Part shown: positions 1 through 11,777 of the stretch, piece by piece | How the letters are laid out: every line of letters begins with the position of its first letter | Numbering within the stretch: position 1 is the first letter of the stretch | Virus record (IMG/VR): IMGVR_UViG_2617270973_000006 | Span: 1-11,777 of that record | Length of the DNA: 11,777 nt | Direction: 5' to 3' (one strand) | DNA from: a virus | Lineage: Duplodnaviria; Heunggongvirae; Uroviricota; Caudoviricetes | Notes under the pieces: generated by a model | The model's database searches: none | The model's input: the letters and a program-made list of their open reading frames with translations, nothing else | What the model was told of the DNA's origin: nothing | Translations under genes and position numbers: made by a program

Positions 1-156
1 TTGCTTGCGCCAGAGAAATAACTGGCTGGCTGCCACACCGTGTTGCCGGGCAACAAGGGAGACCGTCATTCCCGGTTCAAAACTCTGCTGAACAATAGCG
101 ATCTTTTCCTGTGTAGTACGCCGTCTGCGTTTCTCCGGTCCTAAGACATCAATCAT
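1..156 (-). CDS. insC: IS2 transposase OrfA (InsC), N-terminal 52 codons only; CDS runs off the window start
   Basis: Minus-strand ATG at 156-154 translates to [52 protein letters not shown], matching the IS2 OrfA N-terminus as I recall it. Not in the ORF track because it is truncated by the window edge. Confidence 0.85.
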
Positions 157-247
157 CTGCTCTCCAATGACTAGTCTAAAAACTAGTATTAAGACTATCA
201 CTTATTTAAGTGATATTGGTTGTCTGGAGATTCAGGGGGCCAGTCTA
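1..247 (-). mobile_element. IS2 insertion sequence, left end (partial; continues beyond window start)
   Basis: Reverse complement of 171-247 reads TAGACTGGCCCCCTGAATCTCCAGACAACCAATATCACTTAAATAAGTGATAGTCTTAATACTAGTTTTTAGACTAG, which I recognise as the IS2 left terminal inverted repeat and leader; the element terminus (TAGACTG) falls at 241-247. Followed inward by the InsC start. From memory, no search run. Confidence 0.85.
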
Positions 248-327
248 GGATGTTAATGGCATTAGATATCCGGTTAGAGATGGATATCGTTGTTAATAAC
301 TCTAATTAATATGCCAATTGTTTACTA

Positions 328-360
328 AAAATTATTAAAAATGGGGCGTTGAGACGCCCC
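328..360 (-). terminator. Candidate rho-independent terminator about 140 nt 3' of the porin gene
   Basis: Perfect 7-bp GC-rich inverted repeat GGGGCGT/ACGCCCC (343-349 / 354-360) with a 4-nt loop; on the minus strand it is followed by ATTTTTAATAATTT (complement of 328-342). Confidence 0.4.
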
Positions 361-426
361 CAAAAATAAAGGGTAATATATAACAGAAGGTTTATATAGT
401 TAGAAGCAAGGTTGTGCTCCTAAAGG

Positions 427-473
427 AAGTGGCTTGAGGGAGCCACTTATATGTTGGGGAGGCAACGCCTCCC
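427..473 (-). terminator. Two tandem stem-loops immediately 3' of the porin stop codon (possible terminator or mRNA-stabilising hairpins)
   Basis: Perfect 8-bp inverted repeat AAGTGGCT/AGCCACTT (427-434 / 441-448) and perfect 7-bp GGGAGGC/GCCTCCC (457-463 / 467-473). Neither has a clean U-tract on the minus strand, hence low confidence as a terminator. Confidence 0.3.
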
Positions 474-498
474 GCAACATATCTTTTTCGTAATCAGA

Positions 499-1596
499 TT
501 AGAACTGGTAAACCAGACCTACAGCAACGATGTCATCAGTGCTTACACCGAGTGCTTTAGTGAAGTCATTTTTGTCAAGCAGGTTGATTTTGTAATCAAC
601 GAAAGTAGACATATTTTTGTTGAAGTAATAGGTTGCACCTACATCAACATATTTGACTAAGTCCTGATCGCCCCATACTCCAAGATCCTTACCTTTAGAT
701 TGCAGGTAAGCAACGGACGGACGCAGACCGAAATCGAACTGATATTGTGCAACAGCTTCGAAGTTTTGAGCTTTATTAGCAACGAAGTGATCAGCAAATA
801 CAGTCATATTCTGGGTTTCAGAATAGGTAGTGGCCAGGTAAATGTTGTTAGCGTCATATTTCAGACCTGCGGCCCAAACTTCTGCATTTTTACCGGAAGC
901 AAATACTTCAGGAAGAACTTTCCCTGCATTAACTTGAGTGTCGGTACGATCAGATTTCGCATAAGTTGCACCGATACCGAATCCTTCGTATTCATAGGTA
1001 GCAGAGAAACCGAAGCCATCACCGTTACCTTCGGTGTAGTTATCGAAATCGCTACGATCGTTTTTGCCTTGGTACTGAGCAGCAAAGTTCAGACCATCAA
1101 CCAGACCAAAGAAGTCGTTGTTACGATAGGTTGCAACACCAGTTGCACGTTGAGTCATGAACACGTCGGTTTGAGTCCAAGTGTCACCACCGAATTCTGG
1201 CAGGACGTCAGTCCACGCACCGATGTCGTATGCTACACCGTAGTTACGGCCGTAATCGATGGAGCCGTAGTCACCGAATTTCAGGCCAGCGAAGGCAAGA
1301 CGGGTTTTATCTTTGGAGGAACCTTGAGATTCAGCGCGGTTGCCTTTGAATTCATATTCCCACTGACCGAAACCAGTCAGTTGATCGTTGATTTGGGTTT
1401 CACCTTTGAAGCCAAGACGGGCATAAGTAGTATCACCATCATCTGCATCATTAGAGGAGAAGTAGTGCTTAGCATTAACTTTCCCGTACAGATCCAGCTT
1501 GTTACTGTCTTTATTATAAATTTCAGCTGCCTGAGCAGACATCGCCATCAGTACTGATGCAGCTACAGCAGAAATTGCCACTGTTAATTTTTTCAT
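499..1596 (-). CDS. nmpC: Outer-membrane general porin, NmpC/Lc (OmpC/OmpF/PhoE) family, prophage-encoded; 365 aa precursor
   Basis: Track ORF 499..1656; the real start is the internal ATG at 1596-1594 ([23 protein letters not shown] signal peptide then AEIYNKD...), preceded by a GGG-containing RBS. Porin hallmarks: [16 protein letters not shown] N-terminus, PEFGGD loop-3 motif, C-terminal ...VGLVYQF. Position between Q-side DNA and the holin mirrors nmpC in DLP12 and lc in PA-2. Confidence 0.9.
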
Positions 1597-2023
1597 CGTG
1601 AGCCCTTTTTTTGAACTATTATTAAAAAATGATGTCACTGCGCGATAAATATTCATCTAATCAATGTGATTATTTCAAGATGTAAGTTTTGGTTTCTCGT
1701 TTGATTTGTGAAGTAGATCTCTATTTTTATCTGAACTTTTTTCTATCGAATCCTATTCATGGCTCTTGGCTGAATAAAAATAAATCTATTAGCCAATTTA
1801 TATTAATGGCTGTTATTTATAAGTGCTCTATAATTTGAAGGTTCAATTTAAACCGGCTAAAAATAACACTGGAAATTATTTGTTGGTTATTTGTTGAGAT
1901 TTGCTTATGTATTTGTAGTGGTGTTTTCAATACTCGGTAGCATTCTCGCAAATATCATTTAGTGGTTTACGTACGTAAAAAATTGGTTATGCTGTTAAGA
2001 GTGGTTACTTCGTCACACAGCTT

Positions 2024-2056
2024 AAACCCGCCGTCGAGCGGGTTTTTCCATTTTTT
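2024..2056 (+). terminator. Rho-independent terminator upstream of the holin gene (candidate tR'-like late terminator or sRNA 3' end)
   Basis: AAACCCGC (2024-2031), loop CGTCGA, GCGGGTTT (2038-2045): a perfect 8-bp stem followed by TTCCATTTTTT (2046-2056). Confidence 0.5.
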
Positions 2057-2168
2057 GAGTCTCGATATTAGCTGATAACCCAATACCTGAGTTATTCACT
2101 GACTCCGAGTCTGTTACGTTTCGTAGTATTCCCTCAATTTACACCCGCTTTGTCTGCGAGGTGGGGTT

Positions 2169-2384
2169 ATGAAATCCATGGATAAGTTAACAACGGGTGT
2201 CGCCTATGGCACCTCAGCAGGTAGTGCCGGGTACTGGTTTTTACAGCTGCTAGATAAAGTCACGCCCTCACAGTGGGCGGCAATTGGAGTGCTGGGTAGC
2301 CTGGTATTTGGCCTGCTGACGTACCTGACAAACCTTTATTTCAAGATTAAAGAAGATAAGCGCAAGGCTGCGAGAGGTGAATAA
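2169..2384 (+). CDS. S: Class II holin (pinholin), phage 21 S21 family; 71 aa with MKSM dual start (antiholin Met1 / holin Met4)
   Basis: [71 protein letters not shown] closely resembles S21 / EssD as I recall it: two TM segments and a charged C-tail. Stop TAA overlaps the endolysin ATG (TAATG at 2382-2386). Confidence 0.9.
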
Positions 2385-2881
2385 TGCCTCCATCATTACG
2401 AAAAGCCGTTGCTGCTGCTATTGGTGGCGGAGCAATTGCTATAGCATCAGTGTTAATCACTGGCCCAAGTGGTAACGATGGTCTGGAAGGTGTCAGCTAC
2501 ATACCATACAAAGATATTGTTGGTGTATGGACTGTATGTCACGGGCATACAGGAAAAGACATCATGCTCGGTAAAACGTATACCAAAGCAGAATGCAAAG
2601 CCCTCCTGAATAAAGACCTTGCCACGGTCGCCAGACAAATTAACCCGTACATAAAAGTTGATATACCGGAAACAACGCGCGGCGCTCTTTACTCGTTCGT
2701 CTACAACGTGGGTGCTGGCAATTTCAGAACATCGACGCTTCTTCGCAAAATAAACCACGGTGATATCAAAGGCGCATGTGATCAGCTACGGCGCTGGACA
2801 TACGCTGGCGGTAATCAATGGAAAGGACTGATGACTCGCCGTGAGATTGAGCGTGAAGTCTGTTTGTGGGGGAAACAATGA
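2384..2881 (+). CDS. R: SAR (signal-arrest-release) endolysin, T4-lysozyme-like muramidase (phage 21 R21 / RrrD type), 165 aa
   Basis: N-terminal Gly/Ala-rich weakly hydrophobic SAR segment ([20 protein letters not shown]) followed by the E-x8-D-x5-T catalytic arrangement ([25 protein letters not shown]). Same length as the phage 21 endolysin; translationally coupled to S. Confidence 0.9.
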
Positions 2882-3345
2882 GCAGAGTAACCGCGATTAT
2901 CTCCGCTCTGGTTATCTGCATCATCGTCTGCCTGTCATGGGCTGTTAATCATTACCGTGATAACGCCATTACCTACAAAGCCCAGCGCGACAAAAATGTC
3001 AGAGAACTGAAGCTGGCGAACGCGGCAATTACTGACATGCAGATGCGTCAGCGTGATGTTGCTGCGCTCGATGCAAAATACACGAAGGAGTTAGCTGATG
3101 CGAAAGCTGAAAATGATGCTCTTCTGCGGAAGCTTGATAATGGTGGCAGGGTGCTCGTCAAAGGAAAATGCCCTGTGCCATCCTCTGCCGAAACCTCCAG
3201 CGCCTCCGGCATGGGCAATGATGCCACCGTCGAACTCTCTCCAGTTGCTGGACGAAACGTTCTCGATATCCGGGACGGAATTATCCGCGACCAAACAGCA
3301 CTGAGAACGCTTCAGGAATACATTAGGACGCAATGCCTTCGATGA
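2878..3345 (+). CDS. Rz: Rz i-spanin (inner-membrane spanin subunit), lambda type
   Basis: ATG at 2878 overlaps the endolysin stop (ATGA). The track ORF begins at an upstream GTG (2866), which I reject as the start. N-terminal TM helix ([20 protein letters not shown]), coiled-coil body, near-identical to lambda Rz as I recall it. Confidence 0.85.
3098..3304 (+). CDS. Rz1: Rz1 o-spanin (outer-membrane lipoprotein), embedded in the +1 frame of Rz
   Basis: AAGGAG RBS (3085-3090) 7 nt before ATG 3098; signal peptide with lipobox ([18 protein letters not shown]|C); proline-rich mature part ([16 protein letters not shown]) typical of Rz1; lies wholly inside Rz in another frame. Confidence 0.8.
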
Positions 3346-3520
3346 TAGCGATAATTTTACTCATCATCCTTCACATCTGGCTCTGTAGACAGGGTGGTGA
3401 TCACTTCTGGAGTAAATCCAGATTAAACATCTCATTGCTGATGCTTGATATTGAGCATCTGGCGCGCAGTAAGGGGCTGCGTTGAGATAAGAGCCAGTTC
3501 ATTACAAATACCAGGATTTA

Positions 3521-3545
3521 GCCTCGCATTCGCGGGGCTTTTTAT
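3521..3545 (+). terminator. Candidate rho-independent terminator downstream of the lysis cassette
   Basis: GCCTCGC (3521-3527), loop ATTC, GCGGGGC (3532-3538): 7-bp stem (six Watson-Crick pairs plus one G-U) followed by TTTTTAT. Confidence 0.45.
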
Positions 3546-3687
3546 ATCTGAATTTCACAGCGCATCTCACGCGCATATTAACGAGAGCCTTTCAGTAAGC
3601 GAGCCTGAGAAATGCCGTTATAGGTGGCGACCTCTCTCGGGCGGCTTTTCTGTGAGACAGGCTCACTTTCTAAAAGGTAAAGACGCT

Positions 3688-4212
3688 ATGAATAATCATT
3701 CAGTTATTCCAGCCTTCGACTTCCGAGAAATGGTGCAAGCCAAAAACGGAGAGGTCGTTACCACATCCAGAAAAATTGCCAAGTACTTCGGCAAGCGACA
3801 CGGTGATGTTCTCAGGAAAATCGAGCAGGTTAAGGCTGATTGCTCGCGTGAGTTTAGCCAACGCAATTTTGCGTCGGCTGATTATATCGATGAGCAGGGC
3901 AAGGTTCGCCCGATGTACAGCCTGACGAAAGATGGCTGGATCATGGTTGTGATGGGGTTCACCGGGAAAGCTGCTGCGGCAATCAAGGAGAGCTATATCG
4001 CAGCATTCAACTGGATGGCAGAACAACTGAGCCGCCGCATGGCAATTGGCGAAGAAATGCAGCACCGCTACGCCATCAAAGAAACACGCTCAAAGCTGAA
4101 AGGTACGATCGGCAGTCGGTTAATGAACGAACGGAAGAAAGAGAAGCGTGTCCTGGCTGTCGAGCATGAATACATCTTGCAGGTGACACAGCCTGAACTG
4201 CTGATTAATTGA
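3688..4212 (+). CDS. rha: Rha-family phage regulatory protein (pfam Phage_pRha-like), 174 aa
   Basis: Track ORF 3445..4212, but the credible start is ATG 3688 (MNNHSVIPAFD...) with an AAAAGG RBS. Rha signature stretch VTTSRKIAKYFGKRHGDVLRKI...MYSLTKDGWIMVVMGFTGKAAAAIKESYIAAFNWM. Occupies the slot where lambda carries bor. Confidence 0.75.
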   Translation: MNNHSVIPAFDFREMVQAKNGEVVTTSRKIAKYFGKRHGDVLRKIEQVKADCSREFSQRNFASADYIDEQGKVRPMYSLTKDGWIMVVMGFTGKAAAAIKESYIAAFNWMAEQLSRRMAIGEEMQHRYAIKETRSKLKGTIGSRLMNERKKEKRVLAVEHEYILQVTQPELLIN

Positions 4213-4514
4213 AGATGTCATTACAAAGCCTATCTACGGGGGGCTTGATAATGGCTTATACCCTGCACGGGATAACTTAACTGATATCCCTTTTAACGGA
4301 TAAAGGTATTCAAGCCTGACACATCATGCGCTGTATCGTCGCCGTATTCCCGCATTAACCATGACCGTAGCCCGACGGGGAATTCCTTCTGCGTGAGTGT
4401 GCGGGAATAATCAAAAACGATGCACACCGGGTTATTAACGCGTCAACTGAACGCGGGGTTGCTCTTCATGTCAGCCAGTCCGGTGCAGGGGTAGAAGAAA
4501 CCGGACGTTATGGT

Positions 4515-4925
4515 TTAGTGTGGAAACATTTGTGATGTGCTCTGTATGTTTTCAGTAAAGAGTAATGAATTATCAAAGGTATAGTAATATCTTTTTTGTT
4601 CGTGGATATTTGTAACCCACCGAAAAACTCCTGCTTTAGCAAGGTTTCTTCTGTATTCCTGAAATGTGATCTCTCTGGATTTCAGCTTATTAGAGGTCGT
4701 TTCTATAAGATGCCTATCCTTTGAAAATTTGACAGACACAATGTTTTTTAGGCCCTTTAATAACACTGTATTATCATTTTTTAATACAATATGAACATTC
4801 TCTGTGGCTAAATAGTAAATGTAATGTGAGACATTGTGACGTTTTAGCTCAGAATAAAACCATTGATAGTTTAAATCGTTTCGAACTTTATCAAATATTT
4901 GTTTAAAAATGACTACCTGATCCAT
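4515..4925 (-). CDS. DUF1398-family protein (YbcV/YdfO-like; homologue of the lambda right-end ORF annotated as a putative envelope protein); function unknown
   Basis: Track ORF 4515..4967 (GTG start); I favour ATG 4925 ([13 protein letters not shown]...), which has a GGAAGG RBS 7 nt upstream and gives 136 aa, the length I recall for YbcV. Visibly AT-rich relative to its neighbours. Family name is recalled, not searched. Confidence 0.65.
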
Positions 4926-4983
4926 AGATAAACCTTCCATGTGATATGAGGGGGGCGTAGTCTGCACGATTATCTAAATTGCT

Positions 4984-5217
4984 TCAATCTGGTCTGATCT
5001 GTTTTCTGAGCAATTCAGTAATGTCACTCTTTTCTTTGTTTGCTTCAGGAGAAACTCTTTTTTCTGAGCACAGTCTCCGGCGGCAGGCTTCAATGACCCA
5101 GGCTGAGAAATTCCCGGACCCTTTTTGATCAAGAGCGATGTTAATTTGTTCAATCATTTGGTTAGGAAAGCGGATGTTGCGGGTTGTTGTTCTGCGGGTT
5201 CTGTTCTTCGTTGACAT
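4984..5217 (-). CDS. Small DUF3950-family protein (YnfO/YlcI-like), predicted ribbon-helix-helix-like DNA-binding fold; function unknown
   Basis: 77-aa ORF with ATG at 5217-5215. MSTKNRTRRTTTRNIRFPNQMIEQINIALDQKGSGNFSAWVIEACRRRL has a basic N-tail, a beta strand and two helices, consistent with a CopG/Arc-like RHH. Sits immediately upstream of, and co-oriented with, the DUF1398 gene (16-bp gap), as in lambda and K-12 cryptic prophages. Confidence 0.65.
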   Translation of the reverse strand: MSTKNRTRRTTTRNIRFPNQMIEQINIALDQKGSGNFSAWVIEACRRRLCSEKRVSPEANKEKSDITELLRKQIRPD

Positions 5218-5379
5218 GAGGTTGTCCCGTATTCAGTGTCGCTGATTTGTATTGTCTGAAGTTGTTTTTACGTTAAGTTGATGCAGATCAATTAATACGA
5301 TACCTGCGTCATAATTGATTATTTGACGTGGTTTGATGGCGTAGATGCACGTTGTGACATGCAGATGATAATCATTATC

Positions 5380-5605
5380 ATTTTGCGGGTCCTTTCCGGC
5401 GATCCGACAGGTTACGGGGCGGCGACCTCGCGGGTTTTCGCTATTTATGAAAATTTTCCGGTTTAAGGCATTTCCGTTCTTCTTCGTCGTAACTTAATGT
5501 TTTTATTTAAAATACCCCCTGAAAAGAAAGGAAACGACAGGTGCTGAAAACGAGCTTTTGGGCCTCTGTCGTTTCCTTTCTCTGTTTTTGGCCGTGGAAT
5601 GAACA
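5380..5605 (+). other. Lambda-type cos packaging site (cosQ-cosN-cosB region) between the right-end genes and Nu1
   Basis: 5370-5416 matches the lambda right end (...GATGATAATCATTATCA...GGGTCCTTTCCGG.GATCCGACAGGTTACG) and 5417 onward matches the lambda left end (GGGCGGCGACCTCGCGGGTTTTCGCTATTTATGAAAATTTTCCGGTTTAAGGC...), up to the Nu1 start. From memory of the lambda sequence. Confidence 0.85.
5417..5428 (+). other. cosN: 12-nt cohesive-end sequence GGGCGGCGACCT (terminase nicking site)
   Basis: Exact match to the lambda 12-nt 5' overhang, flanked by lambda-like right-end and left-end sequence. Confidence 0.85.
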
Positions 5606-6130
5606 ATGGAAGTCAACAAAAAGCAGCTGGCTGACATTTTCGGTGCGAGTATCCGTACCATTCAGAACTGGCAGGAACAGGGAATGCCCGTTCTGCGAGG
5701 CGGTGGCAAGGGTAATGAGGTGCTTTATGACTCTGCCGCCGTTATAAGATGGTATGCCGAAAGGGATGCTGAAATTGAGAACGAAAAGCTGCGCCGGGAA
5801 GTTGAAGAACTGCGGCAGGCCAGCGAGACAGATCTCCAGCCAGGGACTATTGAGTACGAACGCCATCGACTTACGCGTGCGCAGGCCGACGCACAGGAGC
5901 TGAAAAATGCCAGAGACTCCGCTGAAGTGGTGGAAACCGCATTCTGTACTTTCGTGCTGTCGCGGATCGCAGGTGAAATTGCCAGTATTCTCGACGGGAT
6001 CCCCCTGTCGGTGCAGCGGCGTTTTCCGGAACTGGAAAACCGACATGTTGATTTCCTGAAACGGGATATCATCAAAGCCATGAACAAAGCAGCCGCGCTG
6101 GATGAACTGATACCTGACCACGCAGCGTAA
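5606..6130 (+). pseudogene. nu1: Terminase small subunit Nu1, C-terminally truncated by a deletion junction (about 170 lambda-like codons plus 4 novel codons, then stop)
   Basis: MEVNKKQLADIFGASIRTIQNWQEQGMPVLRGGGKGNEVLYDSAAVI... is near-identical to lambda gpNu1 through ...[14 protein letters not shown], then diverges (DHAA*) where the lambda protein continues into the gpA-interaction tail. The N-terminal winged-HTH cosB-binding domain is intact. Confidence 0.85.
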
Positions 6131-6140
6131 GGCGTGGGAT

Positions 6141-8609
6141 GTGCTCAGTGATTTCTGCTCGGCGATGCGCTGTATGCCGGTATGGAACGGGCAGACGCTG
6201 ACGTTCGTGCAGGACCGACCATCAGATAAGGTGTGGACCTATAACCGCAGTAATGTGGTGATGCCGGATGATGGCGCGCCGTTCCGCTACAGCTTCAGCG
6301 CCCTGAAGGACCGCCATAATGCCGTTGAGGTGAACTGGATTGACCCGAACAACGGCTGGGAGACGGCGACAGAGCTTGTTGAAGATACGCAGGCCATTGC
6401 CCGTTACGGTCGTAATGTCACGAAGATGGATGCCTTTGGCTGTACCAGCCGGGGGCAGGCACACCGCGCCGGGCTGTGGCTGATTAAAACGGAACTGCTG
6501 GAGACGCAGACCGTGGATTTCAGCGTGGGTGCTGAAGGGCTTCGCCATGTACCGGGCGATGTCATTGAAATCTGCGATGATGACTATGCCGGTATCAGCA
6601 CCGGTGGTCGCGTGCTGGCGGTGAACAGCCAGACCCGGACGCTGACGCTCGACCGTGAAATCACGCTGCCATCCTCCGGTACCACGCTGATAAGCCTGGT
6701 TGACGGAAGTGGTAATCCGGTCAGCGTGGAGGTTCAGTCCGTCACCGACGGACTTAAGGTGAAAGTGAACCGGGTTCCTGATGGCGTTGCAGAATACAGT
6801 GTGTGGGGGCTGAAGTTGCCGACGTTGCGTCAGCGCCTGTTCCGCTGTGTGAGTATCCGTGAGAACGATGACGGCACGTATGCCATCACTGCCGTGCAGC
6901 ATGTACCGGAAAAAGAAGCCATCGTGGATAACGGGGCGCACTTTGACGGCGACCAGAGCAGCACGGTGAATGGTGTCACGCCGCCAGCGGTGCAGCACCT
7001 GACCGCCGAAGTCACCGCAGACAGCGGGGAATATCAGGTGCTGGCGCGCTGGGACACGCCGAAGGTGGTGAAGGGCGTGAGCTTCCTGCTCCGTCTGACC
7101 GTAACAGCGGATGACAGCAGTGAGCGGCTGGTCAGCACGGCCCGGACGACGGAAACCACATACCGCTTCACGCAACTGGCGCTGGGGAACTACAGGCTGA
7201 CAGTCCGGGCGGTAAATGCGTGGGGGCAGCAGGGCGATCCGGCGTCGGTATCGTTCCGGATTGCCGCACCGGCAGCACCGTCGAGGATTGAGCTGACGCC
7301 GGGCTATTTTCAGATAACCGCCACGCCGCATCTTGCCGTTTATGACCCGACGGTACAGTTTGAGTTCTGGTTCTCGGAAAAGCGGATTACCGATATCAGG
7401 CAGGTTGAAACCACAGCACGCTATCTTGGCACGGCGCTGTACTGGATAGCCGCCAGTCTCAATATCAAACCGGGCCATGATTATTACTTTTATATCCGCA
7501 GTGTGAACACCGTTGGCAAATCGGCATTCGTGGAGGCTGTTGGTCAGCCGAGTGATGATGCATCCGGTTATCTGGATTTTTTCAAAGGCGAGATAGGGAA
7601 AACCCATCTGGCTCAGGAGCTGTGGACGCAGATTGATAACGGTCAGCTTGCGCCTGACCTGGCTGAAATCAGGACGTCCATTACGGATGTCAGCAATGAA
7701 ATCACGCAGACCGTCAATAAGAAACTGGAAGACCAGAGTGCGGCAATTCAGCAGATACAGAAGGTTCAGGTTGATACAAATAATAACCTGAACAGCATGT
7801 GGGCTGTGAAGCTGCAGCAGATGCAGGACGGACGCCTTTATATCGCGGGTATTGGTGCCGGTATTGAGAACACCCCTGACGGCATGCAGAGTCAGGTGCT
7901 GCTGGCGGCAGACAGGATTGCGATGATTAATCCTGCGAATGGCAACACAAAGCCGATGTTTGTTGGGCAGGGCGATCAGATATTCATGAACGAAGTGTTC
8001 CTGAAACGCCTGACGGCTCCCACCATTACCAGCGGCGGTAATCCTCCGGTATTTTCCCTGACACCGGACGGGCGGCTGACGGCGAAAAATGCCGATATCA
8101 GCGGTAACGTGAATGCGAACTCCGGGACGCTCAACAACGTCACGATTAACGAGAACTGTCGGGTTCTGGGAAAACTGTCCGCCAACCAGATTGAAGGCGA
8201 TCTCGTTAAAACAGTGGGCAAAGCTTTCCCCCGGGACTCCCGTGCACCGGAACGGTGGCCATCAGGGACCATCACCGTCAGGGTTTATGACGATCAGCCG
8301 TTTGACCGGCAGATTGTTATTCCGGCGGTGGCATTCAGCGGCGCTAAACATGAGCGGGAGAATAACGATATTTATTCGTCATACCGCCTGATAGTACGGA
8401 AAAACGGTGCTGAAATTTATAACCGTACCGCGCTGGATAATACGCTGATTTACAGTGGTGTTATTGATATGCCTGCCGGTCACGGTCACATGACACTGGA
8501 GTTTTCGGTGTCAGCATGGCTGGTAAATAACTGGTATCCCACAGCAAGTATCAGCGATTTGCTGGTTGTGGTGATGAAGAAAGCCACTGCAGGCATCACG
8601 ATTAGCTGA
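6141..8609 (+). pseudogene. J: Tail-tip / host-specificity protein J, 5'-truncated fragment (C-terminal roughly 820 codons of an about 1130-codon gene) fused downstream of the Nu1 remnant
   Basis: Track ORF begins at a GTG. Product ...[24 protein letters not shown]...[20 protein letters not shown]... is collinear with lambda gpJ from about residue 310 onward; no J N-terminus and no RBS. The same frame is open back to a stop at 6108-6110. The central and C-terminal receptor-binding parts diverge from lambda J. Confidence 0.85.
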
Positions 8610-8627
8610 ATTTTATAACCCAGATAC

Positions 8628-8652
8628 GGGCGCCAGAAATGGCGCCTTTTTT
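8628..8652 (+). terminator. Rho-independent terminator between J and lom
   Basis: GGCGCC (8629-8634), loop AGAAAT, GGCGCC (8641-8646), followed by TTTTTT (8647-8652). Confidence 0.6.
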
Positions 8653-8676
8653 ATTGCAGAAAAGCGAGAGGTAATT

Positions 8677-9276
8677 ATGCGTAAATTATGTGCTGTTATT
8701 TTGTCCGCAGCCATCTGTCTGTCCGTATCCGGTGCGCCTGCATGGGCGTCTGAACATCAGTCCACACTGAGCGCAGGGTATCTTCATGCCCGTACGAACG
8801 CTCCCGGCAGCGATAATCTGAACGGGATTAACGTGAAATACCGTTATGAGTTTACGGACACGCTGGGGCTGATTACGTCCTTCAGTTATGCCAATGCTGA
8901 GGATGAGCAAAAAACGCACTACAGCGATACCCGCTGGCATGAAGATTCCGTGCGTAACCGCTGGTTCAGCGTGATGGCAGGGCCGTCTGTGCGCGTGAAT
9001 GAATGGTTCAGCGCGTATGCGATAGCGGGTATGGCTTACAGCCGTGTGTCGACCTTCTCCGGGGATTATCTCCGCGTAACTGACAACAAGGGGAAAACGC
9101 ACGATGTGCTGACCGGAAGTGATGACGGTCGCCACAGCAACATGTCTCTGGCGTGGGGGGCTGGCGTGCAGTTTAACCCGACCGAATCCGTGGCCATTGA
9201 TATTGCTTATGAAGGCTCCGGCAGTGGTGACTGGCGCACTGCCGGTTTCATCGTGGGTGTCGGTTATAAGTTCTGA
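8677..9276 (+). CDS. lom: Lom-like outer-membrane beta-barrel protein (Ail/Lom/PagC family), 199 aa
   Basis: Signal peptide MRKLCAVILSAAICLSVSGAPAWA; the C-terminal half (GINVKYRYE...SVMAGP...AYEGSGSGDWRTAGFIVGVGYKF) matches lambda Lom almost exactly as I recall it; RBS GAGAGG upstream; sits after J as in lambda. Confidence 0.9.
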   Translation: MRKLCAVILSAAICLSVSGAPAWASEHQSTLSAGYLHARTNAPGSDNLNGINVKYRYEFTDTLGLITSFSYANAEDEQKTHYSDTRWHEDSVRNRWFSVMAGPSVRVNEWFSAYAIAGMAYSRVSTFSGDYLRVTDNKGKTHDVLTGSDDGRHSNMSLAWGAGVQFNPTESVAIDIAYEGSGSGDWRTAGFIVGVGYKF

Positions 9277-9302
9277 TTAGCCAGGTAACACAGTGTTATG
9301 AC

Positions 9303-9330
9303 AGCCCGCCGGTTCAGGCGGGCTTTTTTG
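9303..9330 (+). terminator. Rho-independent terminator downstream of lom
   Basis: AGCCCGCC (9303-9310), loop GGTTCA, GGCGGGCT (9317-9324): perfect 8-bp stem followed by TTTTTT (9325-9330). Confidence 0.65.
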
Positions 9331-9340
9331 TGGGGGGAAT

Positions 9341-9820
9341 ATGGCAGTACGGATTTCAGGTGTACTGAAAGATGGCGCAGGTAAGCCGATACAAAACTGC
9401 ACCATTCAGCTAAAGGCCAGGCGCAACAGCACCACGGTGGTGGTGAACACAGTGGCCTCAGAAAACCCGGATGAAGCCGGGCGTTACAGCATGGACGTTG
9501 AGTACGGTCAGTACAGCGTTATTCTGTTGGTGGAAGGATTCCCGCCGTCACATGCCGGGATCATCACCGTGTATGAAGATTCCCAACCCGGTACGCTGAA
9601 TGATTTTCTCGGTGCCATGACGGAGGATGATGCCCGTCCTGAGGCACTGCGCCGTTTTGAACTGATGGTGGAAGAGGTGGCGCGTAACGCGTCCGCAGTG
9701 GCACAGAACACGGCAGCCGCGAAGAAGTCAGCCGGCGATGCCGGCACATCTGCCCGTGAGGCGGCAATCCGCGGCAACGCGTGCCGAAACAGCGGCAAAA
9801 CGGGCAGAGGATATTGCTGA
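9341..9820 (+). pseudogene. stf: Side tail fibre (Stf), N-terminal fragment; reading frame lost near 9775-9795
   Basis: MAVRISGVLKDGAGKPIQNCTIQLKARRNSTTVVVNTV...FELMVEEVARNASAVAQ is collinear with the lambda Stf N-terminus for about 143 residues, then reads an unrelated tail (RGNACRNSGKTGRGYC*) while Stf homology continues in another frame. Confidence 0.75.
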
Positions 9821-11471
9821 TGCCGTATCTCTGGAAGATGCGAGTACGACGAAAAAAGGTGTGGTTCAGCTTAGTAGTGCAACCAACAGCACGTCTGAAA
9901 CGCAGGCTGCAACGCCGAAAGCAGTAAAGGCAGCATATGACCTTGCTAACGCAAAATATACCGCTCAGGACGCAACGACGGCACGAAAAGGGATAGTTCA
10001 GCTCAGTAGCGCCACTAACAGCCCGTCTGAAACGCTGGCTGCGACACCAAAAGCGGTTAAGGCGGTAATGGATGAAACGAACAAGAAAGCGCCCTTAAAT
10101 AGTCCTGCACTGACCGGAACGCCAACAACGCCAACTGCGCCAAAAGGTACTAATAATACTCAGATCGCAAGTACGGCTTATGTGATGGCCGCGATTGCCG
10201 CCCTTGTAGACTCGTCGCCTGACGCACTGAATACGCTGAACGAGTTAGCGGCGGCGCTGGGCAACGACCCGAATTTTGCGACCACCATGACTAACGCGCT
10301 TGCGGGTAAGCAACCGAAAGATGCCACCCTGACGGCGCTGGCCGGGCTTGCTACTGCGGCAGACAGGTTTCCGTATTTTACGGGGAATGATGTCGCCAGC
10401 CTGGCAACCCTGACAAAAGTCGGGCGGGATATTCTTGCGAAATCGACCGTTGCTGCCGTTATCGAATACCTCGGTTTACAGGAAACGGTAAACAGGGCCA
10501 GGAACGCCGTGCAAAAGAATGGCGATACCTTGTCCGGTGGGCTTACTTTTGAAAACGACTCAATCCTTGCCTGGATTAGAAATACTGACTGGGCAAAGAT
10601 TGGTTTTAAAAATAATGCCGACAGCGACACTGATTCATACATGTGGTTTGAAACAGGCGACAACGGCAATGAATATTTCAAATGGAGAAGCCGCCAGAGC
10701 ACCACAACAAAAGACCTGATGACTCTTAAATGGGATGCTTTGTCTGTCCTTGTTAAAGCCCTTTTCAGCAGTGAAGTAAAAATATCGACAGTCAATGCAC
10801 TGAGGATATTTAATTCATCTTTTGGTGCTATTTTTTGTCGTTCTGAAGAATGCCTGCATATCATCCCTACACGAGAGAATGAGGGAGAAAATGGTGATAT
10901 AGGGCCACTACGCCCCTTTACGCTTAATCTCAGAACTGGTCGGATAAGCATGGGGCATGGTCTTGATGTTACAGGGGATATATTTGCAAACCGTTTTGCA
11001 ATTAACAGTAGTACCGGCATGTGGATTCATATGCGTGACCAGAATGTTATTTTGGGACGCAATGCGGTATCCACCGATGGTGCGCAGGCATTACTTCGTC
11101 AGGACCACGCTGATCGCAAATTTATGATTGGTGGACTGGGGAATAAGCAATTTGGCATCTACATGATTAATAACTCAAGGACAGCCAATGGCACCGATGG
11201 TCAGGCGTACATGGACAACAATGGCAACTGGCTTTGCGGTGCGCAAGTTATTCCCGGCAATTATGGTAATTTTGACTCACGTTATGTGAGAGATGTCCGA
11301 CTTGGTACACGTGTTGTTCAGACTATGCAAAAAGGCGTGATGTATGAGAAATCAGGTCATGCAATTACGGGGCTTGGCATTATCGGTGCAGTTGATGGCG
11401 ATGATCCGGCAGTATTCAGACCAATACAAAAATACATCAATGGCACATGGTATAACGTCGTACAGGTGTAA
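9738..11471 (+). pseudogene. stf: Side tail fibre (Stf), distal portion in a +1-shifted frame; includes the conserved fibre motif and a non-lambda C-terminal domain
   Basis: From about 9768 this frame reads ...AAKRAEDIADAVSLEDASTTKKGVVQLSSATNSTSETQAATPKAVK...NTLNELAAALGNDPNFATTMTNALAGKQPKDATLTALAGL..., collinear with lambda Stf after its Ala/Ser-rich repeat region; the last roughly 300 residues are unlike lambda (no His-rich GAHAH repeats). The first about 10 codons (MPAHLPVRRQ) are out-of-frame sequence. Confidence 0.7.
9852..10064 (+). repeat. Diverged tandem duplication (period about 132 nt) of the conserved tail-fibre motif K-G-[IV]-V-Q-L-S-S-A-T-N-S-x-S-E-T-x-A-A-T-P-K-A-V-K
   Basis: Copy 1 about 9852-9938 (KKGVVQLSSATNSTSETQAATPKAVKA) and copy 2 about 9984-10064 (RKGIVQLSSATNSPSETLAATPKAVKA); by eye roughly 80 percent nucleotide identity. 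Lambda Stf has a single copy, as I recall. Confidence 0.7.
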
Positions 11472-11474
11472 TTT

Positions 11475-11777
11475 ATGCAGCATTTAAAAAATATTAAGTC
11501 TGGAAATCCAAAAACAAAAGAACAATATCAGCTAACAAAGAATTTTGATGTTATCTGGTTATGGTCCGAAGACGGAAAAAACTGGTATGAGGAAGTGAAA
11601 AACTTTCAGCCAGACACAATAAAGATTGTTTACGATGCAAATAATATTATTGTCGCCATCACCAAAGATGCCTCCACGCTTAACCCTGAAGGTTATAGCG
11701 TCGTTGAGGTTCCAGATATTACAGCCAACCGCCGCGCTGATGATTCCGGTAAGGCGAATACCTGTAATAAACCTTGA
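11475..11777 (+). CDS. tfa: Tail fibre assembly protein (Tfa) N-terminal domain; ORF stops after 100 codons, so probably truncated
   Basis: [41 protein letters not shown]...[12 protein letters not shown] resembles the N-terminal half of E. coli TfaE/TfaQ-type chaperones as I recall them; starts 3 nt after the stf stop. Full-length Tfa proteins are about 190-200 aa; here a stop falls at 11775-11777, the window edge. Confidence 0.7.

What the first reader, a model, noticed from the sequence alone, without database searches (positions are those of the whole stretch)
4515..5217. AT-rich, antisense-oriented two-gene cargo module of unknown function (DUF3950-like RHH protein plus DUF1398-like protein)
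Two co-oriented genes run opposite to the late operon. The first is a 77-aa basic protein with a predicted ribbon-helix-helix-like fold; 16 bp downstream is a 136-aa protein whose gene is strikingly AT-rich compared with its neighbours. As I recall, the same pair sits next to cos in lambda and in K-12 cryptic prophages, where its function is still not established, and it survives here although the essential morphogenetic genes next door were deleted. A small DNA-binding protein followed by a larger partner is the architecture of toxin-antitoxin and exclusion modules, so this is the most plausible place in the window for undescribed biology.
Basis: partly seen in the sequence, partly recalled or inferred. 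Interest (0 to 1): 0.5.

Follow-up and report, generated by a model that had tools for sequence, protein, structure and literature searches.

The report
Known prophage genes ynfO and ydfO
The two genes are real and conserved, but they are the already catalogued E. coli prophage genes ynfO and ydfO, and comparison across phages shows two independent accessory genes that happen to lie side by side here, not a coupled toxin-antitoxin style module.

Summary
On the minus strand, 4984-5217 encodes a 77-aa basic DUF3950 (YlcI/YnfO) protein. 4515-4925 encodes a 136-aa DUF1398 protein in a 31% GC gene. Both lie antisense to the late operon, beside cos, in a DLP12/Qin-like prophage remnant. One detail is wrong: the gap between the genes is 58 nt, not 16.

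The large protein is about 97% identical to K-12 YdfO, whose NMR structure is PDB 2HH8. NCBI's PGAP pipeline already names both genes. The DNA occurs in 4969 of 5426 complete E. coli genomes.

The "module" reading is not supported:
- DUF3950 is in 152 phage records and DUF1398 in 43.
- Stx phages carry DUF3950 alone.
- DUF1398 occurs alone as chromosomal ycgX, and next to a different packaging gene in one contig.
- In lambda and DLP12 an opposite-strand gene separates the two.
- DUF1398 carries its own conserved 5' block, which ycgX shares.

The picture that fits best is a fixed small gene, the first leftward gene next to the packaging start, followed by a variable insertion slot that DUF1398 occupies here. 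The small protein is probably an Arc/CopG-like ribbon-helix-helix DNA binder, on moderate evidence. Both biochemical functions remain unknown. The finding is already known and of low to moderate interest.

The parts
4984..5217 (-). ynfO-like gene: 77-aa basic DUF3950 (YlcI/YnfO family) protein. Codons 1 to about 50-54 (about 5056-5217) form the conserved, probably ribbon-helix-helix domain. Codons 55-77 (4984-5054) are a variable tail.
   Evidence: The protein matches PF13132 at E 4.9e-21, NF041551 and phrog_949. PGAP annotates an identical gene. dN/dS is 0.03-0.09. Homology with lambda stops at 5055, and homology with Stx phage 2851 covers only 5077-5217.
4515..4925 (-). ydfO-like gene: 136-aa soluble DUF1398 protein in a 31.4% GC gene.
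   Evidence: The protein matches PF07166 at E 1.5e-46 and K-12 YdfO (PDB 2HH8) at E 5e-85. It has no hydrophobic segment and pI 9.6. dN/dS is about 0.2.
4926..5003 (-). Conserved 5' block belonging to DUF1398. It holds a PdhR-box-like site AACAGATCAGACCAGAT (4987-5003), a candidate promoter TTGAAG (4982-4987) N17 CAGACT (4959-4964), an alternative -10 GATAAT (4969-4974) and the Shine-Dalgarno GGAAGG (4933-4938). It overlaps the last codons and stop of the small gene.
   Evidence: From CAGACCAGATTGAAG to the ATG the block is conserved in the window, Qin, DLP12, lambda and solitary ycgX. Genomic SELEX found PdhR sites at the homologous K-12 positions, and ybcV mRNA fell 10-fold in a pdhR mutant (PMC7660256). 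The promoter motifs are weak.
4998..5054 (-). 58-nt segment specific to the adjacent (Qin-type) arrangement. Lambda and DLP12 have about 617 nt with ybcW in its place. It is flanked by 15-nt direct repeats (4998-5012 and 5056-5070).
   Evidence: The blastn breakpoints are and the direct repeat D2 is.
5218..5416 (-). Upstream region of the small gene, reaching to cos. It contains a 13-nt-arm inverted repeat (5287-5319), and no convincing sigma-70 promoter was found.
   Evidence: The scans and repeat search are. The region is conserved among Nu1-type loci but completely different in HNH-type (Stx) phages, where homology starts at the ATG.
5417..5428 (+). cosN cohesive-end sequence GGGCGGCGACCT, followed by cosB and the Nu1 gene (5606-6130).
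   Evidence: The sequence was read directly. The stretch is 96% identical to the lambda cos/Nu1 region. Nu1 matches Pfam at E 2e-101.
4325..4505 (.). Conserved block of about 180 nt that bounds the far side of the variable slot. It contains a perfect 10-nt inverted repeat, TATTCCCGCA (4345-4354) and TGCGGGAATA (4400-4409).
   Evidence: The block lies downstream of DUF3950 in lambda, DLP12, E. albertii, Stx phage 2851 and four other contexts, whatever sits between them. Lambda keeps the inverted repeat through a compensatory change. In HK629 and lambda the block lies upstream of bor and carries an annotated promoter.

Best explanation
The window carries the Qin-type (ynfO-ydfO) version of the accessory region that lies between the lysis genes and cos in lambdoid phages. 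It consists of two independent genes, both read leftward and antisense to the late operon, so they can only be expressed from their own promoters.

(1) The small gene is a fixed feature. It is the first leftward gene next to the packaging start. Its conserved unit is about 50 codons: a basic N-terminal arm, a short strand (NIRFP), helix A, an invariant Gly turn and helix B. I infer a dimeric Arc/CopG-like ribbon-helix-helix DNA-binding regulator. Its operator is unknown. The 27-residue tail in this allele is a by-product of the recombination junction.

(2) Downstream of the small gene is a variable insertion slot, bounded by a conserved 180-nt block. Here the slot holds DUF1398, an AT-rich insert with its own conserved 5' regulatory block. 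DUF1398 encodes a soluble cytoplasmic protein with the YdfO fold. From the K-12 literature I infer that host factors control it (PdhR, stress induction) and that it acts as a non-toxic, stress-related host-fitness factor.

Shown here: gene reality, family membership, separability of the two genes, the slot structure, and the separate conserved 5' block.
Inferred: RHH DNA binding, host-regulated expression, and the fitness role.
For: Identity of the genes:
- Both proteins pass their Pfam and NCBIfam cut-offs.
- The large protein is about 97% identical to YdfO, PDB 2HH8.
- PGAP names both genes in an identical locus.
- The K-12 orthologues are ynfO-ydfO, ylcI/ybcV and ycgX.

Separability:
- DUF3950 is in 152 phage records and DUF1398 in 43.
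- DUF3950 stands alone in Stx phage 2851 and in three other allele contexts.
- The ycgX class of DUF1398 has no DUF3950 within 5 kb.
- L034 has ybcW and DUF1398 beside a DUF1441 packaging gene, with no DUF3950.

Fixed position of the small gene: its divergent neighbour is Nu1 in 89 fetched loci, HNH in 6, and a contig end in 32.

Slot structure:
- Window 4219-4505 is homologous to a block that lies 174 nt downstream of DUF3950 in phage 2851.
- That block is present in 10 of 13 lambdoid DUF3950 contexts examined.
- Other occupants of the slot are a TonB_C-like gene, an 82-aa gene and a 46-aa gene.

Separate control of DUF1398: its 5' block is conserved in all copies, including solitary ycgX.

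Selection: dN/dS is 0.03-0.09 for the small domain and about 0.2 for DUF1398.

RHH fold:
- The AlphaFold2 model has helices at 19-32 and 34-54 with core pLDDT 82-85.
- hhalign against an RHH set gives P 3.8e-4 in the correct register.
- A PHROG HicB-like family matches at E 0.007.

Expression in K-12, from the literature:
- ybcW-ylcI form a convergent excludon in at least 50% of RNA-seq samples (PMC12288877).
- ydfO is induced 12- to 116-fold by an ionic liquid (PMC4077768).
- ybcV mRNA falls 10-fold in a pdhR mutant, and a PdhR site was found by SELEX (PMC7660256).
Against: - No biochemical function is shown for either protein.
- No convincing sigma-70 promoter or terminator was found for either gene.
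- In every phage record I inspected that has DUF1398, DUF3950 lies upstream on the same strand. A regulatory link between the two is therefore not excluded.
- The window's PdhR-like box has a mismatch in one half-site (GAT instead of GGT).
- The fetched loci are not a random sample.
Confidence: 0.6

Rival explanations
1. Regulator-target pair. The small RHH protein represses or activates the promoter of the adjacent DUF1398 gene, or other genes placed in the slot, or the palindrome-bearing block at 4325-4505. The two genes are then functionally linked although not obligately coupled.
For: - The two genes have the same orientation, and DUF3950 is always upstream of DUF1398 in the phage contexts examined.
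- RHH proteins are typically promoter-proximal repressors.
- The conserved inverted-repeat block co-occurs with DUF3950 in most contexts.
Against: - Solitary ycgX keeps the same 5' block without any DUF3950 nearby.
- DUF3950 is just as conserved in phages that lack DUF1398.
- No repeated operator-like motif is shared between the Nu1-type and HNH-type upstream regions.
- K-12 Qin lacks most of the 180-nt block.
Confidence: 0.2
2. Toxin-antitoxin or abortive-infection/exclusion module. The RHH protein is the antitoxin and DUF1398 the toxin or effector.
For: - A small basic RHH-like protein is followed by a larger partner on the same strand.
- The model has a third, C-terminal helix (59-74), as RHH antitoxins do.
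Against: - Each gene commonly occurs without the other.
- Lambda and DLP12 have an opposite-strand gene between them.
- The gap is 58 nt, and DUF1398 has a separate conserved 5' block.
- The C-terminal tail varies between alleles and derives from a junction.
- There is no toxin or defence-model hit.
- A ybcV::kan strain is viable (PMC3945230), and YdfO overexpression is cited as protective, not toxic (PMC4077768).
Confidence: 0.06
3. The small protein is a packaging- or cos-associated DNA-binding factor, which would explain its constant position next to the terminase genes.
For: It is the first gene beside the packaging start in both Nu1-type and HNH/TerS-type phages.
Against: - It is antisense to the late operon, so it cannot be made from the late transcript.
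- The Nu1-type and HNH-type phages have unrelated packaging modules, and their sequences upstream of the gene are also unrelated.
- A 40%-identical homologue in the satellite-like element vB_KppS-Ant is not next to packaging genes.
- From general knowledge, lambda packaging has been reconstituted without any such factor.
Confidence: 0.05

Closest known systems
E. coli K-12 Qin prophage ynfO-ydfO (b4533, b1549)
   Same: The arrangement is the same: nohA/Nu1 divergent, then a 77-aa DUF3950 gene, a 58-nt gap and a 136-aa DUF1398 gene. The DNA is 97.5% identical over window 4476-5700. The YdfO protein matches at E 5e-85.
   Different: The window copy sits in a DLP12-like prophage with a porin gene, essD and rrrD. 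Rha and the 180-nt block lie downstream instead of gnsB. It has one extra C in the C-run of the DUF1398 leader and a G-to-A change in the PdhR-like box.
Phage lambda right end: lambdap78 (DUF1398, complement 47042-47452), lambdap79 (ybcW-like) and an unannotated 64-aa DUF3950 ORF (complement 48109-48303). DLP12 ybcV-ybcW-ylcI is the same arrangement.
   Same: Both families are present, in the same order and orientation relative to cos. The DUF1398 5' block is the same, and so is the 180-nt block.
   Different: The genes are about 650 nt apart, with an opposite-strand gene between them. The small protein has a different, shorter tail, the DUF1398 protein is 78% identical, and bor lies downstream.
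P22 Arc and Mnt, and pMV158 CopG (minimal ribbon-helix-helix repressors)
   Same: The size is similar, at about 45-55 residues. The pattern of strand, helix, Gly-turn and helix is shared, and the strand motif is similar (NIRFP against NLRWP). hhalign gives P 3.8e-4 in the correct register.
   Different: No database-level significant match was found. The operator, dimerisation and DNA binding are untested. The small protein also has a long Arg/Thr-rich N-terminal arm.
Lambdoid morons such as bor and lom
   Same: DUF1398 is an insert with deviant GC content between conserved phage segments. It reads antisense to or independently of the late operon, and its K-12 orthologues are expressed from uninduced prophages.
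   Different: bor and lom encode envelope proteins with known phenotypes. DUF1398 is a soluble cytoplasmic protein with no established phenotype.

Membership tests
DUF3950 / YlcI-YnfO family (PF13132, NF041551) | The protein scores above the curated cut-offs of the family models | tested here: met
   PF13132 scores 74.8 bits against a cut-off of 25. NF041551 scores 35.7 against 30. phrog_949 matches at E 8e-34.
DUF1398 / YdfO-like (PF07166) | The protein scores above the Pfam cut-off over the full domain and is homologous to the solved YdfO structure | tested here: met
   PF07166 scores 157.8 bits against 22, covering profile positions 1-119 of 119. PDB 2HH8 matches at E 5e-85. The family profile finds only 2HH8 in the PDB.
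Ribbon-helix-helix (Arc/MetJ/CopG) superfamily | N-terminal strand followed by two helices joined by a Gly-containing turn | tested here: inconclusive
   The AlphaFold2 monomer has helices at 19-32 and 34-54 with core pLDDT 82-85. Residues 12-18 are extended but not called as a strand. Gly33 is invariant and aligns with the invariant Gly of the RHH set.
Ribbon-helix-helix (Arc/MetJ/CopG) superfamily | Significant sequence or structure match to known RHH proteins | tested here: inconclusive
Ribbon-helix-helix (Arc/MetJ/CopG) superfamily | Obligate dimer with an intersubunit beta-sheet that binds the DNA major groove | not testable with these tools
   Only monomer prediction was available, and there is no binding assay.
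Type II toxin-antitoxin module | The two genes co-occur as a unit | tested here: not met
   DUF3950 is in 152 phage records and DUF1398 in 43. Each gene occurs alone in several contexts.
Type II toxin-antitoxin module | Tightly coupled bicistronic operon with one autoregulated promoter | tested here: not met
   The gap is 58 nt. DUF1398 has its own conserved 5' block, shared with solitary ycgX. In lambda and DLP12 an opposite-strand gene lies between the two genes.
Type II toxin-antitoxin module | The larger protein belongs to a toxin family or is toxic, and the small protein neutralises it | not testable with these tools
   There is no toxin-family hit in Pfam or PADLOC. The literature points to non-toxicity but is indirect.
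Known anti-phage defence systems (PADLOC-DB 2.0) | Match to a defence-system protein model | tested here: not met
   The small protein has no hit. DUF1398 has only a Csx23 match at E 0.013 and 13.5 bits, which I regard as noise.
Moron (independently expressed accessory insert in a lambdoid genome) | Present or absent as a discrete insert between segments conserved in related phages, with deviant base composition | tested here: met
   DUF1398 is absent between DUF3950 and the 4219-4505 block in Stx phage 2851 and other phages. Its GC content is 31.4% against about 50% in the flanks.
Moron (independently expressed accessory insert in a lambdoid genome) | Own promoter and terminator, with expression from the uninduced prophage | tested here: inconclusive
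   A conserved 5' block exists, but only weak promoter motifs were found and no clear terminator. Expression of the K-12 orthologues is reported in PMC4077768, PMC7660256 and PMC12288877.

The most novel reading that the evidence does not exclude
The conserved item may be the small gene, not the pair. On this reading it encodes an about 50-residue Arc-like repressor under very strong purifying selection. It sits at the packaging-proximal end of the late operon in lambda (where the reference record does not annotate it), in lambda relatives, in Stx-converting phages and in a satellite-like element. It would anchor a hotspot for gene insertion, and it might control prophage-expressed cargo such as the genes in the slot or the palindrome-bearing bor-promoter block, or host genes. 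That would be an undescribed regulator in the best-studied phage.
Probability: 0.15. Interest if true: 0.5.

Novelty: already known. Interest (0 to 1): 0.25.

Why it matters
The two genes are among the most widespread function-unknown prophage genes in E. coli. Related DNA is present in over 90% of complete genomes, and both genes are present in phage lambda itself.

Knowing that they are separable units changes the experimental plan. They should be knocked out and expressed individually. K-12 has redundant paralogues to account for: three DUF1398 genes (ybcV, ydfO, ycgX) and two DUF3950 genes (ylcI, ynfO).

The analysis also shows that the database labels 'head protein' and 'putative envelope protein' for DUF1398 have no visible support. 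It also shows that a conserved 64-aa ORF next to cos is missing from the lambda reference annotation.

Tried and rejected
2. A weak sequence match of DUF1398 to the parafibromin N-terminal domain (E 0.005) disappeared when the family profile was used. It was chance.
4. Profile searches of the small protein against PDB sequences and Pfam RHH families found nothing.
5. PADLOC gave no defence-system match.
6. Rfam found no family in 3300-5700.
7. Consensus promoter and terminator scans were at or below the number expected by chance. A relaxed scan found only 8-of-12 matches.
8. The 233-aa 'fusion' protein P0121, which carries both domains, is a read-through of the TGA stop plus a 1-nt loss in the C-run. 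It is most likely an artefact of gene calling or sequencing, not a natural fusion.
9. The apparent wide taxonomic spread of DUF1398 (Kitasatospora, Brevibacillus, Flavobacterium and others) is lambda control-DNA contamination on contigs of about 3.5 kb or 48.5 kb.
10. RNAalifold on the 180-nt block predicts a long hairpin, but with only one compensatory pair and an unfavourable covariation term. An RNA element is therefore not established.
11. The first attempt at the genome-context scan failed because the alignment was too diverse. I repeated it with a narrower alignment.

Full report
WHAT IS IN THE WINDOW

The window is a lambdoid prophage remnant of E. coli. The gene order is:
- a porin gene (499-1656, minus strand);
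- P21-type holin, lysozyme, Rz and Rz1 (2169-3345);
- a Rha-family gene (3709-4212);
- the two minus-strand genes of the finding;
- a lambda-type cos site, with cosN at 5417-5428;
- Nu1 (5606-6130), followed directly by the C-terminal 822 codons of the tail-tip gene J;
- lom, a split stf gene and tfa.

The 1421 bases around the finding are 100% identical to chromosomal DNA of E. coli strain 1409. There they lie in a DLP12-position prophage, and PGAP already names the two genes 'YlcI/YnfO family protein' and 'DUF1398 domain-containing protein'. Related DNA occurs in 4969 of 5426 complete E. coli genomes.

CHECK OF THE OBSERVATION

The coordinates, orientation and sizes are right, and so is the AT-richness:
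- The 77-aa protein has pI 10.55 and matches PF13132 (DUF3950) and NCBIfam YlcI/YnfO above their cut-offs.
- The 136-aa protein matches PF07166 (DUF1398). It differs at only a few C-terminal positions from K-12 YdfO, whose NMR structure is PDB 2HH8.
- The DUF1398 gene is 31.4% GC. The small gene is 44%, and the flanking Rha and Nu1 genes are 51-53%.
- Both are real genes under purifying selection. Across alleles, dN/dS is 0.03-0.09 for codons 1-49 of the small gene, with dS reaching 1.16, and about 0.2 for DUF1398.

Two details are wrong. First, the intergenic gap is 58 nt when the 136-aa ATG start is used. That start has a GGAAGG Shine-Dalgarno and is the one used by PGAP and for K-12 ydfO. 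The '16 bp' figure belongs to a longer GTG-start ORF. Second, in lambda and DLP12 the two genes are not adjacent (see below).

IS IT A TWO-GENE MODULE?

I tested this by comparing contexts. Three arrangements of DUF1398 exist:
- Adjacent to DUF3950, as in the window, K-12 Qin (ynfO-ydfO), E. albertii and many IMG/VR prophage contigs.
- Separated by about 650 nt that carry an opposite-strand gene. This is lambda (DUF1398 at complement 47042-47452, the ybcW-like lambdap79, and DUF3950 at complement 48109-48303) and DLP12 (ybcV, ybcW, ylcI).
- Solitary. This is the ycgX class, 44-50% identical, beside bluR in K-12 and also in E. ruysiae, E. whittamii, Citrobacter and Raoultella. No DUF3950 gene lies within 5 kb.

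One contig (L034) carries ybcW plus a phage-type DUF1398 next to a DUF1441 packaging gene, again without DUF3950.

The reverse also holds. DUF3950 alleles with other C-terminal tails have no DUF1398 downstream. Examples are Stx phage 2851, where the gene is divergent from HNH-terS-terL, and three further allele contexts. Among 50,697 phage records, tblastn finds DUF3950 in 152 and DUF1398 in 43. At least 109 phage genomes, including all the Stx-converting phages, therefore carry the small gene alone.

THE ANATOMY THAT EMERGES

The small gene is a fixed landmark. In the loci I fetched, its divergent neighbour is Nu1 in 89, an HNH endonuclease gene in 6, and a contig or genome end in 32. Between Nu1-type and HNH-type phages, homology starts exactly at the ATG and ends near codon 50. 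The conserved unit is therefore only the N-terminal domain.

Against lambda, the window's homology breaks at 5055, which is codon 54, and resumes at 4997. A 58-nt segment flanked by 15-nt direct repeats takes the place of lambda's 617 nt with ybcW. The last seven codons and the stop of the 77-aa allele lie in sequence that belongs to the DUF1398 upstream block. The tail is thus a junction product.

Downstream, a block of about 180 nt (window 4325-4505) recurs behind DUF3950 in lambda, DLP12, E. albertii, Stx phage 2851 and four other contexts, whatever lies between. The space between the small gene and this block is a variable slot. Depending on the phage it holds DUF1398, ybcW plus DUF1398, a TonB_C-like gene, an 82-aa gene, a 46-aa gene, or nothing annotated (174 nt in phage 2851). 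DUF1398, with its deviant GC content, is a classic moron-type insert.

DUF1398 HAS ITS OWN CONTROL REGION

From CAGACCAGATTGAAG, about 78 nt upstream, to the ATG, the sequence is conserved in the window, Qin, DLP12, lambda and also solitary ycgX. The block contains:
- a candidate promoter, TTGAAG-N17-CA(G/A/C)ACT;
- an alternative -10, GATAAT;
- at its edge, the GGTCAGACC box that genomic SELEX identified as a PdhR site upstream of ybcV and ydfO. ybcV mRNA fell 10-fold in a pdhR mutant (PMC7660256). The window has GATCAGACC.

The motifs are weak by consensus scans, so the promoter assignment is inference.

Other K-12 data show expression without prophage induction:
- ydfO is induced 12- to 116-fold by an ionic liquid, and that paper cites YdfO overexpression as raising oxidative-stress resistance (PMC4077768).
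- ybcW and ylcI form a convergent excludon in at least half of RNA-seq samples (PMC12288877).
- ycgX is derepressed in an hha ydgT mutant (PMC3686432).
- ybcV::kan is viable (PMC3945230).

The 2024 y-ome review still lists ynfO and ydfO as uncharacterized (PMC11551758).

FOLD OF THE SMALL PROTEIN

The AlphaFold2 model has mean pLDDT 70 and core pLDDT 82-85. It shows an extended basic N-terminus, helices at 19-32 and 34-54, and a third helix in the variable tail. Database searches gave no significant match:
- Foldseek E-values were above 4, with RHH-like TCP domains and the CopG/Arc/MetJ-family antitoxin 5CEG at the top.
- Pfam gave no RHH hit.

It aligned in the expected register: NIRFP on Arc's NLRWP strand, helix A, and the invariant Gly33 on the invariant RHH Gly. 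PHROG gave HicB-like at E 0.007 and, for a 40%-identical homologue, Arc-like at E 0.38. I rate RHH as probable, about 70%, but not demonstrated.

FOLD OF THE LARGE PROTEIN

VERDICT

The finding is a correct description of already known, named genes of unknown function. The toxin-antitoxin or exclusion-module interpretation fails the co-occurrence and operon tests, and it has no support from family or defence-model searches. The best-supported reading is two independent accessory genes: a fixed, probably RHH, regulator gene next to cos, and a DUF1398 moron with its own host-regulated control region.

The most interesting residue is the small gene itself. It is strongly conserved, unannotated in the lambda reference, and anchors an insertion hotspot. 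Its target is unknown.

Noticed in passing
lambda J02459 complement 48109-48303 (L003 3742-3936): The lambda reference record carries no annotation for a 64-aa DUF3950 ORF about 200 nt from cos. Some other lambda records annotate it as hypothetical. The ORF is under strong purifying selection across phages.
   Followed up: partly
window 4325-4505: A conserved block of about 180 nt contains a perfect 10-nt inverted repeat (4345-4354 and 4400-4409). Lambda keeps the repeat through a compensatory C/G swap. In lambda and HK629 the block lies upstream of bor and holds an annotated promoter. Here there is no bor, and the block abuts the 3' end of Rha.
   Followed up: partly
window 5287-5319: An inverted repeat, ATCAATTAATACG / CGTCATAATTGAT, lies 70-100 nt upstream of the small gene's ATG. 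It is conserved in Nu1-type loci and absent in HNH-type loci. It may be an operator or a promoter element.
   Followed up: no
L009-L049, loci from 'genome contigs': Dozens of assemblies of unrelated taxa (Kitasatospora, Brevibacillus, Flavobacterium, Shewanella, Cohnella and others) contain contigs of about 3.5 kb or 48.5 kb with lambda's right end. This is consistent with lambda control-DNA contamination, probably the sequencing spike-in.
   Followed up: no
phrog_413; RefSeq NC_001416, NC_019711 and others: DUF1398 is labelled 'head protein' in PHROGs-derived annotations and 'putative envelope protein' in older lambda records. The protein is soluble, has no membrane segment and lies outside the head gene cluster, so both labels look like propagated errors.
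   Followed up: partly
protein P0121; window 4947-4952 (C6 run): A 233-aa database protein fuses both domains by reading TGA as Trp and losing one C of the C-run in the DUF1398 leader. The window has C6 where K-12 Qin has C5.
   Followed up: partly
L141 3501-3704 (Escherichia phage vB_KppS-Ant, LR881103): An unannotated 67-aa DUF3950 homologue, about 40% identical, lies antisense to all its neighbours in a 16.5-kb satellite-like element. It is overlapped by an annotated 324-aa ORF on the other strand that looks spurious.
   Followed up: partly
window 9341-11471: The side tail fibre gene is split into two overlapping ORFs of 159 aa and 577 aa, which suggests a frameshift.
   Followed up: no
window 6100-6145: A deletion joint lies here. 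Nu1 (174 aa; Pfam Phage_Nu1 matched over positions 1-164 of 164) runs almost directly into the C-terminal 822 codons of J, so the genes that lie between Nu1 and J in lambda are missing.
   Followed up: no
window 499-1656: The nmpC-like porin gene is intact. In K-12 DLP12 the homologue is interrupted by IS5.
   Followed up: no
L133 743-1069; L136 908-1156; L134 445-585: Other occupants of the slot downstream of DUF3950 are a TonB_C-domain gene, an 82-aa gene and a 46-aa gene. All are on the opposite strand to DUF3950, and none has a known function in this context.
   Followed up: no

What the first reader, a model, noticed from the sequence alone, without database searches (positions are those of the whole stretch)
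5370..6130. Intact cos site and Nu1 DNA-binding domain retained in a headless prophage: possible helper-dependent mobilisation
cosQ/cosN/cosB look lambda-identical, and the Nu1 remnant keeps its N-terminal winged-HTH cosB-binding domain, while terminase large subunit and all structural genes are deleted. A cos-bearing defective element could be cut and packaged in trans by a superinfecting or co-resident lambda-type phage, giving cosmid-like transduction of the adjacent porin, lom and lysis cargo. The truncated Nu1 could instead act as a dominant-negative decoy against an incoming lambda-type terminase.
Basis: inference. Interest (0 to 1): 0.45.

Follow-up and report, generated by a model that had tools for sequence, protein, structure and literature searches.

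The report
Stranded lambda cos in decayed prophage
This is a real, probably still cuttable lambda-type DNA-packaging site with a clipped small-terminase gene, left in a decaying DLP12-type prophage; such relics are common and known and cannot travel like a cosmid unaided, but the clipping point proves to be a recurrent deletion hotspot.

Summary
The sequence features are real. Window 5055-6114 matches lambda 48141-48502 plus 1-699. cosN and the cosQ core are identical to lambda. R3, R2 and R1 lie in lambda order and orientation. The site is not lambda-identical: there are ten differences, including G54A in R3. However, 5374-6114 is 100% identical to the complete phage PhiR42_1, so the allele is probably functional.

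Nu1' (174 aa) is Nu1 residues 1-170 plus DHAA. A TACC microhomology deletion fused it to J codon 328, removing A through I. A J remnant, lom and tail-fibre fragments remain.

In isolate F1005, a near-identical relative, the element is a 25.3-kb DLP12-like defective prophage at att-lambda. It has int and xis but no immunity or replication genes, and a single cos.

Lambda-type cos occurs in 73% of complete E. coli genomes. Trans-packaging of defective lambdoid prophages is published.

Packaging would run away from the porin and lysis genes and needs a second cos. The cosmid-like scenario therefore holds only with a tandem helper or a multimer. The decoy idea has no support.

Unexpected result: about 30 independent deletions in E. 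coli prophages leave nu1 at this same codon 169/170. This hotspot is unexplained.

The parts
5387..5393 (+). cosQ core GGGTCCT (lambda 48473-48479), the packaging-termination signal
   Evidence: Identical to lambda in the alignment. Neighbouring changes lie at lambda 48467, 48471 and 48486 and are shared with the phages PhiR42_1, Kati and 2H10. The lambda coordinates of cosQ come from my own knowledge (Wieczorek and Feiss 2001). PMC4669245 states only that the 7-bp cosQ is highly conserved.
5415..5430 (+). cosN: the 12-bp cohesive-end sequence at 5417-5428 plus 2 bp on each side. The top-strand nick is at 5416/5417 and the bottom-strand nick at 5428/5429.
   Evidence: Exact match to lambda. 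Unique in the window, with 0.02 matches expected by chance. The definition of cosN as 16 bp is from PMC9026076.
5466..5481 (+). cosB R3 (lambda bp 50-65), the critical TerS binding site. It carries G54A at window 5470.
   Evidence: R3 spans bp 50-65, TerS contacts bp 55-63, and mutations with known defects lie at bp 56, 58 and 59 (PMC9026076). The change at bp 54 lies just outside the contact segment. It is present in phage PhiR42_1 and in E. coli C DLP12.
5482..5524 (+). Interval between R3 and R2, which in lambda holds the IHF site I1
   Evidence: Differs from lambda only at lambda 73 and 102. Both changes are shared with PhiR42_1 and 2H10, and that at lambda 73 also with Kati. The role of I1 is from PMC4669245 and PMC9026076. 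IHF binding was not tested.
5525..5540 (-). cosB R2
   Evidence: Exact 16-bp match to lambda, in inverted orientation.
5566..5581 (+). cosB R1
   Evidence: Exact 16-bp match to lambda. R2 and R1 form a strong inverted repeat (RNA fold -35.3 kcal/mol, z = -4.8). The loop between them carries three differences from lambda, including the 1-bp deletion.
5606..6130 (+). Truncated nu1 (small terminase subunit, TerS): residues 1-170 of Nu1 plus DHAA, 174 aa in all
   Evidence: It lacks lambda residues 171-181 (GLLSEYIEQSG), which belong to the C-terminal TerL-binding region (PMC9026076).
6111..6114 (+). Deletion junction: a TACC microhomology joining lambda 696-699 (nu1 codons 169-170) to lambda about 16486 (J codon 328)
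   Evidence: The exact junction occurs in 1 of 5,426 complete E. coli genomes. The same nu1 breakpoint is used by many other deletions.
6115..8609 (+). J' remnant: the C-terminal two thirds of the tail-tip protein J, out of frame with nu1'. It is a pseudogene and not part of cos.
   Evidence: It carries the Pfam domains Phage-tail_3, Ig_J, Ig_J_second, Phage_Tail_Tip and Ig_GpJ_C.

Best explanation
The region is the packaging site (cosQ-cosN-cosB) and the 5' 94% of the small-terminase gene of a lambda-specificity phage. It sits in a DLP12-family defective prophage. A microhomology (TACC) deletion of about 15.8 kb fused nu1 codon 170 to J codon 328 and removed terminase A and every head and tail-shaft gene.

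Shown: the cos allele is base-for-base that of a complete phage, so it should still be bound and nicked by a lambda-specificity terminase made by another phage in the same cell.

Inferred, from established lambda biology:
- Cutting would start one-way packaging toward J', lom, the tail-fibre fragments, attR and then the host bio-uvrB side.
- With only one cos and no replication module, packaging cannot be completed into an infectious particle.
- The routine consequence is therefore a terminase-made double-strand break, and about 1 kb of near-perfect homology that feeds recombination with passing lambdoid phages. This has been measured for K-12 DLP12.
- Transfer of the element itself needs a second cos. 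A helper integrated at attL would give a 43.5-kb cos-to-cos unit carrying int through the porin and lysis genes. A dimer would measure 50.6 kb.

The Nu1 fragment is most simply a by-product of a deletion hotspot at nu1 codon 169/170, not a retained function.
For: Identity and anatomy:
- Similarity to lambda and the anatomy of cos.
- 100% identity of 5374-6114 to phage PhiR42_1, which encodes full Nu1, A, W and B. Phages of this PhiR series are used in plaque assays (PMC13190303).

Context in isolate F1005 (3 mismatches over 11,530 bp):
- Perfect 15-bp lambda att cores lie 25,304 bp apart.
- int and xis are intact.
- cI, cro, O and ori are absent, and only a fragment of P remains.
- No genes from A to I are present.
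- No second cosN lies within 58 kb downstream.

Shared ancestry: the same nu1 breakpoint occurs in E. coli B/C DLP12, and about 940 bp around the junction are identical.

Prevalence: lambda-type cos is present in 3,984 of 5,426 complete genomes.

Literature:
- K-12 DLP12 cos/nu1 recombines with lambda, with junctions concentrated next to cos, and DLP12 nu1 works in lambda (PMC3945230).
- cos terminases need a second cos.

Hotspot:
- About 30 distinct fusion partners at Nu1 residues 168-170.
- 9 of 9 junctions examined at DNA level fall at lambda 697-699.
- 4 of 5 sampled partial genome hits end at lambda 696-701.
- 88 of 88 phage records are intact.
Against: - No experiment shows that this allele is cut. 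G54A lies inside R3, the most critical TerS site, one base from the segment contacted by TerS.
- The genome context of the window's own strain is unknown. Its first 247 bases are an IS end that F1005 lacks.
- The same headless late module sits at argU in B/C strains and at att-lambda in F1005, where argU is empty. It has therefore moved between prophages at some time. Helper-assisted transfer could explain this as well as recombination can.
- The sharpness of the hotspot is unexplained, and selection for a Nu1 lacking its C-terminus is not excluded.
Confidence: 0.8

Rival explanations
1. The element is a helper-dependent mobile element, like a satellite or cosmid. A lambda-type helper supplies Int/Xis, terminase and capsids, and the cos-bearing prophage is excised, packaged and transferred.
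For: - Intact int, xis and both att cores, with lambda specificity.
- A cos identical to that of a complete phage.
- A dimer would be 50.6 kb. A helper at attL would give a 43.5-kb cos-to-cos interval, which is within lambda's packaging range.
- Defective lambdoid prophages lacking terminase or head genes are packaged in O157 Sakai (PMC2669165).
- The same headless nu1-J module occurs at two different integration sites.
Against: - No replication module, so no concatemers.
- Only a single cos.
- The monomer is 52% of lambda length, below the packaging minimum.
- The exact junction was found in one complete genome, and its att-lambda relatives in three. This is not the spread expected of a successful mobile element.
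- It fails the published PICI criteria.
Confidence: 0.12
2. The truncated Nu1 is a retained anti-phage decoy. It keeps the cosB-binding winged helix-turn-helix and the oligomerisation domain but lacks the extreme C-terminal TerL-binding tail. It would therefore poison the terminase of incoming lambda-specificity phages or occupy their cosB.
For: - Residues 1-170 are intact and the DNA-recognition elements are unchanged.
- TerS lacking its last 30 residues binds TerL poorly (PMC9026076).
- Interference through TerS is a known strategy: PICI Rpp binds TerS (PDB 6HN7 matched).
- Nu1 fragments ending at residue 169/170 recur in many independent prophage lineages.
Against: - Only 11 residues are missing, and their role has not been tested.
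- No promoter stands out above chance.
- Expression depends on the late operon, and that operon's Q gene is interrupted by an IS in this window.
- The coding sequence is identical to a phage allele, so there is no signature of selection.
- Breakpoints pile up within 3 bp. This precision points to a mechanism, not to selection on protein length.
- Many fusion tails are random out-of-frame peptides.
- No literature on NohA or NohD function was found.
Confidence: 0.06
3. The cos is dead: the R3 G54A change and the other substitutions abolish terminase recognition, and the region is inert sequence.
For: G54A lies within R3 (bp 50-65), the TerS site where mutations are most severe.
Against: The identical cos allele, with all ten differences, is carried by the complete phage PhiR42_1, which encodes a full terminase. 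Position 54 lies outside the contacted bp 55-63 and is not among the known defective positions 56, 58 and 59.
Confidence: 0.04

Closest known systems
cos-nohD region of cryptic prophage DLP12 (qsr') in E. coli K-12
   Same: - The gene order is the same: quuD, porin (nmpC), essD, rrrD, rzpD, then DUF1398, ylcI, cos and nu1.
- It has a lambda-type cos and nu1.
- It is known to recombine with infecting lambda, with junctions concentrated at cos, and to supply a working nu1 (PMC3945230).
   Different: - K-12 keeps full-length nohD (181 aa) plus a 309-bp fragment of A fused to tfaD. Here nu1 stops at codon 170 and is fused to J.
- K-12 DLP12 sits at argU. The nearest complete relative of this window sits at att-lambda, with lambda-type int and xis.
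- This window has an intact porin gene and a Rha-family gene in place of bor.
DLP12 of E. coli B, C and ATCC 8739
   Same: The nu1 breakpoint is identical (lambda 699, TACC), and about 940 bp around the junction are identical. It is also headless with a J remnant.
   Different: - In B/C strains J starts at lambda 16135, 348 bp earlier than here. The Nu1 remnant is 191 aa, not 174 aa.
- The window's junction looks like a second TACC-to-TACC deletion of the B/C junction.
- Overall identity is only 91-95% outside the cos-nu1 segment.
Qin prophage nohA (E. coli K-12)
   Same: It is another cos plus Nu1 remnant fused directly to tail-fibre genes.
   Different: The breakpoint is at lambda 719 (Nu1 residue 176) and is joined to stfQ. 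It is an independent event.
O157 Sakai defective prophage Sp4, packaged by Sp14 terminase (Asadulghani et al. 2009, PMC2669165)
   Same: A lambdoid prophage without a working nu1 whose cos matches that of a co-resident phage. The paper proposes packaging in trans.
   Different: - Sp4 is amplified by regional replication of a neighbouring prophage and keeps most of its morphogenetic genes.
- Here no co-resident lambda-type nu1 was seen in the nearest genome (one place only), and there is no replication source.
cos-type PICIs such as EcCICFT073, and laboratory cosmids
   Same: They carry a lambda-like cosN and are transferred by lambda or phi80 helpers (PMC6092414).
   Different: - PICIs replicate, form concatemers, use their own att sites, lack lysis genes, are 12-15 kb long, and redirect TerS with Rpp to a different cosB.
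- This element has a phage-type cosB, lysis genes and a prophage att site. It is 25 kb long and has no replicon.

Membership tests
lambda-type cos site | cosN: 12-bp cohesive-end sequence with flanking symmetric bases | tested here: met
   Window 5415-5430 is identical to lambda and unique in the window.
lambda-type cos site | 7-bp cosQ upstream of cosN | tested here: met
   GGGTCCT at 5387-5393 is identical to lambda and at the same distance from cosN.
lambda-type cos site | Complex cosB: R3, I1, R2, R1, with R2 inverted and native cosN-to-R3 spacing | tested here: met
   R3 (+), R2 (-) and R1 (+) are present. There are no indels between cosN and R2. R3 has one substitution (G54A), which is shared with a complete phage.
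lambda-type cos site | Cleavage by terminase, and IHF binding at I1 | not testable with these tools
   Inferred only, from 100% identity to the cos of PhiR42_1.
Nu1 / lambda small terminase subunit (PF07471) | [quoted passage not shown] | tested here: met
   Residues 1-47 are identical to lambda. PDB entries 1J9I and 6HN7 match. Pfam E = 2e-101.
Nu1 / lambda small terminase subunit (PF07471) | Complete C-terminal TerL-binding region (last 30-40 residues) | tested here: not met
   Residues 171-181 are replaced by DHAA. The domain limits are from PMC9026076.
Nu1 / lambda small terminase subunit (PF07471) | Adjacent, overlapping large-subunit gene A | tested here: not met
   Lambda 700-16485 is absent, and no terminase large subunit is annotated anywhere in the F1005 element.
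DLP12-family cryptic lambdoid prophage | Late-region gene order: quuD, nmpC-type porin, essD, rrrD, rzp, ylcI, cos, nu1 | tested here: met
   Identity to B/C DLP12 is 91-99%.
DLP12-family cryptic lambdoid prophage | Integration at argU with intD | tested here: not met
   In F1005 the element lies between ybhC and ybhB with lambda att cores and lambda-type int/xis, and argU is empty. The location in the window's own strain is unknown.
Phage-inducible chromosomal island (PICI) | Integrase, master regulator (alpA) and replication module | tested here: not met
   int is present, but no alpA or primase-replicase is annotated, and O and ori are missing. Criteria are from PMC6092414.
Phage-inducible chromosomal island (PICI) | Own att site never used by prophages; no phage structural or lytic genes; size 12-15 kb | tested here: not met
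   The element sits at att-lambda. It has essD, rrrD, a spanin gene, J', lom and stf fragments, and is 25.3 kb long.
Cosmid-like packageable unit | Two cos sites in the same orientation about 38-51 kb apart, or a replicon that makes concatemers | tested here: not met
   There is one cosN in the window, none in the 24 kb upstream or 58 kb downstream in F1005, and no replication genes.

The most novel reading that the evidence does not exclude
The truncation point of this Nu1 is not accidental. nu1 codon 169/170 (lambda 696-699, GAACTGA-TA-CC, just 5' of a CCGG) is a one-sided deletion hotspot. It repeatedly removes the head and tail genes of lambda-type prophages in E. coli while leaving cos and a TerS that lacks its TerL-binding tail. 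The left end is fixed to within 3 bp. The right end lies anywhere from 45 bp to more than 25 kb away. This suggests a site-directed break or a protected DNA end. Candidate causes are a nuclease, recombinase or topoisomerase site, or a restriction-type cut at CCGG. A smaller cluster of junctions sits at the other CCGG in this part of nu1. If true, this would be a specific route by which hosts or rival elements disarm lambdoid prophages, and the leftover Nu1 lacking its C-terminus could itself interfere with related phages.
Probability: 0.25. Interest if true: 0.65.

Novelty: new member of a known kind. Interest (0 to 1): 0.32.

Why it matters
As submitted, the finding matters little. Stranded lambda-type cos sites with Nu1 remnants occur in most E. 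coli genomes. Their recombination with incoming phages, and the trans-packaging of defective lambdoid prophages, are already documented.

Two things are worth keeping:
- A stranded cos must be judged by direction and geometry. Packaging leaves cos toward nu1 and needs a second cos 38-51 kb away. In this element that predicts which genes could travel, and only with a tandem helper.
- The deletion that made this relic uses a breakpoint shared by dozens of independent deletions. If that hotspot has a specific cause, it would explain why so many E. coli cryptic prophages are headless but keep cos, and it is directly testable.

Tried and rejected
- **Known RNA families.** An Rfam gathering scan of the whole window found none.
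- **Promoter for nu1'.** The scan gave 2 consensus-like sites against 1.8 expected by chance, so this is not evidence.
- **Palindrome or hairpin at the hotspot.** None at lambda 690-705. The nearest inverted repeat starts 22 bp to the right.
- **Chi.** Only a 6-of-8 match (GCTGGATG, lambda 682-689) lies nearby. By my own knowledge lambda has no Chi sites. Rejected.
- **Natural mosaic boundary at the nu1/A border.** Kati, 2H10 and PhiR42_1 are collinear with lambda across it, and all 88 phage records are intact. Rejected.
- **Lambda Int secondary att site, or Din-family invertase site, at the hotspot.** By-eye comparison gave only 5 of 7 overlap matches with poor core arms, and essentially no match to the invertase half-site consensus. 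Prophages with different integrases share the hotspot. Not supported.
- **Integrase of an inserted island as the cause.** The Nu1-integrase fusion (L014) proved to be one more right-hand endpoint. It lies inside a satellite that is inserted in the capsid gene.
- **Strict TA-for-TA crossover.** 16 of 25 mapped joints include the TA and 9 do not. A TA-specific recombinase is therefore not required. The pattern fits microhomology joining from a DNA end at 697-699.
- **Literature on NohA or NohD function, or on a nu1 deletion hotspot.** Nothing was found. One search was wasted on terms that matched nutrition papers.
- **In-vitro cutting of the E. coli chromosome by lambda terminase.** I recall a 1992 Nucleic Acids Research paper but did not find it in the library, so I do not use it.
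Full report
**What is in the sequence**

Window 5055-5416 aligns with the right end of lambda (48141-48502, 95.3% identity). Window 5417-6114 aligns with the left end (1-699, 97.9%). The two ends are joined as in a circular or prophage genome.

- The 17-mer across cosN occurs once, at 5414-5430, against 0.02 expected by chance.
- The cohesive-end sequence is at 5417-5428.
- The 7-bp cosQ core GGGTCCT is at 5387-5393.
- Three TerS-binding R elements are present in the lambda arrangement: R3 at 5466-5481 (+), R2 at 5525-5540 (-) and R1 at 5566-5581 (+). About 0.23 are expected by chance.
- No indel changes the cosN-to-R3 spacing. That spacing is critical according to Murialdo and Feiss (PMC9026076).

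Ten positions differ between lambda 48467 and 190. They include G54A inside R3 and a 1-bp deletion in the R2-R1 loop.

These differences are a natural allele. From 5374 to 6114 the window is 100% identical to Escherichia phage PhiR42_1, whose record encodes full Nu1, A, W and portal. Phages of that series are used in plaque assays (PMC13190303). Position 54 lies outside the TerS contact segment (bp 55-63) and is not one of the known defective positions 56, 58 and 59. I therefore consider the cos very probably functional for a lambda-specificity terminase. This is an inference from identity, not a test.

**The Nu1 remnant and the deletion**

ORF 5606-6130 encodes 174 aa. Residues 1-170 are Nu1, with 167 of 170 identical to lambda and 170 of 170 identical to PhiR42_1. 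Four foreign residues (DHAA) follow. The protein matches Pfam Phage_Nu1 over the full model, and the solved N-terminal domain structures 1J9I and 6HN7. It lacks residues 171-181, which are part of the C-terminal TerL-binding region.

The junction is a TACC microhomology at 6111-6114. It joins lambda 699 to lambda about 16486, which is J codon 328, out of frame. Genes A, W, B, C, nu3, D, E, FI, FII, Z, U, V, G, T, H, M, L, K and I, and the first third of J, are gone. The rest of J, lom and side-tail-fibre fragments remain. 'Headless' is correct. 'All structural genes deleted' is not.

**Context**

The window matches isolate F1005 (NZ_OY754353.1) from base 248 to the end, with three mismatches. 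Bases 1-247 are the end of a multicopy IS3-family element. I recognise it as IS2-like. It is inserted in the 3' end of quuD and is absent from F1005. The window's own strain is therefore a close relative of F1005, not F1005 itself.

In F1005 the element:
- lies between ybhC and ybhB;
- is bounded by two perfect 15-bp lambda att cores 25,304 bp apart;
- has intact lambda-type int and xis;
- lacks exo through most of P, including cI, cro, O and ori.

From ren onward it is DLP12-like: emrE, ybcK, ybcN, ninE, ybcO, rusA, quuD, porin, essD and rrrD. The usual DLP12 site at argU is empty in F1005.

E. coli B, C and ATCC 8739 carry DLP12 at argU with the same nu1 breakpoint, joined 348 bp earlier in J, again through TACC. 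About 940 bp around the junction are identical to the window. The window's junction is most simply a second TACC-to-TACC deletion of the B/C junction.

The exact junction occurs in one of 5,426 complete genomes, and the B/C type in 35.

Strains 1409 and ET358 carry the same att-lambda element. It is 100% identical over window 248-6112. A further 5.9-kb deletion starts 2 bp from the same spot.

**How it would work**

Lambda packaging starts when TerS binds cosB and TerL nicks cosN. The terminase stays on the cosB end, and DNA is translocated from that end. Termination needs cosQ and cosN of a downstream cos (PMC4669245; PMC6687093 and PMC8575938).

Applied here, a helper's terminase would cut at 5416/5417 and 5428/5429. 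It would then reel in nu1', J', lom, the tail-fibre fragments and attR (9.6 kb away in F1005), followed by ybhB, bio, uvrB and moa.

F1005 has no second cosN within 58 kb downstream. It also shows no second lambda-type nu1 3' end or J copy (one place in that record). The element has no replicon, and as a monomer it is only 52% of lambda length. Cosmid-like transfer is therefore not expected from the element alone.

Transfer becomes geometrically possible in two cases (inference):
- A helper integrated at attL gives a cos-to-cos interval of 43.5 kb. That unit carries the helper's morphogenetic genes plus the element's int-to-cos part, including the porin and lysis genes. A helper at attR gives 30.3 kb, which is too short.
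- A dimer of the element would be 50.6 kb.

The documented consequence of such a cos is recombination. In K-12, lambda picks up DLP12 markers at high frequency, and half of the junctions lie next to cos. The authors attribute this to cos breaks in both partners. DLP12 nu1 works in lambda (PMC3945230).

**Comparison with what is known**

Lambda-type cos (221 bp) is present in 3,984 of 5,426 complete E. coli genomes, with a median of two copies per genome. K-12 DLP12 has cos, full nohD and a fragment of A. Qin has cos and NohA, which is Nu1 1-176 fused to stfQ.

Asadulghani et al. showed that defective lambdoid prophages of O157 Sakai are packaged. Some of them lack an intact terminase or head genes. 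The authors proposed that Sp4 is packaged by Sp14 terminase because their cos sites are identical (PMC2669165). Helper-dependent packaging through cos is also the basis of cos-type PICIs (PMC6092414).

This element fails the PICI criteria on replication module, att site, lytic genes and size.

The decoy idea has a conceptual precedent in PICI Rpp, which binds TerS. No support for it was found at this locus:
- no dedicated promoter stands out above chance;
- the element's Q gene is interrupted in this window;
- the sequence is identical to a phage allele;
- I found no literature on NohA or NohD function.

**An unexpected result: a deletion hotspot**

A protein search with the 174-aa Nu1' returned many different Nu1 fusion proteins from E. 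coli. They leave the Nu1 sequence right after ...AALDEL-I(P). Counted by distinct tails, there are 4 junctions at residue 168, about 22 at 169 and 4 at 170. Elsewhere between residues 143 and 181 there are 0-2 per codon. A smaller cluster of 6 lies at residues 139-142.

The partners include portal, capsid E, FI, V, I, J, Lom (three different joints), Stf, Tfa, a satellite integrase, many out-of-frame tails, and one deletion of only about 45 bp into A.

At DNA level, nine different junctions all read GAACTGATA, GAACTGATAC or GAACTGATACC followed by foreign sequence. They come from the window, E. coli C, strain 1409, three contigs and three further complete genomes. Their upstream regions belong to different prophage types: DLP12-like, Qin-like and others.

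In a ranked sample of complete genomes, 4 of 5 partial matches to a 400-bp probe centred on the site end at lambda 696-701, and none start there. All 88 phage records are intact.

Joints use 1-6 bp of microhomology, most often including the TA at lambda 696-697. This pattern fits a DNA end fixed at 697-699 that is joined to a variably resected partner.

The strain 1409 deletion arose from a parent in which the native right flank was already gone. The determinant therefore lies at or to the left of TACC.

Both clusters sit just 5' of the only two CCGG sites in that part of nu1, at lambda 611 and 698. I could not find a cause. Palindrome, Chi, Int secondary site, invertase site and natural mosaic boundary were all examined and not supported. 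Whatever the cause, the hotspot offers a simpler reason than selection for why this Nu1 keeps its DNA-binding domain.

**Verdict**

It describes known biology. As given, the finding is of low interest. The hotspot at its right-hand edge is the part that deserves follow-up.

Noticed in passing
window 6111-6114 (nu1 codons 169-170); also L002, L009, L012-L014, L016-L018: nu1 codon 169/170 is a sharp, one-sided deletion hotspot in E. coli lambdoid prophages. About 30 distinct fusion partners are seen at residues 168-170, and 9 of 9 DNA-level junctions fall at lambda 697-699. The right-hand ends lie from 45 bp to more than 25 kb away. Viable phages are never broken at this site. The cause is unknown.
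   Followed up: partly
lambda 605-617 (window about 6020-6032), Nu1 residues 139-142: A second, smaller cluster of six distinct Nu1 fusion junctions. Like the main hotspot it lies just 5' of a CCGG. The two clusters coincide with the only two CCGG sites in that part of nu1 (lambda 611 and 698).
   Followed up: partly
window 1-247: This is the end of a multicopy IS3-family insertion sequence, IS2-like by my recollection of its terminal repeat. It is inserted in the 3' end of the antiterminator gene quuD. The insertion is absent from the otherwise near-identical isolate F1005, so this strain's late operon has lost its own Q.
   Followed up: partly
L001 8423-33727 (F1005), L007 (argU locus): A DLP12-type late region with the B/C-type nu1 breakpoint sits inside a prophage at att-lambda that has lambda int/xis and perfect att cores. 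The normal DLP12 site at argU is empty. The headless module has therefore moved between prophages or integration sites. Whether this happened by recombination or by helper-assisted transfer is open.
   Followed up: partly
L009 31746/31747 and L010 (strains 1409, ET358): These strains carry the same att-lambda element with a further 5,899-bp deletion that removes J', lom and stf. The deletion starts 2 bp from the window's junction (TA microhomology) and gives a 198-aa Nu1 fusion.
   Followed up: yes
L015 10953-21990 (strain WP8-S17-ESBL-12) and 36 other complete genomes: An island of about 11 kb is inserted inside the major capsid gene E of a lambda-like prophage. It resembles a capsid-forming satellite. 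Its genes are an integrase, an AlpA-like regulator, a TIR-domain protein, an Icd-like protein, a primase, SSB, its own capsid and decoration proteins, a small terminase subunit and an Abi protein. In other strains a hotspot deletion runs from nu1 into its integrase.
   Followed up: no
window 5525-5581: R2 and R1 form a 17-bp perfect inverted repeat followed by a T-run (RNA fold -35.3 kcal/mol, z = -4.8). On a transcript without Q antitermination it could act as a terminator just upstream of nu1.
   Followed up: partly
window 7627-8609: The C-terminal receptor-binding part of the J remnant diverges from lambda J: 77% identity over 7796-8159 and no DNA match beyond. This implies a receptor specificity different from lambda's.
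   Followed up: no
L001 31758-33089 (outside the window): A sensor diguanylate cyclase gene sits in the b-region position of the att-lambda element, between the tail-fibre fragments and attR. It is a probable moron.
   Followed up: no

What the first reader, a model, noticed from the sequence alone, without database searches (positions are those of the whole stretch)
6095..6165. Nu1-to-J deletion junction: whole head and tail gene block is missing
Lambda-like Nu1 homology ends at ...ALDELIP (about 6115) and within about 40 nt lambda-like J homology begins at roughly J residue 310. In lambda this interval holds A, W, B, C, nu3, D, E, FI, FII, Z, U, V, G, T, H, M, L, K, I and the 5' third of J. 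The prophage therefore cannot make terminase large subunit, capsid or tail, yet keeps the lysis cassette, porin, lom and cos. The junction is clean enough that the deletion mechanism (microhomology versus site-specific) could be read from it.
Basis: partly seen in the sequence, partly recalled or inferred. Interest (0 to 1): 0.55.

Follow-up and report, generated by a model that had tools for sequence, protein, structure and literature searches.

The report
Recurrent prophage deletion joint in nu1
The junction is real: a crippled lambda-like prophage joins its small terminase gene directly to the last two thirds of the tail-tip gene. The break in the terminase gene falls on one TA dinucleotide that dozens of other natural E. 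coli prophage deletions also use, so it looks like a targeted cut rather than a random accident.

Summary
Confirmed, with corrections. Window 5417-6114 matches lambda 1-699 (cos plus Nu1 codons 1-170). Window 6111-7626 matches lambda 16486-18002, so J starts at codon 328, not about 310. The joint is seamless, with a 4-nt overlap TACC (6111-6114) and no 40-nt gap. Relative to lambda, 15,790 bp are missing (A through I plus J codons 1-327).

The nearly identical prophage in E. coli F1005 sits at att-lambda, spans about 23 kb, and has no head or tail genes anywhere. The same joint occurs in 3 of 5,426 complete genomes, so it is not an assembly artefact.

The unexpected result is that the Nu1 breakpoint is not private. 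About 46 different downstream sequences are joined right after the same base, lambda A697. They include sites in A, B, C, E, FI, Z, I, J, lom, stf and tfa, and one in chromosomal nfrB. One of these is the E. coli B DLP12 joint, which keeps 348 bp more of J.

- 28 of 33 mapped partner sites carry TA at the joint.
- Partner sites fit a palindrome, C-N-G-N-TA-N-C-N-G, which the Nu1 site (CTGATACCGG) also fits.
- No mirror-image joints exist.
- Other deletions in the same prophages show ordinary G/C microhomology.

The prophage interpretation is supported. The deletion mechanism looks site-preferring with a 2-bp crossover. The enzyme responsible is unidentified.

The parts
5417..5605 (+). cos region: cosN 12-nt cohesive end GGGCGGCGACCT at 5417-5428, followed by cosB up to the Nu1 start
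   Evidence: Window 5417-6114 aligns with lambda 1-699 at 97.9%. Sequence read.
5606..6130 (+). Truncated small terminase gene Nu1' (174 aa): Nu1 residues 1-170, then DHAA and a stop read from J-derived sequence. It lacks the last 11 residues of Nu1.
   Evidence: ORF list. 167/170 identical to lambda Nu1. The exact protein is on 94 public contigs. Pfam PF07471 is recorded for its cluster.
6107..6116 (+). Hybrid recombination site CTGATA|CCTG. The left half is the Nu1 hot-spot site (lambda 692-697, wild type CTGATACCGG). The right half comes from J (lambda 16488 onward).
   Evidence: The site fits the partner-site consensus C-N-G-N-T-A-N-C-N-G at +2 C and +4 G.
6111..6114 (+). Junction overlap TACC, shared by lambda 696-699 (Nu1) and 16486-16489 (J codons 328-329). 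The TA at 6111-6112 is the dinucleotide common to nearly all joints of this family.
   Evidence: Overlapping BLASTN alignments, sequences, coordinates, TA statistics.
6111..8609 (+). Promoterless, start-less 3' fragment of the tail-tip gene J (codons 328 to end). It stays open for 832 codons and is in the +1 frame relative to Nu1. Its receptor-binding C-terminus diverges from lambda J.
   Evidence: BLASTP against lambda J, 77% identity overall and about 98% over the first 480 residues. RefSeq marks the same stretch in F1005 as 'phage tail tip protein, missing N-terminus'.
8677..9276 (+). lom (Ail/Lom outer-membrane protein), retained downstream of the J fragment
   Evidence: ORF. RefSeq annotation of the identical F1005 gene.

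Best explanation
Shown. The feature is the internal deletion joint of a defective lambdoid prophage integrated at att-lambda. Nu1 codon 169/170 (lambda A697 to C699) is joined without filler to J codon 328 (lambda 16486/16488). This removes 15.8 kb that encode the large terminase subunit, the whole head, the tail shaft and the N-terminal third of J.

Also shown. The Nu1 end of the joint is a recurrent breakpoint. About 46 different downstream sequences in natural E. coli prophages are joined immediately after the same base.
- Nearly all partner sites carry TA exactly at the joint.
- Partner sites share a TA-centred palindromic consensus (C-N-G-N-T-A-N-C-N-G) that the Nu1 site itself fits.
- All events delete rightward.
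- No joint has the mirror-image fixed end.

Inferred. This joint was made by a breakage-and-rejoining reaction with a 2-bp (TA) crossover between the Nu1 site and a look-alike secondary site in J. The reaction behaves like a dyad-symmetric recombinase or transposase acting on a preferred site and pseudo-sites, not like random microhomology joining. The enzyme is not identified.

Not resolved. The event may have started from an intact prophage, or from the E. coli B DLP12-type joint (same Nu1 base, J codon 212) through a second 348-bp step.
For: Joint and coordinates.

Whole-prophage context without morphogenesis genes.

Same joint in F1005, AH21 and F3_13_1_3, all at att-lambda, with chromosomal flanks of F1005 and AH21 0.2-0.4% diverged. 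Also found in a metagenome contig and an IMG/VR contig.

Recurrence:
- Among Nu1-like proteins of 93% identity or more, 44, 11 and 5 stop matching Nu1 at residues 169, 170 and 168. Any other position in codons 139-176 has 1-3 proteins.
- There are 45 distinct 8-residue tails, about 38 distinct sites after merging allelic variants of the same partner (my count).
- Eight further partner sites appeared in the IMG/VR scans. With the two new sites at 2246 and 15806 and the types already known, about 12 joint types are now seen directly as DNA, all reading ...GAACTGATA|.
- About 309 of 5,942 Nu1 3' ends in complete genomes lack the intact site.

TA and microhomology:
- 22 of the first 26 mapped partners have TA (p = 4e-23).
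- The microhomology length distribution has a sharp step at exactly 2 nt and shows no gain from longer matches.
- 4 of 5 new IMG/VR partners, and the Z/U partner, also have TA.

Palindromic partner preferences, compared with all 649 TA sites of lambda 721-22600: -6 C in 17/27 (p = 2e-4), +2 C in 17/27 (p = 8e-4), +4 G in 20/27 (p = 2e-6). Codon phase does not explain these.

Asymmetry: 17 left-fixed joints versus 0 right-fixed joints, among at least 120 wild-type sites in IMG/VR.

Internal control: other deletion and inversion joints in the same prophages use GGG or GGAC microhomology and no TA.
Against: - No enzyme is identified, and no element (IS, integrase gene, satellite) sits at any joint.
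- The flank consensus was found post hoc in 27 sites. The independent replicate set has only 5 sites (3/5, 2/5, 2/5 and 3/5 matches).
- About 5 of 33 partners lack TA in the reference allele used.
- A palindromic TA core should also allow inversions, and none was seen.
- For this particular joint the left half of the J partner site (TGCGTA) does not fit the consensus. Only the TA and the right half do.
- The protein survey over-samples in-frame fusions and counts cluster representatives, not events.
- Some joints may be nested derivatives of others rather than independent events.
Confidence: 0.55

Rival explanations
1. One ordinary, random illegitimate deletion. A break or replication slip anywhere in the late region was sealed at a chance 4-nt microhomology (TACC) between Nu1 and J. 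The deletion was then inherited vertically.
For: A 4-nt overlap at the joint, with p of about 0.016 by chance. Other joints in these prophages are of this kind: GGG and GGAC microhomology and scattered Nu1 breakpoints at codons 139-176. K-12 DLP12 has an independent A-to-tfa deletion.
Against: It cannot explain about 46 different partners joined after the same base. It also cannot explain the step at exactly 2 nt, the partner-site consensus on the side that is not retained, or the total left/right asymmetry.
Confidence: 0.08
2. Two-step history. The first deletion was the E. coli B DLP12-type joint (Nu1 A697/C699 to J codon 212, 15,442 bp). This window's joint arose from it by a second, in-frame 348-bp deletion between the imperfect direct repeats TACCCGAACACG (at the first joint) and TACCTGACCACG (J codon 328). 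The segment reached an att-lambda prophage by homologous exchange between prophages.
For: The Nu1 base is identical in both joints, and the difference is exactly 348 bp, or 116 codons. The repeats match at 10 of 12 positions and are the best match to the joint 12-mer in the REL606 J fragment. The chance of 6 or more matches in the 8 bases after TACC is 0.004. The 700 nt upstream and 239 nt downstream of the joint are identical between the window and REL606. F1005 carries DLP12 cargo (emrE, ybcK, ybcN, rusA, quuD) in its att-lambda prophage while its argU site is empty, so such exchange has happened.
Against: Since the Nu1 base is a general hot spot, sharing it no longer argues for descent. All R-type copies examined are at argU, and all W-type copies are at att-lambda. 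The AH21-type W joint differs from REL606 at +11, +17, +110, +113 and +237. An intact phage (IdasGreatGrand) carries the window's J allele at 99.9%, and another (PhiR42_1) carries its cos-Nu1 at 99.9%. A one-step origin from an intact phage is therefore equally possible.
Confidence: 0.3
3. A fixed DNA 3' end rather than a recombinase. A site-specific nick or replication stall leaves the top strand ending at lambda A697. This end then primes or ligates on any downstream site offering 2 or more terminal matched bases (template switching or alternative end joining).
For: The last retained Nu1 base is A697 in nearly all joints. The base after the joint matches C698 only at about chance frequency (7 of 26). 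All partners lie downstream in the same orientation. There are no right-fixed joints.
Against: It does not predict base preferences at +2 and +4 of the partner, which lie beyond the primer terminus, or their symmetry with -6 and -4. There is no hairpin or unusual structure at the site (z = 0.13). No known nicking site was recognised: the pseudo-cosN alignment is offset by 2 nt, and the nearby Chi-like octamer matches only 6 of 8 (own reasoning from the sequence).
Confidence: 0.2
4. IS-mediated adjacent deletion. A TA-duplicating insertion sequence (IS630 family, or IS30 with 2-bp duplications) once sat at the Nu1 TA, transposed intramolecularly into downstream TA targets, and was later lost by precise excision.
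For: The pattern is formally what such elements produce: a fixed end, a TA at every target, and a symmetric target consensus. IS30 makes 2-bp duplications and has near-palindromic hot spots (PMC9333248).
Against: No IS is present at any of about 46 joints or at the wild-type site. The lambda IS30 hot spot is at 33244-33498 and does not resemble the motif. The ISEc8 in Sakai Sp4 nu1 is mid-gene in a different Nu1 family. Precise loss in every lineage is implausible.
Confidence: 0.05

Closest known systems
Cryptic lambdoid prophage DLP12 of E. coli (K-12 nohD region, and the E. coli B/REL606 version)
   Same: The late-region layout is the same: quuD, nmpC-type porin, essD-rrrD-rzpD lysis genes, ylcI, cos, a Nu1 homologue, then tail-fibre remnants. 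The REL606 version has a Nu1-to-J joint at the very same Nu1 base. DLP12 R, Rz, cos and nu1 are functional and recombine with infecting lambda (PMC3945230).
   Different: This prophage sits at att-lambda with a lambda-type int/xis, not at argU with intD. Its J fragment starts 116 codons later than in REL606. K-12 DLP12 keeps a full Nu1 plus an A fragment and joins to tfa.
Int-promoted deletions of lambda that run from att to secondary sites, and Cin/Gin-type recombination at quasi-sites (recalled from the classical literature, not re-read here)
   Same: One fixed endpoint at a preferred site, many variable partner sites that resemble it, a short obligatory identical core at the crossover, and events in cis.
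   Different: The fixed site lies inside nu1, not at att or a cix/gix site. The core is the 2-bp TA, not the 7-bp Int overlap. The centre of the invertase sites (AAACC-NN-GGTTT, recalled) does not resemble C-N-G-N-TA-N-C-N-G. No recombinase is assigned.
TA-specific transposition (IS630/Tc1-mariner family) and IS-mediated adjacent deletions
   Same: A TA dinucleotide at every target, a symmetric target consensus, and a one-sided deletion series from a fixed end.
   Different: No transposable element is present at the joints or at the wild-type site.
Microhomology-mediated illegitimate recombination (alternative end joining or slipped mispairing) during prophage decay
   Same: A seamless joint with a few shared bases and loss of morphogenesis genes, as at other joints in the same prophages.
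   Different: This breakpoint recurs at single-base precision. It has a threshold at exactly 2 nt and sequence preferences on the non-retained side.

Membership tests
Defective (cryptic) lambdoid prophage | Integrated between att-flanking host genes with a phage integrase at one end | tested here: met
   In F1005, AH21 and F3_13_1_3 the element lies between ybhC and ybhB-bioA, with a tyrosine integrase and excisionase next to ybhC.
Defective (cryptic) lambdoid prophage | Lacks genes essential for particle production | tested here: met
   No A, portal, protease, capsid, tail tube, tape measure or tip-assembly genes anywhere in the 23-kb element. 15,790 bp of lambda are missing at the joint.
Defective (cryptic) lambdoid prophage | Retains recognisable lambdoid modules in lambda order | tested here: met
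   quuD, porin, S/R/Rz, cos, Nu1', J', lom, stf and tfa in lambda order.
DLP12 proper | Integration at argU with intD | tested here: not met
   The element is at att-lambda. In F1005 argU directly abuts envY, with no prophage there.
Random microhomology-mediated deletion | Breakpoints unconstrained apart from a few shared bases; different events use different endpoints | tested here: not met
   60 of about 104 variant Nu1 proteins, with about 38 distinct tails, break at residues 168-170. There are 17 left-fixed and 0 right-fixed joints in IMG/VR.
Serine-recombinase-type site-specific recombination at secondary sites | Crossover at an identical 2-bp core in both partners | tested here: met
   TA at the joint in 28 of 33 mapped partners. 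Products keep Nu1 bases through A697 and partner bases from +1 on, as a 2-bp stagger predicts.
Serine-recombinase-type site-specific recombination at secondary sites | Dyad-symmetric sites recognised on both sides of the core | tested here: inconclusive
   -6 C, +2 C and +4 G are enriched and mutually symmetric (p = 2e-4 to 2e-6). -4 G reaches only p = 0.07. The sample is 27 sites and the pattern was found post hoc.
Serine-recombinase-type site-specific recombination at secondary sites | A cognate recombinase encoded nearby or in the host | tested here: inconclusive
   ybcK (a recombinase-family gene) and a Pin-like remnant are present in F1005. ybcK is absent from AH21. No link to the site was shown.
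IS630/Tc1-type or IS30-type transposition | Element present, flanked by the duplicated target dinucleotide | tested here: not met
   No IS at any joint or at wild-type sites. The IS30 lambda hot spot is elsewhere and looks different.
Gyrase-mediated illegitimate recombination | 4-bp staggered exchange, with products switching at -1/+1 or +4/+5 of the stagger | tested here: not met
   Products always carry the Nu1 base at -3 and the partner base at +1 (for example ATA|ACC at the Z partner ATTA|ACC). Neither product of a 4-bp stagger would look like this (own reasoning).
CRISPR-Cas3 self-targeting deletion (type I-E) | Protospacer with an AAG/ATG/AGG/GAG PAM placed so that Cas3 degrades toward the deleted side | tested here: not met
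   The bottom-strand trinucleotides 7-11 nt to the right of the break are GCA, AGC, CAG, TCA and CTC (read from the sequence). Single-base precision is also not expected of Cas3.
Assembly artefact | Joint unique to one assembly | tested here: not met
   Present in three complete genomes from France, Canada and the USA, plus metagenome and IMG/VR contigs.

The most novel reading that the evidence does not exclude
A single TA in the 3' end of lambda-type nu1 (lambda 696-697, 14 nt upstream of the A start) is the preferred site of a so far unrecognised 2-bp-crossover recombination activity. The activity could be encoded by the host, a prophage or a mobile element. It repeatedly deletes rightward from nu1 to look-alike TA sites, removing the large-terminase start and variable amounts of head and tail genes. 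If so, it is a dedicated or at least systematic route by which E. coli lambdoid prophages are grounded while cos, the lysis genes and the cargo genes are kept.
Probability: 0.35. Interest if true: 0.85.

Novelty: new variant of a known kind. Interest (0 to 1): 0.62.

Why it matters
Taken alone, the joint is routine prophage decay. It shows that this att-lambda element cannot package or build particles, while it keeps cos, Nu1', the lysis genes, a porin, lom and a long open J fragment. DLP12's R, Rz, cos and nu1 are known to be picked up by infecting lambdoid phages through recombination (PMC3945230).

The recurrence changes the picture. If one TA in nu1 is the fixed end of dozens of natural deletions, then loss of the packaging and morphogenesis block in E. 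coli lambdoid prophages is partly channelled by a specific DNA transaction rather than by random erosion. That bears on how prophages become domesticated and on why 'noh' (Nu1-homologue) remnants next to cos are so common. It also raises the question of whether a host or rival element actively disarms prophages. The idea can be tested directly with deletion-selection experiments and site mutants.

Tried and rejected
- **Assembly artefact.** Rejected: the joint is in three complete genomes plus other contigs.
- **Head/tail block elsewhere in the prophage.** Rejected by the full F1005 annotation.
- **Mosaic (homology) boundary at lambda 697 among intact phages.** Rejected: every intact phage with lambda-type Nu1 aligns straight through into A.
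- **DNA hairpin or unusual structure at the site.** Rejected: z = 0.13.
- **IS30.** Its lambda hot spot lies at 33244-33498 and does not fit the motif.
- **ISEc8 in nu1 of O157 Sakai Sp4.** It is mid-gene, in a different Nu1 family.
- **IS at the joints.** The unmapped partners are tail-fibre alleles, not IS ends.
- **Gyrase 4-bp stagger, a pseudo-cosN nick (2 nt off), a Chi-like octamer (6 of 8 matches, wrong distance), type I-E CRISPR PAMs, Int, Cre and invertase core similarity.** None fits. These checks rest on reasoning from the sequence and on recalled consensus sequences.
- **Codon-phase bias as the source of the partner motif.** Rejected.
- **'Same Nu1 base means W descends from R'.** This was my working conclusion until. 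It was weakened once the base proved to be a general hot spot.
- **GTDB species representatives.** No hit for the exact joint, nor for any non-wild-type base after TACC.
- **Studier 2009 paper on E. coli B versus K-12.** Not held in the library.
- **Search with the diverged allele P0133.** It added one more hot-spot partner (Z/U) but was uninformative about sequence dependence, because its C-terminal part is identical.
Full report
**1. The observation**

BLASTN of the window against lambda gives two collinear blocks. Window 5417-6114 matches lambda 1-699 at 97.9% and covers cosN, cosB and Nu1. Window 6111-7626 matches lambda 16486-18002 at 94.9% and lies in J. The blocks overlap by four bases, TACC (window 6111-6114), which occur at lambda 696-699 and at 16486-16489.

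- Nu1 residues 1-170 are 98% identical to lambda Nu1. The frame then reads DHAA and stops at 6128-6130.
- The 832 codons from 6111 align with lambda J residues 328-1131 without a stop.
- J therefore begins at codon 328, not about 310, and there is no 40-nt spacer.
- J is in the +1 frame relative to Nu1, so no fusion protein is made.
- 15,790 bp of lambda are missing: A, W, B, C/nu3, D, E, FI, FII, Z, U, V, G, T, H, M, L, K, I and J codons 1-327.

**2. Context**

From base 248 on, the window is 99.97% identical to a prophage of E. coli F1005. That element lies at att-lambda, between ybhC and ybhB-bioA. It starts with a lambda-type int/xis, is about 23 kb long, and has no morphogenesis genes anywhere.

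The element keeps quuD, a 365-aa porin, essD/rrrD/Rz, cos, Nu1', J', lom and decayed stf/tfa genes. It also carries cargo typical of DLP12 (emrE, ybcK, ybcN, rusA), while the argU site of F1005 is empty.

**3. Distribution**

- The exact joint is in 3 of 5,426 complete E. coli genomes: F1005 (France), AH21 (Canada) and F3_13_1_3 (USA, bovine). All three are at att-lambda.
- The chromosomal flanks of F1005 and AH21 differ by 0.2-0.4%.
- The AH21 version has two SNPs just right of the joint. One removes the stop, giving a 181-aa Nu1'.
- The two Nu1' proteins are on 94 and 73 public contigs.
- One metagenome contig and one IMG/VR contig also carry the joint.

The deletion is therefore inherited and real, but it is rare and not fixed.

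**4. A sister joint**

E. coli B (REL606, BL21), strain C, ATCC 8739 and others carry a Nu1-to-J joint in DLP12 at argU. It uses the same Nu1 base but J codon 212, so it keeps 348 bp (116 codons) more of J. It is present in 65 complete genomes and 844 contigs.

In that version the joint reads TACCCGAACACG, and 348 bp downstream lies TACCTGACCACG. These match at 10 of 12 positions. The window's joint could therefore be a second, nested deletion.

Flanks are partly consistent with this. The 700 nt to the left and 239 nt to the right are identical between the window and REL606. Beyond that J diverges by about 5%, and the AH21 version differs within 11 nt of the joint.

K-12 DLP12 has yet another joint, from an A fragment to tfa.

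**5. The Nu1 breakpoint is recurrent**

Members of the Nu1' protein clusters showed many different C-terminal tails, all diverging after ...AALDELI(P). A database search gave the following counts among E. coli-type Nu1 proteins: 44, 11 and 5 proteins stop matching Nu1 at residues 169, 170 and 168. Any other position in codons 139-176 has only 1-3 proteins. The listing is complete for breaks from about residue 140 onward.

There are 45 distinct tails, about 38 partner sites after merging allelic variants (my count). Mapped back to DNA, the partners lie in A (lambda 737, 2179), B (2996, 3028, 3468), C, E, FI, Z (8065, 8516), K, I, J (16140, 16488, 17231, 17306, 18143), lom (two sites), several stf and tfa alleles, an integrase gene, and chromosomal nfrB. 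All are on the same strand and to the right of Nu1.

IMG/VR pattern scans added eight more partner sites, including lambda 2246, 2489, 15806 and 17971. With the types already known, about 12 joint types are now seen directly as DNA, each reading ...GAACTGATA|.

In complete genomes, 5,942 copies of lambda 638-697 exist, but only 5,633 copies of the spanning 60-mer 668-727. About 5% of Nu1 3' ends are therefore broken at or near this site.

The same Nu1-Z joint occurs in two different prophage backgrounds.

**6. Signature of the events**

- **Last retained base.** It is A697 in nearly all joints. The next base matches wild-type C698 only at about chance frequency (7 of 26).
- **TA at the joint.** 22 of the first 26 mapped partners have TA immediately left of the joint (p = 4e-23). 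4 of 5 new IMG/VR partners and the Z/U partner do too.
- **Microhomology lengths.** The counts for lengths 0, 1, 2, 3, 4 and 6 nt are 1, 3, 15, 4, 2 and 1. This is a step at exactly 2 nt. Among TA sites the -3 position matches at chance (7 of 22).
- **Flanking preferences.** Compared with all 649 TA sites of lambda 721-22600, partners are enriched for C at -6 (17/27, p = 2e-4), C at +2 (17/27, p = 8e-4) and G at +4 (20/27, p = 2e-6), with a trend for G at -4 (14/27, p = 0.07). The other positions are at background. This is the palindrome C-N-G-N-T-A-N-C-N-G. The Nu1 site CTGATACCGG fits it at every constrained position.
- **Codon phase.** It does not explain the preferences. Events follow the background phase distribution, and no phase reaches the observed frequencies.
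- **Asymmetry.** IMG/VR holds 17 left-fixed joints and no joint with a non-wild-type base before CCGGGGTTGCTG..., among at least 120 wild-type sites.
- **Controls.** Other joints in the same prophages use GGG or GGAC microhomology with no TA. The scattered Nu1 breakpoints elsewhere sit in T or A runs or after CTG.

**7. Reading of the mechanism (inference)**

Three features point to a dyad-symmetric breakage-rejoining activity with a 2-bp stagger. The dinucleotide is obligatory. Longer homology brings no benefit. There are symmetric preferences on the side of the partner that is not retained.

This is the geometry of serine recombinases, and formally also of TA-duplicating transposases. The activity would act between a preferred site in nu1 and pseudo-sites in cis. 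The pattern resembles Int-promoted lambda deletions from att to secondary sites (recalled from the classical literature).

I could not name the enzyme. Section 11 of this report (tried and rejected) lists the candidates I tested: a mosaic boundary, a hairpin, IS30, ISEc8, an IS at the joints, a 4-bp gyrase stagger, a pseudo-cosN nick, a Chi-like octamer and type I-E PAMs.

A fixed 3' end at A697 that primes on 2-nt terminal matches remains possible, but it does not predict the +2 and +4 preferences. The absence of inversion products, despite a palindromic core, counts against a simple recombinase model.

**8. History of this joint**

Because the Nu1 base is a general hot spot, sharing it with the E. 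coli B joint no longer proves descent. There are two candidate routes.

- **One step from an intact phage.** Intact phages exist that carry the window's cos-Nu1 allele (PhiR42_1, 99.9%) and its J allele (IdasGreatGrand, 99.9%).
- **Two steps through the R-type hybrid site.** That site keeps C at +2 and G at +4.

I put the two-step route at about 0.3.

**9. Consequences for the element**

Shown: there is no large terminase, capsid or tail. cosN is identical to lambda's and cosB is retained. Nu1' lacks its last 11 residues.

From established knowledge of lambda terminase (recalled, not tested here), the C-terminal part of gpNu1 binds gpA, so Nu1' should bind cosB but not recruit gpA.

J', lom and the tail-fibre remnants now lie directly downstream of the lysis genes and Nu1' in the late transcription unit. 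In the window's source genome the late antiterminator gene quuD is itself cut by an IS (window 1-247).

In K-12 DLP12 the equivalent R, Rz, cos and nu1 are functional and recombine with infecting lambda at high frequency, stimulated by cos cutting (PMC3945230).

**10. Limits**

- The protein survey counts 90%-identity cluster representatives and over-samples in-frame fusions.
- Partner flanks were taken from reference alleles, which may explain some non-TA cases.
- The flank motif was found post hoc, and the independent replicate has only five sites.
- Events may be partly nested rather than independent.
- No experiment was possible.

**11. Tried and rejected**

- Mosaic boundary at lambda 697 in intact phages: every intact phage aligns through into A.
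- Hairpin at the site: z = 0.13.
- IS30: its lambda hot spot is at 33244-33498 and looks different.
- ISEc8 in Sakai Sp4 nu1: mid-gene, in another Nu1 family.
- An IS at the joints: none found.
- A 4-bp gyrase stagger: the products have the wrong structure.
- A pseudo-cosN nick (2 nt off), a Chi-like octamer (6 of 8 matches) and type I-E PAMs: none fits (reasoning from the sequence).

Noticed in passing
window 1-247 (and 248-309): The first 247 bases are the end of an IS3-family element. They are 100% identical to an IS in AH21 and 95% identical to IS2, and they are absent from F1005. The IS interrupts the 3' end of the late antiterminator gene quuD about 62 nt before its stop. The source genome is therefore a fourth carrier of the joint, and its late operon probably lacks its antiterminator.
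   Followed up: partly
L001 (F1005) 8906-14270 and L009 24492-24614: The att-lambda prophage of F1005 carries genes normally found in DLP12 at argU (emrE, ylcJ, ybcK, ybcN, ninE, ybcO, rusA, ylcG, quuD). Its argU site is empty, and appY and ompT are also absent there. This implies wholesale exchange between prophages at different attachment sites.
   Followed up: partly
L004/L005 20039-20046 (AH21-type joint), equivalent to window 6122 and 6128: In AH21 and F3_13_1_3 a T-to-C change 17 nt right of the joint turns the TAA that ends Nu1' into CAA. The ORF is then 181 aa, the length of wild-type Nu1, and RefSeq names it nohD.
   Followed up: no
lambda 698-757 versus 668-727 in complete E. coli genomes: 5,633 copies of the 60-mer spanning the Nu1 site exist, but only 4,771 copies of the next 60-mer. 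About 860 copies therefore diverge or break between roughly lambda 728 and 757, just inside A. This could be a second common breakpoint or an allele boundary.
   Followed up: no
window 6111-8609: The start-less J fragment stays open for 832 codons, and its first 480 residues are about 98% identical to lambda J despite about 5% nucleotide divergence. The REL606 fragment (949 codons) is also open. This could reflect recent origin, gene conversion from intact phages, or selection. The alternatives were not separated.
   Followed up: no
Nu1 codons 139-141, 144 and 165 (window about 6020-6040 and 6098-6100): There are minor clusters of Nu1 breakpoints, each with about three different partners. They sit in a T run (CGTTTTCC), an A run (GGAAAACC) and after CTG, and show ordinary microhomology. 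GAACTG precedes both the main hot spot (GAACTGATA|) and the codon-144 cluster (GAACTGGAA|) at the same offset.
   Followed up: partly
L013 10750-11200; L012 18130-18200; L004 21470-21560: Further rearrangements occur in related prophages. One is an inverted V fragment between Z' and a tail-fibre gene, with joints at GGG and at CCGGTA|. Another is an internal J deletion at GGAC. A third is a J-to-lom deletion in AH21.
   Followed up: partly
window 9341-11471: The side tail-fibre gene is split into two overlapping ORFs (9341-9820 and 9738-11471). RefSeq marks the F1005 copy as frameshifted and truncated. A 65-aa remnant of a Pin-like recombinase lies further right in F1005 (L001 26566-26760).
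   Followed up: no

Follow-up and report, generated by a model that had tools for sequence, protein, structure and literature searches.

The side tail fiber gene (stf) of a defective lambda-like prophage was killed by an 881-bp internal deletion. The explanation that best accounts for the evidence as a whole, and which we consider quite likely, is that the scar of this deletion was copied from a remnant of the Qin prophage. The gene lies within the 11,777-nt stretch of DNA analyzed in this study (the window). Judged from its sequence, the stf locus is a pseudogene derived from a lambda-type side tail fiber gene, not a functional member of that family, and stf would be without function here because no virion remains to which a fiber could attach.

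The stf pseudogene and the lost shaft

Positions 248–11777 of the window matched the chromosome of Escherichia coli F1005 (NZ_OY754353.1) with 3 mismatches in 11,530 nt, and the F1005 counterpart of the window is a defective lambda-like prophage adjoining ybhB-bioA, which is the lambda attachment region (att-lambda). Positions 1–247, for which no match was present in F1005, are the end of an IS2 element inserted in quuD (reverse-strand translation, 52 residues). Because this IS2 end is absent from F1005, the window represents a different isolate of the F1005 lineage.

The best intact relative of the broken gene is the 1003-codon, 3012-nt stf of E. coli BS15R-A, which is part of a seemingly complete tail module at the same chromosomal site. 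The breakpoint was set by blastn and by direct reconstruction against this intact locus (L001). Removal of nt 428–1308 from the BS15R-A stf reproduced the window stf with 1 mismatch in 2131 nt, and the F1005 gene with 0 mismatches over the same length. The loss is real and not a chance resemblance, because, save one SNP, neither arm differs from the intact gene at any base. The missing segment is 881 nt (3 × 293 + 2, or 293 2/3 codons), and since 881 mod 3 = 2 and the domains are spread over two open reading frames, the original prediction of an inactivating internal deletion that is not a whole number of codons long was confirmed. It had put the break near 9773 and the return of homology near 9795; alignment to BS15R-A, the kind of analysis proposed for defining the breakpoint, bore out the change of frame and moved its exact position to between 9767 and 9768.

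The whole pseudogene occupies 9341–11471 on the + strand, in two frames split at this breakpoint. The left arm (9341..9767, +) contains native codons 1–142 and the first base of codon 143, is 100% identical to nt 1–427 of the BS15R-A stf, and encodes the tail-attachment domain and the start of the coiled coil. The deletion junction (9766..9768, +) reads GAGGCGGCAA on its left and TCCGCGGCAACGCG on its right, the AA at 9766–9767 being ambiguous. ORF1 (9341..9820) encodes the complete N-terminal domain, further residues up to TSAREAA, and then 17 out-of-frame residues (IRGNACRNSGKTGRGYC) before a TGA at 9818–9820. Its residues 1–134 match PF08400, the prophage tail-fiber N-terminal domain, over positions 1–134 of 134 (E=5e-74), and by translation its out-of-frame tail (9768..9820, +) consists of 17 junk codons, the first of which spans 9767–9769.

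ORF2 (9738..11471) is in the +1 frame and begins with 10 spurious residues, followed by SAATRAETAAKRAEDIA. The spurious start (9738..9767, +) is an ATG with nine further codons (MPAHLPVRRQ), produced by reading the left arm in the +1 frame; in intact alleles these positions are read in the other frame, and the ATG at 9738 is not a native start. The right arm (9768..11471, +) retains the native frame as codons 437–1003 (567 codons) plus the stop, with no native start, and encodes the end of the coiled coil, two Phage_fiber_2 repeats (PF03406), a Gp34-like trimerization domain (PF21446) and the distal receptor-binding part. It is identical to nt 1309–3012 of the BS15R-A stf save one SNP at window position 10836, where CGC (Arg) is changed to TGC (Cys); this SNP is private to the window, and F1005 has the BS15R-A base. 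ORF1 and ORF2 overlap by 83 nt, and ORF2 is open for 577 codons.

In the intact relative BS15R-A, PF08400, PF03406 and the Gp34 trimerization domain are all encoded in one open reading frame, whereas the window splits them over two. Among the features of a lambda-type Stf, the window has kept the N-terminal domain, the fiber repeats and the distal part, with a truncated tfa following, and has lost the proximal coiled-coil shaft and the single uninterrupted reading frame. The F1005 stf was annotated by PGAP as 'frameshifted; incomplete'.

The lost peptide of 294 residues includes 112 Ala, 74 Ser and 37 Thr. Residues 102–393 of lambda Stf form the proximal coiled coil (Ur-lambda structure paper, PMC12617516), and the lost segment is almost the whole of the corresponding Ala/Ser/Thr-rich shaft. 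An estimate of about 220 absent codons relative to lambda had been given earlier, which was of the right order; the size and the comparator were not retained, the loss being about 189 codons relative to lambda and about 294 relative to the parent allele, as found in BS15R-A. The earlier figure arose because the comparison was made with the shorter shaft of lambda: the span from KKSAGDA to KRAEDIA is 319 codons in BS15R-A and 214 codons in lambda, and 76 nt in the window. Lambda was rejected as a size comparator because the shaft of the true parent allele is 105 codons longer. Other stf alleles have 749 or 545 extra nt where BS15R-A has 881 (match spans); the differences from 881, 132 and 336 nt, are both multiples of three, as would be expected if these were in-frame length variants. 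The window copy, which has lost this segment completely, is out of frame.

The deletion is young. ORF2 is still open because the deletion is recent, as is indicated by the 0 substitutions between F1005 and BS15R-A, and its openness is no sign of selection.

Decay of the surrounding prophage

The F1005 prophage contains, in order, quuD, a porin gene, essD, rrrD, an Rz-like gene, rha, Nu1, a J fragment, lom, the stf pieces, a tfa fragment, an inverted tail-fiber fragment and a truncated invertase gene. All head genes and most tail genes are gone. The J (tail tip) fragment (6111..8609, +) is missing codons 1–328 and runs on directly from the end of Nu1; in the alignment, the window from 6114 onward corresponds to the BS15R-A locus from L001 position 6814 onward, and J starts at L001 5830. 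The PGAP annotation describes the fragment as 'missing N-terminus', and its Pfam matches are present. The fusion of Nu1 to J, near 6111–6122, represents a further deletion with short microhomology. The truncated tfa (11475..11753, +), which follows stf, comprises the first 93 of 175 codons and is fused at 11753 via an AAG microhomology to the inverted tail-fiber fragment, with a loss of about 984 nt relative to BS15R-A.

The view that virion genes of this prophage are decaying while membrane and lysis genes stay intact was upheld by the truncations of J and tfa and by the open lom, porin and lysis genes in the window. The inclusion of Nu1 (5606–6130) among the lesions is marginal, as the Pfam model was matched end to end (1–164 of 164) and only the last few codons are altered.

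From position 9243, inside lom, to 11753, the window differs from BS15R-A by the deletion and one SNP only. In contrast, J and lom upstream show 115 differing positions, and the chromosomal flank beyond the prophage has diverged by 1.3%. This contrast marks the stf-tfa module as a mosaic block of recent mobility, and it was also found in strain ET358, in a prophage adjoining uspF-ompN.

The Qin scar and the origin of the deletion

An identical deletion of nt 428–1308 was found in the diverged stf remnant of the Qin prophage of F1005, about 0.8 Mb from the att-lambda copy. The Qin scar is present in four genomes (F1005, 1409, ET358 and NMBU-W12E19) and in one metagenome contig. In the Qin copies of 1409, ET358 and NMBU-W12E19 the junction was matched in one piece at 98%, and the F1005 Qin copy has 100% identity over 801 nt to that Qin scar sequence. 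In the Qin remnant, a terminase fragment is fused to a J fragment, which in turn continues in frame into stf from stf nt 374, so that the stf N-terminus is truncated; the fusion contains GAGGCGGCAATCCGCGGCAACGCGCGCC, and the same junction follows 54 nt beyond the fusion point. The closest intact relatives of the Qin allele, among them SC467 and many genes with the annotation stfR, are longer by exactly 881 nt. SC467 carries a complete J-lom-stf-tfaQ-pinQ module at the Qin site, and removal of nt 428–1308 from the SC467-type stf gave the F1005 Qin remnant with 26 mismatches in 2097 nt. The presence of an identical scar in the Qin remnant of the same lineage was not part of the original prediction.

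The two scar alleles are 88% identical over 228 nt around the junction and cannot be aligned farther downstream. They belong to different allelic backgrounds, each keeping its own bases at positions +15 (T or C) and +21 (A or G) from the junction, with the marker types judged from four Qin-type and three BS15R-A-type intact alleles. The tract of the window that is perfectly identical to the Qin scar (9714..9781, +) is 68 nt long, 54 nt to the left of the junction and 14 nt to the right. Its left limit is set by the J fusion, and the first allele-specific differences past it are at 9782 (T vs C) and 9788 (A vs G), where the att-lambda copy keeps the recipient-type bases. The scar itself is the only allele-specific marker inside the tract.

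The distribution of the junction was examined with a 120-nt query, which had matches in 2,648 of 5,426 complete E. coli genomes. Coverage of at least 80% was obtained in 7 records only: F1005, three alleles with a 545-nt insert, in which the query was matched in two pieces, and three Qin copies. In the att-lambda context, F1005 was the only one of the 5,426 genomes to carry the junction, in addition to the window. None of the INPHARED phage records covered at least 80% of the query, and the exact junction 23-mer was absent from IMG/VR and from the GTDB representatives.

Several other candidates were rejected. Phage mEp460 and strain LSN03-016011/A matched positions 1–79 of the query at 88.8%, but these are ordinary intact left arms (GCGGCAACCCATGC), and their 19-nt overrun past the junction is a chance similarity in Ala-codon repeats. 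A metagenome match (L009) had the exact 23-mer within an unrelated, high-GC metalloprotease-like ORF with nothing else similar, and was also considered to be due to chance. Strain ET358 was rejected as a direct ancestor; it has a second, BS15R-A-type stf that is intact over the 881-bp segment, but because this gene is sited at uspF-ompN, not at att-lambda, it is silent on the ancestral state of the att-lambda locus.

The sole complete genome in which the att-lambda scar was found also belongs to the four that carry the Qin scar, a co-occurrence for which the chance is about 4/5426. The isolate from which the window was derived is assumed, from its near identity to F1005, to carry the Qin scar as well. 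Over 12.1 kb of the Qin locus and adjoining chromosome, 8 mismatches separate F1005 from 1409 and 3 separate it from ET358, and this small number suggests that the Qin scar has descended vertically.

Taken together, these sequence comparisons make it likely that the att-lambda scar is a copy of the pre-existing Qin scar, made by ectopic recombination. Because the shared tract contains no informative marker, copying is deduced from the identical endpoints and the co-occurrence only. Transfer from Qin to att-lambda appears somewhat more probable than the opposite direction. It is favored because the Qin scar is found in four genomes, in keeping with vertical descent, and the att-lambda scar only in F1005 and the window, and because the endpoint microhomology is modestly better in the Qin-type background, where the endpoints are GGCGG(C)AA and GGCGGAA (7/8, one bulged base). 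The right endpoint in the BS15R-A background is GCTGCTGAA, and the exact microhomology at the att-lambda junction is AA only.

In the proposed sequence of events, the deletion would have arisen once, most probably in a Qin-type allele, and the scar would then have been copied into the att-lambda stf by ectopic homologous recombination, either as gene conversion or as Qin-templated break repair. A break inside the 881-bp segment of the att-lambda gene might have been followed by trimming of the non-homologous ends to the junction and by repair from the Qin template; such repair would copy the scar exactly and leave the recipient's own +15 and +21 bases in place. Alternatively, a Red or RecT-type recombinase acting at infection or induction may have been the agent. 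Recombination between lambda and Qin/Rac stf-tfa occurs at about 2e-6, is largely Red-beta dependent and inactivates the side fibers, and about 30 bp of homology is sufficient for Red-beta (De Paepe et al. 2014, PMC3945230). In the present case the homology available for copying is 54 nt on the left and, on the right, 14 perfect nt, about 50 nt at 96% or about 230 nt at 88%, and the maximum marker-free patch that could be copied is 68 nt (9714..9781). Against copying stands the 14 nt of perfect homology on one side, which is under the usual minimum for RecA-dependent exchange. With such short right homology, the model needs either heteroduplex extension past the mismatches with recipient-favoring repair, or a Red/RecT- or SDSA-type event.

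Substrates that might have generated the deletion in place were also sought. The original prediction had attributed the deletion to recombination between short internal repeats, an origin that found little support for the att-lambda copy, as the endpoints share AA only and no long tandem array is present: Tandem Repeats Finder gave only micro-arrays of 9–12 nt at other places in stf. Among direct repeats, the one closest to the endpoints, GCGGCAA(C), is offset by 10 nt and would give an in-frame deletion of 891 nt, which was not observed. A deletion at the base of a hairpin was rejected for inverted repeat I2 (L001 10482–10506 and 11355–11379), which is 72% complementary and whose stem base is off the endpoints because only one of its two arms falls within the deletion. 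The pin genes sit near the stf locus, and invertases of the Pin/Gin type cross over at a central AA dinucleotide. An invertase-mediated deletion was rejected, as the junction flanks look, by eye, unlike hix or gix half-sites.

A rival account has two independent deletions: the same 881 bp would have been lost once in each gene at a mechanistic hot spot, for example by slipped mispairing or through a structure formed by the GC-rich repeats of Ala codons. Each scar would then have arisen in place, in keeping with the allele-specific SNPs that it retains no more than 15 nt from the junction, and the endpoint sequences are indeed the same or nearly the same in both backgrounds. This alternative is nevertheless unlikely. 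The region allows for about 36,000 distinct deletions with a microhomology of 2 nt or more, hundreds of them with 5–14 nt; recurrence of one with AA only, at a junction absent from other lineages, is improbable for this reason. Moreover, a hot spot would be expected to have produced the junction among the approximately 2,600 other stf-bearing genomes, whereas it was found only in the Qin-scar lineage, and no stem is based at the endpoints, I2 being the nearest inverted repeat. Still less probable, in our judgment, is that excision of nt 428–1308 is a recurrent, directed and precise hot-spot event that removes the shaft and switches off side-fiber production, although such recurrent excision would also account for the own-allele SNPs within 15 nt of each junction.

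It was also considered whether the scar at att-lambda might be an assembly or polishing artifact, in which the cell would still have an unbroken att-lambda stf and mis-assignment of Qin-scar reads would have collapsed the 881 bp. The two copies do share 68 identical nt across the junction; however, no Qin read can supply the att-lambda-type bases at +15 and +21, the assemblies of two different isolates agree, and the intact right arm and the junction share only about 16 nt, which is too short for merging in an assembly graph. An artifact of this kind is very improbable. A homopolymer sequencing error, raised earlier as a possible cause, was excluded by the size of the event, because a loss of 881 bp is common to two isolates that are distinguished by the IS2 element and three SNPs and both carry the scar.

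The idea that the two ORFs form a functional split gene, expressed by a programmed +1 frameshift in the 9768–9820 overlap or by reinitiation at the ATG at 9738, is hardly credible despite the ORF overlap, the open ORF2 and a loose resemblance, noted by eye, of the ORF1 stop AGAGGA-TAT-TGC-TGA to the prfB site AGGGGG-TAT-CTT-TGA: the two-frame arrangement is absent from the phage records, IMG/VR, the GTDB representatives and all non-scar copies in the 5,426 genomes, inspection of 9768–9820 showed that the P-site codon UGC is unable to re-pair in the +1 frame as GCU, the Shine-Dalgarno-like string is native coding sequence for AEDIA and is shared by every intact allele, the openness of ORF2 is explained by the recent deletion, and the prophage has no tail to carry a fiber. 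That the product would be a working short-shaft fiber or a free receptor-binding protein is equally hard to credit. Because the junction is absent outside the scar copies, the two-frame arrangement represents a scar rather than a conserved programmed frameshift; the efficient +1 frameshifting that had been named as a competing possibility was thus left without support.

Significance and comparison with known systems

The stf lesion is ordinary prophage decay. The window adds one more decayed prophage tail-fiber gene, whose copy in the sister strain had already been flagged as frameshifted by the RefSeq pipeline. What modest value it has comes from the twin scar: two diverged alleles, about 0.8 Mb apart and sharing 68 nt of identity around the junction, carry an identical 881-bp deletion. 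If the scar was copied, it would be a natural example of defective prophages exchanging inactivating lesions via very short homology, and it would serve as a warning that lesions in prophage pseudogenes, when taken as markers of phylogeny or decay rate, need not each be an independent event.

The cryptic prophages of E. coli K-12 contain comparable stf remnants, stfQ in Qin, stfE in e14 and stfR in Rac, which are truncated or frameshifted relics in elements that have kept lom, porin or lysis genes. The breakpoints of these remnants are different, and the 428–1308 scar was found only in the F1005-related lineage.

In lambda PaPa, stf (orf-401/orf-314) is, in comparison with Ur-lambda, likewise split into two frames, with no side fibers and with the N-terminal domain and the distal ORFs still recognizable; this frameshift has been described (PMC12617516), and the record of phage HK630 carries the remark 'missing C (relative to sequence of Ur-lambda)'. 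Lambda PaPa, however, lost a single base distally and keeps the whole coiled coil, whereas the window stf lost 881 bp at codon 143 and is colinear in its distal part. Lambda PaPa is also a viable phage, whereas the element in the window is without virion genes.

The exchanges described by De Paepe et al. (PMC3945230), in which a diverged Qin/Rac stf recombined with a lambda-type stf via short identity and the side fiber was inactivated, represent the process proposed here for the twin scar. Those exchanges were observed in a laboratory assay with selectable cassettes and involved kilobase-scale patches, whereas the present case is a natural one, inferred from the two scars, in which the deletion would have been carried on a patch of at most about 68–84 nt.

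Lesions of the window outside stf

Head genes were all deleted in the window, as were most of the tail genes, and the remaining J fragment (6111-8609), from which the first 328 codons are absent, was joined straight onto Nu1 (5606-6130). The junction is located at about 6111-6122, inside a common ...CTGACCAC... stretch, and despite this fusion to J the Nu1 open reading frame still matched PF07471 across 164 of 164 positions.

An IS2 end, encoding the start of InsC on the reverse strand, occupies positions 1-247, and the insertion site of this element is the antiterminator gene quuD. Since quuD is uninterrupted at the corresponding site in the sister strain F1005, the late-gene antiterminator is likewise knocked out in the isolate from which the window derives.

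At the other end, tfa and an inverted fragment were found at 11475-11777, with tfa ending after 93 codons and an AAG microhomology joining it, at 11753, to the inverted C-terminal fragment of a tail fibre. Compared with BS15R-A, an E. coli strain with an intact stf, the window has lost approximately 984 nt from the invertible segment, and in F1005 a 195-nt invertase remnant is located downstream of the tfa/inverted-fibre junction.

Mosaic boundary in lom and sequence of the stf right arm

Comparison with BS15R-A identified a sharp mosaic boundary within lom. Upstream of this boundary (6114-9242) the two sequences have 115 differences (about 3%), whereas downstream (9243-11753) they are identical except for the 881-bp deletion in stf and one SNP, even though the host chromosomes beside the prophage differ by 1.3% between the window lineage and BS15R-A. 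The SNP, at 10836 in the dead stf right arm, changes CGC to TGC (Arg to Cys) and is private to the window, being present in neither F1005 nor BS15R-A.

The stop context of ORF1, which encodes the left part of stf and an out-of-frame tail, reads AGAGGA-TAT-TGC-TGA (9805-9820) and bears a superficial likeness to the +1 frameshift site of prfB. This likeness was judged coincidental, because every intact allele carries the string as its native sequence coding for AEDIA.

Related stf copies in the Qin remnant and in strain ET358

The Qin remnant of F1005 (L005, 4121-8398), found in the same arrangement in two further sequences (L003 and L004), is a fusion chain in which a terminase large subunit fragment is followed by a J fragment, stf and the 881-bp scar. 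Its stf part begins at nt 374, in frame with the J fragment; 3' of the scar it aligns colinearly, apart from one gap, with the intact allele of SC467, and it is followed by tfaQ and pinQ, both intact.

The stf-tfa-invertible module shared by the window and BS15R-A is also carried in strain ET358 (L017) by a prophage adjoining uspF-ompN, in which the BS15R-A-type stf (L014/L017, 14042-17053) is intact across the 881-bp segment. PGAP annotates this stf as two pieces, a pseudogene (14042-15656) and a hypothetical gene (15650-17053), and its putative lesion is another one, distinct from the 881-bp scar and farther downstream.
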